From sequence record PQ306574.1: a stretch of 64,000 bases of DNA; one strand, written 5' to 3'. The translations under genes and the position numbers were made by a program. The notes under the pieces were generated by a model that saw nothing but the letters and a program-made list of their open reading frames with translations, ran no database searches and was not told where the DNA came from. The DNA is from Escherichia phage vB_EcoM_PTE-Eco09. This document shows positions 1 through 64,000 of this stretch, one piece after another. The stretch's first letter is position 1. Each line of letters begins with the position of its first letter.

Positions 1-126
1 TTGATTATGAAAGATGATGAATCATTGAAAATTGCACTGGTTATGCTATTACAAGGTATAGAATTAGCAAACCACGAAAAAATGTTGAAACAACAGCGTG
101 AAATTATGAGAGGTGATTATGATCGA
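1..126 (+). CDS. 3' end of an upstream gene (partial, hypothetical)
   Basis: Frame-1 open from window edge to TGA at 124-126 (…LKQQREIMRGDYDRV*); overlaps the next ORF start. Confidence 0.3.
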
Positions 127-442
127 GTTTGAAATTGACAACTTTCACGAAAAAGCAGAAGACCTAACCAAAATTTTGATTAGTCGAGGTGCATATAATA
201 CGAAAGATATTATAAAAGAAGTTAATGTAGCGATGGACGCGATCCGAAAGGAATTTAAACATATTTCAGCAATTGGAGAAAATGGTCATCTTGAAGATGT
301 TGAGCTGGTAGCACTGCGACGCTATTACTTCTTTGTTGATTGCATCATTGATCTAGCTAAAAATTATAGTCATTACATGAAAGATATTGTAAAAGATGCA
401 CGTAAGCTGGCAGAGAATGTTTACGGGAAGTTTCCAGAATGA
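113..442 (+). CDS. hypothetical protein (109 aa)
   Basis: ATG ORF, overlapping stop/start (ATGA) with next ORF; no recognisable motifs. Confidence 0.5.
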   Translation: MIMIEFEIDNFHEKAEDLTKILISRGAYNTKDIIKEVNVAMDAIRKEFKHISAIGENGHLEDVELVALRRYYFFVDCIIDLAKNYSHYMKDIVKDARKLAENVYGKFPE

Positions 443-687
443 AATTAGAACAAGCGATTGTTTATTTTGAGATGGGCTATGATATTGCTCGTGTAGAGTG
501 GGAAGATGGTGATTTTGTCCGATTGATTGATCTTCCCGAAACAGCTATTGCACTGGTCAAAGTAGAAAACGGCATACAACGCAATTACGCGTTTTCTGAC
601 GAAGACAAACAAGCCGATGACTGGTACGCTACCTGTTTTCATCATACAGCGTCAAAATGTGATTCAGGGGCTTCTATGCGCCAATAA
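439..687 (+). CDS. small protein resembling DUF2829 family (the family I recall Tad2 anti-Thoeris proteins belonging to)
   Basis: 82 aa; pattern MKLEQAIVYFEMGYDIARVEW…DDWYAT resembles DUF2829 N-terminal signature (ALxALKxGxxxxRxxW … DW) from memory; needs profile search. Confidence 0.4.
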   Translation: MKLEQAIVYFEMGYDIARVEWEDGDFVRLIDLPETAIALVKVENGIQRNYAFSDEDKQADDWYATCFHHTASKCDSGASMRQ

Positions 688-698
688 AAAAGAAGGGG

Positions 699-718
699 AG
701 GCCGAAAGGCTTCCCCTT
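699..718. terminator. GC-rich hairpin between convergent genes
   Basis: GGGGAGGCC-GAAA-GGCTTCCCC stem-loop flanked by A/T runs between ORF 439-687 (+) and holin (-). Confidence 0.4.
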
Positions 719-722
719 TAAG

Positions 723-1379
723 TTATCTAATCCTTCCGAGGATTCTGGCAGATTGATTGCAAAGAGTATCTAAATTCTCAATGTCAATATCCGGTTTATT
801 CTTCCATGCAATGGCGATACTACCAGAATAGACATTATCGAGATTGAATATAGGGCAAGAATACATAAACCCTATATCGATACTCTCTAATTTCTTTTCT
901 CTTGATGGAATATACTGGAAATCTTTATCGGTAAAATAGGATTTACCTAAAAGATGCCTACGATATTCTTCACTCGTTTTATTGATAGGGAATCCGCCTA
1001 AATTCTTTTCGTCGATTGTATGAGGTAACTTTCCTTCATATGCCACCAAATCAACAAAATAGTTTAGGTTTTTCGGACGAAAACTAAAAACAGCAGAAAA
1101 ATCGGCATCAGCCGACACATGAACTATCTGTAACTGCTCCTGTGCTGCATTATCAAAATTGCGGTCTTTCTCTACCTGGAGAACGTGAGCATAAGTCTCA
1201 TAACGAGTCTCTTTATAAAGCGCAAATAACTCGTTTTTACTATAAACGACAAATGCTAATATGGACAACACGACGGCAGCAAAAACACGAAGTACGAGCA
1301 ACTCCGTGCTTTTAGTTGTGAAAATAGCGCGCAGGACATTTGAGATAGCAAAGTCTTTCCCTTTTTCAGAAACTTGCAT
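723..1379 (-). CDS. t: holin T
   Basis: 218 aa; N-terminal TM segment; strong match to T4 holin T motifs (YETY, EQLQIVHVS, FSAVFSFRPKNLNYFVD, YMYSCPIFNLDNVYSG, ARILGR). Confidence 0.9.
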   Translation of the reverse strand: MQVSEKGKDFAISNVLRAIFTTKSTELLVLRVFAAVVLSILAFVVYSKNELFALYKETRYETYAHVLQVEKDRNFDNAAQEQLQIVHVSADADFSAVFSFRPKNLNYFVDLVAYEGKLPHTIDEKNLGGFPINKTSEEYRRHLLGKSYFTDKDFQYIPSREKKLESIDIGFMYSCPIFNLDNVYSGSIAIAWKNKPDIDIENLDTLCNQSARILGRIR

Positions 1380-1412
1380 ATAATGCCCTAAGATAACTAT
1401 GACAGTGTACTC

Positions 1413-1652
1413 TTATTTAGGTAGTTGACTATCACTAGGGTTATCTTGCTCGTTACTATCTTCTGACTGATCTTTATTAAACTCCTTATAAAGTTCTTCC
1501 ACAAAACGATCATCAATTGGCGTATTGGTATAAGCCGCAAGACGACGAGCGCAATAGAAGAAAATTTTAGTGAGCATCTTTTCACTAATTAGCTTTGACA
1601 ATAATTTCATTCCGAAATTAGACAAAGCACCAATGACGATATTATAGACCAT
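1413..1652 (-). CDS. hypothetical small protein (79 aa) between gene 37 and t
   Basis: ORF in the position where T4 carries gene 38; no similarity to gp38 noticed; hydrophobic N-terminus, acidic C-terminus. Confidence 0.35.
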   Translation of the reverse strand: MVYNIVIGALSNFGMKLLSKLISEKMLTKIFFYCARRLAAYTNTPIDDRFVEELYKEFNKDQSEDSNEQDNPSDSQLPK

Positions 1653-1692
1653 AGCCGTTTCTCCTTAGTAGTTCCCTTCCCTGGGAGTTTCC

Positions 1693-4635
1693 TTAATTCT
1701 TTTTAAGTTCCGCTAGTTCAGCTTTAACGGCTTTCAATTCTTCGCTCATTTCCTGAAACGCCTTAATTAAAAGAGCGTTGACAGCGGAGTTAGAAATTGT
1801 TAAGATCTCTTCTGGATTATCTGGATCGCCGATCTTAGAAGTTGTTACGGCTTCCGGCAATTCTTTTTCAAGATCCTGAGCAATAATACCAACTTCATGA
1901 GCAATGACAGTACGGTCGGTTAAAGATTTAACCTTGTCATAGGTGTATACCGTCAAGCGATTAACTTTATCGGTTGCATTCTCTTTATACTCTTCCTTGT
2001 TGATTTTAAGGCGAGCATCAGAACGAATATACACATCGTTAAAGTTACCATTGCGACCAGCTTGGAAATCACCGGAGGCGTTAAAGTCAAAGTTTGTGGT
2101 ATGAATATGAAGACGTGCCATAGCATTAGTAATAACACCACTAGGAACGTGTACACCCATTGCTGCGATGTGGTCGAAACCCCATTTGGTCGCTTTCCAT
2201 ACGTTATATGCGGAAGTTTGAGCATTAGGACAATCAACCAATAAGCCAGCAGCGCGAGTTTTCCATTCTGACCATGCACCACCTTGTACTTCTCCGCGAA
2301 TCAGGCCATTACCATCACCGGATACAGTGCCAGATTCCAACTGGATCATTTTATCCGCAAATTTCCACGCCTGGGCTTGTTTCTGACCACGGAAGCGAAT
2401 AACACCAGCATCATCGCAGTACATCAAGCCTAACTCTAAACCGTTTGGATCTCTAAACCAGATGTGCTTATTGCCAGTGCGTTTAAACTCAATATCAGCA
2501 CCGTTCAGGGTAATATTACCGCCAGTGTGAATTGCTTTAGGCTTAACAGTACCATTAATGCCAAACTCGATTAATTCAGTACCCGGACCACCCGCACGTT
2601 GAGTATACCAATGCCAGCCGCTTTCATCAGCACATTCAAATACTTGTTTACGAGCATCAGCGCCCCATGCACGAATATTGAAACTAGAAGTAGCTGTACC
2701 CTTACCCCAGCGAATCAGACCAGCAGATTCCAAATCACCGAAGAATTTAGTTTTAATCGCACCAGTTGCTAAAGTACGTTCAGTGGTGAAGTGAGCACCT
2801 TTACTATCTTCAAGCTGTATAACGTTATCACGAGCGTTATTGCTATCGCCCCAATGACTCAAACGGAAATAGTCGCGGGATTGTCCAGCACCAGCATCAA
2901 ATGTTAAATATTGGCCTTTAATGTATGTGTTTCCAGCAAAACGAGCAGCACGACTTGCACGTTCTAAGACTAATGCACCTTCTTTACCATCACCACCCAA
3001 AGTAACATTACCGCTACCCAGATTGTAAGTGAATGGACGATAGCCGTTCCAACCACCAAATTTATCATTTTCGGCAGTAGACAGAAGATATACGTTTTGA
3101 CCATCATTACGCCAGAATGCACCATAGTTACCGTAAATCATACGGAATGCATCACTGTTAGCAGCTACATATTGACCATTGGTGTATACAATTTTTGTTT
3201 TTCCTGTAGTCAAATTTACTTGTCCACTACCTTCCAAATCAAATGAGTTAGCACCAACATCATTACGCCACACAAAACCATCACTAGTACCATCCGCATG
3301 ACCGATATAACCACTACGTTGGTTTTTACCATCACGACGATCCCACCACGCCATATATGCAGCTTGACCAGTCTGTCGATGTAAAGTCATCGCATTACCA
3401 CCACCGTGCAATTCCATTTTACCAGTAATTACATATCCTTTATAATTACCCGGTATTGCACTATTAGAATCAATTCTAATAACTTCTGTAGAATCTGTAG
3501 CACCAGTAGCAAGACGATATACAGCACCCTGAACGGTTTCATGCCAGGTCATTTCATTATAGTTACTACGGAATTTACGAATATATTTTCGTCCAGTACC
3601 CCTATCATTACTCAAGTGAACAATATCATAACTGTTTTGTGTGTTATCGTCAAAACTCAACACACCTCGTTTGTTTTCGGTGTTGAAAAGAGTTACAGCA
3701 CGACCGCCAATAACATTATCACCAGCAGGACGTTCAGCAACAAAATCTGGAACGTCATGAACTACCAGATTAACACCAACACTTTTACCAAATTCAACAA
3801 TAACGTTATCAGTGTAACGCTGATATTTCACATAGATATCATAGTTATCACCAGAAGTATTAACAGCCAAAACATCAAATGATTTGTTTGTATTTCGGCG
3901 ATATGCAATAACGTTAACACCTTTAGGGCGACCATTTCCACTGCGAATAACAATTTCTACAATATCAACTTGATCGTATGCAGTAACGTTATATCCGTTA
4001 CCGCCATGAATACGGAAAAATACGCTAAGACCGTTTTGTGGAATCATTGCAGTTGCTAATTTAAAATAGCCTTCAACGATATCACTAGGAGATGTAGCAA
4101 GTTTAACGTTCTTAACAAACATACGGTCAACTTCTTGTTTGCTATAGACGTTCAATTCTCCTGGAGTTGGTTTATCACCTTCGTGATACATTTTATAGCT
4201 AAATGCTTTTTGACCTTCTCTATTATAGCCATAGGTTTCAACACGAGATCCAGCAGACGCATAACGGAAAGTAAATCCGCGACCGTGCGCTTTACCGGCA
4301 GAATGAGGAACGTTAAGAGTTAGATCCCTGAGTCCATCTTGACCATTGGTACGGAAAGCACCAAAGTAGTTAAGATCTCTCGCTGTCTGGTCTTCCAAAT
4401 AGTTAGCTGTTTTACTTAAGATATAATTATTACCTTTAACCTTACCCGCCATTGTAACATCGCGGTCATACACCGGAGGACAACTTAAATTGATAATATC
4501 ACCGGAATCATTTTTAGTAAGAAGATATTGATCCGCAAGGTTGATTGCCAATTCCCCCGGATTCATCGTACTAGCATCCGGTTTACGACCTTTAGTGCTA
4601 GTGCGTTTAAATTGGATTCTGCTTAAATCTGCCAT
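1693..4635 (-). CDS. 37: long tail fibre distal subunit gp37 with C-terminal intramolecular-chaperone (peptidase S74-like) domain
   Basis: 980 aa; N-terminus MADLSRIQFKR…GELAINL matches T4 gp37 N-terminus; C-terminal ~110 aa carry SDARLK…GIIAQDL…coiled-coil typical of self-cleaving chaperone domains of endosialidase/T5 pb1 type. Confidence 0.85.
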   Translation of the reverse strand: MADLSRIQFKRTSTKGRKPDASTMNPGELAINLADQYLLTKNDSGDIINLSCPPVYDRDVTMAGKVKGNNYILSKTANYLEDQTARDLNYFGAFRTNGQDGLRDLTLNVPHSAGKAHGRGFTFRYASAGSRVETYGYNREGQKAFSYKMYHEGDKPTPGELNVYSKQEVDRMFVKNVKLATSPSDIVEGYFKLATAMIPQNGLSVFFRIHGGNGYNVTAYDQVDIVEIVIRSGNGRPKGVNVIAYRRNTNKSFDVLAVNTSGDNYDIYVKYQRYTDNVIVEFGKSVGVNLVVHDVPDFVAERPAGDNVIGGRAVTLFNTENKRGVLSFDDNTQNSYDIVHLSNDRGTGRKYIRKFRSNYNEMTWHETVQGAVYRLATGATDSTEVIRIDSNSAIPGNYKGYVITGKMELHGGGNAMTLHRQTGQAAYMAWWDRRDGKNQRSGYIGHADGTSDGFVWRNDVGANSFDLEGSGQVNLTTGKTKIVYTNGQYVAANSDAFRMIYGNYGAFWRNDGQNVYLLSTAENDKFGGWNGYRPFTYNLGSGNVTLGGDGKEGALVLERASRAARFAGNTYIKGQYLTFDAGAGQSRDYFRLSHWGDSNNARDNVIQLEDSKGAHFTTERTLATGAIKTKFFGDLESAGLIRWGKGTATSSFNIRAWGADARKQVFECADESGWHWYTQRAGGPGTELIEFGINGTVKPKAIHTGGNITLNGADIEFKRTGNKHIWFRDPNGLELGLMYCDDAGVIRFRGQKQAQAWKFADKMIQLESGTVSGDGNGLIRGEVQGGAWSEWKTRAAGLLVDCPNAQTSAYNVWKATKWGFDHIAAMGVHVPSGVITNAMARLHIHTTNFDFNASGDFQAGRNGNFNDVYIRSDARLKINKEEYKENATDKVNRLTVYTYDKVKSLTDRTVIAHEVGIIAQDLEKELPEAVTTSKIGDPDNPEEILTISNSAVNALLIKAFQEMSEELKAVKAELAELKKN

Positions 4636-4675
4636 TTTATAAAATCCTTAAACGGTTATTAGAATAATATTATTT

Positions 4676-4700
4676 AGAAAAGCGGGGAGATAATCCCCGC
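4676..4700 (-). terminator. hairpin after gene 36
   Basis: GCGGGGA-GATAA-TCCCCGC stem followed by T-run on minus strand. Confidence 0.4.
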
Positions 4701-4705
4701 TAAAA

Positions 4706-6196
4706 TTAGAAAGTACCAAAATCAATCACCGCATTAAGTGGAACCGCTCCAACATCAGCCGGAGTAGGTTTATTACCTTCATGATAAAGCTGATAGCGGT
4801 CCACGGTTTGAGTATTGTTTCGAGAACGGAAAAACACGACCTTTGAGTCGTGGGTGATCCCCAGCTTTTCGGTCCCTTTAATATCACTAATGCGGTGAAT
4901 CATAGCAGTACCATCAGCACCGCTTAACGCCGCATAACAGTTATCCCCGTTATAGTTAGTTTTAGCTGTTCTAACGCCATTTGCAGCCGGAACAGTTAAC
5001 GGTCCTGTCATGGTATCGCCAGTTACGTTAACATAGCGAATATCGGCTAATTTACGGTGATCTACATAGTTCCATGCAGTCCAGGATTCATTAGAACACG
5101 AACGCCAGCACATCGGATGGTCAATAGATTCAGGATAATACACCTGAACAATTCGACGAGTACCGACCGCATCTTCTGGTCGATATACCATCAAAACGCC
5201 GTTATAATAGCTATCAGACGGTTTATTAGTACCTGACCCAGCATTTTCCACACGATAGATACCGCGATTAATAAGAGTGTTCCAATCAACGTTTCCAATG
5301 ATGGTTGGATTTGCTACCATTGATTTTCGCTCAAAGTAGCTCAAACGAACCAATTCATTAGGACCAGCGGGATCGTTTGTCGCCAACATTCTAGGCGCTT
5401 GCAAGTTACCTTCCATAATATCACCAGCACGTTTAACCTGTGCATCATTGGTGACATTGCCTAGCCCAACATCGGCTTTAGTTGGTTTATTGTTGGTGTG
5501 ATAAAAACGACCTTCTCTGCCATTAACAAAAATGGTAGGCTCATCTTTACTTCGGAAGACCAACGTATCAAGAACGTTACCATAATAGATCTTAGTCGCA
5601 TCAAAATTAATTAAATCACGTTCCCTTGCAATTAATTTCGAATCAACCGATAGTTTAACAGTGACAGTGTTTAAATTATACGTTCCTGAGAGAGTATCAC
5701 CGCGACGGGAAACTAAATCCAAATCATTATTCGTTGGTTTATTAACAGGGCTATAGACACGTTGACCTGTGTCTTTAATGGTTGTCCCTTCGATAGTCCC
5801 TTTAGACTTAAATTCGCCCGTTGTGGTGTCAATATACGCCATAATAACGCCATCACGGGCATTAACAAAGCCGATTGACTTCCATGAATGCAAACCCCAG
5901 CTTACGCCGTCAAAATTAGCAGCGTCGCTCTGACCTTTAAAGATACCATTCTTTTTGGTTTCTCCAGCCGATGCGCTACCTACGCTTAAACCTTCCTCGA
6001 AATGAACTTGCTTTTGAAATGTGCCACCTTCGGATGCACTAACAGCATCAAAATCGGTAGCCGAAGGTCTATCAAAAGCGGTATAGATTTTATGACCTTT
6101 GTAGAAAAGCTGATCCCCCGCTGGCTGGATCGTCAAGTTTCCTTGCGTCCAAATGGGAGATCCACCTACAGTAGATCCATATTTCAAATCTGCCAT
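4706..6196 (-). CDS. 36: long tail fibre subunit gp36 (enlarged, 496 aa)
   Basis: N-terminus MADLKYGSTVGGSPIWTQGN…PAGD matches T4 gp36 N-terminus; about twice T4 gp36 length. Confidence 0.8.
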   Translation of the reverse strand: MADLKYGSTVGGSPIWTQGNLTIQPAGDQLFYKGHKIYTAFDRPSATDFDAVSASEGGTFQKQVHFEEGLSVGSASAGETKKNGIFKGQSDAANFDGVSWGLHSWKSIGFVNARDGVIMAYIDTTTGEFKSKGTIEGTTIKDTGQRVYSPVNKPTNNDLDLVSRRGDTLSGTYNLNTVTVKLSVDSKLIARERDLINFDATKIYYGNVLDTLVFRSKDEPTIFVNGREGRFYHTNNKPTKADVGLGNVTNDAQVKRAGDIMEGNLQAPRMLATNDPAGPNELVRLSYFERKSMVANPTIIGNVDWNTLINRGIYRVENAGSGTNKPSDSYYNGVLMVYRPEDAVGTRRIVQVYYPESIDHPMCWRSCSNESWTAWNYVDHRKLADIRYVNVTGDTMTGPLTVPAANGVRTAKTNYNGDNCYAALSGADGTAMIHRISDIKGTEKLGITHDSKVVFFRSRNNTQTVDRYQLYHEGNKPTPADVGAVPLNAVIDFGTF

Positions 6197-6229
6197 AAAG
6201 TAACCTCAAAAATTAGTTATAGTTCCGAG

Positions 6230-6237
6230 TATTTATA
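6230..6237 (-). promoter_or_regulatory. T4-type late promoter (TATAAATA) for gene 36
   Basis: TATAAATA on minus strand about 34 nt upstream of gene 36 ATG. Confidence 0.5.
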
Positions 6238-6398
6238 GAATGTTAACAAAATATCGCTTCGCGACGTGCCGTAGGCACTGGCTATTTTTTAACCGAAACA
6301 AATTTTCTATTATTCTAAAGATCTTTCTTCGTTTTGGTTACAATTTAACCAACTGTATAAAAATAAAGCCGACCACATGGATCGGCTTGTTAAAAATG

Positions 6399-7538
6399 TT
6401 AATCAACATCGAACTCTTTAAAGTTGTTGGATGTGATGTGTTTATTATCTCTGGGTAGTTTAAGAAGACTCATTACAGGGTTAGTAAAATCACCGTTATC
6501 CTGAATATGAGTTGTTCTAACACCATTAACACCAAATGAAGTAGGACCAGTAGTTTTGACGACTCCACTGATCGGCGTTATTAGTATGTTTCTAATTTTA
6601 ACCATACCTTCATTGGAGTTGGTTGGATATCTGATACAACCAGTTACTACACTATCAACTCCTTCCGGTACGGTATAGACGGCTTCAAACTTTTCCCATT
6701 GGTCTTTTTTGCTGGCATTGTATCGAACACCAGTTTGATATTGTCCATCGGTGAAGTAGTTGTGATAGAAACGCGCTGTTACGTTGGCTGCGGCTGCGGC
6801 ACTATCACGGAACAATTCAAAGGATATTGATAGTTTGTCACCTGCCTTTATGTTAAAATCCTCAAGTGGGGCGCTGGTCTCATCATGAGGCCATTGTATT
6901 AGCTCGAAATGTTCGGCATCTTCGCTAACATACTCAACCGGATAATCTAAAAATCGTTGTGGTGTTCCTGTTATAGCAAGATCATCTATAGTATCATAGA
7001 CTTTCTCAATTTGTATAGATGAATCTTGTCCTTCCCCGTGAGTTGCTTGCATCCCTTCGCACACAATTTTACCCATTTTAGTAGAATAAATTGCTGCATA
7101 TGATACACGAGGCATTTGCTGTAGCAAAATGTGATTCGGGAATGATACAGATCCCAGCTTAGAGAATACACCATCACTGATCGGATCTGCAAACAATTCT
7201 CCATGCGTTGCCATCGCAATGATATAGTCACCTTTCAGCAAAGAAAGATAATCACGCATTGCCAAAACAGCACCGCGACCATAGAATACCTTTTCTTCGT
7301 GTAGTTGTCCAGTTGGAGTAAGAACTTTAAAATTTAGGCCATTTTCATAGCCAGTGCCAACGATCTCCACTCCATTAAATCTAATCCTTGCTGGTTTGGT
7401 AGAATCCGCATTAGATCCGCGCACTTCCAGCTTATACATCACAGAGTTATTTTCTGAAATGCTGGTAAATGTCGCAGAGTCTTCGTCGAAATGCGCAAAC
7501 CTAATTCCAGTATTGCGTAATTCTATATCTTGTGTCAT
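6399..7538 (-). CDS. 35: long tail fibre hinge protein gp35
   Basis: 379 aa ORF between 34 and 36, size and position as T4 gp35 (assignment by synteny). Confidence 0.65.
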   Translation of the reverse strand: MTQDIELRNTGIRFAHFDEDSATFTSISENNSVMYKLEVRGSNADSTKPARIRFNGVEIVGTGYENGLNFKVLTPTGQLHEEKVFYGRGAVLAMRDYLSLLKGDYIIAMATHGELFADPISDGVFSKLGSVSFPNHILLQQMPRVSYAAIYSTKMGKIVCEGMQATHGEGQDSSIQIEKVYDTIDDLAITGTPQRFLDYPVEYVSEDAEHFELIQWPHDETSAPLEDFNIKAGDKLSISFELFRDSAAAAANVTARFYHNYFTDGQYQTGVRYNASKKDQWEKFEAVYTVPEGVDSVVTGCIRYPTNSNEGMVKIRNILITPISGVVKTTGPTSFGVNGVRTTHIQDNGDFTNPVMSLLKLPRDNKHITSNNFKEFDVD

Positions 7539-7571
7539 AATAACCCCATAGGGGGCTTTCGCCCCCTTTAA

Positions 7572-10500
7572 TTAGTCTTCCCAGATAAAGTCTACGGTAC
7601 GAGTCAGATTATTGGCGATGATTTTAACATTACCAACCTTGATCCAGTCACGAACCGTCATAGAGTTCATTAAACCACCTTCTGCAACAACTGCCCCGAT
7701 TTCCTGAGCGGTAGGCTTATTCTGTTTGGTGTAAATTTCACCCCATGCGGTCCATTGACCACCAGTACCGGAACGGATATAATGTTTATGAGTACCATCA
7801 GGGGACCAAAGCTGGGTAAGCCCGTCCGCGTCAGTACCCCATTGCATCAGAGTACCGTTTTTCTTCTCTGGATAAGTTTCTTTGATGTTCTGGGTAGTAA
7901 CTCGCATATTCCAGAAACCGATGTTACCGATTGCCGGAGCGGTTGCCGCGCTAGCTTCATGCTTAACAGAAACAATAGGCGCATTATCCATAGTCAGCTT
8001 GCCGACCATTGTATCGCCAGCATTCTTAACAAACCGACGGTTAAGAACTTCGTCGGCGTTTCCTGCGTGTACGATCTGATATTTCTGTCCGGCGATCTCT
8101 GTAGTTAACGTTTGAGAACCTGCCTTGATGTTAACACTTCCACCGTGACCGATATTCAGCGTACCATCTGGGGAACGAGTCATTGCCGGATTAGACTGGT
8201 CAACAATGTATAAACCGCCTTGTTTCGCATACAGGTTACGACCTGCAATAAAGTCTCTATATGCTGTCGCGTCGCCATTGTGTTTCATAGCAAAGGCGTA
8301 ATGCTCAACGACTCCACCATCATTGATTTTACCGAAAGAGATAGCATCACTATCAACAACTTGCGCTGTTCCAGTACCACCAACGATAATAGACCAAGAG
8401 TTTTTCATTCCTTCCGATGCGGTTGTGCCATGCAGAGTAATTCCGGTGTGACCGTCAACTCCACGATCACCCAACACCAGATGACCATTACTCGGAACAT
8501 CGGTCGAGTTCTTAGTCACAGACAGAGTTTCAAAGGAACCTGATTTTAAGCACTCTAAATCGCCCTTCACGTTAACGTTTTTATTAAACGTGTAATTGCT
8601 CTCTATGGTCTGATCAATGTCTCTACGCGCCCATTTAGAGGCCTCTACGTTACCCAATTTCAAACTATTCTGAGCGGTTGCCATCTTAGGTAAGAAATTA
8701 GCAAGTGCGTAGTTTAATCCTTTAGGGGTAACAGCAATTCCGTCATGCTGGTAGTTTCCTAGTTCTTGAGTAGAACCTTGCAGATTATCACCAACAAAAC
8801 AGTTTTCCTGAGTAGCAACTTTCAAGAATCCACGACGCGCTTCGGTTGCTTTCCATGTATCCTCTGTCTGAACAACATATTTGAAGTTCTTCGGAGAAAT
8901 TGCTACATTGTCCATAATACCAGCCACGGTTTCGGCGTGAGTACCAACTCGGATAATACCTTCTTTACCTTCGGTGGCCTTTTTGCCTTGCAGCTTTTTA
9001 GGCGTGATGATTGTAGTATCATCTTGACCAGCGTCAGTAAGCTGAGTAGTCGCAACTTTAGCGACACCTTTTGTATCTTCGGTTGCATCCAGACCGCTGA
9101 TCATGATACCTTGCCACAAATCACCAGTAAGGTTAAGCCCCTGAGTCGGATCTACTTTCAAACGCTGTGCATTCTCAAAGAAGGTTTTAATCTTCAATGG
9201 GGTAGAAATGCGATCATCGTCACGACCTGCGTCAAATTCCGGCTGAGTTGCAATTTCTGCTAAACCGTGTAAAGTTTCCGTTGCGCGGCGAGTATGCAAC
9301 TTTTTAGGCGTGATGATATGGTTATCACTTTGACCTAAGTTTGTTTCTTCCTGAGTTGCAATTTCAGCGATACCAGTGCGCGATTCGGTAGCAGTACGTT
9401 TCGTTAGCGTGCGAGTCGTGATTAGTAAAGCATCTTGCGGGGTTGATTCTGTAGCCCCTTGCACTTCCGCGTCAGTTGCCAGATAGCCAACACCACGGGA
9501 AGTTTCGGTCGCCTTGACTTCGTTGATGTTTTGTGGCGTAACAATTTTAGCATGGTCGTTGATGTTATAGATCCCTGTACCAGCTTCGCCACGTCGAGCG
9601 GCAGCACTACCGCCAACCTGAACAATTTCAGCAATACCAGCGAGATCTTCGGAAGCGCGACGTTCTTCTAATTTCTTAGGAGTTATTGCGCGAGTATCGT
9701 CTAAACCTTCATTGGTTTCGTGCTGGGTTGCAATTTCCATCACACCACGACGGGCTTCGGTAGCAACACAGTCATTTAACTTTTTGGGTGTAACGATAAC
9801 ATCATCCAGGAAGTTGGAACCAGTATCTTGATGCGTTTCCGCTTGAGTCGCAATGCGAGCAATACCGCGTCGAGTTTCGTTGGCTGTTTTATTAGACAGC
9901 ATTTTTGGTGTTACAGCAACTTCGTCGCTAGGATTCTCTTCATGGTTTTTATTCGTTTCAGTCTGGGTAGCCAGTGCAATTACACCAACACGATCTTTAC
10001 GAGTCGGATCTACTCGTTCTACAATCGGGTGAGCATGTGCCACCAACCAGTATTTCTTACCATCATCACCTTCTGAATAAGAGAACTCCAGATAAGGTAC
10101 ATAATCATTTGCAGCGTTGAAAGACAATTCAGACACTCCAGTCCATGTATCGGTCCCATTGAATGGGTACTCGCTACGCTTAGGAAACTGAACCATGTTT
10201 TTCTGCATAAGGATTTTTGTATCCTCTTCTGAGGTAATGATTCGGCAAGTCTGGTTTCCGTGCATATACTGCATAGAAACTTGAATACGATCACCCGGCT
10301 CGACATTGGTCGGCAGCGTCAGAGTAACATCACGACCACCAAATACAGCAACATAGCTATTAGGTTGCAAGCGAGTGTCATTGATGATCGGTTTAAGACG
10401 AACAGACTGATCACCATCCCACAAACGCCATAAGTTTTCCGTCTTGTCAAAGATGAATACACCATGACCGCTACGCTTACCGATAATCTCTTTTAGACCG

Positions 10501-11312
10501 GACGTGCCAATTGATTGTTCTTCTGCGTGCTCATGAACTTTAACCGTAACGTGGTTGGTTGCGGTTAATCCGTCAAGGTCTGTAGTCTGGATCATGTCGC
10601 CATTGTTGGCAAACTTAGGAAGCACTAAGGTAATATTACCCAACGAACTACGACGAAATACCTGATCACCATTCTGCATTTGAATAGCATCAATCGCTGG
10701 CTGTGCGTACACACCGCGTGGCTCTGTTCCTGTCTGATAAACATGCCAACGATTACGAACAAAGATGAAATAGTTCATTGCATACGGGGTAGTGCAATAC
10801 CATTTTCGGTTGTACACATTACCGTTATGGTAAAACTCATGTCCTGTACTCAAAAACGATAATTCGTTAACACCACACTTGCCACCGATATCTTTTACTG
10901 TTATAGTGTCTCCCTCTGCTGGTTTAGTTGGCATAGAGAAAGTCAAGTTTGCAAATTGACCATCTGCTGCGATATAATCACCAGACTGTAAAGGAGTATC
11001 ACCGGAAGTTGCTGCAATATAATCCCAACGTGGGTCCGTGCGCAGTGCTTGCCATTTAGTCGGGTCAAAATCACCTGCTGGCTTTGTGATATCTTCTTTT
11101 GCATAATACGGACGGTTTTGATAGATTGTAGTTCCGTATTGATCATAACCGCGAGTTGTGTCATACTGAGTAATGCCATTATGGTAATTGAAAAATTCAA
11201 CGTTGACCGCATCCGTTGATGTGTTTTTATCTGCGTATGCTACATTGACGACCTTTTCATTACCAGCGTCAAAGCCAAATGTGGCCTTGAAATGTTGAGA
11301 AAAATCTGCCAT
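7572..11312 (-). CDS. 34: long tail fibre proximal subunit gp34
   Basis: 1246 aa; N-terminus and C-terminus (…GNVKIIANNLTRTVDFIWED) match T4 gp34; about 10 tandem ~35-aa ATExRRG…ATQ…ITPKKL repeats as in T4 gp34. Confidence 0.9.
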   Translation of the reverse strand: MADFSQHFKATFGFDAGNEKVVNVAYADKNTSTDAVNVEFFNYHNGITQYDTTRGYDQYGTTIYQNRPYYAKEDITKPAGDFDPTKWQALRTDPRWDYIAATSGDTPLQSGDYIAADGQFANLTFSMPTKPAEGDTITVKDIGGKCGVNELSFLSTGHEFYHNGNVYNRKWYCTTPYAMNYFIFVRNRWHVYQTGTEPRGVYAQPAIDAIQMQNGDQVFRRSSLGNITLVLPKFANNGDMIQTTDLDGLTATNHVTVKVHEHAEEQSIGTSGLKEIIGKRSGHGVFIFDKTENLWRLWDGDQSVRLKPIINDTRLQPNSYVAVFGGRDVTLTLPTNVEPGDRIQVSMQYMHGNQTCRIITSEEDTKILMQKNMVQFPKRSEYPFNGTDTWTGVSELSFNAANDYVPYLEFSYSEGDDGKKYWLVAHAHPIVERVDPTRKDRVGVIALATQTETNKNHEENPSDEVAVTPKMLSNKTANETRRGIARIATQAETHQDTGSNFLDDVIVTPKKLNDCVATEARRGVMEIATQHETNEGLDDTRAITPKKLEERRASEDLAGIAEIVQVGGSAAARRGEAGTGIYNINDHAKIVTPQNINEVKATETSRGVGYLATDAEVQGATESTPQDALLITTRTLTKRTATESRTGIAEIATQEETNLGQSDNHIITPKKLHTRRATETLHGLAEIATQPEFDAGRDDDRISTPLKIKTFFENAQRLKVDPTQGLNLTGDLWQGIMISGLDATEDTKGVAKVATTQLTDAGQDDTTIITPKKLQGKKATEGKEGIIRVGTHAETVAGIMDNVAISPKNFKYVVQTEDTWKATEARRGFLKVATQENCFVGDNLQGSTQELGNYQHDGIAVTPKGLNYALANFLPKMATAQNSLKLGNVEASKWARRDIDQTIESNYTFNKNVNVKGDLECLKSGSFETLSVTKNSTDVPSNGHLVLGDRGVDGHTGITLHGTTASEGMKNSWSIIVGGTGTAQVVDSDAISFGKINDGGVVEHYAFAMKHNGDATAYRDFIAGRNLYAKQGGLYIVDQSNPAMTRSPDGTLNIGHGGSVNIKAGSQTLTTEIAGQKYQIVHAGNADEVLNRRFVKNAGDTMVGKLTMDNAPIVSVKHEASAATAPAIGNIGFWNMRVTTQNIKETYPEKKNGTLMQWGTDADGLTQLWSPDGTHKHYIRSGTGGQWTAWGEIYTKQNKPTAQEIGAVVAEGGLMNSMTVRDWIKVGNVKIIANNLTRTVDFIWED

Positions 11313-11346
11313 TATTGGGTCTCCTGTTATAATATGAAATTATTTA

Positions 11347-11928
11347 TTGTGTGAGGTGTTTGTTGTGGCAAAAACAAAATTTTGGGATATCGAGACACAG
11401 AAAGCGATAAAAGGTAGATTCTATCATGTCGATGGAATATTATACCATTTAAAGGATTCTGTAGCTGCTGGATTCCGAAAAGAAGGGTCCATATACAAAA
11501 AAGGTGATGTGGTAAGGGTATGTCTCCATAAAGAAGGATATTTATACTTTACATTTTACAACAATGGTCATAAACTTAATCTGTTTGTACATAGAGTTGT
11601 CTGGTTTTTAGAGTATGGTACTCAGGTTGAACGAATAGATCACATAGACCAAGACAAAACTAACAATAGACCGTCAAACATGAGAGAAGCAACCGAACAG
11701 CAAAATCAGTTTAACGTCTCAAAGAAAAAGGCTTGCCATAGCAAATATAAAGGTGTATCATTATCACCAAGCAAGAAAAAGCCGTGGAAGGCGTATATTG
11801 TTATCAATCGAAAGAATATACATCTAGGATACTTTGAGACAGAAGTTGAGGCGGCTAAGGCTTATGACCGTGCAGCACATGAAATAGTTGGCGAGTATGC
11901 TTATTTAAATTTTCCAAAAAGAGGATGA
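11347..11928 (+). CDS. HNH homing endonuclease with AP2 DNA-binding domain
   Basis: HNH motif (ERIDHIDQDKTNNRPSNMREATEQQN) plus AP2-like domain (YKGVS…WKAYIVINRKNIHLGYFETEVEAAKAYDRAA); track start is TTG, true start likely slightly downstream. Confidence 0.65.
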   Translation: MCEVFVVAKTKFWDIETQKAIKGRFYHVDGILYHLKDSVAAGFRKEGSIYKKGDVVRVCLHKEGYLYFTFYNNGHKLNLFVHRVVWFLEYGTQVERIDHIDQDKTNNRPSNMREATEQQNQFNVSKKKACHSKYKGVSLSPSKKKPWKAYIVINRKNIHLGYFETEVEAAKAYDRAAHEIVGEYAYLNFPKRG

Positions 11929-11934
11929 TATATT

Positions 11935-12120
11935 ATGGTTAAAGTTGATTTGTCAGAAGGTGCAAAATGGGTAGTTGACAGAATCCCTGATAAGGATTAC
12001 AATTATTTCCGCGCCGAATTAAACAATGCAATTCTGCGAGTTATGGAGAAGTACGGGTATGACCGTGAAGTATCTAACTCGTTTGGCGAATATGTTGTTG
12101 TGAGAGTGGAGAGAACTTAA
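11935..12120 (+). CDS. hypothetical protein (61 aa)
   Basis: ATG ORF with SD, immediately upstream of rnh. Confidence 0.4.
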   Translation: MVKVDLSEGAKWVVDRIPDKDYNYFRAELNNAILRVMEKYGYDREVSNSFGEYVVVRVERT

Positions 12121-12122
12121 TT

Positions 12123-13070
12123 ATGACGTATAACCCATTTACAAAAACGACCGCTACACTTAATGATTTCTTCGATGATCCAGAAGATAAACTGCCGGAA
12201 GGTGTGCATTTGATTGATATGTCGCAGCTTATGATTGCTACTATCTCACATACCTTTAAACCGGAAGATCCTATTAATGAAGGTATGATCCGTCATCTTA
12301 TCCTTGACACCATGCGTTATAATATGACAAAATTCAAAGAGCAATACCCAATTACGGTACTTGCCTTTGATTCAAGCAAAGGTTACTGGCGACGTGATAT
12401 CGCCCCTTACTATAAACGCAACCGTAAGGAAAAACGAGACGCAGATCCGCGTGATTGGGAGATGATCTTTGCTGCGATCAATAAGATCACCGAAGAGTTT
12501 AAAGAGAACATGCCTTATCACGTTATTAAGGTTGACAAAGTTGAAGCGGATGATATAATCGCTGTATTAACTAAAAAGTTTTCTGTAGAAGGTCGCCAGG
12601 TGCTAATCAACTCCGGCGATGGTGACTACACACAGTTGCACAAATACAAAAATGTGAAACAGTGGGCACCAGTACAGAAAGCGTGGAAGAAATGCAAATA
12701 TGGTAGCCCTTACAAAGACCTTATGGTAAAATGTGTTAAGGGTGACGCAAAAGACGGTGTAGCTTCTATCAAGTGCCGTAGTGATTTCATTATCTCACGA
12801 CTGGAAGGAGAACGAGCTAAACCAATTGCAACCAAATGGTTAGAGCAAATTTTCGATGCCGAAGATCCAAAGTCTTTGATGACAGAGGAAGAAGCACGAC
12901 GCTTTGACGAAAACCGCGAACTTATTGATTTTGAATTTATTCCTGATAACATCGAATATGAAATTTTGTTAGCATGGGAAAAATCTAAACCAGCACCACG
13001 CGGTAAAATTTATAACTATTTTGTAACAAATGCGTTAGTTAAAATGTTGCAGAAAATTGGTGAGTTCTAA
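12123..13070 (+). CDS. rnh: RNase H (5'-3' exonuclease / flap endonuclease)
   Basis: 315 aa; colinear similarity to T4 RNase H (SGYWRRD, YKKNR, YEADD, DGDFTQLHKY-like, KQW-P, NVASVK-like, RSDF, EGER, IDF-YIPDNI, PRGKIY-YF). Confidence 0.9.
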   Translation: MTYNPFTKTTATLNDFFDDPEDKLPEGVHLIDMSQLMIATISHTFKPEDPINEGMIRHLILDTMRYNMTKFKEQYPITVLAFDSSKGYWRRDIAPYYKRNRKEKRDADPRDWEMIFAAINKITEEFKENMPYHVIKVDKVEADDIIAVLTKKFSVEGRQVLINSGDGDYTQLHKYKNVKQWAPVQKAWKKCKYGSPYKDLMVKCVKGDAKDGVASIKCRSDFIISRLEGERAKPIATKWLEQIFDAEDPKSLMTEEEARRFDENRELIDFEFIPDNIEYEILLAWEKSKPAPRGKIYNYFVTNALVKMLQKIGEF

Positions 13071-13080
13071 GGGTTGACAC

Positions 13081-13680
13081 ATGAAAGAACTTGAATTAAA
13101 ATACTATGCACACTCACAAATTGGCGTCGAAACCATCTGTGATTTGTGGGTGGCAATGTATGACGGGTACAATCTCTTAGACCGAGATAACATATTAAAA
13201 CACGAATTTTATTATGATACCGAAGATCATGCGCTACGTCAAAAAGGAATTTATGCACGACTTGACTGTAGAAAATCAGAGATCATGGTCAAAATGGGTG
13301 ATAATGAATCTGGACTATTCAACCGCGAGGAAATGACATTTTCAAATTGGGATGAGTTCGTCCATTTTATTGATAGTCTAGGGGTAAACTCCGACTATAT
13401 CACTGCAATAATGCAAGTAATGACATATCGCAAGTCATTGACTCTAGATATGGGTTGTGGTATAGTGGAAATGTGCAAAGACACTTTCTATTATGGCAAA
13501 GTAGGCGAAGGATTGGGAAACACTGCTCATTATGAACTTGAGTTCGAGTTAAAATCAGGTGATGAAAAAGCACTTGACATTATCCGAGAAATGATGCTAG
13601 AATATGTTGGTGACGATTTAAGTCCTAGCGAAATTTCAAAAGCTGAACGTGGTTTTCAATTAATGACGAAAGAGGGTTAA
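13081..13680 (+). CDS. CYTH-like (triphosphate tunnel metalloenzyme) domain protein
   Basis: 199 aa; N-terminal ExExK (MKELELKY) and C-terminal acidic ELEFELK motifs typical of CYTH; inserted between rnh and dsbA. Confidence 0.5.
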   Translation: MKELELKYYAHSQIGVETICDLWVAMYDGYNLLDRDNILKHEFYYDTEDHALRQKGIYARLDCRKSEIMVKMGDNESGLFNREEMTFSNWDEFVHFIDSLGVNSDYITAIMQVMTYRKSLTLDMGCGIVEMCKDTFYYGKVGEGLGNTAHYELEFELKSGDEKALDIIREMMLEYVGDDLSPSEISKAERGFQLMTKEG

Positions 13681-13685
13681 ATATT

Positions 13686-13961
13686 ATGACTGAACAGAAA
13701 AAAGAAAAAGTAGTATTCGATGAAAATGTACACGGAAATACCCTGGCACAACTGATTAAAGAAGCCAGCGATCAGAAAACCATTCAAGAAGCATATGGCG
13801 ATAAGATCAAAGAGATCAAACAGCGTGCTAAAGAAGAATTAGGCGTAGATGGTAAAATGTGGGGCATTCTGTTTAAACTGTATCACCAGCAACAGCGCGA
13901 AACCTTCGAAGCAGAACGCGACGAAGCGGTAGAACTCTATGATCGGGTGTTCAATGCTTAA
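13686..13961 (+). CDS. dsbA: double-stranded DNA binding protein DsbA
   Basis: 91 aa; matches T4 DsbA (FDE-HG, FIKEASD, RAKDELGVDGKM, VELYD-VF). Confidence 0.8.
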   Translation: MTEQKKEKVVFDENVHGNTLAQLIKEASDQKTIQEAYGDKIKEIKQRAKEELGVDGKMWGILFKLYHQQQRETFEAERDEAVELYDRVFNA

Positions 13962-14208
13962 TGAACATGCGGTAAAAGCCGCGAATAAAACAGCAAACGG
14001 TCTTGCAATCGAAAAACTGGTTGTTGAAGAGGGATTGACTTATCTTGAAGCGACAACGCAGTTTGTAGAGGAAAACTCTATCGAATATGGTCACTATCAG
14101 AAGTATATTCCGGTGTCCATTATTGACAAGATCACACAAGAATGTATAGTAAATAGAACACTCAGGAAGGGAGTGATCGACGAACCAACCAACACTCTCG
14201 ATATTTAA
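13939..14208 (+). CDS. 33: late transcription co-activator gp33
   Basis: Matches T4 gp33 (IEKLVVEEGL-YLEATT-F-EENSI, TNTLD C-terminus); true start probably the ATG near 13954. Confidence 0.8.
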   Translation: MIGCSMLNEHAVKAANKTANGLAIEKLVVEEGLTYLEATTQFVEENSIEYGHYQKYIPVSIIDKITQECIVNRTLRKGVIDEPTNTLDI

Positions 14209-14217
14209 GGGGTATGT

Positions 14218-14898
14218 ATGATCAGAAACCGTCTTCCTCCAGATCCAGATATGCGAATTAATGCTAAATCTGTGTATATGTTATATTGCATGATGAAAGC
14301 TCATATGAACGGGCGTTATGATTGCGTAAAATACAATTGGAGGATGCGGTTGTCTGATGCCGCATTCAATAAACGCAGAGATAAGTATTATTTCGCAAAA
14401 TTAGCGGAAAAGTACAATCTAAGAGAATTATACTTCCTATTCCTAAGCAATCTGGTAGCTAATACCGATGCATGGGTAGGTGAAATCACCGATGTTGACG
14501 CATACGGGTTTTACATGGAGTACATCGGTAAAATCACTGATGCGGCAACACGATTTGACGATGACATTAAAAGTCTTGTATACTTCTCAGAGAAACGCGG
14601 GGTTACTCTTAAAGAGCTAATTACATATAATCCCGCAACCGAAACTAGCGGTATCTTTAAACTACTGCAAAATCGGATTATATCGTTTGAGTCGTTTATG
14701 TTGTTAGATAGCTTTCTAAATATAATCGACGAACACGACAAGGTAGCCAAAGACTTGATTTGGCAAACTTATAGTGTTAAAATGAAGGCGTACAAGAAAC
14801 TACTTGTTATTGACGCCGCAAAAGCAAGAGCATTATTTGTTAAAGTAGTTAAAGAGTGTAAAGAAATATCTCAATTAAAAGCCGAAACAAATAGTTGA
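14218..14898 (+). CDS. 59: helicase loader gp59
   Basis: 226 aa; matches T4 gp59 (KSVYMLY-M-KAHMNGRYD-VKYNW-MR-SDAA, FLSNLVAN-DAW-G-I-D-DA, YNP, IFKLLQ-IISFE-F-LLDSFLNIID-HD). Confidence 0.85.
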   Translation: MIRNRLPPDPDMRINAKSVYMLYCMMKAHMNGRYDCVKYNWRMRLSDAAFNKRRDKYYFAKLAEKYNLRELYFLFLSNLVANTDAWVGEITDVDAYGFYMEYIGKITDAATRFDDDIKSLVYFSEKRGVTLKELITYNPATETSGIFKLLQNRIISFESFMLLDSFLNIIDEHDKVAKDLIWQTYSVKMKAYKKLLVIDAAKARALFVKVVKECKEISQLKAETNS

Positions 14899-14922
14899 CA
14901 AGTAAATTTAAATCTGTATAAT
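14895..14922 (+). promoter_or_regulatory. sigma70-like early promoter upstream of gene 32
   Basis: TTGACA-N16-TATAAT about 35 nt upstream of gene 32 ATG. Confidence 0.5.
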
Positions 14923-14958
14923 AGTCTAGTAAATTAATCAAAAGAAGGAATAGTGAAT

Positions 14959-15927
14959 ATGTTTAAACGCCAAGATTCTTCCAAACTGCAAGCTCAACTG
15001 GCCGCACTGAAAGGTGGCAACGGTTTCTCCAAAGAAGATCCGAAAGAGTGGAAGATTAAGACTGATGCAGCAGGTAACGGTGAAGCCCTGATTCGCTTCC
15101 TGCCGTCTAAGACAGAAGACGGTCTGCCGATTGTGAAACTGGTAAACCATTCCTTCAAAGTTAATGGCAAATGGTATTGGGAAAACTGCTCCAGCACCCA
15201 CGGTGATTTTGATTCTTGCCCTGTGTGCAAATATATTAACGAAAAAGACTTGTACAATACCGATAAAACCGAATGGCAACTGATTAAGCGTAAAGCGTCT
15301 TACTACGCAAACATTCTGGTACTGAAAGATCCTCAAGCACCAGAAAATGAAGGTAAGGTATTCAAATTCCGCTTCGGTCAGAAAATTTATGATAAGATCG
15401 TTGCAATGGTGAACGTGAATACCGATATGGGCGAAGTTCCGGTCGATGTAACTTGTGTGTTCTCTGGTGCTAACTTCCTCCTGAAAGCTAAGAAGGTTGA
15501 TAAACACCAGAACTATGATGATTCTCGTTTCATGCAGCAATCACAGCTTCCGAAAATTGAAGACGAAGCATATCAGAAATATCTGATGGAAAACATGGTT
15601 GATCTGAGTGAGATTGTAGCGCCTAGCCAGTTTAAACCGTTCGATGAACTGGAAACCAAATTTAAGAAAACTATGGGCGTTTCTATGGTAGCTGGTGCTG
15701 CGGCTTCCAGTGCTGCGGCAGCGATTAACAGCCAGCTTGACGATTTTGACGCACAGATGAATGCATTCGATTCTGGTATGACCGCAGCTAACACTGTAGT
15801 TGGTATTAACGCAGCTAGCACGGCGTTAGATTCTTCCGCTGATGACCTGATGGCATCTCTGGACCTGGGTGGCGGTACTTCCTCCGCTTCTGATCTGGAT
15901 GATCTTGACGCTCTGTTAGGGATGTAA
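14959..15927 (+). CDS. 32: single-stranded DNA binding protein gp32
   Basis: Strong match to T4 gp32 throughout (MFKR…LPSK…VNH-FK-NGKWY-E-CSSTHGD-DSCPVC-YI…[30 protein letters not shown]…acidic C-terminus); start taken at ATG 14959 with SD. Confidence 0.95.
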
Positions 15928-15938
15928 TGAATTTTACA

Positions 15939-15962
15939 GCCTCCCTCCGGGAGGCTTTTTTA
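15939..15962 (+). terminator. rho-independent terminator after gene 32
   Basis: GCCTCCC-TCC-GGGAGGC stem followed by TTTTTT. Confidence 0.6.
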
Positions 15963-15987
15963 TTGCCTAAAATTTTATGAAAAGGTG

Positions 15988-16015
15988 TTGACATGCTTAT
16001 GTGGTAATGTATAAT
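15988..16015 (+). promoter_or_regulatory. sigma70-like early promoter with conserved leader
   Basis: TTGACA-N16-TATAAT then GCACACATCGAAACA…GGAGG leader. Confidence 0.5.
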
Positions 16016-16045
16016 GCACACATCGAAACAATGGAGGATAAAAAT

Positions 16046-17260
16046 ATGTTAGTACGTCAAGCGCATGAAATTGAATGGACTAAGGAGAAACATAATTGTA
16101 GAGCGAAAAGCCCAACAGATTTTTATGGTAAAATTTTAGAAATATGTAAAACAGAAAATTTAGTTTTTGTCGGCTTTGTTGGGGAATGGGAAGGAAACAA
16201 AACAAAAATAAAACTTATCTGCGAACATGGTCATGAATGGATATGTTCGATAGATAAATTTGTAAGTAAAGGAACAAGATGTTCTCATAAACAATGTAAA
16301 GGTAAACGAATATCTAAAAAATTGTCTATATCCGAAACGGAATACAAAACGAGAATTTTAGAAATATGTGAAACTGAAAATCTAATTTTCTTAGGTTTTG
16401 TTGGTGAATGGAAAGGGTGTGATACTAAAATTCGCATAAAATGCAAATACGGTCATGAATGGGATGTATCTATATATAGCTTCACAAAAATGAATACCAG
16501 ATGCCCTACATGCGCAGGACAGAACAGGACAAAAGACGAATACAAAACGAGAATTTTAGAAATATGTGAAACTGAAAATATAATTTTCTTAGGTTTTGTT
16601 GGTGAATGGAAAGGATGCCGCACAAAAATAAAACTTAGCTGCAAACACGGTCATGAATGGATATCTTCCATATTATGTTTTGTGTATCAAAATACTCGCT
16701 GTCCTGTATGTGTTGGTAGATTGTCTATCGACGATAGAATGATACAGATTAATCAAGTTTGCAATTCTTTAGGTTATGTAATAATTAAGATCCACGAAGA
16801 ATGGAAAAACACAGAAACTAAAATTGATGTTAAATGTTTATGTGATTATATATGGACAACAACAATACATAGAGTCATACATGGGACTACAGGTTGCAGA
16901 AAGTGTGCTACACATGGATACAATACAAAAAAATCGGGGACTCTTTATATACAGAAATTAACCAACGATGATTCCTTTGTTGGTGTGAAATTTGGAATAA
17001 CAAACAGAGACACGAATGAACGAATGAAAAACCAATCATCAAAGTCTAAATTCGACCATGAGATCTTTTATGAATTGACTTTACAAGACGGTCAAAAGAT
17101 CTTAGAATTAGAGAACAAGATCAAGAAAGCGATGAAAGGTAAAACTTCCTATATCTCAAAAGAAGATATGCCGGATGGCTGGACCGAAACAGTAGCGCCG
17201 TCTGAATTGAGCACTATCATGTATATCGTAAAAACTTTTGAAAAAGAGTTGACAGCGTAA
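16046..17260 (+). CDS. hypothetical protein with four tandem Cys/His-rich repeats and a C-terminal T5orf172/GIY-YIG-like domain
   Basis: Four ~70-aa repeats (TRILEICETEN-IFLGFVGEWKG…K-GHEW…TRCP-C) then GTLYIQKL…VGVKFGITNRD…ERMK; start set at ATG after GGAGG. Confidence 0.45.
   Translation: MLVRQAHEIEWTKEKHNCRAKSPTDFYGKILEICKTENLVFVGFVGEWEGNKTKIKLICEHGHEWICSIDKFVSKGTRCSHKQCKGKRISKKLSISETEYKTRILEICETENLIFLGFVGEWKGCDTKIRIKCKYGHEWDVSIYSFTKMNTRCPTCAGQNRTKDEYKTRILEICETENIIFLGFVGEWKGCRTKIKLSCKHGHEWISSILCFVYQNTRCPVCVGRLSIDDRMIQINQVCNSLGYVIIKIHEEWKNTETKIDVKCLCDYIWTTTIHRVIHGTTGCRKCATHGYNTKKSGTLYIQKLTNDDSFVGVKFGITNRDTNERMKNQSSKSKFDHEIFYELTLQDGQKILELENKIKKAMKGKTSYISKEDMPDGWTETVAPSELSTIMYIVKTFEKELTA
16111..16740. 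repeat. in-frame tandem DNA repeats (~210 bp units, 3-4 copies)
   Basis: Units beginning near 16120, 16333 and 16540 are highly similar; copies 2 and 3 are near-identical over about 80 nt. Confidence 0.7.
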
Positions 17261-17276
17261 CGCAATAGTGTATAAT
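17249..17276 (+). promoter_or_regulatory. sigma70-like early promoter with conserved leader
   Basis: TTGACA-N16-TATAAT-GCACAT-ATCGAAACA…GGAGG, overlapping 3' end of upstream ORF. Confidence 0.5.
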
Positions 17277-17305
17277 GCACATATCGAAACAACGGAGGAT
17301 TAACA

Positions 17306-17635
17306 ATGTTTTTGAATGCCACCCTTTCCCAGAAAAGTGATAAAATCGAACTTCTGTATGTCATTGCTGATGTGGACGTACAACGAAGAAATATAGATTT
17401 AAAAATTCACAAATATTATACTATGAGCGAATATCATGAAATAGAGATCCCACATAGTGTGTATCCTGCATTATTGTTAGGAAAAGGAAATCTAAGTGAA
17501 TATTCTTTGAAAGTCATCAAAGATTCTAAATCAATGCTTGCTCATATGGAAAAAGATTTTCTTGATGAAGTTTCCGCGCTAGTTATTAAACTGAAAGAAG
17601 AAACAGCACCGCTTTTCATGGAACAAAAAGGTTGA
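17306..17635 (+). CDS. hypothetical protein (109 aa)
   Basis: ATG ORF behind promoter/leader/SD cassette. Confidence 0.5.
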   Translation: MFLNATLSQKSDKIELLYVIADVDVQRRNIDLKIHKYYTMSEYHEIEIPHSVYPALLLGKGNLSEYSLKVIKDSKSMLAHMEKDFLDEVSALVIKLKEETAPLFMEQKG

Positions 17636-17659
17636 CGCCGAACACAGATGATGTATAAT
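17632..17659 (+). promoter_or_regulatory. sigma70-like early promoter with conserved leader
   Basis: TTGACG-N16-TATAAT-ACAAAC-ATCGAAACA. Confidence 0.5.
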
Positions 17660-17690
17660 ACAAACATCGAAACAAAGAGAGGACTATATT

Positions 17691-18020
17691 ATGTGGACAG
17701 TAGAAAAAATCGTTGACGAATCAACCGAAATTGTCTCGTGTGGCACTATTGAAGAATGTCTTAAAGCCGCTAACCGTGAATGTATTACGGTTTATGAATC
17801 CCGTCGCGGTGATGGTAGCTTGATTCAAAGTGATTATCGTTACACCGCACATAAAATTGTATTCCGTTTCTGGGAAAACGGTGTCAATGTCGGTGTCAGC
17901 TTACTGAAAATGTGGCGTGATTATTCCGAACGCTACTATGTTTCTCCTGATGATGGTAATGAATTTAAGACAGCAATCACAGAAGAAAATGTAAACGAAA
18001 ACTATTTCAAACTGATTTGA
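17691..18020 (+). CDS. hypothetical protein (109 aa)
   Basis: ATG ORF with SD behind promoter. Confidence 0.5.
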   Translation: MWTVEKIVDESTEIVSCGTIEECLKAANRECITVYESRRGDGSLIQSDYRYTAHKIVFRFWENGVNVGVSLLKMWRDYSERYYVSPDDGNEFKTAITEENVNENYFKLI

Positions 18021-18035
18021 TGGGAGATTTATATT

Positions 18036-18605
18036 ATGATTCAATGTGTATTTGCTATTGGTGACACTAAAATGTCAGATGAAAATTGGGCTTTTGGTTT
18101 TAAAGGCGGTTTACCGTGGGGGCGTCCAATTAAAAAGGACATGGAAAACTTTAAAATGCGCACTATGGGAGATGTTGATCTTGCGGCGGTTGTAATGGGA
18201 CGTAATACCTTTGAAAGTCTGCCTAAAGCACTGGAAGGTCGTCTTAATGTGGTTATTAGTACCGATGCCAGCAAGCCGACACCGAAAGCCAAAAACGGCG
18301 ACCAGCCTAATGTGTATACTGGAATTGAATTAAAGGATCTGTTAAAAGTCCTGGAGAAAACGCAAGGTTTGGTAAGTGTTATCGGTGGACCTTCCCTGAT
18401 TGAAAAAGCGGTTGACTTTGCGGATCGTATTGTGTTAACATATGTTCAACGAGCAGGAATTAATGATCCGTTCGAATATGATGTTGGTATCTCTAAGGAA
18501 ATGATTCAGGAATTATATTTTGACTTTGCAACAAAAGAAGAACATAATTACTTCCTTGATGATTACCTGATCAGCGAACAAATTTTAGAACGTAAGAAGG
18601 CGTAA
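18036..18605 (+). CDS. frd: dihydrofolate reductase
   Basis: 189 aa; DHFR-like motifs (IGD-TKM-W, GGLPW, VVMGRNTFESLP, VIGG); adjacent to td as in T4. Confidence 0.85.
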   Translation: MIQCVFAIGDTKMSDENWAFGFKGGLPWGRPIKKDMENFKMRTMGDVDLAAVVMGRNTFESLPKALEGRLNVVISTDASKPTPKAKNGDQPNVYTGIELKDLLKVLEKTQGLVSVIGGPSLIEKAVDFADRIVLTYVQRAGINDPFEYDVGISKEMIQELYFDFATKEEHNYFLDDYLISEQILERKKA

Positions 18606-18606
18606 C

Positions 18607-18699
18607 ATGAAAATTCTGACAGATTATGAGTGCAAACATTGTGGTGAATCTTTGATGTTTGCTGGTAGTCGGTGCTTACATTGCGGACGGGAACAATAA
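18607..18699 (+). CDS. small zinc-ribbon peptide (30 aa)
   Basis: MKILTDYECKHCGESLMFAGSRCLHCGREQ; two CxxC pairs; below track size cutoff, hand-derived. Confidence 0.3.
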   Translation: MKILTDYECKHCGESLMFAGSRCLHCGREQ

Positions 18700-18968
18700 T
18701 GAAAGTCGGTATTATTCAATTATGGACGGCTACCAGTGAAAACTACGCAGTAGCCGTAGATTATTACGGTTTACAATATCTCTATGATGAAGCGAGCGCA
18801 TCATGGCTTCCTGTGCAAGAAAATAGCGATATCTCAAGACCTGCTACTATATTCGACCGTGGCGTTGTCTTTATCGATATTGACGAGACAGTAGCAAAAC
18901 TGCGTAAGAAAGCAATCAACAAGAAAAAGGTGATGTGGGATGAAAGAATATTTGAAACTATTGCGTGA
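18699..18968 (+). CDS. hypothetical protein (about 89 aa)
   Basis: Track ORF 18672-18968 starts at GTG; internal ATG (MKVGII) overlaps the stop of the preceding peptide. Confidence 0.4.
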   Translation: MKVGIIQLWTATSENYAVAVDYYGLQYLYDEASASWLPVQENSDISRPATIFDRGVVFIDIDETVAKLRKKAINKKKVMWDERIFETIA

Positions 18969-20160
18969 TGTTCTCGATAATGGCTGGCCTCGTGAAGATC
19001 GAACGGGGGTAGGTACGCTCTCTAAATTCGGCGCAGAGATGCGAATTGACTTAAGCAAGGGTTTCCCATTACTGACCACTAAAAAGATGGCTACAGCCTC
19101 TGTAATTGGCGAATTGCTATGGTTTATGGAGGGATCACTTGACCGCCGTCGCTTACAGGAAATTACACGCGGTAAGTTTGACGAAGAAGCCTTCGACATT
19201 TGGCGCGGCAACTGTCTTGATATGAAAGAAAAGAATCCTTTGCGATTCAATGGTTATAATGTCGGCAATATGTATGGTATGGCGTGGCGACGCAAACCGA
19301 TTCATCCACACGGTGAAATCAAAATTAAGCGCGTTAAGAGCAAATATACACATACATTTAAGCACCCGTGGGTAGAAGACTTTACGCCAACCAATGAAAC
19401 AGAAGACCGTTTATGTGCTATCTGGCGTGGTATGCGTTATGAAGAGTTTGATTATATTCTGGTAGCAGACCACTGGAAGACTCAATCTAATTTTGTTAAT
19501 GATGCATATTGCTTGTGGGGATTCCAGGAATGGGTAGATGATGGTTATTTCGGTTATCTGCTTGATAGTGATTATCTGGGTGGGGATATTATAGCACCGG
19601 ATACCACGATGTTTGTTAGTATGGACGTAGACACATCAAGCACTAAAGACGATGAAGAATATGTCTATCGCCCGAAGATTTGGGAAGACCAGTTACAAAA
19701 CGTGATCGAACAAATTAAAAACAATCCAACGGATCGCCGGATCATTATTGACTCATGGAACGTACAAGGAACACATAATGCTGTATTAGGTGTATGTCAT
19801 CCTTTCGTGCAATTCTACGTCAATGAAGGTAAACTGTCTTGTATGTGGTTTCAGCGAAGCGTAGACAGCTTTTTAGGCTTGCCCTTTAACGTCGCCAGCT
19901 ATGCGCTGTTAACTCACATCATAGCGAAAATGTGTGATCTTGAGGTAGGAGAACTGATTTTCTCTGGTGGAGATACTCACATTTACAAAAACCATTTTGA
20001 TCAAGTCATGGAACAGTTAAGCCGTGTTCCGTTTGATAAACCAACAATTGAGTTGCCGGAATTTAAATCTTTAGATGAGGTATTGACAAAGACTCCGAAA
20101 GACTTTAAAATTCACAACTATCAAAGCCATCCAGCGATCACCGCTCAAATGGCAGTATAA
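18940..20160 (+). CDS. td: thymidylate synthase (ThyA family) with a ~120-aa in-frame insertion
   Basis: N- and C-terminal regions colinear with T4 Td (DRTG-GT, GFP-TTKK, ELLWF, catalytic CH, QRSVDSFLGLPFN-ASYA-L-HI-AKMC, FSGGDTHIY-NH, PKDF…MAV); extra segment between YGMAWRR and DQLQNVIEQI; no intron. Confidence 0.85.
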   Translation: MKEYLKLLRDVLDNGWPREDRTGVGTLSKFGAEMRIDLSKGFPLLTTKKMATASVIGELLWFMEGSLDRRRLQEITRGKFDEEAFDIWRGNCLDMKEKNPLRFNGYNVGNMYGMAWRRKPIHPHGEIKIKRVKSKYTHTFKHPWVEDFTPTNETEDRLCAIWRGMRYEEFDYILVADHWKTQSNFVNDAYCLWGFQEWVDDGYFGYLLDSDYLGGDIIAPDTTMFVSMDVDTSSTKDDEEYVYRPKIWEDQLQNVIEQIKNNPTDRRIIIDSWNVQGTHNAVLGVCHPFVQFYVNEGKLSCMWFQRSVDSFLGLPFNVASYALLTHIIAKMCDLEVGELIFSGGDTHIYKNHFDQVMEQLSRVPFDKPTIELPEFKSLDEVLTKTPKDFKIHNYQSHPAITAQMAV

Positions 20161-20165
20161 ACAAA

Positions 20166-20181
20166 GGGGGCGAAAGCCCCC
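20166..20181 (+). other. GNRA-tetraloop hairpin after td (no T-tract)
   Basis: GGGGGC-GAAA-GCCCCC. Confidence 0.4.
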
Positions 20182-20228
20182 AATATGGAGGATAAACTTG
20201 TTCCTGCTAAAATATGAAGTGAGGTAAT

Positions 20229-22472
20229 ATGATTAAAAATGTTGTTAAGTCTTCCGGTCTGACTGTTCCGTTTGAAAAAGAAAAAGTAATGAAAATTCTG
20301 GAAGCGGCAGCCGAAGGTCATAACGTTGATCCATATGAATTGTTTGATATGGTTGAACCACTTCTGACAGAAGGTATGTCTACCAATGATATCCAGAAAG
20401 TATTGATTAAGGTCGCCGCAGATAACATCACGGTAGAAACACCCGATTATCAATATGTAGCAAGTAACCTTGCAATGTTCGCGCTTCGTAAATCAGTATA
20501 CGGTCAATTCCAACCTATTGATTTTTATAGCCATATTGAGCGTAATATTGCAACCGGAAAATATGATCGCGAAATTCTGCAAAAATATTCCCGTGAAGAA
20601 GTGGAATATCTGGAGAAATTCATCGACCATAAACTTGATTTTAAAATGACCTATGCTGGTGCGATGCAGTTAAAAGAGAAATATCTTGTTCAGGATCGCA
20701 GCACTAAGAAAATCATCGAAACACCGCAATTTGCGTATATGCTGATCGGTATGTGCTTGCATCAAGAAGAGACCGAAAATCGACTTGAACATGTGATTGA
20801 TTTTTATAATGCGGTTGCGAATAAGCAAATCTCTCTGCCTACTCCGATTATGGCAGGTGTGCGTACCCCAACACGCCAATTTAGTTCGTGTGTGGTGATT
20901 GAAAGTGATGACTCATTGCAGGGTATTAATGAAACCGCAAATGCAATCATCAAGTATATTAGCAAGCGTGCTGGTATCGGTATCAACGCTGGCATGATTC
21001 GCGCGGAAGGATCTAAGATCGGGCATGGTGAAGTTCGTCATACTGGAGTTATCCCATTCTGGAAACATTTTCAGACTGCCGTTAAGTCATGCTCACAAGG
21101 CGGTATTCGTGGCGGGGCGGCGACTCTCTATTACCCAATGTGGCATTTAGAGTTTGAAAGTCTGATTGTGTTAAAGAACAATAAGGGGGTGGAAGATAAC
21201 CGCATTCGTCATCTTGATTACGGCGTACAGATTAATAACCTGATGGTAGAGCGATTCCTTAAACGGGATTACATTACTCTGTTTAGTCCAGATGTTGCAG
21301 GTGGCTTGTTGTGGGATCTATACTTCCGAGATGAGGAAGGTTTCCGCCAGCTTTACGAAAAACTGGAAAAAGATCCGAGTGTTCGTAAAACTCGTGTTAA
21401 AGCCGAAGACCTGTTTTTAGCGGTGGCAATTGAACGTTTTAACACTGGTCGAATCTACCCAACGTTCACAGACAACATGAACAATCACGGGGCGTTTATT
21501 CGTAATGTAGCACCGATTAAACAATCTAACCTGTGTTGTGAAATTGCTCTGCCAACAAAACCGATGGGTCGTGATGATTCAGAGATCAGCCTATGCACTT
21601 TGGCAGCATATGTTTTAGGTAATTTCGATATCGAAAATATGGAAGAAGTAGAACGCATTGCTATGGTTATGGTGCGTGCACTTGACAACCTGTTAGATTA
21701 TCAGGATTATCCTGTAGAACAAGCTCTGACAGCCAAAAAACGTCGCTCTCTGGGTGTTGGTGTGACTAACTTTGCATCGTATCTAGCAGATAATTTCTTC
21801 ACATATGAAGACGCTAGCGAGTTTACGCATAAAACGTTTGAACGCTTGCAATATGCTCTGATTAAGGCTAGTGTGCGACTGGCTAAAGAGAAGGGTGCTT
21901 GCGAACTGATGCACGAAACACGCTATGGTCGCGGTGAACTTCCTATCGACTGGTACAAAAAGACAGTAGATGAACTGGTTGATCCGGTGTATGAGATGGA
22001 TTGGGAAGAACTGCGCGAAGACCTGAAAAAATATGGCATTCGTAACAGTACGCTTTCGGCGCTGATGCCCTGTGAGTCATCTTCTCAGGTGTCTAACAGC
22101 ACAAACGGTATTGAACCGCCTCGCGGGATTGTATCGGTTAAAGGATCGAAAGAAGGGCAATTTAATCAGGTTATTCCGAACGTAGAGAATAATGCTGATG
22201 TTATTGACCTGCTTTGGACACTGATCAAGAAAGGTAACAAGCCCTATCTGACACTGGCAGCGATCATGCAGAAGTTTGTAGATCAGGCGATTAGTTCCAA
22301 TACATCCTATGATCCAAGCACTTATAAGACTGGTAAAGTCGATATTGCTGATGTGTTAGATGATATGTTGTTCGCTCAACATTACGGTCTGAAAACCCTG
22401 TATTATGCGAACGTTCGCGACGGTGCAGATGGTACGGAAGACGCTAGCGAGTGCTCATCTTGCAAGCTGTAA
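20229..22472 (+). CDS. nrdA: ribonucleotide reductase large subunit (class Ia alpha)
   Basis: 747 aa; ATP-cone N-terminus, catalytic core motifs (NLCCEI, SALMP-ESSSQ), C-terminal CSSCKL; size as T4 NrdA. Confidence 0.95.
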   Translation: MIKNVVKSSGLTVPFEKEKVMKILEAAAEGHNVDPYELFDMVEPLLTEGMSTNDIQKVLIKVAADNITVETPDYQYVASNLAMFALRKSVYGQFQPIDFYSHIERNIATGKYDREILQKYSREEVEYLEKFIDHKLDFKMTYAGAMQLKEKYLVQDRSTKKIIETPQFAYMLIGMCLHQEETENRLEHVIDFYNAVANKQISLPTPIMAGVRTPTRQFSSCVVIESDDSLQGINETANAIIKYISKRAGIGINAGMIRAEGSKIGHGEVRHTGVIPFWKHFQTAVKSCSQGGIRGGAATLYYPMWHLEFESLIVLKNNKGVEDNRIRHLDYGVQINNLMVERFLKRDYITLFSPDVAGGLLWDLYFRDEEGFRQLYEKLEKDPSVRKTRVKAEDLFLAVAIERFNTGRIYPTFTDNMNNHGAFIRNVAPIKQSNLCCEIALPTKPMGRDDSEISLCTLAAYVLGNFDIENMEEVERIAMVMVRALDNLLDYQDYPVEQALTAKKRRSLGVGVTNFASYLADNFFTYEDASEFTHKTFERLQYALIKASVRLAKEKGACELMHETRYGRGELPIDWYKKTVDELVDPVYEMDWEELREDLKKYGIRNSTLSALMPCESSSQVSNSTNGIEPPRGIVSVKGSKEGQFNQVIPNVENNADVIDLLWTLIKKGNKPYLTLAAIMQKFVDQAISSNTSYDPSTYKTGKVDIADVLDDMLFAQHYGLKTLYYANVRDGADGTEDASECSSCKL

Positions 22473-22480
22473 AATAAGTG

Positions 22481-22509
22481 TTGACGCGGGGAGAAATCCC
22501 CGCTATAAT
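22481..22509 (+). promoter_or_regulatory. early promoter with palindromic spacer (PeSL-like)
   Basis: TTGACG-CGGGGAGAAATCCCCGC-TATAAT then ACAACC-ATCAAAAACA leader. Confidence 0.5.
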
Positions 22510-22540
22510 ACAACCATCAAAAACAAGTGAGGATTTTATT

Positions 22541-22708
22541 ATGACCAAATTAAAATGTGTTGCTGTAGATTTTGAGCTAGCTGATAGCTTTGTTGTTGGT
22601 GATGAATATGATGCTCGACATGATGGGACTTGCTACTACGTCGAGGATGAATACGGTGTAGAATGGGCGATTCTTCCTGATGATAAATGTTTTGAGGTTG
22701 TCGGATAA
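22541..22708 (+). CDS. hypothetical small protein (55 aa)
   Basis: ATG with SD GTGAGG downstream of promoter; track ORF extends upstream without start signals. Confidence 0.45.
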   Translation: MTKLKCVAVDFELADSFVVGDEYDARHDGTCYYVEDEYGVEWAILPDDKCFEVVG

Positions 22709-22881
22709 TGGCTACTGTATGGTTATTGATTGCAATAAGCAATTCAATGTATAATTACGGAAATATGTCAAGCATTGAGTTTGCAACAAAGCAGGATTGC
22801 GTTAAAGCTCGCGAGATTATCCGCGAAGACAATAAACGCTTTATGAATCTATATTGCGTTGAAAAACAAAAGGTGAACTAA
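22708..22881 (+). CDS. small hydrophobic-N-terminus protein, paralog 1 (57 aa)
   Basis: MATVWLLIAISNS…CVEKQKVN; start overlaps upstream stop (TAATG); hand-derived. Confidence 0.4.
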   Translation: MATVWLLIAISNSMYNYGNMSSIEFATKQDCVKAREIIREDNKRFMNLYCVEKQKVN

Positions 22882-23048
22882 TGGCTACATTATGGTTATT
22901 GCTTTCCGTTAGCGTAGGCGTATATAATAAAGGAACTGTTACCAGCGTAGAGTTTTCATCATATCAAAATTGTTTTGAAGCTGTGCAGGAATTGCAGCAG
23001 GATAGCGAAATAAACAGAAATACTAAGTTCTTTTGTGTTAAAAAGTGA
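22881..23048 (+). CDS. small hydrophobic-N-terminus protein, paralog 2 (55 aa)
   Basis: MATLWLLLSVSVG…FCVKK; paralogous to previous ORF; start overlaps upstream stop. Confidence 0.4.
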   Translation: MATLWLLLSVSVGVYNKGTVTSVEFSSYQNCFEAVQELQQDSEINRNTKFFCVKK

Positions 23049-23117
23049 TAGTGAGGTGAATTAATCCTTCTTCTGGATACCTGATAAATAATGGTATACA
23101 GAAAAGAGGATTAATTC

Positions 23118-23765
23118 ATGAACTTACAAAAACTACATGACGCAATCATAGAAAAAGCAAAGACGAGAGGAACCGTTGAAGGGTATAAGGAAACACATCA
23201 TATTTTACCGCGATCTATGGGTGGCGGTGATGAAGTTGATAACCTGATTGAGTTGACAGCAAAAGAACATTTCGTGATTCATCATCTGCTAGCAAAAATT
23301 CATGGTGGACCTATGGCACAAGCATTTGGTATGATGTGTTTAGCAAAAAATGCGAAGACCAATAAAAGAGATTATATTGTTTCGTCTAGGGTATATGAAC
23401 AAGCTAGGGTACTTATCTCTGAACAAAGAAAGGGCAAACCTATGAAAGAAGAAACGCGAAGAAAGATTAGCGAATCTTCGAAAGGTGTGTTGAAATCAGA
23501 AGAGACAAAAGCTAAAATGCGTAAGCCAAAAACAAAGGAGCACGCGTTAAACATTTCAAAAGCTAGAATGGGCAGTAAAAATCCTATGTTTGGGAAACCA
23601 TCGCCAACTAAAGGAATACCACATAGTGAGGAAATGAGAAAGCTGATTGCACAAAGGACAAAGGAAGCAACAATGGCAGATCCTTGTCCGCATTGCGGTA
23701 AAATTACCAATAAAGGCAATTCTCTACGATGGCACTTTGATAACTGTAAAATGAGGAATATGTGA
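23118..23765 (+). CDS. HNH homing endonuclease with NUMOD-like repeats, in the nrdA-nrdB intergenic position (as mobE in T4)
   Basis: HNH motif (HHILPRSMGGGDEVDNLIELTAKEH-HH); repeated KxExxxK(I/M)(S/R) NUMOD-like modules. Confidence 0.7.
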   Translation: MNLQKLHDAIIEKAKTRGTVEGYKETHHILPRSMGGGDEVDNLIELTAKEHFVIHHLLAKIHGGPMAQAFGMMCLAKNAKTNKRDYIVSSRVYEQARVLISEQRKGKPMKEETRRKISESSKGVLKSEETKAKMRKPKTKEHALNISKARMGSKNPMFGKPSPTKGIPHSEEMRKLIAQRTKEATMADPCPHCGKITNKGNSLRWHFDNCKMRNM

Positions 23766-24932
23766 ATGGGAAATACGGTATTTAATCGTGAACACGTTGA
23801 TATTATGAATGAACCGATGTTTCTGGGCAGCGGTTTAGGTATCGCTCGTTATGACATTCAGCGTCATCAAGTATTTGAAGAATTAATTGAAAAATCTCTG
23901 TCATTTTTTTGGCGCCCCGAAGAAATTTCACTTGCAACCGACCGCATTCAATATCTTAATATGGGTGACGTTGAAAAGCGTTTCTTTACTGAAAACTTGA
24001 AGTATCAGACATTACTTGATTCTATTCAAGGTCGCGCACCGTCCGCAGCATTTGGTCCAATTGTATCTGATCCAACTCTCGATACATGGTTGCAAACATG
24101 GACATTCAGCGAAACGATTCATAGCCGAAGCTATACACACATTATGCGTAACTGTTTCATTGATCCGGCTAGTGAGTTCGACCAGATCATCGATAACCCT
24201 GCTATCATGAAGCGAGCGGAATCTATCGGGAAATATTATGATGATGTTCTTTATTGGATTCGTAAGTATGAGAATGCAAAAGAAGATCTCCGCTATTGGG
24301 AAGAACGAGACGACCAGACAGCATTAGATGATGCAAGAAGATTTTTTGAAGATACAAAACGAGATCTGATGGCTTCGATTTATCTGTGTGCACACTGCGT
24401 AAATGCACTGGAAGCAATCCGTTTTTATGTGTCCTTTGCATGTACTTTCAGCTTTGCCGAACGTGGTTTACTGGAAGGTAACGCGAAGATCATGAAATTT
24501 ATTGCGCGTGATGAACAACTTCACTTAAAAGGAACACAATACATTATTCGTCAATGGCAAACGGGGGTTGATGGTGATGAGTGGAAACAGATTGCGGAAG
24601 AACTTGAAGGCGAAGCAACGAAAATCTTTCTGGATGTTGTCGAGCAAGAAAAAGAATGGGTAGACCACCTATTCGCAATGGGGGCAATTCCTAACCTGTC
24701 ACCGGAAATTCTGAAAACCTATGTAGAATACCTGGCAGATTCCCGTATGCGTGCTGCCGGACTGAAAAGCCCGTTTAGTGTTCGTCGTCATCCGTTACCG
24801 TGGATGCGTAAATGGTTGAACTCTGACGAAGTACAGAATGCAGCGCAGGAAGTAGAGATTATGTATCTGGTATCTCAGGTTAATACCGATTTAACAGACG
24901 ACGACTACAACCGATTCGGGAAATATCTATGA
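23766..24932 (+). CDS. nrdB: ribonucleotide reductase small subunit (class Ia beta)
   Basis: 388 aa, same length as T4 NrdB; di-iron/tyrosyl radical protein motifs (SETIHSRSYTHI, CTFSFAERG, ARDEQLH); continuous ORF. Confidence 0.95.
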   Translation: MGNTVFNREHVDIMNEPMFLGSGLGIARYDIQRHQVFEELIEKSLSFFWRPEEISLATDRIQYLNMGDVEKRFFTENLKYQTLLDSIQGRAPSAAFGPIVSDPTLDTWLQTWTFSETIHSRSYTHIMRNCFIDPASEFDQIIDNPAIMKRAESIGKYYDDVLYWIRKYENAKEDLRYWEERDDQTALDDARRFFEDTKRDLMASIYLCAHCVNALEAIRFYVSFACTFSFAERGLLEGNAKIMKFIARDEQLHLKGTQYIIRQWQTGVDGDEWKQIAEELEGEATKIFLDVVEQEKEWVDHLFAMGAIPNLSPEILKTYVEYLADSRMRAAGLKSPFSVRRHPLPWMRKWLNSDEVQNAAQEVEIMYLVSQVNTDLTDDDYNRFGKYL

Positions 24933-25405
24933 TATATTTTGTCGATTTAGATTTTACGATCACAGATCCAACGCATCGACTAGCAAAGATGCCAACCGAA
25001 AATCTTGATAAAGTCGAGTCATGGATCGAATATAACAAAGCATGTGGGGGAGATTCCCCCATTTACGATGTAATTCGTGTTATTAATGCTCTTTCCGACA
25101 ACGGGCATTTGATTTACATCCTCACAGGACGAAGTTCACATGCTTACATGGAAACAATTGATTGGTTAATTTCTAACGGGGTGTGTTTTGATAAAATCTT
25201 TATGAGAGGCCGTACCGATTCCCGTAAAGACTATCACATCAAATTAGAGGTAATTAAATCCTTTGATAAAGATGAAGTTGTCGGAGTCTTTGAGGATAAC
25301 CCAGAAGTGATTAAAGTTTTGCGTGAAAATGGTTATCGTGTCTTTGACGTAGGAAATCACAAAGATAAGACGCGAGCGGATATTGCAAATCACGGTCATG
25401 ATTAA
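24929..25405 (+). CDS. HAD-superfamily phosphatase-like protein
   Basis: 158 aa; N-terminal DxDxT (VDLDFTIT) and downstream HAD-like elements; resembles the phosphatase half of PseT. Confidence 0.5.
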   Translation: MIYFVDLDFTITDPTHRLAKMPTENLDKVESWIEYNKACGGDSPIYDVIRVINALSDNGHLIYILTGRSSHAYMETIDWLISNGVCFDKIFMRGRTDSRKDYHIKLEVIKSFDKDEVVGVFEDNPEVIKVLRENGYRVFDVGNHKDKTRADIANHGHD

Positions 25406-25416
25406 TGTTTGTTCAA

Positions 25417-25441
25417 AGTCGCCCATAGTGGCGACTTTTTT
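25417..25441 (+). terminator. rho-independent terminator
   Basis: AGTCGCC-CATAGT-GGCGACT followed by TTTTT. Confidence 0.6.
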
Positions 25442-25452
25442 GTTATTGGGTG

Positions 25453-25481
25453 TTGACAATCGGATCGGGGTATAGCATAAT
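25453..25481 (+). promoter_or_regulatory. early promoter with conserved leader
   Basis: TTGACA-N17-CATAAT-GCACCC-ATCGAAACGGAGG. Confidence 0.5.
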
Positions 25482-25505
25482 GCACCCATCGAAACGGAGG
25501 AACAT

Positions 25506-25724
25506 ATGGAAACAGAAGAACAAGTCATTGCATATTTTCATCGTAAAAAGATGAAACTTAGAATCGAAAAGCAGTACATCAATCACTACATTGACCGAGT
25601 TCACTTAACAAGTACACCTTACCTATTCCGGTTGATAAACCCTAGAAAACGGTGGGAGAAGTTGGATAGAAACACAAAAATAATTGATAAGCTCACCCAG
25701 TGGTGGAATGAATACAACAAGTAA
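25506..25724 (+). CDS. hypothetical protein (72 aa)
   Basis: ATG ORF behind promoter cassette. Confidence 0.5.
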   Translation: METEEQVIAYFHRKKMKLRIEKQYINHYIDRVHLTSTPYLFRLINPRKRWEKLDRNTKIIDKLTQWWNEYNK

Positions 25725-25731
25725 AAAGTAG

Positions 25732-25765
25732 TTGACACTGAATAACTGGGGTAGTAAGATACTCC
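25732..25765 (+). promoter_or_regulatory. PeSL-like element: early promoter with stem-loop enclosing the -10
   Basis: TTGACA-N17-TAAGAT; inverted repeat GGGGTAGTA/TACTCCC; then ATCGAAACGA leader and GGAGAATCAAAATG. Confidence 0.55.
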
Positions 25766-25793
25766 CATCGAAACGAAACAAAGGAGAATCAAA

Positions 25794-26012
25794 ATGAAAT
25801 TTACTTGCACCGACTCTATCAGCAAGCACTTTGTAGTAGGCGAAGTATACGAATCTACTACCATTCGCCAGCGTGACCTGATGGGTCGCCTTTACAATCA
25901 GCCAGTATTCATTATTGGCGAAGAATTGTTCTACATTGAAAACCGTCCGTGGGTTGCTTTCAATAAACGAGGACGCAAGGTAGCAAAATTCGAACTTGTC
26001 ATTAAAAAGTAG
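25794..26012 (+). CDS. hypothetical protein (72 aa)
   Basis: ATG ORF behind PeSL-like cassette. Confidence 0.5.
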   Translation: MKFTCTDSISKHFVVGEVYESTTIRQRDLMGRLYNQPVFIIGEELFYIENRPWVAFNKRGRKVAKFELVIKK

Positions 26013-26047
26013 TTGACAGCATGAAACGGGGGTAGTAATATACCCCC
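26013..26047 (+). promoter_or_regulatory. PeSL-like element
   Basis: TTGACA-N17-TAATAT; perfect inverted repeat GGGGGTA/TACCCCC around -10; ATCGAAACGA leader. Confidence 0.55.
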
Positions 26048-26079
26048 ATCGAAACGAAATACACTTTAAGGAGAATCAA

Positions 26080-26229
26080 ATGAACAACTTTGACGCGGTA
26101 CTGAAAATGGCAATCGAAACTTACGCGGAGATCTCCGGCGAGAAAGTAGAGGACATTATCAAAGAATGTCAGAACTTTGAAAGCCAGACAGCCAAGAATG
26201 TTCAAATGTTGATGTTTGCGGTTGCATAA
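26080..26229 (+). CDS. hypothetical small protein (49 aa)
   Basis: MNNFDAVLKMAIETYAEISGEKVEDIIKECQNFESQTAKNVQMLMFAVA; SD AAGGAG; hand-derived. Confidence 0.4.
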   Translation: MNNFDAVLKMAIETYAEISGEKVEDIIKECQNFESQTAKNVQMLMFAVA

Positions 26230-26237
26230 AAAAGCAG

Positions 26238-26272
26238 TTGACAGCATATCACGGGAGTAGTAAGATACTCCC
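26238..26272 (+). promoter_or_regulatory. PeSL-like element
   Basis: TTGACA-N17-TAAGAT; inverted repeat GGGAGTA/TACTCCC. Confidence 0.55.
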
Positions 26273-26299
26273 ATCCCAAAACAACTAAGGAGTATCAAG

Positions 26300-26698
26300 A
26301 TGATTAAATTTCAAACTCGCAAAGACGTTCTGGACTTCGTTAAAGTTTTCGGTTACGCTGCATTGCAACATGCAATGGACAAAATGACCATCTCCCCAGA
26401 TCAGACTATGCTGATCCGTATGGTTAAAGCAACCGCCTACAAAAACGACATTACCCTCTCAGAAATCAACGACGGTAATACTGTCCGCGAGGTAATTGTT
26501 TCTTTCGAATCACCGAAAATTGGAGGTTTTCATACCACGATGTTAGGTGAAATCACTGTCACTGTATACGGGCAAGGTGGCGGAGTGTTTACCGTCAAAG
26601 AAGCAATGGAAAACGGAACACTGAACAAAGAAAAACTGGAATTTGTCCTGAAAATCATCAATGAGCGTAACGAAGCTCGCGATATTCTGGAAAGTTAA
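26300..26698 (+). CDS. hypothetical protein (132 aa)
   Basis: ATG ORF with SD behind PeSL-like cassette. Confidence 0.5.
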   Translation: MIKFQTRKDVLDFVKVFGYAALQHAMDKMTISPDQTMLIRMVKATAYKNDITLSEINDGNTVREVIVSFESPKIGGFHTTMLGEITVTVYGQGGGVFTVKEAMENGTLNKEKLEFVLKIINERNEARDILES

Positions 26699-26705
26699 TA
26701 AGGTG

Positions 26706-26729
26706 GGCGGGAGAAATCCCGCCTTTGTT
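26706..26729 (+). terminator. terminator-like hairpin
   Basis: GGCGGGA-GAAA-TCCCGCC followed by TTTGTTG. Confidence 0.5.
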
Positions 26730-26748
26730 GTGACGTGAGGAAAGGATA

Positions 26749-27150
26749 ATGATTAATGAGCTAATAGAAAACTATGGATTCGTTAAATATTCATGTTTAG
26801 AGTGTAAAGATGGTGACGTGATTCTACCGCCTCAGAAGAACCGTTTAAATGTTCTTTACGCTATTTCGGTTGATGATGAACTGGTATACATTGGTCAGAC
26901 TGTCAATCTCAGAAAGCGGATCAATTATTAACGGACTAGCATTAACAGACAAACACCAACAGCGGATACTCGCAAGAGTAAGAATATTCATAAGGCGCTA
27001 GAGGAAGGTAAGACAGTAACATTCTATTACCGCCAGTGCTTTGAGTTATATATTGAGAATCCAACGGGTAAAGATATTATAAGCACTGCCGATATCGAAG
27101 AACCTGTTTTGATCACCAAATTTAAACCAGAATGGAACACAAATTATGTC
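26749..27150 (+). pseudogene. GIY-YIG nuclease-like reading frame interrupted by one in-frame TAA (at about 26929-26931)
   Basis: N-part VLYAISVDDELVYIGQTVNLRKRINY, then TAA, then same frame stays open with GIY-YIG-like C-part (…ELYIEN…EEPVLITKFKPEWN); 3' end overlaps rnlA start. Confidence 0.4.
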
Positions 27151-28315
27151 AACAAAAGAAAACAACAAAAAAGTTTTAGCATTGTTCAAAAATCTGATGG
27201 CACTATGTGACGGATCTGATACGTTCTATTACAAAGATGAAATTACGGCGATGCAAACCCGTATGCGCATTTTTAGCTATCTGTACTTGAGCAAACCTGA
27301 AATGTGGAATAAACCAGATGCGTTAGAGTGTCGCGGGATCATGTTTGAAATTGACGATAAAGGTCGTCCGGTCCGCATCGCATCTCGTCCTATGGAGAAG
27401 TTTTTTAATTTGGGTGAGAATGATCGCGCTCGCTTTAAGCCGGAAGATGTGGAAATGGTCATGGACAAAATGGACGGTAGTCTAGTAAGCACATACATTG
27501 ATAACGGCTATGTTCAGTTGAAGTCTAAAGCGGCCTTGTACTCAAGCCAGGCAGAGAGAGCAAACGGTCTTCTGTATTCAGAGAAGTATGCGGATCTACG
27601 CGCTAAGATTGCTGATATTGGGTCTGATTATACTTTCAACTTTGAATATACAGCGCCCAGCAACCGAATTGTTGTAGAATATTCTGAACCGTCGCTAACA
27701 CTTCTGAATGTACGCCATAACGTCACAGGAGAGTACGTACCGCATCAAATGCTATTTTCTGACGCAATCCTACGTCCTCATCTGGTAAATGCGTTACAGG
27801 TTGATTCAGCGCGTTTTAGCAATATTCTTGATGAAGTTCGGACCGCAGAAGGTATCGAAGGAATTGTTGCACGCACTAAAGACGGTCAAATGTTCAAAGT
27901 GAAGAGTGAATGGTATATTGGTGTGCATAACATTAAAAACACATCGATGTTTCCTAATAACCTGATCTACTATGTCGTAGAAAGCGAAACCGATGATTTG
28001 CGTGCTGCATATGAAGGCGAACCGGAAGCACTGGAACGAATCGAGCTATTCGAGGAAGCATTCAGGTCTATTCTTCGCAATGCCTTCACGACAGCAACAG
28101 AATTTTATAACGCACACGCGGGAGAAGACAGAAAGACATATGCATCAAATGCGACTATCGAATCACGTAAACATGGTGATGCACAAGCATATATTTTCAT
28201 GTGTCTGATGATTGCATTTGATGGTCTTGATTATGACCGTATTCTGGATTCAATGAAAACTTACTATCTACGGAATTATAAGAAACTTATTCCGGCTGAT
28301 AAGATTGATTGGTAA
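27146..28315 (+). CDS. rnlA: RNA ligase 1
   Basis: 389 aa; nucleotidyltransferase motif I lysine in KMDGSL; size and neighbourhood as T4 gene 63. Confidence 0.8.
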   Translation: MSTKENNKKVLALFKNLMALCDGSDTFYYKDEITAMQTRMRIFSYLYLSKPEMWNKPDALECRGIMFEIDDKGRPVRIASRPMEKFFNLGENDRARFKPEDVEMVMDKMDGSLVSTYIDNGYVQLKSKAALYSSQAERANGLLYSEKYADLRAKIADIGSDYTFNFEYTAPSNRIVVEYSEPSLTLLNVRHNVTGEYVPHQMLFSDAILRPHLVNALQVDSARFSNILDEVRTAEGIEGIVARTKDGQMFKVKSEWYIGVHNIKNTSMFPNNLIYYVVESETDDLRAAYEGEPEALERIELFEEAFRSILRNAFTTATEFYNAHAGEDRKTYASNATIESRKHGDAQAYIFMCLMIAFDGLDYDRILDSMKTYYLRNYKKLIPADKIDW

Positions 28316-28359
28316 TAATAAGCGGGGCTAGTTCCCCGCCTTTTGTCGTTGGGGGTAAT

Positions 28360-28683
28360 ATGTCAAAGCTGATATACATTGTTATCATCTCTGTGTTGCT
28401 AGGGGTAGGTGGTAATATGTGGTGGGAAAATAAAAAGGAGGTAGATCGACTGAATCAGGAATTTACAGAGTATAAGAAAAAGACAGATGAAAAGATGAAG
28501 GTCGTAGACTCACTACAAAAGGAGATGTACGGAATAAGAACTAAGTTTGCAGAAGAACAAAACAAAGCAATGAAAGACGCTACACGAGGCTATGTAGTAG
28601 CACAAAAACCAAAGTTGGTAGAGAAACAGCTTAATGATTCATTTAAGGAGTTTACCGAAGAATTAAAGGAGGCTACTAAATGA
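28360..28683 (+). CDS. i-spanin-like protein (N-terminal TM, periplasmic coiled coil)
   Basis: MSKLIYIVIISVLLGVGG TM then charged coiled-coil-like region; next to pseT as T4 pseT.3; track ORF starts upstream at a non-ATG codon. Confidence 0.5.
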   Translation: MSKLIYIVIISVLLGVGGNMWWENKKEVDRLNQEFTEYKKKTDEKMKVVDSLQKEMYGIRTKFAEEQNKAMKDATRGYVVAQKPKLVEKQLNDSFKEFTEELKEATK

Positions 28684-28799
28684 GCATAGAAATATTGCCT
28701 ACACAAGAGCAGATAAGCAATTTTAATCTGGTTGATTATCTGTGGATAGGTGCAAGCATTATTATCCTGATGGTGTTTTCAATTTTCGTGATACACTGG

Positions 28800-29132
28800 A
28801 TGTTTAAGAAAGCACATAAGAATTTTCAGACCTCCATAATCCATGTCTTCGCTTTGCCTATTGTATTTGCGCTTTCTTCGTGTACAATGGACCATTATTC
28901 ACAGGAACCGAAAGTACATCCTCCACTACCAGCACCAATAGAAAAAGTTGACATTGACCTGAAAGTGGATACAATAGACGGTAAACCTAGAGTTTCTATG
29001 TCGTGGGAGGACTCCCAAAAATTCAGAGTCTGGCTTGCGGATATTAAGAGATATACACTTGAAAGTAAGTTGATCATGTGTTATTATCGAAAAGAACTTA
29101 ATGAGGAACGGTGCAAACCGAAGGAGAAATAA
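28800..29132 (+). CDS. o-spanin-like lipoprotein (the ORF could instead start at 28680)
   Basis: Internal ATG gives signal peptide MFKKAHKNFQTSIIHVFALPIVFALSSC with lipobox-like LSSC; Pro-rich mature part; position as T4 pseT.2. Confidence 0.45.
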   Translation: MFKKAHKNFQTSIIHVFALPIVFALSSCTMDHYSQEPKVHPPLPAPIEKVDIDLKVDTIDGKPRVSMSWEDSQKFRVWLADIKRYTLESKLIMCYYRKELNEERCKPKEK

Positions 29133-30010
29133 TGCCGAAATGTGAAGTGATTTTAACCGTTGGTTGTTCTGGGTCCGGTAAAACTACATGGGCGATGGAA
29201 ACATGTAAACGGTTTAGTAATTATCGTAATGTGAATCGTGATGATCTTCGTCTTATGTTGTTTGGTGTTGACTCACATTTGAAATACAAGTATACTAAGG
29301 AAAAAGAAAAGCTGGTAGAGTCTATTCAGAGAATGATTGCTCGTGAGACTCTATCACGCGGATTGAGTATCATTATCTCCGATACCAACCTGAAAGAAAA
29401 ACATCGTGTATTCTACAAAGAACTTGCAAAAGAATTTAACGCGGTGTATACTGAACAAGTGTTCAATGAATCATTTGAGACACTAAAGAAACGTAATTTC
29501 TATCGCGGTGAGAAAGCAATTCCACTTTCTCATTTGCGCAACCAATTTTATCTGATGCAGGAATATATGGGTCAAGAAGTATACAAACCGAATACCATGC
29601 TGCCAAAGGCAGTGATCTTTGATATTGATGGGACATTAGCGGATAAGGGCGGTCGTCATCCGTTTGACTGGACAAAGGTCAAAGAAGATAAACCTCGTCC
29701 GCAAGTGGTCGAAATGCTTAAACTGTATCGTGATAATGGTTATCGTATCATTACATGCTCAGGGCGTGAGGATGTTTGCGAAGAAGATACTCTGCAATGG
29801 TTGCGTGAACAGGGTATTGAACCGAGTGATCACTTTCAACGTGAAACTAATGATCGTCGTCCTGATCATGAAGTGAAGAAAGAGATCTTCTTCTCTGAAA
29901 TTGCACCGCGTTATCATGTTGTTTTGGCGGTAGATGACCGTGATCAAGTGGTTGACATGTATCGCTCAATTGGTGTAGAATGTTTTCAGGTTAACTACGG
30001 AGACTTTTAA
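29132..30010 (+). CDS. pseT: polynucleotide 5'-kinase / 3'-phosphatase
   Basis: P-loop GCSGSGKTT, HAD phosphatase DxDGT (IFDIDGTLA), C-terminus VDDR-QVV-MYRSIGVEC-QV--GDF matching T4 Pnk; start at ATG after GGAG. Confidence 0.9.
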   Translation: MPKCEVILTVGCSGSGKTTWAMETCKRFSNYRNVNRDDLRLMLFGVDSHLKYKYTKEKEKLVESIQRMIARETLSRGLSIIISDTNLKEKHRVFYKELAKEFNAVYTEQVFNESFETLKKRNFYRGEKAIPLSHLRNQFYLMQEYMGQEVYKPNTMLPKAVIFDIDGTLADKGGRHPFDWTKVKEDKPRPQVVEMLKLYRDNGYRIITCSGREDVCEEDTLQWLREQGIEPSDHFQRETNDRRPDHEVKKEIFFSEIAPRYHVVLAVDDRDQVVDMYRSIGVECFQVNYGDF

Positions 30011-30213
30011 TGTTTACCGATAAACTCAAGCAATTAGGCGAAGCACTTGCTAAACGTGGTTTTAGTGTTGATATTGAACCAGCGCCAGTTATGCCGTTTA
30101 GCGATGAACGTCGCAGTGTATATGTCATCATGAGAAATAATCATGGTGTGAATACATTCAATGTAAAACAGTATAGCGACGGATCAGTAGAATACTTTCG
30201 CGTATACGGTTAA
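30010..30213 (+). CDS. hypothetical protein (67 aa)
   Basis: ATG ORF overlapping pseT stop. Confidence 0.45.
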   Translation: MFTDKLKQLGEALAKRGFSVDIEPAPVMPFSDERRSVYVIMRNNHGVNTFNVKQYSDGSVEYFRVYG

Positions 30214-30234
30214 TTAATATGTGAGGATTATATT

Positions 30235-30741
30235 ATGTTGTCACAAACTTACATGCAGATCGCCTATCTGATCGCAAAGAACTCTAAATGTGTTTCGTGG
30301 AAGGTAGGCGCACTGATCGAAAAAGACGGGCGAATCATTTCTACTGGATTTAACGGAACTCCAGCAGGGCAAGTAAATTGTAGCTGTCATGCACATAAAA
30401 ACGGTTGGCTGGATGATGACGGCAAAATGATCCCAGAAAAACGACCAGAGCATAGTGCATGGTCACAGAAAAACGAGATCCACGCTGAATTAAATGCTAT
30501 TTTGTTTGCTGCCCGTAGCGGTGTATCGATTGAAGGCGCTAGTATGTGGTGTACTGCTTCACCGTGTCCAGATTGCGCTAAAGCAATTGCAAACAGTGGA
30601 ATTAAATATCTATACTATTGCGACACATATGATCGAAATGGTGGGCGTGATTGGGCTGATATTCTGAATAATGCAGATATTACAATCACGCGTATTCCAA
30701 AAGCATTATTGACTGATTTGAAGGGTATTGATAATGACTGA
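30235..30741 (+). CDS. cd: dCMP deaminase
   Basis: Cytidine/dCMP deaminase zinc motifs HAELNA and PCPDC. Confidence 0.85.
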   Translation: MLSQTYMQIAYLIAKNSKCVSWKVGALIEKDGRIISTGFNGTPAGQVNCSCHAHKNGWLDDDGKMIPEKRPEHSAWSQKNEIHAELNAILFAARSGVSIEGASMWCTASPCPDCAKAIANSGIKYLYYCDTYDRNGGRDWADILNNADITITRIPKALLTDLKGIDND

Positions 30742-31048
30742 ACAAGTTGATAATATCGCACTTCGTGAAGCACTAAAGAAAATGTTTTCGGTCGGTACTC
30801 ACTCTTTTCAGTTTACTAAGAAAGATGGTACTGTCCGTGAGATGATCGCCACGCGAGATCCGGCACTGATGCCGTTTGAAACATACGAAAAGTGGTTAGT
30901 TCCGAATGTTGAAAAACCGCGTAAAGAATCAGAAACATCTTTGCCAGTATATGAAATTGCAGTTGAAGGTTTCCGTAGTTTTGGGCTTGATAGTCTGATT
31001 AATGTAGACGGGCTGACTCCAGCGCAGATCGTCGAAATTTATAAATAA
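30734..31048 (+). CDS. hypothetical protein (about 105 aa)
   Basis: ATG ORF overlapping cd stop. Confidence 0.45.
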   Translation: MTEQVDNIALREALKKMFSVGTHSFQFTKKDGTVREMIATRDPALMPFETYEKWLVPNVEKPRKESETSLPVYEIAVEGFRSFGLDSLINVDGLTPAQIVEIYK

Positions 31049-31089
31049 TTCATCATTAAACTGTATTGATTTGAAGAGGTAATAAAATT

Positions 31090-31413
31090 ATGACCGTTAA
31101 AACTCCTAAAGCACTTGGTGACTATGTGATCATTGAAGCTAAAGCAGAAAGCGCAGGGACAGAAGTAAAAAGCTCTATGGGGATCATTATTGAGCAAAAG
31201 CGCACTATGGGCGAGATTCCGCTGGTAGGTAAGATTATTGATATCGGTGAAACGGTAGATAAAGAATTGCTGGGTAAAACTGTTTTACTGCCACATGGCA
31301 AGATGAATAAAGTTCCTCATCCAGACGTTATTAACGGCGTTAAGAAGGAAGAAGAGATCGACCTGAAATGGACTGTAACACACAAACAGAATATTGTGGT
31401 AGTTTACGGTTAA
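31090..31413 (+). CDS. 31: co-chaperonin gp31 (GroES-like)
   Basis: 107 aa; size, position next to cd, GroES-like pattern (GDYVII, mobile-loop-like region, NKVPHP). Confidence 0.7.
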   Translation: MTVKTPKALGDYVIIEAKAESAGTEVKSSMGIIIEQKRTMGEIPLVGKIIDIGETVDKELLGKTVLLPHGKMNKVPHPDVINGVKKEEEIDLKWTVTHKQNIVVVYG

Positions 31414-31424
31414 TGATTTTAAAC

Positions 31425-31445
31425 GGCGGGAAATAATCCCGCCTA
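31425..31445 (+). terminator. terminator-like hairpin after gene 31
   Basis: GGCGGGA-AATAA-TCCCGCC followed by T-rich run. Confidence 0.5.
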
Positions 31446-31495
31446 TATTTTGGCTATATGATTTTGTAAGTTATTGATTATTAAGGAATTTTATT

Positions 31496-31660
31496 ATGAA
31501 AACTATGAATGTAAACATCCACGAAATCCATACCGAAGTATTCACCGAAGAAGACCAGTTTGGTGTATGGGTAAATCCTCATTCGATTACTATCGATATT
31601 CCTAATGACGATTATGATCCGTTCTCTCTGATTAGCGAGATTAGTTTTAATGACTTCTGA
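31496..31660 (+). CDS. hypothetical small acidic protein (54 aa)
   Basis: MKTMNVNIHEIHTEVF…; SD AAGGAA; hand-derived. Confidence 0.3.
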   Translation: MKTMNVNIHEIHTEVFTEEDQFGVWVNPHSITIDIPNDDYDPFSLISEISFNDF

Positions 31661-32129
31661 AATTGATATCTATGCGGGTGGACCTTATCCATCGGGTGAA
31701 TTGAGTAATTTCAATAAAAGACCATTCCGTCTATTTGGTTGCGATATTAACAGCACAGAAGGATTTTTACAGGGGCTAAGATTTAAGAACCCTCAGAGAC
31801 AAAGAGAAATCTTTTTGATGCACGGTGGCAAAGCAAAAAGAACCGGAAGAACTGAAAAGATTGAGAATCACCTGTTATATTTTCAGGGTCGCCAGATTCA
31901 TCGAATGAGTGAGCATTATTACAGACTGGTACATCTGGCATTTGTTACGATGGCACGGAATAACCCAGAATTTTGTAAAGCATTACTCGCTACCGGAAAT
32001 AAGAAATTACGTCATAGTATAGGTGGAACTGATCCGTTAAAGACTATATTGACTGAATCGGAATTTTGTAGTATCCTCAATGATATTCGTGAACGTTTAA
32101 CAAAACGAGGTGAAAATGTCAATTCTTAA
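31650..32129 (+). CDS. NADAR (YbiA/DUF1768)-like domain protein
   Basis: 159 aa; motifs in NADAR order (GELSNF; STEGFLQGLRF; GGKAKRTGR; ALLATGNKKL-HSIGGTDP). Confidence 0.5.
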   Translation: MTSEIDIYAGGPYPSGELSNFNKRPFRLFGCDINSTEGFLQGLRFKNPQRQREIFLMHGGKAKRTGRTEKIENHLLYFQGRQIHRMSEHYYRLVHLAFVTMARNNPEFCKALLATGNKKLRHSIGGTDPLKTILTESEFCSILNDIRERLTKRGENVNS

Positions 32130-33612
32130 TATCATTAATCAGCTTGCAGCAACAGACAAAACATCGCTGAAAGAAAAGATTCTGAAAGAATCAGCAAGCA
32201 ATGAAACGCTGAAAGAATGCTTTTATCTGGCATATTGCAAACAGGTTACGTTTGGCGTAAAGAAATACGATAAACCGTCTCGCTATTCGTCTGTATTGTC
32301 TTTATCCGGTGCATTACAGGTCTTTAAAAATAAACTTGCCACGCGTCAAGTAACTGGTAATGCAGCATTACAACTAGTTACCGATACTCTGACTTGCTTG
32401 TCAGAGGATGATGCTAAAGTTGCAATGATGGTCCTGAATCGTGATCTGGAATGCGGCTGTTCCGCTACCACTGCAAACAAGGTATGGAAGAAACTGATCC
32501 CCCAGCAACCGTGCCACCTTGCATCGTCATGTTCTGATAAGACTATTGCTAATATCAAGTATCCGGCGTATGCACAACTTAAAAGCGATGGCGCTCGTGG
32601 TATGGCTGATATTGACGGGGAAACATTAGCAATCTATACCCGCTCAGGTAATACCTATCAAGGGCTTGATGATTTGTTTGCGGTTTTAGAGCGTCTACGA
32701 GGCCGTGGAATTGTTCTAGATGGCGAATTGGTATATATGCCTACCCTTTCGCAAACACCAGCGCAGAACTTCGTTGAAAGCGTTTATGATGGTACTCTGT
32801 CATGGATATTTGAAGAAGAGGAAATGCCATTAACGCCAGTAGCGGAAGCAGTGAAAGAATCCGTTGTTGCAGATCGTCAGACCGGAAATGGTATCCTCAA
32901 CAAATCACTTAAAGGAACTATTCCAAAAGAAGAAGCCCAATGTATTGTTTACACTGTCTGGGATGTTATCGACCGTGATGTGTATTACGGAAACGAGAAA
33001 GCAACGAAGCAATATAAAGATCGATTCGAAGAACTAAAACAGATTGTTGAAGAACTTAACGATCCTCGTGTTCAGATCATCGAAAACACTGTAGTTAACA
33101 ATATCGATGAAGCTCGCGAAGTATATCATCGTTATGTCAACATGGGCTTAGAAGGTATTATCCTTAAAAATTTACATGGTGTATTTGAAGATCGCCGTAG
33201 TAAAGATCAGGTTAAATTTAAAGAAGTGATTGACTTCGACGCGGAAATTGTTGATGTATATCCGCATAGTAAAGACCCCAATAAGGTAGGCGGTTTTACT
33301 GTCCGTAGTGCGTGCGGACGAATGATGACTAACACCGGATCGGGATTAACCGACACTACAACCGAAAAAGGTGATGATGGTATCGAACGTGTAATTCCGT
33401 TCGATCGTCGAAATGAACTCGACCGAGAAATGTTATGGGCTGACCGTCATAACCTGATTGGAAAAGTCATTGAGATGACATGCAACGGGTATATCCGCAG
33501 CAAATCACGTAAAGAAGATGAACCGGAGTTCTCTTTATTTCTCCCAATCATCAAACGTATTCGCTACGACAAGACCACTGCAAATACAGTAAAAGAGGTA
33601 TTCGATGTGTGA
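32116..33612 (+). CDS. 30: ATP-dependent DNA ligase
   Basis: Colinear with T4 DNA ligase (KQLKADGAR active-site lysine region, LDGELVY, NKSLKGTI-KEEAQC, NNIDEA, LEGIILKN, KFKEVID, PHRKDP-K-GGF, FLPI-R-R-DKT-ANT). Confidence 0.9.
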   Translation: MSILNIINQLAATDKTSLKEKILKESASNETLKECFYLAYCKQVTFGVKKYDKPSRYSSVLSLSGALQVFKNKLATRQVTGNAALQLVTDTLTCLSEDDAKVAMMVLNRDLECGCSATTANKVWKKLIPQQPCHLASSCSDKTIANIKYPAYAQLKSDGARGMADIDGETLAIYTRSGNTYQGLDDLFAVLERLRGRGIVLDGELVYMPTLSQTPAQNFVESVYDGTLSWIFEEEEMPLTPVAEAVKESVVADRQTGNGILNKSLKGTIPKEEAQCIVYTVWDVIDRDVYYGNEKATKQYKDRFEELKQIVEELNDPRVQIIENTVVNNIDEAREVYHRYVNMGLEGIILKNLHGVFEDRRSKDQVKFKEVIDFDAEIVDVYPHSKDPNKVGGFTVRSACGRMMTNTGSGLTDTTTEKGDDGIERVIPFDRRNELDREMLWADRHNLIGKVIEMTCNGYIRSKSRKEDEPEFSLFLPIIKRIRYDKTTANTVKEVFDV

Positions 33613-34081
33613 TAATGAAGGGGCGAAAGCCCCTAAACCTAAAAAATTGTCAAAGAAAGAGCAACGCCAGATCCTGAAAATGAAATATGGTGGACGTTGT
33701 GCCTATTGTGGCGAGGAACTAGGGGATCGCTGGCACGCGGACCACATCAAACCAGTATTGCGACGCTCAAAGGTAGTCTATGATGAAAATGGACGAATTG
33801 CCCGTAATGATGATGGATCATGGAAATATAAGGTTGTAGGAATGCATAAACCGGAGCATGATATACTTGATAACATGAATCCGGCGTGTGTGCAATGCAA
33901 TCTTTATAAAAGCTGTATGGGCTTAGAATACTGGCGTAAGTGTATACGCGAGAACTTCCAGAAGTACATTCAGCGCAATATGGGATTGCGAGCGGCTAAA
34001 CGCTTTGGCTTGCTGTCAATCCACGACCAGCCAGTAGAATTTTATTTCGAAAAGTACGATCGCGAGCATCAAGAAAAATAA
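33605..34081 (+). CDS. HNH endonuclease-like protein
   Basis: CAYCG…HADHIKP…N…CVQCN arrangement; true start may be downstream of the GNRA hairpin at about 33621-33637. Confidence 0.6.
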   Translation: MCDNEGAKAPKPKKLSKKEQRQILKMKYGGRCAYCGEELGDRWHADHIKPVLRRSKVVYDENGRIARNDDGSWKYKVVGMHKPEHDILDNMNPACVQCNLYKSCMGLEYWRKCIRENFQKYIQRNMGLRAAKRFGLLSIHDQPVEFYFEKYDREHQEK

Positions 34082-34093
34082 TTCAAAAAGTTG

Positions 34094-34122
34094 TTGACAG
34101 GGGATCGGTGATCCCCTATACT
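34094..34122 (+). promoter_or_regulatory. PeSL-like element (promoter with palindromic spacer)
   Basis: TTGACA-GGGGATCGGTGATCCCC-TATACT; leader ACACAC-ATCAAAACGA…GGAGAATCAAAAATG. Confidence 0.55.
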
Positions 34123-34167
34123 ACACACATCAAAACGAAACACACTTTCTTAAACGGAGAATCAAAA

Positions 34168-34479
34168 ATGAAATACATCGTAACGCTGCCAATGATTGAC
34201 TTCGACGGAACCATGAACACCCAGAAGACCATGAGCGCGGAGAACCAACTGAAAAACGCTACCCTGATTCGTGAAGTTCGCAAGGCACTGGCAAAAGAAT
34301 TTAACACCAAAATTCATTCTGTAACTGGCGAACGTTTCGCGGATCATCTTGATATCAACATCAAACCAGTGCGCAACGGTGTTATCTCTGTAACAACCAG
34401 CCGCCCACATGCTGACGCTGATAATCTGACCGCTCGCGCAGAAGATGTAATTATGACCGTTATCATGGAAAAACTTTAA
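34168..34479 (+). CDS. hypothetical protein (103 aa); paralog of ORF 36360-36647
   Basis: Shares AKEFN-K block with 36360 ORF (REVRKALAKEFNTKI vs VRDAVAKEFNFKF). Confidence 0.5.
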   Translation: MKYIVTLPMIDFDGTMNTQKTMSAENQLKNATLIREVRKALAKEFNTKIHSVTGERFADHLDINIKPVRNGVISVTTSRPHADADNLTARAEDVIMTVIMEKL

Positions 34480-34487
34480 AAAAGTTG

Positions 34488-34516
34488 TTGACAGGGGATC
34501 ACCGATCCCCTATACT
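34488..34516 (+). promoter_or_regulatory. PeSL-like element
   Basis: TTGACA-GGGGATCACCGATCCCC-TATACT; spacer palindrome kept with its centre inverted relative to 34100. Confidence 0.55.
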
Positions 34517-34550
34517 ACACACATACCAACGAGATATAGGAGAATCAAAA

Positions 34551-34718
34551 ATGTTCCAGACTAAAGCAGAATGCGAAGCATACATTGTAGCAAACCACGG
34601 CGAAGATTATCTGAAATTTGACATTGTAGTAGCACAGAAGATCACCGGAATGGTTGCAAAATATCTGGGTGTTAAAGAAGGTTACTATCCGAGCAACGCA
34701 CCGGAAATCAACAAATAA
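34551..34718 (+). CDS. hypothetical small protein (55 aa); duplicated at 37835-38002
   Basis: MFQTKAECEAYIVANHGEDYLKFDIVVAQKITGMVAKYLGVKEGYYPSNAPEINK; near-identical second copy. Confidence 0.55.
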   Translation: MFQTKAECEAYIVANHGEDYLKFDIVVAQKITGMVAKYLGVKEGYYPSNAPEINK

Positions 34719-34721
34719 TAG

Positions 34722-34756
34722 TTGACAATGATTAAAGGGAGTAGTAAGATACTCCC
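34722..34756 (+). promoter_or_regulatory. PeSL-like element
   Basis: TTGACA-N17-TAAGAT; inverted repeat GGGAGTA/TACTCCC. Confidence 0.55.
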
Positions 34757-34782
34757 ATCAAGACAACAAACGGAGAATCAAA

Positions 34783-34962
34783 ATGAAAGCTATCGAAGTT
34801 CAGAAGTACATGGAAATCATCGTTGAAGGTAAAGCACATACAGTATTGACTACCCACGTAGGATATGATAAAAATGTGCATATGCTGGTAGACAATATCG
34901 GCTGGATGAAGTTTAATCCTAACGAGAACGTACAAGCTCAAGAAATGACCATCCCTTTCTAA
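34783..34962 (+). CDS. hypothetical small protein (59 aa)
   Basis: MKAIEVQKYMEIIVEGKAH…; hand-derived. Confidence 0.4.
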   Translation: MKAIEVQKYMEIIVEGKAHTVLTTHVGYDKNVHMLVDNIGWMKFNPNENVQAQEMTIPF

Positions 34963-34974
34963 GAGGAATATATT

Positions 34975-35253
34975 ATGATGCGAATTACTGCAACGCTGGA
35001 TAAGACACACAAAGAAAGATTTTTCGGTATGATCTTAAAAACGCCGATTTTCGATAATTACCTTTATGTTGACTATGAAGGTCACATTAGCTATAAATGT
35101 AAAAATGATATTCGTGATTCCTTTGGTGATAAATCACAATCTGATATTCATGACCACTGGTGGAACCATGACGAACCTTTACGAGTTATCGCAGTTGATG
35201 TAAAAACAACAAAAGAAGCTGATAAGGTAGTGAATGATTATGAGCAAATTTAA
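34975..35253 (+). CDS. hypothetical protein, paralog family A member 1
   Basis: Y-Y-D block, His-rich HDHWW motif and VIAVDV block shared with ORFs 35677, 36000, 36701. Confidence 0.5.
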   Translation: MMRITATLDKTHKERFFGMILKTPIFDNYLYVDYEGHISYKCKNDIRDSFGDKSQSDIHDHWWNHDEPLRVIAVDVKTTKEADKVVNDYEQI

Positions 35254-35497
35254 AGAATACAAAGCATATCAACAGATCCTGCGAGTATACGCACCAGAGT
35301 TCGCCGAAAAGATGATGGAAGATGCATCAAAATGCCCGTCCTTTTCTGGAAACAAAAACCATTATTCTACTCGTATTGTATCATGGAAAGAAACATGCTA
35401 CACTCAACAGTGGATAAACGTTTTCTCAAAAACAATTGGTTGGAATGGTGTTAATTATGGGTATTCAGAGTCAATTCAAAGATTATCGAGTGTATAA
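35234..35497 (+). CDS. hypothetical protein, paralog family B member 1
   Basis: F-EYKAY…AEKMMEDASKCPSF…IVSWKET shared with next ORF. Confidence 0.5.
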   Translation: MIMSKFKEYKAYQQILRVYAPEFAEKMMEDASKCPSFSGNKNHYSTRIVSWKETCYTQQWINVFSKTIGWNGVNYGYSESIQRLSSV

Positions 35498-35675
35498 AGA
35501 AATCTGTGCTGTATTTGATGAGAAAACAGCAGATAAAATGATGAAAGAAGCGTCACAATGTTCATCTTTTGTTGATAACAAAGATTTAAGAGTAAATGAG
35601 ATCGTGTGCTGGAGCGACACGAAACATGAAATTGTATGGCGTACCGTGTACTATAGCCGCGACCGAGGATTATAA
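35457..35675 (+). CDS. hypothetical protein, paralog family B member 2
   Basis: FKDYRVY…ADKMMKEASQCSSF…IVCWSDT; tandem paralog. Confidence 0.45.
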   Translation: MGIQSQFKDYRVYKEICAVFDEKTADKMMKEASQCSSFVDNKDLRVNEIVCWSDTKHEIVWRTVYYSRDRGL

Positions 35676-35676
35676 A

Positions 35677-35985
35677 ATGAAATTAACTAAAAAGATTTTC
35701 CCAGAATTGCGTAACTGTCTGTTACTGGTTACTGAATATAAGCCGTATACGATCTACTTGTACGTTGATGAAAATCTGAAAATCCGTTACTATGATTATA
35801 CGTCTCCAGTGATGCAATCATTTTCTCACTCGATAGCAAATAACTGTATGAATCACAATCATTGGGTATCAAAAACGGATGACGATGCGTCAGAAGTTGT
35901 AGTGGTTGCATGGAATCTATCACCAGCGGAAGCAGATCAAGCACGCATTCAGCATTACGCGAAAAACAACGGTCAAACTTTATAA
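35677..35985 (+). CDS. hypothetical protein, paralog family A member 2
   Basis: YTIYLYVDENLKIRYYDY…NHNHW…VVVVAW. Confidence 0.45.
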   Translation: MKLTKKIFPELRNCLLLVTEYKPYTIYLYVDENLKIRYYDYTSPVMQSFSHSIANNCMNHNHWVSKTDDDASEVVVVAWNLSPAEADQARIQHYAKNNGQTL

Positions 35986-35999
35986 GTGAGGAAAATATT

Positions 36000-36278
36000 A
36001 TGTTCAAAGTAGGTGATAAGTTTATTCTTAGTCGTGATATTCTCCCTAATCTGAAAGGTTGTATCATCAATCCTAGTAAAAATTCATGGTTTTATCTGTT
36101 TATCGACGACAAACTGAATGTACGCGCAGAATATAAAGAAGGTCTTCGTACTGGTCTAGGTTTCTTTCACGATCATGATCATAGCCATTGGCTAAACGGT
36201 GGATTCGAAGCAACGGTGCTAGCGGTTGATGTGACTTACACGAACATCATAGAAAAATATCAAAAAATTATTTTATAA
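36000..36278 (+). CDS. hypothetical protein, paralog family A member 3
   Basis: FYLFIDDKLNVRAEY…HDHDHSHW…VLAVDV. Confidence 0.45.
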   Translation: MFKVGDKFILSRDILPNLKGCIINPSKNSWFYLFIDDKLNVRAEYKEGLRTGLGFFHDHDHSHWLNGGFEATVLAVDVTYTNIIEKYQKIIL

Positions 36279-36284
36279 AAAGTA

Positions 36285-36318
36285 TTGACACCGGATCGGG
36301 GATATAGCATAATATCCC
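36285..36318 (+). promoter_or_regulatory. PeSL-like element
   Basis: TTGACA-N17-CATAAT; inverted repeat GGGGATAT/ATATCCCC around -10; ATCGAAACGAGATACACTTTC leader. Confidence 0.55.
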
Positions 36319-36359
36319 CATCGAAACGAGATACACTTTCTAACTAGGAGAATCAAATT

Positions 36360-36647
36360 ATGGCATACATTACTATCACTCTGAAAGTTAACAAATTCGC
36401 TCACGCTGCACACGAAACCGATAATGCAATCCGTAACAACAAGTTCGCACGTCTGGTACGCGATGCGGTAGCTAAAGAGTTCAACTTCAAATTTGCAGAT
36501 GGTAAAGTTATCACTAAATGGACTCATGACGGCGAAACTAAAGTAGAACTTGCTGATAACTTCGCAAATCAGGAATATGCACACCGTCGCATTAATGAAA
36601 TTATCAGCGATGAACTCTACTACGGTGTACAGGAAGGACTGTTTTAA
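36360..36647 (+). CDS. hypothetical protein (95 aa); paralog of ORF 34168-34479
   Basis: ATG ORF behind PeSL; shared AKEFN block. Confidence 0.5.
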   Translation: MAYITITLKVNKFAHAAHETDNAIRNNKFARLVRDAVAKEFNFKFADGKVITKWTHDGETKVELADNFANQEYAHRRINEIISDELYYGVQEGLF

Positions 36648-36652
36648 TATAC

Positions 36653-36676
36653 GGGGCGTTAAGCCCCACCCCTTTT
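36653..36676 (+). terminator. terminator-like hairpin
   Basis: GGGGC-GTTAA-GCCCC then CCCCTTTT; same hairpin sequence recurs at 40433. Confidence 0.5.
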
Positions 36677-36700
36677 CATCCAACTATTGAGGATAATACT

Positions 36701-37009
36701 ATGAAAGATAATATCTTTGAATTTACCCGCGAAAATCTCCCAATGTTCCGAAAGTCTCTGCTTAAACTAGAGAACAGTAATTATGATGTATATTTTTACA
36801 TCACCGAAGACCTAGAGATCCTTTACGCAGATTATCCAGGTCCGATCCGTACCTTCGAAGAAGCATCGCAGTATAAAAATGTTCACGGTCATGAGCACTG
36901 GTTACGAGAAAACCCAGGTCGCAAGAAAGCACGCGTTAAAGTGATTGCGATTGACGTAACACCAGCATACGCCGACCGGATTGCACTGAATGATTATTTG
37001 TCTAAATGA
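36701..37009 (+). CDS. hypothetical protein, paralog family A member 4
   Basis: YDVYFYITEDLEILYADY…HGHEHW…VIAIDV. Confidence 0.5.
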   Translation: MKDNIFEFTRENLPMFRKSLLKLENSNYDVYFYITEDLEILYADYPGPIRTFEEASQYKNVHGHEHWLRENPGRKKARVKVIAIDVTPAYADRIALNDYLSK

Positions 37010-37016
37010 TTTTATT

Positions 37017-37042
37017 AGCCGACCTTAGTGTCGGCTTTTTTA
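37017..37042 (+). terminator. rho-independent terminator
   Basis: AGCCGAC-CTTAGT-GTCGGCT followed by TTTTTT. Confidence 0.6.
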
Positions 37043-37065
37043 TTGCATAAAATTTTAAAAAAGTT

Positions 37066-37094
37066 GTTGACACCAGATCACGCCTATAGCATAA
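37066..37094 (+). promoter_or_regulatory. early promoter with conserved leader
   Basis: TTGACA-N17-CATAAT-ACACCC-ATCGAAACGAGATACCACTTAGGAGAATCAAACAATG. Confidence 0.5.
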
Positions 37095-37135
37095 TACACC
37101 CATCGAAACGAGATACCACTTAGGAGAATCAAACA

Positions 37136-37405
37136 ATGGCGCTGACTAAAACCACTACCAACTTTGCAAAACGTCACGGCTTCGACCTTGAAATCAATAG
37201 CTTTAACGATTACACCCTTCTGTGTGTATATGAAATCGAAAATGATTGCGAGTGGATGTTCAGCTATCGCGTAAACGAAGACGGATCTTTCACTTGGAAC
37301 GGAAATATCTATCTTGCACAGGAAGTAAAAGAAGAACTACCGGCGACTATCAAAGATGAGAAGCATTTACGTCAAGTTTTAAAATTTATTTCTGAAAATA
37401 TCTAA
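37136..37405 (+). CDS. hypothetical protein (89 aa)
   Basis: ATG ORF behind promoter cassette. Confidence 0.5.
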   Translation: MALTKTTTNFAKRHGFDLEINSFNDYTLLCVYEIENDCEWMFSYRVNEDGSFTWNGNIYLAQEVKEELPATIKDEKHLRQVLKFISENI

Positions 37406-37413
37406 AAAAGTTG

Positions 37414-37442
37414 TTGACACCAAAGTAAGAACATAGCATAAT
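37414..37442 (+). promoter_or_regulatory. early promoter with conserved leader
   Basis: TTGACA-N17-CATAAT-ACACAC-ATACCGAAACGA. Confidence 0.5.
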
Positions 37443-37475
37443 ACACACATACCGAAACGAACTGGAGAATCAAAA

Positions 37476-37757
37476 ATGAAATTCATCAAAGCAACCGAAA
37501 TCCTGAAAAACAAAGAAGCATACATCGGAAACATCGTTGGTATGAACATTCGCGGCGCTGGTAGCCAGTGGACCAAACTGGTTGATGTTAAAGCTAAAGG
37601 CGATAAAATTGAGTTCACTGTAAAAATGCTTACTCATAACGCACATATGGGTATCAAGACAAAAACGATGGCAGCAGATAAAAGCATCAACTATCAGGAT
37701 CTGGGCGATTGGCTGAACTGGTGCAAAATACACAACATCGAAACTAATCACGAATAA
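37476..37757 (+). CDS. hypothetical protein (93 aa)
   Basis: ATG ORF behind promoter cassette. Confidence 0.5.
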   Translation: MKFIKATEILKNKEAYIGNIVGMNIRGAGSQWTKLVDVKAKGDKIEFTVKMLTHNAHMGIKTKTMAADKSINYQDLGDWLNWCKIHNIETNHE

Positions 37758-37771
37758 TTTTAAAAAAGTTG

Positions 37772-37800
37772 TTGACGGGGATCGGGAGATCCCCTATAAT
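37772..37800 (+). promoter_or_regulatory. PeSL-like element
   Basis: TTGACG-GGGATCGGGAGATCCCC-TATAAT; palindromic spacer. Confidence 0.55.
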
Positions 37801-37834
37801 GCACACATACCAACGAGATATAGGAGAATCAAAA

Positions 37835-38002
37835 ATGTTCCAGACTAAAGCAGAATGCGAAGCATATATCATTGAAACCCACGGCGAAGATTATCTGAAA
37901 TTTGACATTGTAGTAGCACAGAAGATTGTAGGGATGGTTGCGAAATACCTCGGAGTTAAAGAAGGTTACTATCCTAGCAACGCACCAGAAATTAACAAAT
38001 AA
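37835..38002 (+). CDS. hypothetical small protein (55 aa); second copy of ORF 34551-34718
   Basis: MFQTKAECEAYIIETHGEDYLKFDIVVAQKIVGMVAKYLGVKEGYYPSNAPEINK; 3 aa differences from first copy. Confidence 0.55.
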   Translation: MFQTKAECEAYIIETHGEDYLKFDIVVAQKIVGMVAKYLGVKEGYYPSNAPEINK

Positions 38003-38015
38003 TTTTATAAAAAGT

Positions 38016-38044
38016 GTTGACAGGGGAGGATAACTCCCCTACAA
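38016..38044 (+). promoter_or_regulatory. PeSL-like element
   Basis: TTGACA-GGGGAGGATAACTCCCC-TACAAT; then ACAACC-ATCAAGACGAGATACCACTTAGGAGAATCAAACAATG. Confidence 0.55.
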
Positions 38045-38085
38045 TACAACCATCAAGACGAGATACCACTTAGGAGAATCAAACA

Positions 38086-38337
38086 ATGGCTAACATCGAA
38101 ACCGCAAAGAAAATCGCTAAAGACCTGAACGTTAAAGGCTTCCGTAAACTGAAATTACAGCGTGTACGCTACACCATCGGCAAACAGTGCTCTTTCATGA
38201 GCGAAGAAGTTGCTAACAGCCTGATTGATAACCTGATTGCGGCTGGCTGGGAAGTTGCGGATCTGAAAACTTGCCGCGAACTGGCTAAAAAAGGTCTTTT
38301 AGATTCTGTTACTATCAAACCAATGGGGGCAGCGTGA
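38086..38337 (+). CDS. hypothetical protein (83 aa)
   Basis: ATG ORF behind PeSL; first codons MANIE shared with ORF 40214. Confidence 0.5.
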   Translation: MANIETAKKIAKDLNVKGFRKLKLQRVRYTIGKQCSFMSEEVANSLIDNLIAAGWEVADLKTCRELAKKGLLDSVTIKPMGAA

Positions 38338-38579
38338 AAAGAAAATTAATTAAACGCAATAAGGAATTTCTTAATAACTGCATTAAGGCCGCTAATGGTT
38401 GGCCTTTGTGCCTCTTCCTTTATGATTGGTATTCTAAACAATCAGTTGAGGAAGCACGACACTATAAGAAGATCAGAAAAGAATCACACACAAAACAAGG
38501 TCGCATTAACGGACTTTACTTAATGTGGCACGGTAAAGAACCGACTAAAATCTGTGCTGGGTTAAAGGGTCGTATATGA
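38334..38579 (+). CDS. hypothetical basic protein (81 aa); first gene of coupled four-gene module
   Basis: Start overlaps upstream stop; stop overlaps next start. Confidence 0.45.
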   Translation: MKRKLIKRNKEFLNNCIKAANGWPLCLFLYDWYSKQSVEEARHYKKIRKESHTKQGRINGLYLMWHGKEPTKICAGLKGRI

Positions 38580-39292
38580 AACAAAAATTAATATTCTGCA
38601 ACTTTGACGGATCGGGAATAATGGGGCTAGAATGGGCTAAAGCAGGTCATAAGGTAGTCTGCTTTAATGCGGATGACGCCGACCACGGTACATACAAAAA
38701 GTATAATACCAGATTTGAACATCCAAACATTACCTATGTAAACACATGGATTGATTTGAATTGGCTGGAAAGAGCAATGGACCTTGAATGGGGGAAACCG
38801 GATATTATCTTTGCATTCCCACCGTGCACCAATTTAGCTGTTAGTGGCGCTGCGCACTTTGAACGAAAGAAACTAGAACAAGGACCATTGATTCAAGTTC
38901 ATGATGTAAGGGCAGCTAAAATAACCGCTTATTTGGGTGAATGGCTAGGAGTTCCCTACATGATAGAGAATCCTGTAAGCGTTATCTCTAGTATGTGGCG
39001 TAAGCCTGATTACATGTTCCATCCGTGGGAATATGGCGGTTATTTGCCGGAAGATGATAAACATCCTACTTTTCCTGAGTATATCGCCGCCCGTGATATG
39101 TACCCGAAAAAGACTTGCTTATGGACCGGACAAGGCTTTATAATGCCAGAAAAGAAACCGTTGCAGATTAATAAAGGGTACAGTAAACAGCATTCTAAGC
39201 TAGGCGGGAAAGGAACGAAAACAAAGACTATCAGGTCACTTACCCCGCGAGGATTCGCAAAGGCAGTATTTGAAGCCAATAAGGATCTATGA
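38576..39292 (+). CDS. DNA C5-cytosine methyltransferase-like protein (minimal, 238 aa)
   Basis: Motif order and spacing of C5-MTase catalytic domain: FDGSGIMG (motif I-like), AFPPC (PCQ-like with Cys), IENPV (ENV-like); too short for a canonical target recognition domain. Confidence 0.45.
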   Translation: MKQKLIFCNFDGSGIMGLEWAKAGHKVVCFNADDADHGTYKKYNTRFEHPNITYVNTWIDLNWLERAMDLEWGKPDIIFAFPPCTNLAVSGAAHFERKKLEQGPLIQVHDVRAAKITAYLGEWLGVPYMIENPVSVISSMWRKPDYMFHPWEYGGYLPEDDKHPTFPEYIAARDMYPKKTCLWTGQGFIMPEKKPLQINKGYSKQHSKLGGKGTKTKTIRSLTPRGFAKAVFEANKDL

Positions 39293-39621
39293 TGAGATTG
39301 TTTAAGTATTCGCTAACGTCAAATTACGATAAACAAGGTCATTGCATCCGTTGCCCTGATTGTCATAGCCATAACATCGAAAGCAAGATCACCGATCATA
39401 TTGATGGACTTTGGTCGCCAGCAAGTGAAATAGAATACTATTGCGCTGATTGTGGAATTGTAGTAGCATATTGGGCATACGGATCATATGATCCATACTT
39501 CCAGATGGGAGAGCGTTCAATCCCTGCGCTTATCTGGAGAATTAAGAACAATATCCGGCATTCATGGGATGAGTTCTTAAAAGATATTGATTTACGTGAT
39601 GACCCATTCAGGAGACTATAA
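39289..39621 (+). CDS. zinc-ribbon protein (110 aa)
   Basis: CIRCPDC … CADCG four-cysteine arrangement; overlapping start with upstream stop. Confidence 0.45.
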   Translation: MMRLFKYSLTSNYDKQGHCIRCPDCHSHNIESKITDHIDGLWSPASEIEYYCADCGIVVAYWAYGSYDPYFQMGERSIPALIWRIKNNIRHSWDEFLKDIDLRDDPFRRL

Positions 39622-39622
39622 C

Positions 39623-40141
39623 ATGAACCGTTTAACGCCTAAACGCCGTTACTATACCAATACTAAAAACTTTGTCATCTCTGTTTATGATGCATGGTTA
39701 GAAGATGGCTATATCAACATGAACCCAGATTATCAGCGTCCTTTAGTATGGGACACCGAAAACAAACGTATGTTTATTGAAAACCTGATTAATGATTTTC
39801 CGGTTGGTGCTATCGCAATGGCTAAGATTGATGATGGCTCTCGCTATGAGATCGAAATCGTGGACGGTAAACAGCGTTTAAACGCAATATTCTCCTTTAT
39901 GAAGGATGAGTTTAGCATTGCTTGTAATGATGATTCTATGTTGTATTACAGTGATTTTACGCCAGCAGAAAAGCGACGTTTCCGAAATCTCGGACTACCC
40001 GCGATCATGATGGAAGAGAGCACACGAGAAGACCGATTAGAGTATTTCTACAAAACAAACTTTTTCGGTGTACCTCAATCGGAAGAACATCGCCAGCATG
40101 TGATTGCATTATTGCAAGATGAACAATTAAAAAATAACTAA
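39623..40141 (+). CDS. DUF262 / ParB-like domain protein (about 172 aa) without nuclease domain
   Basis: DYQRPLVW and EIVDGKQRLNAI resemble DUF262 signatures (FQRxxVW, DGQQR) of GmrSD-type N-terminal domains; start at ATG after GGAG. Confidence 0.45.
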   Translation: MNRLTPKRRYYTNTKNFVISVYDAWLEDGYINMNPDYQRPLVWDTENKRMFIENLINDFPVGAIAMAKIDDGSRYEIEIVDGKQRLNAIFSFMKDEFSIACNDDSMLYYSDFTPAEKRRFRNLGLPAIMMEESTREDRLEYFYKTNFFGVPQSEEHRQHVIALLQDEQLKNN

Positions 40142-40148
40142 AAAGTTG

Positions 40149-40177
40149 TTGACAGGGGATCGGTGATCCCCTATAAT
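40149..40177 (+). promoter_or_regulatory. PeSL-like element
   Basis: TTGACA-GGGGATCGGTGATCCCC-TATAAT; same spacer palindrome as at 34100. Confidence 0.55.
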
Positions 40178-40213
40178 GCACACATACCGAAACGAACTAC
40201 TAAGGAGTATCAA

Positions 40214-40426
40214 ATGGCTAACATCGAAATCATCATTACCGACGTAACTTATGACCGCATTAACGAAATCGGTACTGCATTACTGGAAGATGGAACAACT
40301 CGTACCATCAACTACGCAGAATACGTTGAAATGCGTGGTTGTATTAAACGAGTAGGAAAATATATCCTGATTGAAAAAGACTATTCAGGATACACCTTAG
40401 AGCAATTGCTTGATGGTGCATTATAA
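40214..40426 (+). CDS. hypothetical protein (70 aa)
   Basis: ATG ORF (MANIEIIITDV…) behind PeSL. Confidence 0.5.
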   Translation: MANIEIIITDVTYDRINEIGTALLEDGTTRTINYAEYVEMRGCIKRVGKYILIEKDYSGYTLEQLLDGAL

Positions 40427-40432
40427 TAAAAA

Positions 40433-40452
40433 GGGGCGTTAAGCCCCGTTTT
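40433..40452 (+). terminator. terminator-like hairpin
   Basis: GGGGC-GTTAA-GCCCC then GTTTTC; same hairpin as at 36653. Confidence 0.5.
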
Positions 40453-40493
40453 CATAAATATAGGTTTATAGGTTATCAACTAGAGGATATAAA

Positions 40494-42545
40494 ATGTTTA
40501 ACTTAGAAATCGACGATCTAATGATTGAATCTTTCGAGAAATGGCTGTTGACGGAAGAGGAAGAAAACTTTGGCAGTATTGCTCCTGTACAGTGCTTAAA
40601 GCCTAAGCAGAATCCTAAACAGCTTTTTGCAGTACAGACACGCGATAAAGATGTGATTGTCCGTCTTTGCAACTTCACCAACAAAACACCTAAAATCATT
40701 CGTATGGGTGACAAGACCGCACATGTTGTACTGTGCGAAATGAACAAAAGCGGTCGTATTGTACAGCTTAAAAATGGTCTAGGCGATAACCCGATTGCAG
40801 TTATGTCAAGTGCTTTTGATGTGGTTATGGAAACAGCCCGTAAAGCGCAATTAGACGCTGTTATGTTCCGTTTTAACGTATCCCGCATGAAAGGTAAGAC
40901 CGAACTGGTTAAGCGCGTTATAGAGCGTTTGGTGCGTCGTACACCGAAGTTTGAAGTATTCCAGCAGGAAGTAATGACCAGCAAAAAGATCGCTTTAGTT
41001 GTTGTCAAGCGTCGCGGTATGGCGATTGATAAGATTAAAGGGATTAAACTTGATGATTCCTTGTTCACTAAAGTAGAAAGTGATTTAGGTGATCGCTGGG
41101 TATCTAAGGCTACTGGTGAATCTCTGACTAAAGATGAGGCATATGCGGCTAGTCTTGTGTCAGAAGAAGAACGAAACGCGGAAGCGGAACAACGCGTAGC
41201 GGCTAAATCTCGTTTGACTAAAGAAGAAATGCTGAAAACTCAAGCGACCTATAACAGCGACTATGTGAATCATCCAGAAAAAATTAATCTTAAACCGGAA
41301 GAAGATATCACCGAAGCCGAACCTAAGAAACAGTTTAATACTCTGATTGATCGTCAAGCCTTAGAACGTTCAACCGCCCGTTCTCTGAATGACTGGACAA
41401 GTGATATTATCACTCGCTATGGTTTCATGCGTACTATTTTTGAAAGCGAAGCCGATGCAAAATACGCAGTAAGCGAACTGGTAAAAGTTCAGGATCAATA
41501 TGATCCGTTGTCTGCGGAAGTTATCGCAGCATCAATCAAACGCTTAAAAGAAATCATGAGCGAGGAAGTATTCGAAAACAAGATCACCGCCCGGGCAATG
41601 GATCGAGTAGACCAGTCTATGCCAGCAGATGTAAAAGCTGAAATGCTGCGTAGTCATATCACCCAGATTAAAACCGATGCCCTACGTAATGTTGCGTCCG
41701 GTATGTTTGAAGCAATTGCTAGCAACATGGGTGAAATGATGGCAGATATTGATCTTGATCTGCCAGGCGCGGAAGGTTTTGTGTTGAGCGAATATGCCGA
41801 TGCAGCATACATCAATATGAACAACTTCCTAACTGATCGTAAGCTGGAAGAGTTTGAAGGCATCGCAGATCCAGAAGAATTGGTCAAGATGTGCGATGCA
41901 CTGGATAATGCCTTCTCCAACTATGGCGTTAAACTTGATCCGGGTACTATTCTGTATCGTGGTATGGACTTCCGGTCGCAAATGTGGGAAACTGCACGTA
42001 AGCAAAAAGCGTTTTACTTTAAAAACTATGTGAGCACTTCCCTTGCACCTAACATTTTTGGCGGCTGGAATGCAAACGTGGCTAGTGCCGTTGCTGGTGT
42101 TGATTCTATGGCTGGCTCTCGCGGTGAAGGTGGCGCTAATGTTGCTTTCTCCATTGCTGGCGCGGAAAACATCCCTGTATTGCCAGTAGGTAACAAAGCA
42201 TTTGCTTACAAAGAATGCGAGATTTTACTTCCTCGCGGTGTTGTGTTATCCTTTGATACGGTAACTCGTGCTACGGCATCGACGGATTCACAAGAAACTT
42301 ATTACATTGAGGCACATATTATGAACAAAAATGAACTGGCAGCATTACAAGAATCTGGCGAGATGATCGCGGACGGTGATGCATTCATCCGTGAAGGTGT
42401 TATTAAACCTGCTTCTGACCTGTCTTTCTCCAGCTTTATTACCGAAGCTAAAACCGAACGTAAGAAAGCAGATAAGGCAACTCTACGTCAGCTTATCGCT
42501 GATCTGGTATCTGTAGACGCAATGCCAGATAAATTTAAAATGTAA
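40494..42545 (+). CDS. alt: ADP-ribosyltransferase Alt
   Basis: 683 aa, essentially the T4 Alt length; shared blocks (LFTKVES-GD…TKDEA-AAS); R-S-E ART motifs (LYRG, STS, ECEILLPRG). Confidence 0.8.
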   Translation: MFNLEIDDLMIESFEKWLLTEEEENFGSIAPVQCLKPKQNPKQLFAVQTRDKDVIVRLCNFTNKTPKIIRMGDKTAHVVLCEMNKSGRIVQLKNGLGDNPIAVMSSAFDVVMETARKAQLDAVMFRFNVSRMKGKTELVKRVIERLVRRTPKFEVFQQEVMTSKKIALVVVKRRGMAIDKIKGIKLDDSLFTKVESDLGDRWVSKATGESLTKDEAYAASLVSEEERNAEAEQRVAAKSRLTKEEMLKTQATYNSDYVNHPEKINLKPEEDITEAEPKKQFNTLIDRQALERSTARSLNDWTSDIITRYGFMRTIFESEADAKYAVSELVKVQDQYDPLSAEVIAASIKRLKEIMSEEVFENKITARAMDRVDQSMPADVKAEMLRSHITQIKTDALRNVASGMFEAIASNMGEMMADIDLDLPGAEGFVLSEYADAAYINMNNFLTDRKLEEFEGIADPEELVKMCDALDNAFSNYGVKLDPGTILYRGMDFRSQMWETARKQKAFYFKNYVSTSLAPNIFGGWNANVASAVAGVDSMAGSRGEGGANVAFSIAGAENIPVLPVGNKAFAYKECEILLPRGVVLSFDTVTRATASTDSQETYYIEAHIMNKNELAALQESGEMIADGDAFIREGVIKPASDLSFSSFITEAKTERKKADKATLRQLIADLVSVDAMPDKFKM

Positions 42546-42561
42546 TTTTAAGAAATAATGG

Positions 42562-42602
42562 TTGACTCAAACGGGGACTAGTTTTATACTAGCCCCGTTT
42601 TC
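42562..42602 (+). promoter_or_regulatory. PeSL-like element that also looks like a terminator for alt
   Basis: TTGACT-N17-TATACT; inverted repeat AACGGGGACTAGT/ACTAGCCCCGTT enclosing -10, followed by TTTT. Confidence 0.5.
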
Positions 42603-42622
42603 TGTTATATGGGAGGCTTAAA

Positions 42623-43447
42623 ATGTTCAAGAAATTACAGGATTTTCGTATTTCAGAAGAATCACGCGAATCAATGATGGAACGTATGGATAATTACATC
42701 GAAACATATGACATTGAGGGGATTAATGGTTACATGATCACTGAGATGATCAGTGATCAGATTAACTTTGATGATTATGTGAAGGTTATCCGCTTCCTTG
42801 AGCGCGAGACACAAGATTATGGATTTGTCAAGAAAATCATTAATGTGATGTATGAAGTACACTCCGAAGAATTTGGAGATAATGTATTCAAACATTACAA
42901 ACATAACAACATAACCCCAGCAGAATATAATGCAATCTGTGATTATGTGTCTGAACAATACGAATGGGTAAATGGTGCTCTCTTAGGGGAAGAAGACATG
43001 ACCGATGAGATATCAGAGATTGTCGATTTGATGGATTGCGTCATGGATAAAACCGAAAAGTTAAACGGTACTCTTTATCGAGGTCAACATCTTGACATTC
43101 AGACAATAGAGCGTATCATTGAAGATAAGGAGTTTACCTTTAAAAACTTTGTATCTACCAGCATGACACCGATCATATTTGGAGGATGGCTATCAAACAG
43201 CACTAGCCTTTATTGTGAGAATCGATATGAATCAATGACCGGAAAGATGCAACATTCTTGTAATGTATCATGGGTAATTGACGTAAAAGATCATAAAGGT
43301 TTTGTTGTTGGGTCAATTGCATGGAACCCTTGCGAATGTGAAGTAATTTTACCGCGAGGGACTTGCGTCAAGGTAAACGACGTAGTAGAATCTTTCGGCG
43401 ATGAGAATCGTAGACAATTTACAATTTTCGGTGAGGTGACTAAATGA
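42623..43447 (+). CDS. second ADP-ribosyltransferase (Alt/Mod-like paralog, 274 aa)
   Basis: R-S-E motifs: TLYRGQ, FKNFVSTSMTP (compare Alt FKNYVSTSLAP), ECEVILPRG. Confidence 0.6.
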   Translation: MFKKLQDFRISEESRESMMERMDNYIETYDIEGINGYMITEMISDQINFDDYVKVIRFLERETQDYGFVKKIINVMYEVHSEEFGDNVFKHYKHNNITPAEYNAICDYVSEQYEWVNGALLGEEDMTDEISEIVDLMDCVMDKTEKLNGTLYRGQHLDIQTIERIIEDKEFTFKNFVSTSMTPIIFGGWLSNSTSLYCENRYESMTGKMQHSCNVSWVIDVKDHKGFVVGSIAWNPCECEVILPRGTCVKVNDVVESFGDENRRQFTIFGEVTK

Positions 43448-43956
43448 AAATGATTAAACTGATTGGTCTTGCGGCTTTGGTTGCTATGCTTAATGGGTGC
43501 GCTGTACATGAACTGGCACTGGCATCTAAGAATACACACGAGTTTGTACGGTCATGTGAACGATGGCAGAAAGAGTCACGTTTTCCATTTAATAGCGTTG
43601 AAGATTGCGTGATTGACTACCTTGAAAAGAAAGACGCCTCATTACAGCGTTTAGGTCGTCAACCGGAATCAGCAGAACAGATCGCAAAGATTAAGGCAGA
43701 TAAAGAAGCAGAGAAGAAACGCATTTACGAATATTATTATGGTCGTGAAAATTCAATTGAAGAAATGAATCGCAAAGCAATGGAAGATGCCGACCGTCGT
43801 AGACAATTTGGAGTATGTGTAATCGGGACGGAAGCAGCATATCAAGATGATCTTAATAGTGCGTATGATAACGGAGACTACGAAAAAGTTAAAATGCTGC
43901 GGTCTAAAGAATACCGTTATAAGCTACGTAAACAATGCGAACAGTTATTAAAATAA
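43444..43956 (+). CDS. predicted lipoprotein (170 aa)
   Basis: Signal peptide with lipobox (LVAMLNGC); start overlaps ART stop (ATGA). Confidence 0.55.
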   Translation: MKMIKLIGLAALVAMLNGCAVHELALASKNTHEFVRSCERWQKESRFPFNSVEDCVIDYLEKKDASLQRLGRQPESAEQIAKIKADKEAEKKRIYEYYYGRENSIEEMNRKAMEDADRRRQFGVCVIGTEAAYQDDLNSAYDNGDYEKVKMLRSKEYRYKLRKQCEQLLK

Positions 43957-43983
43957 TAAAAGGGGGTATAATCCCCCTTTACA
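43957..43983. terminator. bidirectional terminator between convergent genes
   Basis: AAAAGGGGG-TATAAT-CCCCCTTT. Confidence 0.55.
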
Positions 43984-43984
43984 T

Positions 43985-44914
43985 TTAGAATAACCTAGTA
44001 ATAGAGTTGACTATCCTACCACCAACACCCTGTAATCTTGACAATGCACTACCAGCAAAGGTCAACGAACTTTTTTTACCCTCACCAACAGTATTTTGAA
44101 TAAGATTTATTGCCTTATCCTCAATCCATTCTCGCGCGGCTTGCTCTCCTACTGCACCAGTTTGCATAGAACGATATGCGAAAGTAACATCGAATGTTGT
44201 GATCTCGTTGTTATTTTCATAACTCAATTCAGGAGAACTAACACCAACTGGAATACATCCACTAAACATCATAATTGTATGTGGTACACCCATTCGGTTA
44301 TGTAAGTTAACCTGAATATCGGCTTCAACGTCAACAGGAAGCGCACGAAGCCCTGTAACGGGGTCTTCTACTGAGTTAACCCAATCCTGCATCGCACGGT
44401 AATTTGATGCGCTAGCGTCCATTCTAAAGCTCAACACAATCGGATCAAAATCACGTCCGGTAATTCGAATGTTTGGCGCATTGTGGTTACGGTCCATTTC
44501 ATAATTCAATCTGTTTTCTGGAACCTTAACAGCATACACCAGAAGACCGCTTGTCTTATATGCCATATTGAACCAATCCATGACATATGTACCAACTTCA
44601 AATTGCCCCAAAAGAGATTGAACTACTCGTGATGACATTGCACCCAACAAATATTTTTTAACACCGGACGAGCTAACAGCTTTACGCACACCACCAATAG
44701 CAAGATTTGCTACCGCGTCAGTATAATCCCCACGAGTAATACCAAAATAATCATTTAGTTTACCTGGTATAATATCATATACAGCACCACCAAAATTTTC
44801 TAGAATTTGCTGCGTCTTGCTACTAGGAACGGTGGCAAACGCCACCGAAAATAGATTAGAACGCTGGAAGTCTAGATTAGCGGCTTGTTCATTGAAATCG
44901 TTTAAATCAAACAT
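43985..44914 (-). CDS. 54: baseplate tail-tube initiator gp54
   Basis: 309 aa; assignment by size and synteny (first of six-gene baseplate block next to alt). Confidence 0.65.
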   Translation of the reverse strand: MFDLNDFNEQAANLDFQRSNLFSVAFATVPSSKTQQILENFGGAVYDIIPGKLNDYFGITRGDYTDAVANLAIGGVRKAVSSSGVKKYLLGAMSSRVVQSLLGQFEVGTYVMDWFNMAYKTSGLLVYAVKVPENRLNYEMDRNHNAPNIRITGRDFDPIVLSFRMDASASNYRAMQDWVNSVEDPVTGLRALPVDVEADIQVNLHNRMGVPHTIMMFSGCIPVGVSSPELSYENNNEITTFDVTFAYRSMQTGAVGEQAAREWIEDKAINLIQNTVGEGKKSSLTFAGSALSRLQGVGGRIVNSITRLF

Positions 44915-45972
44915 TATAATTGACTCCCAAATACAGTACCACGGGAAAGAGTAAGAATCTCCCTGAACGATACTTCCAAAACAAAAGTGCTCGGTAAATT
45001 AGGAGATATTGCAAGCCCACCAAATTTACCATCTGGGGATTTATCAAGTCTTACGTTAGAAATTTGCGCTGGTCCGAAAACATCACTTCTTCCCTCATAT
45101 TCAGAACGTTTTCCAAAGTTTGATATCATCCATATAGTAGGATTCGATACAGTGGTTACGTTTGTCAAAAAGTCAGTTATTCCCTCAAATACAGTACCCG
45201 TTGTATCAGCACCTTCTGGAACCGTTTTAGAAAGAATTGTCTTTTTATACCATGCGTCAACTTCCGCTTTTAATTGTTTTGCGGTACTGGAAATACCACT
45301 AGACCCATAAGATAACTCTACAAACGTCTCATAGATAATCAGGATATTTCGTAGGTCTTCAATACTGCGTGGGGTTAAGTTCCAAACATAGTTTTTAGTT
45401 CTAGGATCTGCCCCAGCATACATGCTACGAGCGGTATTATAGATTTGCTCGTTTTTATCCGCAAGATAACCACCCGTCAAACTTTCCAACCCACCAAATA
45501 CTGCGGTCGATGCCATAGTAGATAATGCGCCAGAAATAGTGCCACCGCCACGCGTAACGAGAGATTCACCAACATCATTAAACTTGTGACTTACCGCATC
45601 AACATCTGATTGACTACGAGGAAGTAGAATATTAGCAACGGCCTCACGTTCAAATCCAACTCCCCTATTACTCGTATATTCTGCCTTACCACCATTAGAA
45701 ATAGATAGACCAAACCCCTTGATCGTGTTTCCTTTATTTCTGAAATCTCGTAGAGAGTCGGTAACACGACTTTTATAATCATAGGCAGTAAACAACAAGC
45801 CGTTATTATAAAGGTCATTTATGTATATACCAGATGAATCATTGCCGCTAGCTCGTTCAGATGGAAATTGAGCGGTTAAAGTTGACTTGTCTTGTTTTTG
45901 AGTAAAACCAGCAGACGCTTTGACGCCTTTGTTAAAGGCGTCTTTAGCATCATCCAAAATTTGAATTTTCAT
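44914..45972 (-). CDS. 48: baseplate tail-tube cap gp48
   Basis: 352 aa; synteny and size. Confidence 0.65.
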   Translation of the reverse strand: MKIQILDDAKDAFNKGVKASAGFTQKQDKSTLTAQFPSERASGNDSSGIYINDLYNNGLLFTAYDYKSRVTDSLRDFRNKGNTIKGFGLSISNGGKAEYTSNRGVGFEREAVANILLPRSQSDVDAVSHKFNDVGESLVTRGGGTISGALSTMASTAVFGGLESLTGGYLADKNEQIYNTARSMYAGADPRTKNYVWNLTPRSIEDLRNILIIYETFVELSYGSSGISSTAKQLKAEVDAWYKKTILSKTVPEGADTTGTVFEGITDFLTNVTTVSNPTIWMISNFGKRSEYEGRSDVFGPAQISNVRLDKSPDGKFGGLAISPNLPSTFVLEVSFREILTLSRGTVFGSQL

Positions 45973-45973
45973 A

Positions 45974-47659
45974 TTAAACTATTCCTTTCTGTAATAGACC
46001 GGGAGAAGGTGTACTAGTTTGAGGTCTGGTTATCTGAACCGTTCTATTATTGTTATAGATCTGCGTGTTTGCAACGTTGGCAGTATTAGTAACAGTATTA
46101 TCGTTTCTAATATTTTGTAGCTGACCTTGTTCTATAGACTTAGCTTGTTTTGCTGTATCGGTTTCATCCGGTGGCGGTGGAGTAACAGCAGGTGCGTTCT
46201 TAGTAATACGAATCTTGTCGTATTGGTCAAGAAGTTCTTTAATTTTCTGTCTGTCTGTAGAAAGAAGGTCTGGATTGTCCAACACTTTACGCTGTTCATT
46301 AACATCATTATCAAGCGCAGCTAATTTATCTGGAAGAGTACCCGGTTTTACGGTCTTTAACATAGAGATATTTCGAACCATGTCACCCTCAACGTCAATA
46401 GTGATATTGCTACTCTTTCTATAGGCATCATCACTAACAGATTTTAGCTCTTTCATCCTAGTAACTTCATATTTTTCCTGTTCAGTTAAAATAGGCTCTA
46501 CTTGCATACTTGCCATACTGCTATATTGCTGATTAGCAAGTTTTGCTTGAGTCTGCATACCTTTCTGAATTTCTTCTTCTTTCTTCATACGGGCGTACAA
46601 CTCTTTTTCTCGTTCATCCATTTTAACACCGCTACGCGCTTGTGCTTGTTTTAAAGCACCATATTCCAGAGTATCAGCCAACGAACCCATACCAGGAATA
46701 GAACGAAGTACCGACGCAAGACCTTTAGTTATTATTCTATCAAGCTGAAAAAACGCATCAACCAACACATCAGCCAAACCACTAACAAGCTCGGTTACAA
46801 GTTCACCATATTCTTTATTTTCCCAATAGTTTTGTATACTTTCAACGGAAGTTAAAACTTTATCTAATGTAGAACCCCAATTTCCTGCCTTCCTCATAAA
46901 CTCGCCAAAGTTCTCGTCAAACTGCTTACTCCAGTATCTAAAATGAATCATTAGAGTATCAACAGCAACAACGATCCCCAGAAGAATAGCTCCCCATTTG
47001 ACAACCTCAAACATTGCGGTCACCGTCATTTTAAACAGCATAGAGAATATCTTGTTGGATACACCAACAGTCTCTTTAAATCCACCGCGAACCGCTTTGA
47101 GTAGCAGTTGCATATTATTGTCACGGTCGCTATTCTTATCTTTCTTTTTCTTTTTATTATCGTCTTTAGGCTTCTTAGGTAACGTAGGGTAGTTATCGTT
47201 ATTTTGTTGTTCCGGTACACTCGGCAAAACTGGTTGCGGTGATGGCATAGTTTGTTCCGGCTGTTTATCATCCTTGATGGCATTTTCGATTGCATCGAGA
47301 CCACTGGTGATCTTAGAAACGACGCTGAATCGACGTTCCATCATGACACCAAAACCGCGTAATTTCTCATTCATTTGAGAAGAAAAGCTATTCAACTTCT
47401 GCAATTCTTCATAGGTTTTTTGAGTATTGCCAGCGGTAGATTGTGTGTTTTCTGCCGTTAATTCGTTGGCTGCGGTGTTATCCTCCACCGCTCCAATAAC
47501 TTCATTAGATTTTTGTTCTACTGTCTCCGCCACCAATTCACTTGCAGCTTGAAGATTATCAATAGAATCAAGTTTATCTAATTTGTTAAGTTTATCAATC
47601 GGGTTTTCTTCCGCTTCCTTGCGCATCCCGCGAAATGATGTTAATGCGTCATTATTCAT
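45974..47659 (-). CDS. 29: baseplate hub subunit gp29
   Basis: 561 aa; internal TM segment and low-complexity Lys-rich stretch; synteny and size. Confidence 0.65.
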   Translation of the reverse strand: MNNDALTSFRGMRKEAEENPIDKLNKLDKLDSIDNLQAASELVAETVEQKSNEVIGAVEDNTAANELTAENTQSTAGNTQKTYEELQKLNSFSSQMNEKLRGFGVMMERRFSVVSKITSGLDAIENAIKDDKQPEQTMPSPQPVLPSVPEQQNNDNYPTLPKKPKDDNKKKKKDKNSDRDNNMQLLLKAVRGGFKETVGVSNKIFSMLFKMTVTAMFEVVKWGAILLGIVVAVDTLMIHFRYWSKQFDENFGEFMRKAGNWGSTLDKVLTSVESIQNYWENKEYGELVTELVSGLADVLVDAFFQLDRIITKGLASVLRSIPGMGSLADTLEYGALKQAQARSGVKMDEREKELYARMKKEEEIQKGMQTQAKLANQQYSSMASMQVEPILTEQEKYEVTRMKELKSVSDDAYRKSSNITIDVEGDMVRNISMLKTVKPGTLPDKLAALDNDVNEQRKVLDNPDLLSTDRQKIKELLDQYDKIRITKNAPAVTPPPPDETDTAKQAKSIEQGQLQNIRNDNTVTNTANVANTQIYNNNRTVQITRPQTSTPSPGLLQKGIV

Positions 47660-48177
47660 GATAGGAGATCCAATATGTTAATGCCACCATAGATAGTACC
47701 TTCTGGAGTATCTAAGGCAACGGTTTTTCTTAATCCTGTAGCCCAATTCATAATAAACGCTGGGAATTTATGAAAGTCTACACTAGGATCGTGATAGTGA
47801 TTGCTTAGGAAATTTGCATCATCATGTGTATATTCAGAAGAGAGCATAGGAGGCGTGAACTTGAATTTCTCGCCATTAAATTCAAACTCCGATTCTGTAC
47901 AGATATAAACATCATCCAATCGCAAACCATCTTTTTCTTCTAGGCATTTGCCATTAAAAGAGCATAAGTGAAGCATAACATATTCTGCTTCGGCTGCATT
48001 TAGTCCTGGGTGAATGGAATCAAGTAGAATTTTTAAAGTATCTTCACAGCTACGAACATCTTTTAATAATCTGTGCTGTTTGATCCCCATTTTAGGGATC
48101 TTGATATGTTTCCCGTTAACGGTAATATTTTTAACAGGAACAACAAATTTTAGAGATGGTTTAGTATCAGTCATCAT
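47656..48177 (-). CDS. 28: baseplate hub distal subunit gp28
   Basis: 173 aa; synteny and size. Confidence 0.6.
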   Translation of the reverse strand: MMTDTKPSLKFVVPVKNITVNGKHIKIPKMGIKQHRLLKDVRSCEDTLKILLDSIHPGLNAAEAEYVMLHLCSFNGKCLEEKDGLRLDDVYICTESEFEFNGEKFKFTPPMLSSEYTHDDANFLSNHYHDPSVDFHKFPAFIMNWATGLRKTVALDTPEGTIYGGINILDLLS

Positions 48178-49283
48178 ATTTTACCTTCAAATTGTACATC
48201 TTTCAAAATCTCACTATGACTAAACATGTGAATATGTGTTAATGATTGTTCTCGACAAATTTCATGAACAACTTCATCGACAATAAAATCGGTGCGAATT
48301 TGCTGTTTAGCATCAAAGAATCTTAGCTTTTGTGCTGGACGTAGAGAGAAATTACCATGACACACCGCGCTGGCATAGGAATCAAATTGTCCAAAAGTTG
48401 CCAGTTTAGAACCTTCAAGATACGCGTTTTTATATGTCAAATTACCATAAGCGCCACCATGAGCAAAATGAGCTATGTTATCACCATTACCCACTACAAT
48501 CTTGTTATACTGCTTCGTGATGAAATCAATTGTTGTGTAAGTGACATTAGCGAATGAGTTTTTTGTTACCGCATTACTCTTAGTATCCCACTCAAAGTTA
48601 AACACCATCAAATATTCGCTCATATCCATGAATTGTCCTGTTAGGGTAGGCTCGGTGACGATAGCAGGAATTGGATCACCCTGCATCAGTAGTTTATGAT
48701 CGGTGATCTTGATCCCGTCAAAGTCCTCCCAACAATAAACGAACGATTCGTTGTCTACACTCTGACCATGCGTTCTCACATATTCAAAATAATCGTTAAC
48801 GGTGTTCACCCACGGACACTTAGGAATGAATACGTTTACTCCCGTAATGGCAGGTTTCCACAATGGAACATTTTTATAGATCGCGTCTATCATACTGGTG
48901 ATGTTATTCACCGCGTTAGTGTCGGTAGCGCGAGAAAACTTTAGATTCAGCGTTTCATGGTAGCTCTTTAACTGGAAGGTTATTATATTATCGGCCTTAG
49001 AGTCAACCGTCACATTACTATGCGCGATACCATATATCCGGTTGAATACTTGTTCAGTATTAGCCGTTGATAATGAAATTTGTATAATCTCTGTTCCTGC
49101 TAATTTCGTATGAAGCGCCTTAGAATCATATATTTGTAACAATCCTTCATTGACACCACGAAGAGAATCACGTAATGTCATTGTAATGAAGGTAGCACCC
49201 AATTCAACAAATCTATTTTCCAAAAATGCTTCATAATCTTGATATAGCTTTATAGAGACGTTAGGAAATCCGGGTCTTTGCAT
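48174..49283 (-). CDS. 27: baseplate hub subunit gp27
   Basis: 369 aa; synteny and size. Confidence 0.65.
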   Translation of the reverse strand: MQRPGFPNVSIKLYQDYEAFLENRFVELGATFITMTLRDSLRGVNEGLLQIYDSKALHTKLAGTEIIQISLSTANTEQVFNRIYGIAHSNVTVDSKADNIITFQLKSYHETLNLKFSRATDTNAVNNITSMIDAIYKNVPLWKPAITGVNVFIPKCPWVNTVNDYFEYVRTHGQSVDNESFVYCWEDFDGIKITDHKLLMQGDPIPAIVTEPTLTGQFMDMSEYLMVFNFEWDTKSNAVTKNSFANVTYTTIDFITKQYNKIVVGNGDNIAHFAHGGAYGNLTYKNAYLEGSKLATFGQFDSYASAVCHGNFSLRPAQKLRFFDAKQQIRTDFIVDEVVHEICREQSLTHIHMFSHSEILKDVQFEGKI

Positions 49284-50034
49284 TATTTGCCTCTTTAACG
49301 TCTTTTTCTACTAATGTTAGGGCGATATTTCTTTCTACTGGCAACATATCCATTAGATCACCAAACGAATAACTACTTTTCACAAGCAGATGATTAATCC
49401 TATAAAAAGTAAAAAGCTCATCTGGATTAAGGATTAGTTTATATAACCCCAACAAATCGGTATATCTTAATTCGTGTGTATCACAGCATTTGATCTTCTG
49501 CTCAATCAAAATGGTGTGCATTTTCTTTACTATGGTTTCAAATTCTGAGAAGGATATCGAATCTATAACCTGATCGCGCACTTCCTCCGGCAATTCGGTC
49601 CATGCATACTCATTATCACCATCAGAAACGCTCTCAATCGCTTCTAGAAACGTTTTTGCGTAGTCGGTTGATGGTTTCACATACTTAAACTTAATTTTAA
49701 GTCCAGCCGTTTCTAGGACGATTGGTTGCAGTGCCGGAACAGCAAGGTTTAACAATATTCGCTTTTCCTTACCGCAGGTCGGACACTTAAAAGAAAGTGG
49801 TAATTTTGTTTTACCTATTGAGCTAGTAAAAACGTTCAGGAAAATATATTCTCGGAATATCGGGTCCACATCAGGGTATAATTCCTCCAACAATTCATCT
49901 AGAATCAATTGTTCCTCCGATGGATTGCCCTTCATATCAGCCGAAACTAAAAGAAAATCACGATAATCTTTTACAGTGAATGGCTTAAAACGTTTAGCCC
50001 CGCCATCTGGCATTTTAATTCGTATAACATTCAT
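49261..50034 (-). CDS. 51: baseplate hub assembly protein gp51
   Basis: 257 aa; synteny and size. Confidence 0.6.
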   Translation of the reverse strand: MNVIRIKMPDGGAKRFKPFTVKDYRDFLLVSADMKGNPSEEQLILDELLEELYPDVDPIFREYIFLNVFTSSIGKTKLPLSFKCPTCGKEKRILLNLAVPALQPIVLETAGLKIKFKYVKPSTDYAKTFLEAIESVSDGDNEYAWTELPEEVRDQVIDSISFSEFETIVKKMHTILIEQKIKCCDTHELRYTDLLGLYKLILNPDELFTFYRINHLLVKSSYSFGDLMDMLPVERNIALTLVEKDVKEANNAKTRIS

Positions 50035-50054
50035 AATACAATCCCCCTTTCGGG

Positions 50055-50062
50055 TATTTATA
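50055..50062 (-). promoter_or_regulatory. T4-type late promoter (TATAAATA) for gene 51 block
   Basis: TATAAATA on minus strand about 21 nt upstream of gene 51 ATG, in divergent region with gene 26. Confidence 0.5.
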
Positions 50063-50103
50063 AAATACTAAATAATTTCTATGTATCATAAGAGGTGTAT
50101 ACT

Positions 50104-50733
50104 ATGCAACATATTTTCAAGATTAAGTTAGGTGATAAGACGATCACCGCTAGAGCATTCACCTATGAAGAATTTCAGAAACTAGTAGAATATAAGAGCA
50201 CCGGACGTCTTAAGGAAGCGGTATTAGACATTATCAATGATTGCACAGGAATTAACGCATTAGAGTTAGAGAAATGCGAGGCTGAATACCTATTCCTTAT
50301 GCTATGGTGTCATAGCCTAGCAAAAGAAAATTTCAAATCTACGTGGGTGTGTGGAGTATGTAACAAAGAGAAAGAATATAATCTTAATGTTGAACGGACA
50401 CAGATCCCAGACACAGAACCATATCTGTTAGATTTAGGAGGGGTTAAAATCAAATTCCGTCCTCCGCGTTTTACAGAAGATGACGATATCATGCAGATGG
50501 TAATTGCTTGTATTGATTATATTGTCATTGATAATCAGGAATTTGATATTCATGACCTAAACGAACAAGACTTCGACACCATACTAAGTATGTTGACAAC
50601 AGAACACGTAGAGACTATCATCGATGAATTGACAGGTCCACAAATCACACTGGCAGTACCGATCAAGTGTGATTGCGGGGAGTCCGGTATTCATTCGATC
50701 AGGGGTCTTAATGAATTTCTGACGATCCTTTGA
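50104..50733 (+). CDS. 26: baseplate hub subunit gp26
   Basis: About 209 aa; synteny and size; start at ATG. Confidence 0.6.
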   Translation: MQHIFKIKLGDKTITARAFTYEEFQKLVEYKSTGRLKEAVLDIINDCTGINALELEKCEAEYLFLMLWCHSLAKENFKSTWVCGVCNKEKEYNLNVERTQIPDTEPYLLDLGGVKIKFRPPRFTEDDDIMQMVIACIDYIVIDNQEFDIHDLNEQDFDTILSMLTTEHVETIIDELTGPQITLAVPIKCDCGESGIHSIRGLNEFLTIL

Positions 50734-50740
50734 GGTAGTT

Positions 50741-51127
50741 ATGACAACAGTTAACCAGATGTACACTGACTTAAACCTAGAGTTTAAGCTAGCATGGAAC
50801 AACGATATTAAAAAGAACACAGGGATTAAAGCGATTAAAGATTCCATATTGCTGATCATAACCACGGCTAAGGGATCTCGCCCGTTTGATCCGAACTTTG
50901 GATGCGATCTAAACCGCGCACTATTCGAAAACATCAACCCATTGACTGTGGATACCTTGTCTAAGAACATAACCGAATCGATAAGAAACTACGAACCACG
51001 AGTAAAAAGGCTTGACGTAGACGTCACTCCGCAGTATGATGAGAACTCGATTATAGTAACGGTTTATTTTTCTGTTATAGACAATCCAGATGAGTTAGAA
51101 CAACTTAGAGTTAGATTGTCTAAATGA
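50741..51127 (+). CDS. 25: baseplate wedge protein gp25 (GPW family)
   Basis: 128 aa; GPW/gp25-like pattern; T4 gp25 size. Confidence 0.75.
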   Translation: MTTVNQMYTDLNLEFKLAWNNDIKKNTGIKAIKDSILLIITTAKGSRPFDPNFGCDLNRALFENINPLTVDTLSKNITESIRNYEPRVKRLDVDVTPQYDENSIIVTVYFSVIDNPDELEQLRVRLSK

Positions 51128-51142
51128 TTGAGGTGTTTTATT

Positions 51143-51550
51143 ATGGATCTGAATGAACTAAAAGACCAGCTTGACGCTGACGTCAAGATCGACGCAACAA
51201 AGCTACAATGGGAAGCACTTAATAACCCTGTAGTTTACTCTAAATGGCTGCGTGTGTATAGTGAAGCAAAGCGCGAGATCATTGCGCTGGAAGCAAAGAA
51301 AAAGAAAGCCACAAAAAATAAACTTGACTTTTACACTAATCGTAGTGATGAATGGTGTAGAGTGGAGTACGCCACATCAGAATTGAAAGTTGTGATGGCG
51401 GCAGATGATGATATCCTACCATTGGATACAAAAATTGCTTATTATCAAATGGTTATGGATTTTGCTGGCAAGGCTCTTGATATAATCAAATCACGAGGAT
51501 TCGCGATCAAGAATGCTATAGAGTTGCGTATGCTTGAGTCTGGAAAGTAA
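51143..51550 (+). CDS. uvsY: recombination mediator UvsY
   Basis: About 135 aa helical protein right after gene 25 as in T4; start at ATG MDLNELK. Confidence 0.65.
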   Translation: MDLNELKDQLDADVKIDATKLQWEALNNPVVYSKWLRVYSEAKREIIALEAKKKKATKNKLDFYTNRSDEWCRVEYATSELKVVMAADDDILPLDTKIAYYQMVMDFAGKALDIIKSRGFAIKNAIELRMLESGK

Positions 51551-51580
51551 GACACTAAATATATGCAGGAGGAAGGATTT

Positions 51581-51754
51581 ATGACTTGTATTTGTGCTGT
51601 ATGTAAACAGCCAATCGAAATGGCGTTGGCTGTTAAAATCGAAAATCATGTTGTTCATCCGGGATATTGCGAAGAATTTGCAAGCCGGAATCATTTGAGC
51701 GAATCAAGTGCAGAAGAACAAGAACAACTGGTAGAAACTACTTTGATTCTCTAA
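51581..51754 (+). CDS. small Cys-containing protein (57 aa), position of T4 uvsY.-1/-2
   Basis: SD GGAGGAAGG then ATG; MTCICAVCKQP…. Confidence 0.45.
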   Translation: MTCICAVCKQPIEMALAVKIENHVVHPGYCEEFASRNHLSESSAEEQEQLVETTLIL

Positions 51755-51792
51755 AGGAATTTGTTGATAACCGATTTTAATTGGTTTATTTC

Positions 51793-51817
51793 GCCCCATC
51801 AATGATGGGGCTTTTTT
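51793..51817 (+). terminator. rho-independent terminator
   Basis: CCCCATC-AAT-GATGGGG followed by TTTTTT. Confidence 0.6.
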
Positions 51818-51832
51818 GTATCCGATGATTTA

Positions 51833-52069
51833 TTAAAAATCCTCTTCCGGCTCCTCTTCCGGCTCATTTTCACTCTCTAACTGTTTTCTTCGACCTGCGA
51901 TTGCATCACGAATAGAGATATCATCTGACGGTTTGAGATCGGTCTCTTTCTTGCGCTTTTCATAATATTTTTCAAGCTCGTCCAAACCTTCCATAGTATT
52001 ACAAGAATAGATTTTATTCATGAAACCATCAATAACCGCCTCGGCTAAGAATCGTTTAAAACTAATCAT
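51833..52069 (-). CDS. small acidic protein in the position of T4 UvsW.1
   Basis: 78 aa ORF directly downstream of uvsW on the same strand. Confidence 0.5.
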   Translation of the reverse strand: MISFKRFLAEAVIDGFMNKIYSCNTMEGLDELEKYYEKRKKETDLKPSDDISIRDAIAGRRKQLESENEPEEEPEEDF

Positions 52070-52111
52070 TTTTAATCTCCGTAAAAATAAGGGGCATACA
52101 GCCCCTATTTA

Positions 52112-53668
52112 TTAAATTTCGATTGTTTTGGTTGAATAATCGAATTTATCTTCGTTGTACACTCGAACCCTTTCTATGCCGTGCTTAGTTGCGTAATTGA
52201 GATGACTATATTGCTTCTTAGCGGTCTTACTCTTTGTCTTTATACCCAACAAATCAATAATATCCCATACATAAGCAATATCCTTAGAACCATGCTTACG
52301 CAATGCACGACCAATACTTTGACGAACAATAGTAGACTCTTTGACAGGATGACCGAAAATTACATGGTGTAAGTTCTTGATAGAAACGCCAGTAGAGAAA
52401 ACGCCGTAGGAGGCGACGCAAATGATCCCGGTCTCTCCTTCCGCTAATTTTTTGAACTCGTCTCGTTCCGCAGTCTTAACCCCACCATCAATGTAGTAAA
52501 CCTTATCATGTACCTTCTGTAAGGCTTCATACATCATTTTTCCGTGTTTAGTGTTGCGAAACATTAAAAAGACGTTTTCGTTCTTCTTAGCGAGTTTTAG
52601 TGCCAAATTACACACAAACTTATTCCGTCTGCCGTGTGAAGTTATATATTTGATCTCTTCCGCGTATTCTTTCCCCTTAATAGCCGCGCATTCATCATCA
52701 GCATATTTTAGGAATAGACAGTTGATTTTCAGTTTTGTAACTTGTCCTTCATCCATAAGACGATCAATACTTACGATCCTAGATATATCTCCAAACAATC
52801 CAACGTATTGCAAAGCATTACACTTACCCTCACGAGGTGAACCAGTCATACCAATCTTAAATTGGCAATGAGTCATATCATTTACAATATTTTGAAGGTT
52901 TTTAGCGGTTGCTTTGTGACATTCATCGACAATAACCATTCCGTATTGCTGGAACCACTCTTTAGGCATCTTACATGCAGATTGCCAAGTTGAAACAGTT
53001 ATCAATCGTTCCCCCGGATGTTTTTGGCTACCACTCATCATTGTATGGATAGCCTCAAAAGGGAATAGCCTATAATCAATGAAGTCATCACGCATCTGGA
53101 GAACAAGAGAAGTAGTTGGAACAATGATTAACACCTTTCCCTCGTAGTTTTCCAGATACCATCGAGATAATAAACAAGCAATCAAACTTTTACCAGCAGA
53201 AGTAGGCAAAACTAACATTCTACGACGATTATGTATACCCTGAAATACAGCTTCACTTTGATACCAGTGAGGGGTGATCTTATTAGCGCCAGAATATATC
53301 GCCAACGAACCGATCCAACTGTCAATGTCTTCTTTAGTGATTTTCTCCTTTTCCAGAAGACGGGGATCAATCCAAACAGAATAGCTCATATTCTTAGCAA
53401 AGATACCCAAAGTTTTGATCAGTCCGATAGGAAGAGTGTTTTCATAGGTAAATAGCCGGATTCGCCCATCCCATTGCCCGTAGCGATAACGAGGATTAAA
53501 TCTTGCACCTTCAATCTCAAAAGAAAAATAGTCTCGTAGTTCCATAGATATTGAATCAGAGCATTCAATTTTAACAAAACTATAATTCATAAAATGCACA
53601 TGAATATCTTGCATCACATCACCTTTTAACAAGTTTTCCAAGAACAAAACCATCAGGAGGGGTGTCAC
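52112..53668 (-). CDS. uvsW: SF2 DNA helicase UvsW
   Basis: 518 aa; Walker A (LPTSAGKS), DExH (VDECH), helicase C-terminal motifs; T4 UvsW size and neighbourhood. Confidence 0.8.
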   Translation of the reverse strand: MTPLLMVLFLENLLKGDVMQDIHVHFMNYSFVKIECSDSISMELRDYFSFEIEGARFNPRYRYGQWDGRIRLFTYENTLPIGLIKTLGIFAKNMSYSVWIDPRLLEKEKITKEDIDSWIGSLAIYSGANKITPHWYQSEAVFQGIHNRRRMLVLPTSAGKSLIACLLSRWYLENYEGKVLIIVPTTSLVLQMRDDFIDYRLFPFEAIHTMMSGSQKHPGERLITVSTWQSACKMPKEWFQQYGMVIVDECHKATAKNLQNIVNDMTHCQFKIGMTGSPREGKCNALQYVGLFGDISRIVSIDRLMDEGQVTKLKINCLFLKYADDECAAIKGKEYAEEIKYITSHGRRNKFVCNLALKLAKKNENVFLMFRNTKHGKMMYEALQKVHDKVYYIDGGVKTAERDEFKKLAEGETGIICVASYGVFSTGVSIKNLHHVIFGHPVKESTIVRQSIGRALRKHGSKDIAYVWDIIDLLGIKTKSKTAKKQYSHLNYATKHGIERVRVYNEDKFDYSTKTIEI

Positions 53669-54350
53669 CGCGTTTCACGACCTTATTAACTACCCCGTTG
53701 TTATACCACTTACTACCAGTATGAAAATCGTTAAGCCTTGCTACACGCTCGGCGAGAGCACCGGACTCACGATCCTTTTGGACTTGTCTTAGACACATTT
53801 CCCTGTTAGCGGCTTTGCGTTCCTCCGTCCATTCTATATGGTCCCACCCAACATGTAAATTACCCTTGACGAATCCGTCAGGTGGAGTTTCTCCATCTCG
53901 AACTCGTATAGATTTAACACCGTCGTTGTACCATGTGCTGCCGGAAACACTATCTCGCATACCTACTATTGCTTTTTTTAGTTTTCCAGTTTTCATATCA
54001 CGTTCTACGCGCTCTTTGGCAGAAGAAGACATTTTAGCGCGTACAGAGTCTGAGTATACCTGGTCTCCGTCATAACGACCGCCAGTAACTACATTATAAT
54101 AATTGGGATCTTTTACAATGTCAACAGTGACAAGTTCTTTTTCGTATAGGTAAGCATCTTGCTCGGTATCAAACATTTTTAATATGCGCTTCTCGAAGTT
54201 CTCAATGCCATATTTTTCAAATGCAGCACGAAGAAGGTCACCAGACCCCATATATCCATCATGCATATTGTTAGTAGAATGTTTACCTATATACAATTTG
54301 CCGTTTACAAGATTCTTTATCTCATAAACATAATGAAATCTTTTAGCCAT
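53619..54350 (-). CDS. GIY-YIG homing endonuclease (Seg-like) with two C-terminal DNA-binding repeats
   Basis: N-terminal YVYEIKNLVNGKLYIGKH; two ~30-aa repeats (WYNDGV…RDGETPPDGFVKG); 3' end overlaps uvsW start. Confidence 0.7.
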   Translation of the reverse strand: MAKRFHYVYEIKNLVNGKLYIGKHSTNNMHDGYMGSGDLLRAAFEKYGIENFEKRILKMFDTEQDAYLYEKELVTVDIVKDPNYYNVVTGGRYDGDQVYSDSVRAKMSSSAKERVERDMKTGKLKKAIVGMRDSVSGSTWYNDGVKSIRVRDGETPPDGFVKGNLHVGWDHIEWTEERKAANREMCLRQVQKDRESGALAERVARLNDFHTGSKWYNNGVVNKVVKRGDTPPDGFVLGKLVKR

Positions 54351-54422
54351 AGTAAAAATCTCCGTATGCAATAAATACAGTATACAAATATTTATACAAA
54401 CACCCCCAATCAGGAGAATAAC

Positions 54423-55151
54423 ATGTTTGATAAAGAATATTTCGAAGAACTCCGCGCTATTGCGGCGTCCGACGACAAAGAATCACAGAAAGCCACTAAA
54501 ACAGAATTAGCGGACTACGCAAAACAATTTGATATAAAGGTCAAAAAGACGCTCTCGCTAGAGAACATGATCGAGTTCGTAGAAACAGAATTAACTAAAC
54601 TGGCTTCCGAAATGGAAGAAGAAACTCCGGCAGAAGGAACCAGTATTAACGATCTTATTCTGGCAGCAGACACCGCAGATGATAAAGTGGTATTCGACGA
54701 AGTTGATCCGTCTCTGGTTGAAGCAATGAAAGAACCAGAACAAAAAGAAGAACCAATTACAATTGAAGTTGTAGAAGAAGCCAAACCACACACAGTACCA
54801 GTTACAATTGAAGTTGTAGATGTACCGGAAGTTAAAGTGGAATCTCCGGTAGCCAACCTTTTCTCTGACGAAGCAGATCATCGTTCCCCAGCACATGACA
54901 CTGATTCATTTTGCGATCTTACTGGCTTCCGTCCGACCATTTGCTTGATCGGTGGCGGTCGTGGTTACTACTCCTGCCCGTGGTGGATTTTCGACTGGAT
55001 CGTTAATACTCCAGATTGGAAGAAGTATCCAGAGCGTTTCCCGCACGCGTATGTACACGACACCCTCAAGTCACTGATCTATTATATCAAACGCGATGGG
55101 TCTGTCAAGGTGCGAGAGACTAAACATAGCCAATTCCACACACTCAAGTAA
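54423..55151 (+). CDS. hypothetical protein with acidic repeat-containing N-terminus and Hoc-C-terminus-like tail (position of T4 inh)
   Basis: Repeated PITIEVVEEAK / PVTIEVVDVPE; C-terminal CPWWIFDWIV resembles WWVFDEIV block in the next ORF. Confidence 0.35.
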   Translation: MFDKEYFEELRAIAASDDKESQKATKTELADYAKQFDIKVKKTLSLENMIEFVETELTKLASEMEEETPAEGTSINDLILAADTADDKVVFDEVDPSLVEAMKEPEQKEEPITIEVVEEAKPHTVPVTIEVVDVPEVKVESPVANLFSDEADHRSPAHDTDSFCDLTGFRPTICLIGGGRGYYSCPWWIFDWIVNTPDWKKYPERFPHAYVHDTLKSLIYYIKRDGSVKVRETKHSQFHTLK

Positions 55152-55416
55152 TTTTTGGGTGATAAAAGTTGTGAAATATTTGTTATAATTTTAATTGTAG
55201 TTCCGTTATGCAATTAAAAAGAGGATACTACATGTCTAACAAAATCAATGTATTACATCAAACAGAACAAATACCCAGACGAGATCGATACTATTTCGGC
55301 CTCGTTGCATCACTATTCTAATACTCATGTATTGGAATCTCGCAATGGTTATCTGGTTGATGGCAATCAACTATTTCAATTAATTAAATTCGGATTTTCT
55401 ATGGGAGTGGCTTTAT

Positions 55417-56631
55417 ATGGCTTTCACAGTATCAATTAAATCTGACAAAAGATGTTTTCTTGCTGGAGATGGTTTCACCTTAACGGCGACTGTAGCGGGT
55501 GACGAACCATTACCCAGCAATTTGACATATACATGGACAAAAGACGACCAACCACATGAAAATAGCACAGCTACGCTATCTGTAGTAGGTGCAACAAGTG
55601 AAAATGCGGGTAGCTATAAAGTAACGGTACAGGATACCGATACGATGGAATCAGTAGAATCTGAAGTTTTCCTCATGGAAGAAGCTGAATTAATCGTAAA
55701 TATCACCGAACCGCAGCATTTCTACGTATCATCACAAACAGACGTAGAATTACATGCAACAGTAAAATTTTCTGGTGGGAAGACTCCAGCAGACAACTAT
55801 GAACTACATTATAGTTGGAGTAAGGGCGAAGACGTTATAGACACAACACAGGATATTACGATCCAAAAATTTACAGCAGATAAAAACGGCGTGTATACTG
55901 TAAAAGTGTGGGGTGAGTCGGAAGATTCAGCCGCTAGCGCATCGACTAAAATCATGCTGGCAACAATGAACGTAGATCAGGATGTGGTGGAATCAAAGAC
56001 CGTGGCACTAGGTAAGGAGATCTTACTTAATTATGTTGTGTCAGAGGACATTGTAGGCGATTCTAGCGGTATGCCTAAATTGACGATCAAACATAACTGG
56101 TATTTGCAGCGCGAAGGGCAACCGTCACCGACTCTGATCGGTAGTGAGGACGGCGAAGCACTGGAAGGATTTTCTATCATGCCAGACGGTCATCTGTTCA
56201 AAGAGAGTGCTACTTACGATGACACAGCCAAATTCTGGTGTGTTGCTAAACTATATCAACAGATTGAAGATGAACCAGTAGAAGTTGCAACAAGTACAAG
56301 TAGAAAATGTTCAATGGAAGTTGTTAAAATGTTTCGTTACGTACACCCGATCCCGTGGCGCAAAACTTCATTTATCTACATTGGATGGTGGGTATTTGAC
56401 GAGATTGTTAAATTCAATGAGGCTGGGTTAGAGTGGCGTGACCGAGAAGTTTATTCTACCAGCAAGTACGCCAAAGATCTGGAGACAATCGCGGCAGCGG
56501 AAGAAAAATATAGTGATTGCACTTGCATGGAATCTCGCAATGGTTTCATGTATCATTCCAAAGAGTTACATAAACTGGACCGAGATACGTTAGAGCGAGT
56601 TCTACGCATTCGTGAAACGCATCCTGCTTAA
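55417..56631 (+). CDS. hoc: capsid decoration protein Hoc-like (Ig-like domains)
   Basis: 404 aa; repeated Ig-like segments (TLTATV…YTWTK…AGSYKV; ELHATV…YSWSK…GVYTVKV); position near uvsW as in T4. Confidence 0.6.
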   Translation: MAFTVSIKSDKRCFLAGDGFTLTATVAGDEPLPSNLTYTWTKDDQPHENSTATLSVVGATSENAGSYKVTVQDTDTMESVESEVFLMEEAELIVNITEPQHFYVSSQTDVELHATVKFSGGKTPADNYELHYSWSKGEDVIDTTQDITIQKFTADKNGVYTVKVWGESEDSAASASTKIMLATMNVDQDVVESKTVALGKEILLNYVVSEDIVGDSSGMPKLTIKHNWYLQREGQPSPTLIGSEDGEALEGFSIMPDGHLFKESATYDDTAKFWCVAKLYQQIEDEPVEVATSTSRKCSMEVVKMFRYVHPIPWRKTSFIYIGWWVFDEIVKFNEAGLEWRDREVYSTSKYAKDLETIAAAEEKYSDCTCMESRNGFMYHSKELHKLDRDTLERVLRIRETHPA

Positions 56632-56642
56632 TGAAATCTATC

Positions 56643-56668
56643 AGCCATCCTTCGGGGTGGCTTTTTTG
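56643..56668 (+). terminator. rho-independent terminator with UUCG tetraloop
   Basis: AGCCATCC-TTCG-GGGTGGCT followed by TTTTTTG. Confidence 0.65.
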
Positions 56669-56678
56669 TTTTTAGTGC

Positions 56679-56706
56679 TTGACAGAGCGATTTAGATGCC
56701 TATAAT
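56679..56706 (+). promoter_or_regulatory. sigma70-like promoter
   Basis: TTGACA-N16-TATAAT. Confidence 0.5.
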
Positions 56707-56833
56707 GGCACGCATCGACATGCTACTGTCCATAGTGAGGCGAATAAAATATTATGAATATGGGGGTTGAAATGGCGTTGATAACTGTTACTGTATTATT
56801 CGTTGTTGTGTTTATGAATGTATGAGGTGAAGT

Positions 56834-57031
56834 ATGAATGAGATTGTACGATTGATCAAAGAAGCACCAATCGAGATGTATTTTCTGGCTTTGGTTGCAA
56901 CAATGGTCTATCAGCTAGTCGCATGTCATGTGTGGAAGTCGGAAAATGCTTTTATCCGGTTTTTTGGTACTGTCATGATCCAGTTTCCGGTACTGATCAC
57001 TATCCTGTTAATCGTCAATGGGGCGAAGTGA
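56834..57031 (+). CDS. small hydrophobic protein (65 aa)
   Basis: Two predicted TM segments; SD GAGGTGAAG upstream. Confidence 0.35.
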   Translation: MNEIVRLIKEAPIEMYFLALVATMVYQLVACHVWKSENAFIRFFGTVMIQFPVLITILLIVNGAK

Positions 57032-57306
57032 TGGACAAGAAAACAGCGTTAATGGTTTACATGCTACGAGAAGACCACGGTCTTAATTTTGTTGATATTG
57101 CTAAAAAGATTGGCGGGATCAGCGGACAAGATGCGGCTAAGGCATGGTTGATGGTAAAAGATGCACGCGAGGCTTACGCCAGCCGCGAAAAGGTTGTTTA
57201 TCGTAAACACCATATCAACAAAAAATTTAAAAATAAAGTTCAAAAACGTGTTGACAAGCCAAATAACACTGTTATAATGGACGCATTCAAACGGGCAATG
57301 TCCTGA
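57031..57306 (+). CDS. hypothetical basic protein (91 aa), possibly DNA-binding
   Basis: Internal ATG of track ORF 56923-57306; start overlaps previous stop; Lys/Arg-rich C-terminus. Confidence 0.4.
   Translation: MDKKTALMVYMLREDHGLNFVDIAKKIGGISGQDAAKAWLMVKDAREAYASREKVVYRKHHINKKFKNKVQKRVDKPNNTVIMDAFKRAMS
57251..57278 (+). promoter_or_regulatory. sigma70-like promoter inside 3' end of upstream ORF
   Basis: TTGACA-N16-TATAAT. Confidence 0.5.
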
Positions 57307-57352
57307 TTTGTAATTAATATTCTGAATAACTAATCAATAGAGGTGACTAATT

Positions 57353-57790
57353 ATGAAATTCCGTAAAAACCACGTAGCAATGAAAAAGGCAATGTTCGAA
57401 GCATTCAAAGCAGTTGATCAGGGCGGTGTTACTCTGATTGAGCAAATTAATGTTGATGTTTGGCAATCTCCGGCGATCACCTGCTCCCGTCTTGCTACGG
57501 CTGGCCTTCTGAAAGTTCACAGCTCTACCGCATACGACGAAGCATTGCAAGTCATTAAGGCTTTTGCGGGAGACGTTACCAGCAAGTGGGTCTATGTGAA
57601 TAAAGGTGAAATTGCGGTTGCTCACGTAGGCAACAATATTCAGATGGAAATCAAGATTAAGGAAGGGTCTAAACGCAATCAGATGCTTGTTCGATTCCAA
57701 CCATACAAAACTAACGTAGTGCCGGATGATCTGATCATCTCTAAGAGTAATGTTACCATTCGCCGAAATCAGATCGTTATCAACAAATAA
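57353..57790 (+). CDS. hypothetical protein (145 aa)
   Basis: ATG ORF with SD GAGGTGA. Confidence 0.5.
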   Translation: MKFRKNHVAMKKAMFEAFKAVDQGGVTLIEQINVDVWQSPAITCSRLATAGLLKVHSSTAYDEALQVIKAFAGDVTSKWVYVNKGEIAVAHVGNNIQMEIKIKEGSKRNQMLVRFQPYKTNVVPDDLIISKSNVTIRRNQIVINK

Positions 57791-57798
57791 TTAACATT

Positions 57799-57824
57799 AG
57801 CCGTCCTTCGGGGCGGCTTTTTTG
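57799..57824 (+). terminator. rho-independent terminator with UUCG tetraloop
   Basis: AGCCGTCC-TTCG-GGGCGGCT followed by TTTTTT; covaries with the 56643 terminator. Confidence 0.65.
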
Positions 57825-57825
57825 T

Positions 57826-58200
57826 ATATGTTATTAACATAATTTTAGTTTACATGTGCACAATATTAATACTGTTTGATTAAATTATGATCAAAACGAA
57901 GAAAGATCTTTAGAACATAGAAAATGTATCTTTGGTTAATTATTAATCACTACATATTGTAACACAAATGTTATACTCCGTAGGAGTTCGCGAAGCGATA
58001 TCCTTTTGTGTAGTTTTTACATGTATGATTAAATTATGATCAAAACGAAGACTTATCTTATAGAATAATAAAAATTTGTTTCGAACATTTATTAATCAAT
58101 TACTGGAAGTGTTTTTAATGCTCGCTGTGCTCGCTTCCGCTACGCGGATACTTGTATTTGTTATTAACTTGTAGTATGATATTGCTTTCTATGGAGGAAA
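57826..58200. repeat. AT-rich intergenic region with two ~45-nt direct repeats
   Basis: TACATGT-GATTAAATTATGATCAAAACGAAGA at about 57850-57905 and 58017-58052; GTTATTAAC at 57828 and 58160; TTCGCGAA palindrome. Confidence 0.5.
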
Positions 58201-58204
58201 TATT

Positions 58205-58792
58205 ATGTTTGACCAGTTACAAGATCTATTTGGAGTAAAACCACTTCGTAGATGTGCTTTAATCGGCTCTAGAAAAGCGCCTAGCGACATTTTGATAATG
58301 GCTAGTACCATTGGGAGGGTATTGTCAGAAAATCGCGTTGTAGCGCATTCTGGAGGGGCTTACGGTATGGACAATGCTTTCATGAAGTATTACGATCCAG
58401 AGTATAGAAAAATTTTCATTCCAAATTGGAAGTTTTATGACCACAAGCATAACGGTCATGATGTGATTGCATGGCAAACCTTAGAACAAAAAAATCTGGC
58501 GATGGATGAATTAGAACACGTTTATGATAATCCTCGTTCTATACCGTTATACATGCAAAATCTGTTTTCTAGAAATGTTGCTCAAGTCTTAGGTGAGACA
58601 CTTGATGATCCTGTAGATTGTGTGATATTCTGGGCGAAAGAAGTTAATGGAATCGTTTCTGGAGGAACTAGAATTGCTGTTTATGTTGCCCGTAGACATG
58701 GGATACCATGTTTTAACTTATATCATCAAGAAAATAGATCCGCCGTCGAAAAAATCTTGGGCGGATCTGACTTGTCTTGGTTAGATATTTAG
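58205..58792 (+). CDS. DprA/Smf-like (SLOG-superfamily Rossmann) protein
   Basis: 195 aa; IGSRKAPSD…VVAHSGGAYGMD and C-terminal IVSGGTRIAVYVARRHGIPCFNL match the DprA-type Rossmann core pattern. Confidence 0.45.
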   Translation: MFDQLQDLFGVKPLRRCALIGSRKAPSDILIMASTIGRVLSENRVVAHSGGAYGMDNAFMKYYDPEYRKIFIPNWKFYDHKHNGHDVIAWQTLEQKNLAMDELEHVYDNPRSIPLYMQNLFSRNVAQVLGETLDDPVDCVIFWAKEVNGIVSGGTRIAVYVARRHGIPCFNLYHQENRSAVEKILGGSDLSWLDI

Positions 58793-60034
58793 TTAAGCGT
58801 TGTCAATCTCAAGCGGTGGCAGTTCGATTCCTAAAATGTAGGACATTTCTGAACGTCCAGCCATTTTACCCCAATCGTCACCCTTGATGACCTGGTGTTC
58901 TTCCTGATCAACTTTTGATGTATATGGGTTGACAGAGAGTGAATAACGATTCATAATAGCTACATGATGCTGGAAGCTATTAGGGTCAATTACACTCTTA
59001 TACGCGCCAGCGCCGTCGGCTTCTGTATATGGGGAGTAGAACAGAGAACCTACACTCTCCATATCACCGATCATGTGCTTACAACCAACGAGCATATAAT
59101 CGAAAGGTGTTGTCGTGTCTGCGTACACTTCCAGACCGCAACGTAGACGACCTTCGCTTAGAGCATTGTCGGTTTCTTCCATCCAACCGGAAGATTGCAG
59201 GAGGCCAACCACGCGAGAAGACGCCAAAACGTATGTACCAGCAAAGGAGGAAGTCCGCAACATTTGATTGCTCATTTCGCAAGCATAGCGGTAAAGTTCA
59301 CGCGCTTGTGTTGGTGCATCCTGAACGCTAACGAGAGAAAGTACGCCATCAGGGGTGATCCCTTTAATTTTATAGCGAGATGATACAGTGATCAACTTCT
59401 GAATAATATCTTTGTTGATCTCTTCGGAAGCAACAGTAGCCAGAAGATCAATTACAGAGTTTTCAGAGTTGATTTGGCTTGCCTCAAGATCCTGCATCAA
59501 TTCGGTCGTGAATGAGGTTTTCAGTTTACGAGAACCTACATTAACTTGCCACTTGTCAAACTGCATAGAGGTAGACGCAATTTCGGTGTTTTTATCTTCA
59601 AAGTATTCTACCGATGCACAATCGCTATAGAAACGAATTTTGTTTGTCATTACGCCTTTAAAGATCGCAGCTTCTGGAGTTGCGGCATCTTCACCGACTG
59701 TACCAGCGGTCACAACTTCGTATACAACATCGCCTGATTTGAATAGTGCGCCTTCGTCATAAGATTTTTCTTTTGAAAACTCTTCAATCTCTGTGCGATC
59801 ACCAACCGCGCCACCGTAGGTTGCAGCAGTTCGGAAAGTCATCTGACCATCATGATTAAGATAACGTAGGCCGTACAATGCAGATACTGGTTGATCCGTT
59901 GGCTGGATTGCTACCAGATCAGAGAAAATCAGGTTGTTTACCGCGCGAGTTAATGATAATAGTTGCGGTCGCGCTGTCTGGTTAGCTACTGAGGAAGTAG
60001 ATTCCCGCAACAGTTCAGTAAAAATATGAGTCAT
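58793..60034 (-). CDS. 24: head vertex protein gp24
   Basis: About 413 aa; adjacent to gene 23 and similar to it in places (paralog relation as in T4); start at Met 38-45 nt downstream of a TATAAATA late promoter. Confidence 0.75.
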   Translation of the reverse strand: MTHIFTELLRESTSSVANQTARPQLLSLTRAVNNLIFSDLVAIQPTDQPVSALYGLRYLNHDGQMTFRTAATYGGAVGDRTEIEEFSKEKSYDEGALFKSGDVVYEVVTAGTVGEDAATPEAAIFKGVMTNKIRFYSDCASVEYFEDKNTEIASTSMQFDKWQVNVGSRKLKTSFTTELMQDLEASQINSENSVIDLLATVASEEINKDIIQKLITVSSRYKIKGITPDGVLSLVSVQDAPTQARELYRYACEMSNQMLRTSSFAGTYVLASSRVVGLLQSSGWMEETDNALSEGRLRCGLEVYADTTTPFDYMLVGCKHMIGDMESVGSLFYSPYTEADGAGAYKSVIDPNSFQHHVAIMNRYSLSVNPYTSKVDQEEHQVIKGDDWGKMAGRSEMSYILGIELPPLEIDNA

Positions 60035-60071
60035 GTTTATGAATCCTGTATTTGCCTTAATGGATATATCA

Positions 60072-60079
60072 TATTTATA
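60072..60079 (-). promoter_or_regulatory. T4-type late promoter (TATAAATA) for gene 24
   Basis: TATAAATA on minus strand upstream of gene 24 start. Confidence 0.55.
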
Positions 60080-60118
60080 CAAAAAGAAAAAGGAATCCAA
60101 AGGATTCCAAAAATAAAC

Positions 60119-60271
60119 TTACTTCTTCCTAGAAACATTATCAACGCTACGGTTAACTTTGTTTACCAGATTAATTGCATGATCAGAACGAATAATTGCA
60201 TAAGCTAATGCTAACATCAATTCGTTGTATTCCTTACGAGTCATAACATAGCTGTTTTCTTTCTTACTCAT
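60119..60271 (-). CDS. hypothetical small protein (50 aa)
   Basis: Strong SD AAGGAGG 6 nt before ATG; MSKKENSYVMTRKEYNELMLALAYAIIRSD…; hand-derived. Confidence 0.4.
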   Translation of the reverse strand: MSKKENSYVMTRKEYNELMLALAYAIIRSDHAINLVNKVNRSVDNVSRKK

Positions 60272-60566
60272 GCATTCCTCCTTATGGAGAATTTTGGGTT
60301 AGTTCAGGGAACAGCGTACCAAAACCAAAAATTACCGCTAGCGTCACGCTGGAATGCCATAACAAGGTCCGTCATACACCAGATCTTGTATATCTATCAA
60401 ATCTATCCGACCCAACATCAGCATGAACGCTCATTTCATTCATTGGTCCCTTTGCCATGCAGTTACTACGAAAATTGGTGGAATTGTTTGTTGTGTGTAT
60501 CTATTTTCGCTCCCAATAGAATATAGGCTTGCAACCTTATTTATGACGGGTTATAATACGCAAAAA

Positions 60567-60592
60567 GGGAAGACCCTTTCGAGTCTTCCCTT
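60567..60592 (-). terminator. terminator after gene 23
   Basis: GGGAAGAC-TCGAAAGG-GTCTTCCC followed by TTTTT on minus strand; second hairpin GGTCGGGT/ACCCGACC at about 60633-60653. Confidence 0.55.
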
Positions 60593-60675
60593 TGGAATTA
60601 ACACTTTACACTGTCATAAGGTTTATGATAGGTCGGGTATTGCACCCGACCGGAGTTTTTCAGGAATTGCTTATA

Positions 60676-62259
60676 TTAGCAACCTTTAACCCAAACACGA
60701 CGGAAGTATGCGTTTTTACCTACGCTGTCTTTGCTCAACATACCGGAGGTGATGCGAGCGGACGGTGACTGGGATTTGCTGTCTGCAAACGGGTTAATAC
60801 CGATGCCGTAGCGAGTCTTGAAGCCAAGAACCGGGTGGAAAGACTGCGGGTCAGTTGCACGCAGCGGAGTCAGAGCAACATACGGAGCATAGTAGATACC
60901 AGCATCCATTTCGTTATCGCCTTTGTAACCTACGGTGAAGTAGTCCTGACGAGCATACTGGTCGATGAATACTTTGTACTTACCAGCCAGAACACCAGCG
61001 AAAACAGCTTTAGTGGTGTCGGTATTCAGACCCTGTGCAGCACCCTGCATAGCAAGACTGATACCCTGATCAGCAGAAGCCAGAATGTTTACAACGTTAC
61101 GGGAAGCGATAATAAAGTTACCAGCACCGCGACCAGTCTGACGAGCGATTTCAGCAGCTTCTTTGTCGATCTGGTAGATCAGAGATTTGAAGGATTCACC
61201 AGCCCAACGAGCACCGCGAGTATCGATCGGGTCTTGCAGGTCAAATACACCAGCTTTAGAACCAACGGTCTGAGTCATACCAGTCTTACCAACCTGAGCG
61301 GTAAAGTTGATCACATCAACGATTTCGCGGTTGATTTCCAGCAGAACTTCGTTAGCCAGGATAGCATTCAGTTCGGCATCAGCATCCATACCGTGTACAG
61401 CACGCAGATCCTGCGCAACTTCGATAGAGTAACGAGCTTTCAGTTGGCGAGATTTCGCTTCAACAACCTGTTTGTCAATACGCATTGACATTTCGTTCCA
61501 CGGGTTATTCTGAGAACCATTAAACCCTTGCTGCAATTCAGCGATGGAAGTAGCCATACCAGCAGCAATTTCAGCCAGTTCGCCTTTTTCGATCAGCTTC
61601 ATTACGCATTCATCAAGGGTATCTCCCGCCTGAGTAGGTGTTACGGTAGAACCTTTAACGTTTTGCAGATATGCAATACCAGTCTGTTCGAATACGTGAT
61701 ATACAATATCACCTTCGTTGATTGCTTGGCTGTTTTGCAGTTTCTGGAATGCAGTACCAGTCGGAGAGCTTGCGGTTGCGTCTTTAGCGGCAAGAGAGCT
61801 ATGATATACATCCGGCGCAAACATCGGGTGGAATGCTTCGCGAGCATCGGATTTCAGCGGATCGCCACCGTATACAGAACGGATTGCAAAGATCTGGCTA
61901 GTCGGAGTGCTCATCGGCTGAACGCCACAAATATCAAATGCGATCAGGTTAGGGATAGCACGGCGAACCATACCGATAACAGCCGGACCTACGTTGGTGA
62001 TTGCACCAGTGGTCTGACCTGCGGCGATTTTGGATGCATCGTAACCGTGGTCGCCAGCAACTTCTGCTTCGGTGATAAAGCCACCAAATGCTTCAACAAC
62101 TTTTTCATCCTTATAGATCGGGTCTACAGCAAAATCCGCTTCCTGAGATTCCAGAATTTTAGCAACCAGTTTCTGCTTAGACGCAGTTGCGATTTCCGGC
62201 AGTTTTTCGTTCTCCAGCAGCGGGGACCATTTTTCCATCAGTTCTTTGGTAGTTTTCAT
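60676..62259 (-). CDS. 23: major capsid protein gp23
   Basis: 527 aa; near-colinear identity to T4 gp23 (PEIA, KDEK, GDHGY, IAAGQT, GPAV-GMVRRAIPNLIAFDICGVQPM, SIAELQ-GFNGS-NPWNEM, RIDKQV-EAKSRQLKA-YSIE-AQDLRAVHGMDADAEL, GIYYAPYVALTPLR). Confidence 0.97.
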   Translation of the reverse strand: MKTTKELMEKWSPLLENEKLPEIATASKQKLVAKILESQEADFAVDPIYKDEKVVEAFGGFITEAEVAGDHGYDASKIAAGQTTGAITNVGPAVIGMVRRAIPNLIAFDICGVQPMSTPTSQIFAIRSVYGGDPLKSDAREAFHPMFAPDVYHSSLAAKDATASSPTGTAFQKLQNSQAINEGDIVYHVFEQTGIAYLQNVKGSTVTPTQAGDTLDECVMKLIEKGELAEIAAGMATSIAELQQGFNGSQNNPWNEMSMRIDKQVVEAKSRQLKARYSIEVAQDLRAVHGMDADAELNAILANEVLLEINREIVDVINFTAQVGKTGMTQTVGSKAGVFDLQDPIDTRGARWAGESFKSLIYQIDKEAAEIARQTGRGAGNFIIASRNVVNILASADQGISLAMQGAAQGLNTDTTKAVFAGVLAGKYKVFIDQYARQDYFTVGYKGDNEMDAGIYYAPYVALTPLRATDPQSFHPVLGFKTRYGIGINPFADSKSQSPSARITSGMLSKDSVGKNAYFRRVWVKGC

Positions 62260-62292
62260 GTTCTTTAAACCTTGTTTGTTGTTAACCTAAAG

Positions 62293-62300
62293 TATTTATA
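62293..62300 (-). promoter_or_regulatory. T4-type late promoter (TATAAATA) for gene 23
   Basis: TATAAATA on minus strand 34-41 nt upstream of gene 23 ATG. Confidence 0.6.
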
Positions 62301-62318
62301 AAGTAGATTTGAATTACA

Positions 62319-63113
62319 TTAGATGAAATTCAGGTAGCGGGATACGCCGGAATCTACAGTTGCCTTTTTCTCTGATTCTTCGACAGCTTCTGCAATAACA
62401 TTCAGCTTGTCGGCATCAGTATTTAGTGATTCTTCAATCTTCGCTGGTTTGTCTTCTTTCTTAGCAACCATTTCGACAATTGCAGTTAATTTCTTATCGA
62501 AAGTTTCGCTATATTCCAGACCTTCAATCAGCGCGGTTACTTTTTCTTTCTGAGTATCGGAAAGATCACGAGTGCTTTCATTGATCGCTTGTTCTCGCTT
62601 CATGCCACGAATTTCGCTTTCAAGTTGCAGTTTGGCATCAAAGAGTTCAGAGGTTTTTTCTTTTTCTTCTTTGAGTGCTTCGTCAAGTTCAGCAACAACG
62701 TCTACAGATTCTTCCGGTACTACAACATTGTGAGTAACGAAAACATCTTTCAGAGAACCAATCAGGGATTCGCACAGATCCGCTTTAATATTACGGGTGA
62801 CGGCTTCTTTATTTTCTGCCAGCCATTTAGCGCCTAAGTGATTCAGGAATTTGTCTGCATCTTCGTACAGTTTGGTTTCAATCTCGGTGCGTGCTTCTTC
62901 GACCTTTGATTCTACCAGTTCATCGGCTTTAGCGGCGATTTTTTCAATGTGGCTTTCTGCCAGAGCAACAGCATTAGCTTTTACCGCCTGAGCGTAGATA
63001 GTACCAAAATTTTCTTTTACTTCCGGCGACAGTTCGACGGATTCAAACAGGTCATCGAGAGCAACGTCTACGGTGATCTGTTTTGCTTCTTCGAGCAGCA
63101 TTTCTTTAAGCAT
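62319..63113 (-). CDS. 22: prohead core scaffold protein gp22
   Basis: 264 aa, highly charged coiled-coil-like protein between 21 and 23; T4 gp22 size. Confidence 0.75.
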   Translation of the reverse strand: MLKEMLLEEAKQITVDVALDDLFESVELSPEVKENFGTIYAQAVKANAVALAESHIEKIAAKADELVESKVEEARTEIETKLYEDADKFLNHLGAKWLAENKEAVTRNIKADLCESLIGSLKDVFVTHNVVVPEESVDVVAELDEALKEEKEKTSELFDAKLQLESEIRGMKREQAINESTRDLSDTQKEKVTALIEGLEYSETFDKKLTAIVEMVAKKEDKPAKIEESLNTDADKLNVIAEAVEESEKKATVDSGVSRYLNFI

Positions 63114-63144
63114 GGTTATAACCTTCTTGTTGATAACGACGTTA

Positions 63145-63840
63145 TTATTTATAGCGTTTAGATAACGCTTCTGCGAGCGCCATAAACGCGCTATTATTCG
63201 ATTCTACGATGTTTTGTTGTGAGGCTGTAGGGTTAGTCACTTTTTCGGTTTTGTCGCTTTCTGGTGCGTCTGACGAGCTAGAATCGCTATCCGTTGACTC
63301 AACCACCGGAGTTACCCACGCATCAGGTGCGCTCGGACCCCATACAACATCAACACCAACCGTCAACACAAAACCTTCCTGTACAATATTGTATCCGCGA
63401 CCGGAGTCTTTCAACCGACCCAACCCACGGGAGGAAACGCCAGGAATCCAGCCAGCGCGAATCAGTGCAGCAAGTTTATCACCTGCGCCTTTATCCCCTT
63501 CAATAACACGGGCTTTACCCATCACGTTATTACCTTCCCACCATAATTTTTCAATTATGATGCAAGCATTAGATGGATCTGGCATTGCTCTTGCTGGGTG
63601 ATTAAGTTCGCCTAGAGCTTGATGTGTCTCAACTTGTTCATGTATGTATTTAGTAACCGCATTTTCTAGAACACTGCGAGGATACCAGCGTTTATTGCGG
63701 TTTACTGTTTCGGCTTGCAGGAAAATCCCTTGAATATAGAGATTTCCTGTAGCCTTATCATCAAATGATTCAAGCAATGACGAACTACCGCGAGCACAAG
63801 GAACGCCCCATTGTTCGATCAGTAATTCGTTCTTTTCCAT
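63145..63840 (-). CDS. 21: prohead core protease gp21
   Basis: 231 aa; conserved His (GELNHP) and Ser (GVSSRGLG) regions typical of T4-type prohead protease; position upstream of 22. Confidence 0.75.
   Translation of the reverse strand: MEKNELLIEQWGVPCARGSSSLLESFDDKATGNLYIQGIFLQAETVNRNKRWYPRSVLENAVTKYIHEQVETHQALGELNHPARAMPDPSNACIIIEKLWWEGNNVMGKARVIEGDKGAGDKLAALIRAGWIPGVSSRGLGRLKDSGRGYNIVQEGFVLTVGVDVVWGPSAPDAWVTPVVESTDSDSSSSDAPESDKTEKVTNPTASQQNIVESNNSAFMALAEALSKRYK
63146..63153 (-). promoter_or_regulatory. T4-type late promoter (TATAAATA) for gene 22, inside 3' end of gene 21
   Basis: TATAAATA on minus strand 33-40 nt upstream of gene 22 ATG. Confidence 0.5.
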
Positions 63841-63852
63841 GTTGTTTCCTGT

Positions 63853-63993
63853 TATAATCCTAACGCCTTACGTTTACGCATTGCTTTTTTGCGCTTACGT
63901 TCCGCATGACGTTCGATAGATGGATTTGCACGTTTGGTTTTTGCAGCACGACGGGCAATTTGACGGCGTTTAGCTTTGCTTAGGCCAGTAGTC
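63853..63993 (-). CDS. small basic protein (about 46 aa), possibly a prohead core/internal protein
   Basis: [47 protein letters not shown]; immediately upstream of gene 21; hand-derived. Confidence 0.3.
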
Positions 63994-64000
63994 ATGTAAG

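Follow-up and report, generated by a model that had tools for sequence, protein, structure and literature searches.

The question raised by this locus is what occupies the roughly 400 bp between gene 23 and gene 24 of Escherichia phage vB_EcoM_PTE-Eco09 (sequence record PQ306574.1), a place where phage T4 carries a gene. In the window, by which we mean the whole 64,000-nucleotide stretch of DNA analysed here, this interval runs from 60272 to 60675. The initial annotation saw no credible ORF in it and suggested either a degraded gene remnant or a noncoding RNA. Our analysis shows that the interval is very probably the deletion scar of a ~3 kb, three-gene, fibre-like cassette, lying beside the regulatory signals of the late head operon. 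The verdict is a pseudogene scar together with known kinds of regulatory signals, in other words ordinary gene decay and not a new RNA gene.

The window comes from a Krischvirus, a T4-type phage resembling RB49, Phi1 and GEC-3S. A megablast search with 60000-60800 returns 59 phage records (identity 90-98%), of which nearly all are Krischvirus (RB49, Phi1, JSE, GEC-3S and relatives). In the annotated relatives, the minus strand carries in order gene 23 (major capsid), the interval, a 50-aa ORF, a terminator and gene 24 (vertex), and the features of the window are arranged in the same frame of reference in Table 1. The absence of a credible ORF is borne out on both strands, where none is conserved: on the minus strand the longest reach 23-28 aa in the window and 23-64 aa across 13 near-identical phages, and on the plus strand two ORFs (80 and 88 aa) have no PHROG match and are disrupted in relatives. 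The 50-aa ORF, which had been noticed for its strong Shine-Dalgarno sequence, is a real, conserved gene. Its AAGGAGG stands 5 nt upstream of the ATG, its product matches phrog_16600 over the full length (E 1.5e-38), and it is conserved in the 13 phages.

As for T4, the interval between its genes 23 and 24 does hold a gene, namely segD on the opposite strand, showing that the same position of the head cluster hosts optional DNA. SegD is a GIY-YIG homing endonuclease, however, and the fossil here is dissimilar to it, being derived from late fibre-like genes on the same strand as gene 23. A remnant of segD was considered and rejected, as tblastn of SegD against 13 scars gives only matches with E > 3. 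The idea of a degraded gene remnant is thus right, with a same-strand late cassette as the source and not the occupant found in T4.

Table 1. Coordinates of the features discussed (positions in the window unless another record is named)
Feature	Coordinates	Strand	Remarks
Gene 24, vertex	58793..60034	-	By comparison with annotated relative
Terminator downstream of the 50-aa gene	60092-60108		
50-aa gene (RB49 ORF162w, phrog_16600)	60119..60271	-	Intact; first real gene past the scar
Last ~55 codons of the lost 309-aa coiled-coil gene	60282..60446	-	Native stop at 60282-60284
phrog_20809 pieces	60372-60458		In Phi1, ORF161.1 = L003 1804-1941
Junction A	60426..60446	none	~20 bp imperfect homology AACGCTCATTTCATTCATT
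Internal fragment of the lost 570-aa fibre-like gene	60426..60496	-	~24 codons, about aa 423-446; TQQTIPPIFVVTAWQR at aa 423-438
First ~5 codons of the lost 102-aa gene	60487..60500	-	Start ATG -> ATA at 60498-60500
Conserved late leader and decayed Shine-Dalgarno of the lost 102-aa gene	60501..60537	-	Leader AAGGUUGCAAGCCUAUAUUCUA; Shine-Dalgarno AAGGGGAGCG -> AUUGGGAGCG
Sigma-70-like match TTGCAA-N17-TATAAT	60529..60557	+	10/12 positions, -35 4/6
Putative relic of T4-type late promoter	60538..60545	-	CATAAATA in the window vs TATAAATA in most relatives
Hairpin 1, intrinsic terminator of gene 23 (predicted)	60564..60593	-	Stem 11-13 bp, then UUUUU
Hairpin 2	60631..60651	-	GGTCGGGU-GCAAU-ACCCGACC; starts 25 nt past the gene 23 stop
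Gene 23, major capsid, 527 aa	60676..62259	-	
Intact cassette of G2248	L005 2037-5009		

The source of the scar is seen in a minority of relatives. In the annotated records of G2248, JK32, Brandy, UPWr_E1 and SSG23, an intact cassette lies between gene 23 and the 50-aa gene, with three genes on the same strand encoding proteins of 102 aa (~100), ~570 aa and ~309 aa (~300), and JK32 has an additional fourth gene for a coiled-coil protein of 614 aa. The 570-aa gene is full or near-full-length in six phage records, the one in SFHK24 being near-full-length and identified by tblastn only. On the whole, the cassette is intact in only 6 of ~60 Krischvirus records. The records and contigs carrying it are L005 (G2248), L006, L015-L017, L018-L020, L023 and L024. 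Among these, L018, L019 and L020 are metagenomic T4-like contigs with cassette homologues at 37-43% identity, arranged as gp23, ~100 aa, ~560 aa, ~300 aa (with coiled-coil paralogues) and gp24. A 43-aa ORF precedes gp24 in L019 and L020, and that of L019, whose cassette protein is only 43% identical, is a homologue of the 50-aa gene at the same position. The interval is therefore not simply a spacer in all relatives, the cassette being intact in the six Krischvirus records as well as in the distant ones. Judging from these comparisons, the cassette is ancestral and the RB49-type state a loss, because the homologues in L018-L020 keep the same synteny, and because an internal piece of the 570-aa gene cannot be older than the gene itself. 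In Brandy and the metagenomic relatives L023 and L024 the 570-aa gene is split, which suggests that it is dispensable and often inactivated.

The nature of the cassette is indicated mostly by its 570-aa product. This family is small (22 clusters, each ~560-575 aa where intact), and the protein contains a collagen-like G-x-x run. Its structural model is of medium quality (mean pLDDT 61), with a C-terminal domain at 80-90. Searched against a PDB library, the model resembles phage baseplate and receptor-binding proteins, a pyocin fibre and TNF/C1q jelly-roll domains, and against a viral library tail-fibre, BppU, C1q-domain and collagen-like proteins, all of these being matches at the level of domains. 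The ~100-aa protein corresponds to phrog_16217, and the 309-aa and 614-aa proteins are coiled-coil. Pfam and PDB sequence searches of the three cassette proteins give nothing useful except the coiled-coil signal. From the model and its matches, we infer that the lost cassette would be a late-expressed virion fibre module, and it may be a virion fibre not yet described. The cassette encodes one to three coiled-coil proteins, which have an N-terminal motif in common.

Fragments of this cassette are found in the interval in the expected order and on the expected strand. Blastx of the window gives E 2e-7 against the 309-aa protein, in two frames with frameshifts and a stop codon, and E 4e-4 against the 570-aa protein, while the longer scar of TB34 gives 4e-14 and 7e-9, respectively. 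At the DNA level, the 309-aa remnant is 90-92% identical to SSG23, UPWr_E1 and Brandy, and the 570-aa fragment is 88-89% identical to the Brandy allele (blastn). At Junction A the 3' end of the 309-aa gene is fused to the interior of the 570-aa gene, with ~1.18 kb deleted. At a second junction, GTCTTT(G/A)T, the 570-aa fragment is fused to the start of the 102-aa gene, with ~1.48 kb deleted. A further deletion of 99 bp has taken place between 10-bp direct repeats TTTGTTGTGT, at a site within 60487..60500; the upper end of the 570-aa fragment (60487-60496) is the hybrid copy of this repeat and shares bases with the opening codons of the 102-aa gene. Most relatives are ~95-100 bp longer than the window at the interval, and this difference is the 99-bp deletion, which is common to the window, LF73P4, JSE, Makalu003, 011D4 and phiS. 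The carriers are assigned to different species (JSE, the RB49-type 011D4 and the gec3s-type Makalu003), so that recombination could have spread it. In all, ~85% of the cassette is absent from the window. An intact frameshifted gene is not what remains, since only ~20% of the interval's ancestral content survives, and the translated search finds fragments only. The lesions in the window include truncation, frameshifts, a stop codon, a lost start codon and variable ORFs, and similarity, synteny, disabling lesions and relaxed constraint, by which a pseudogene is recognized, are all present. When the TB34 interval is used for a sensitive blastn search, six larger Krischvirus genomes best-match only its gene 23-proximal third. 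A repeated element, which might be read from '3-4 places per record' in G2248-type phages, is rejected, as these places are three collinear fragments too distant to join.

The course of events may be reconstructed as follows. In the ancestor, a late promoter would have driven the genes for the 102-aa protein, the 570-aa collagen/C1q-like fibre and the 309-aa coiled-coil protein. Two deletions between short direct repeats (~1.48 kb and ~1.18 kb) would then have removed ~85% of the cassette and left 60272-60487 as its fossil, next to the minus-strand regulatory DNA of the late head operon at 60488-60675, which would comprise a hairpin, a terminator, a late promoter and a leader. The two large deletions can be placed in the common ancestor of most RB49-like phages, the 99-bp deletion at its 10-bp repeats probably came third, in a sub-lineage including the window, and frameshifts and substitutions would have accumulated after the deletions.

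When 13 scar-bearing phages are aligned, the difference between decay and constraint is clear. Per 100 columns, 13.8 are variable in the fossil, 1.3 in the 50-aa gene and 6.7 at the 3' end of gene 23; the fossil shows 13 distinct gap patterns and the other two segments none. The substitution density of the fossil is thus ten times that of the 50-aa gene, and its indels have sizes of 1, 2, 4, 12, 13, 22 and 99 bp. The ~190 bp proximal to gene 23 (60488-60675) have only two gap patterns, both close to the gene 23 stop, and the hairpins, promoter and leader are free of gaps; as the 13 phages are closely related, the small number of indels in this regulatory half is partly due to shared ancestry. 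The fossil RNA folds with no excess of structure (z = +0.6). At the far end of the fossil there is a small minus-strand hairpin at 60275-60291, UUCUCC-AUAA-GGAGGAA. Its loop contains the stop codon at which the ancestral 309-aa gene ended, and its 3' arm includes the Shine-Dalgarno sequence belonging to the 50-aa gene. This hairpin looks like a relic of translational coupling, and in the scar-bearing phages no translation enters it.

The two hairpins reported downstream of gene 23 are both found (Table 1). The 131-nt 3' region of gene 23 folds at -44 kcal/mol, compared with -23.7 ± 3.4 for shuffles (z = -6.0). In eight sequences, 97.5% of the cells of both hairpins are paired and 4 pairs have changed on both sides, a result not reached by any of 500 shuffles, and slid controls give 39-62%. 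For hairpin 1 alone, 97% of cells are paired and two pairs are changed on both sides. It has the G+C-rich stem, the U-run and the compensatory conservation of an intrinsic terminator, and the records of TB34, GEC-3S and G2248 annotate it as one. JK32 retains its U-run on the minus strand only, and in L018 and L019 a different hairpin with a U-run replaces it at the same place. Hairpin 1 is accordingly named here as the predicted intrinsic (Rho-independent) terminator of gene 23. Hairpin 2 is invariant across Krischvirus including JK32, with a conserved GCAAU loop, shows two compensatory changes in L024 (UA->CG and CG->UA), and is lacking from L018 and L019, which are more distant. Because it has no minus-strand U-run, hairpin 2 is probably a stability or processing element at the 3' end of gene 23 mRNA. 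In the spacer between the hairpins (60604-60622, minus strand), a motif GA[CT]AGTGTA within ATGACAGTGTAAAGTG is kept in JK32, L023 and L024 despite divergent flanks.

Beyond the terminator lie the signals of a putative late promoter. Along the gene 23 mRNA, aligned with cassette-bearing and divergent relatives, the order is stop codon, hairpin 2, a short conserved spacer, hairpin 1 with its U-run, TATAAATA, the leader AAGGTTGCAAGCCTATATTCTA, and the Shine-Dalgarno sequence and ATG of the 102-aa gene. The gp55-dependent late promoters of T4-type phages have the motif TATAAATA, and the arrangement of terminator, motif, ~35-nt leader, Shine-Dalgarno and ATG is the same as for genes 22, 23 and 24 and in the cassette-bearing relatives. 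For example, in the window each of genes 22, 23 and 24 is preceded at 32-37 nt by a perfect TATAAATA, and the motif is perfect too in the six aligned Krischvirus-type sequences bearing the cassette. The cassette-bearing phages conserve the motif, leader, Shine-Dalgarno and ATG together. Hardly any change is seen in the leader among G2248, Brandy, UPWr_E1, JK32, L023 and L024, and its core TTGCAAG is found in L018 and L019 as well. In contrast, all scar-bearing phages have a weakened Shine-Dalgarno and have lost the start codon (ATG -> ATA). The promoter motif itself remains perfect in 10 of the 13 scar-bearing phages, and the window, JSE and phiS carry the one-base, first-position change to CATAAATA. 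The window thus differs from the standard T4-type late promoter in that it has CATAAATA and the gene once served is gone.

As for transcription, the arrangement of these signals suggests that the gene 23 mRNA would end at hairpin 1, with hairpin 2 as an extra 3' structure, and that late transcription would either restart at (C/T)ATAAATA or read through the terminator. The transcript would then cross ~265 nt of dead sequence, reach the 50-aa gene and stop at the terminator downstream of it. We infer that the fossil would be transcribed only as a ~265-nt untranslated leader to the 50-aa gene and would have no function of its own. Since the late promoter in the window carries the first-position change, the 50-aa gene may depend on read-through from gene 23 instead of on this promoter.

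The plus strand has a signal of its own to be explained. A promoter-like TTGCAA-N17-TATAAT had been placed at about 60531-60559 and described as pointing straight into the hairpin; the site does exist and its -10 does end 6 nt before hairpin 1, while its actual position is 60529-60557. Markov simulations of the window show that sites with at least 10/12 matches are expected ~14 times per strand per 64 kb, or about once per 4.5 kb. Conservation of TTGCAA needs no function on the plus strand, because the hexamer is self-complementary and forms the core of the conserved minus-strand late leader. We judge that the match probably overlaps the late promoter and leader by chance. Apart from this site, the window as a whole is rich in such sequences on the plus strand, with 64 sites of at least 10/12 against 13 on the minus strand in 1-58000. 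Many of them are perfect TTGACA-N16/17-TATAAT (for example at 12532, 14895, 15988, 17249, 40149, 56679 and 57251). This excess is consistent with the dense early promoters (PeSLs) of RB49 and Phi1.

Of the other explanations, one is that the site is itself a PeSL (promoter-early stem-loop), which served as the recombination site for excising the cassette. The PeSLs are promoter-terminator cassettes described in RB49 and Phi1 (Arbiol et al. 2010, PMC2839356; Comeau et al. 2014, PMC4122927). They are sigma-70-like promoters with an adjacent stem-loop, the authors list 51-52 of them, and in one subclass the stem-loop comes just downstream of the -10; a few PeSLs lie within the virion module (PMC2839356). 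They were thus defined in exactly the same phage group as ours (PMC2839356), and the site resembles them in having sigma-70-like hexamers beside a strong, G+C-rich stem-loop, at a locus of gene gain and loss in the same genus. The geometry also fits the subclass, as the -10 ends at 60557 and the stem of hairpin 1, the adjacent stable stem-loop, starts at 60564. However, the -35 is weak, the -10 is not conserved, and downstream there is no plus-strand Shine-Dalgarno with an early ORF, the DNA there being antisense to gene 23. The stem-loop is moreover oriented as the terminator of late gene 23 on the other strand. When the interval is compared with the rest of the 64-kb window as a test for a repeat, a mobile element or a PeSL family, no other copy and no repeat-family member is found. 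The deletion junctions, for their part, lie inside coding sequence at microhomologies, and not at the site or at a second PeSL. A PeSL of this kind is in our opinion very unlikely.

The second alternative is an early plus-strand sRNA of ~95 nt (~60564-60660), transcribed by host sigma-70 from the site at 60529-60557, containing the two hairpins, ending at the T-run that follows 60651, and antisense to the 3' UTR of gene 23. If true, this would add an antisense control, early to late, over the late transcript most abundant in RB49-like phages. Some features do agree with it: the site has a perfect -10 and 10/12 matching positions, the early strand of the genome is the plus one, as the excess of 64 over 13 sites indicates, a 100-nt plus-strand stretch folds well (z = -4.9), and hairpin 2 followed by GGAGTTTTT is flagged as a plus-strand terminator. 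The promoter, however, has a -35 of only 4/6, whose palindrome TTGCAA belongs to the minus-strand late leader, while most genuine early promoters in the window have TTGACA and 11-12/12 matches, and a 10/12 site is of the kind expected by chance. Neither is it conserved, for the -10 reads TATGAT in LF73P4 and Makalu003 and is absent in JK32, L018 and L019. G2248, Brandy, UPWr_E1 and JK32 have no T-run behind hairpin 2 on the plus strand, and only on the minus strand is the U-run of hairpin 1 conserved. Covariance-model and tRNA scans, proposed by the initial annotation as a check, have been run and find nothing. Rfam cmscan of 59900-60900 at permissive thresholds gives no family match but only chance matches (E 0.18-9.5), all far below the gathering scores (the top ones 19.6 bits, E 0.18, against 114, and 21 bits against 72), and ARAGORN detects no tRNA or tmRNA in the whole 64-kb window. 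The sRNA is thus very improbable. More generally, a noncoding RNA in the interval is unsupported, as there is neither an Rfam match nor a tRNA, the fossil shows no excess of structure, the hairpins are accounted for as 3' structures of the gene 23 transcript, and the plus-strand -10 and T-run are not conserved in G2248 or JK32.

The least probable explanation, which we hold to be extremely unlikely, takes the remnant ORFs as genuine small genes (Phi1 ORF161.1, JSE_00166, TB34_019; phrog_20809): many GenBank records annotate a CDS of 45-62 aa here, a PHROG family exists, and JSE and phiS retain the native C-terminal frame of the 309-aa protein, but the ORF represents the C-terminal residues 261-302 of the intact 309-aa protein, varies in length (23-64 aa), start and C-terminus among the 13 near-identical phages, is broken into 28- and 23-aa pieces in the window, lies in the stretch with the region's highest indel and substitution density, and has no conserved Shine-Dalgarno upstream. 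Indeed, the 45-aa profile of phrog_20809 ('unknown function') aligns to the same residues of the intact protein, and this family appears to consist solely of a pseudogene fragment. The CDS annotated here in Phi1, GEC-3S, JSE, TB34, MIZ6 and Makalu phages are likely not genes. The 'hypothetical proteins' of this locus in dozens of RB49-like genomes, including those named above, should not be counted as genes or ORFans, because they are fragments of a dead gene.

A scar of this kind agrees well with other gene-loss scars of T4-type phages. The fragments are collinear with the intact genes of relatives, repeats of 6-20 bp are found at the junctions and at the 99-bp deletion, and there are frameshifts, stops and a raised density of indels and substitutions. 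It is unlike other such scars in that its pieces are annotated in databases as hypothetical proteins, even with one PHROG family. A literature search finds no description of the gene 23-24 scar in RB49-like phages and no transcriptome data for RB49-like phages. What the deletion scar offers is a record, base by base, of how a T4-type phage very probably lost an optional late module, with three deletions at 6-20-bp repeats followed by neutral decay, and with the upstream terminator and promoter kept. The lost module, with its ~100-aa, collagen/C1q-like fibre and coiled-coil proteins, may merit study in the few phages retaining it.

Two observations concern the neighbouring genes. Convergent with gene 24 there is a plus-strand ORF of 195 aa (58205-58792; ORF164 in Phi1), at the place corresponding to rnlB in T4, and a similarly positioned 187-aa ORF in L018 has a faint match to Pfam DNA_processg_A (DprA-like). 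The major capsid protein (60676-62259) has 527 aa in the window compared with 528 or 532 aa in close relatives, and its substitutions and indels concentrate around residues 130-215, a variable surface region.
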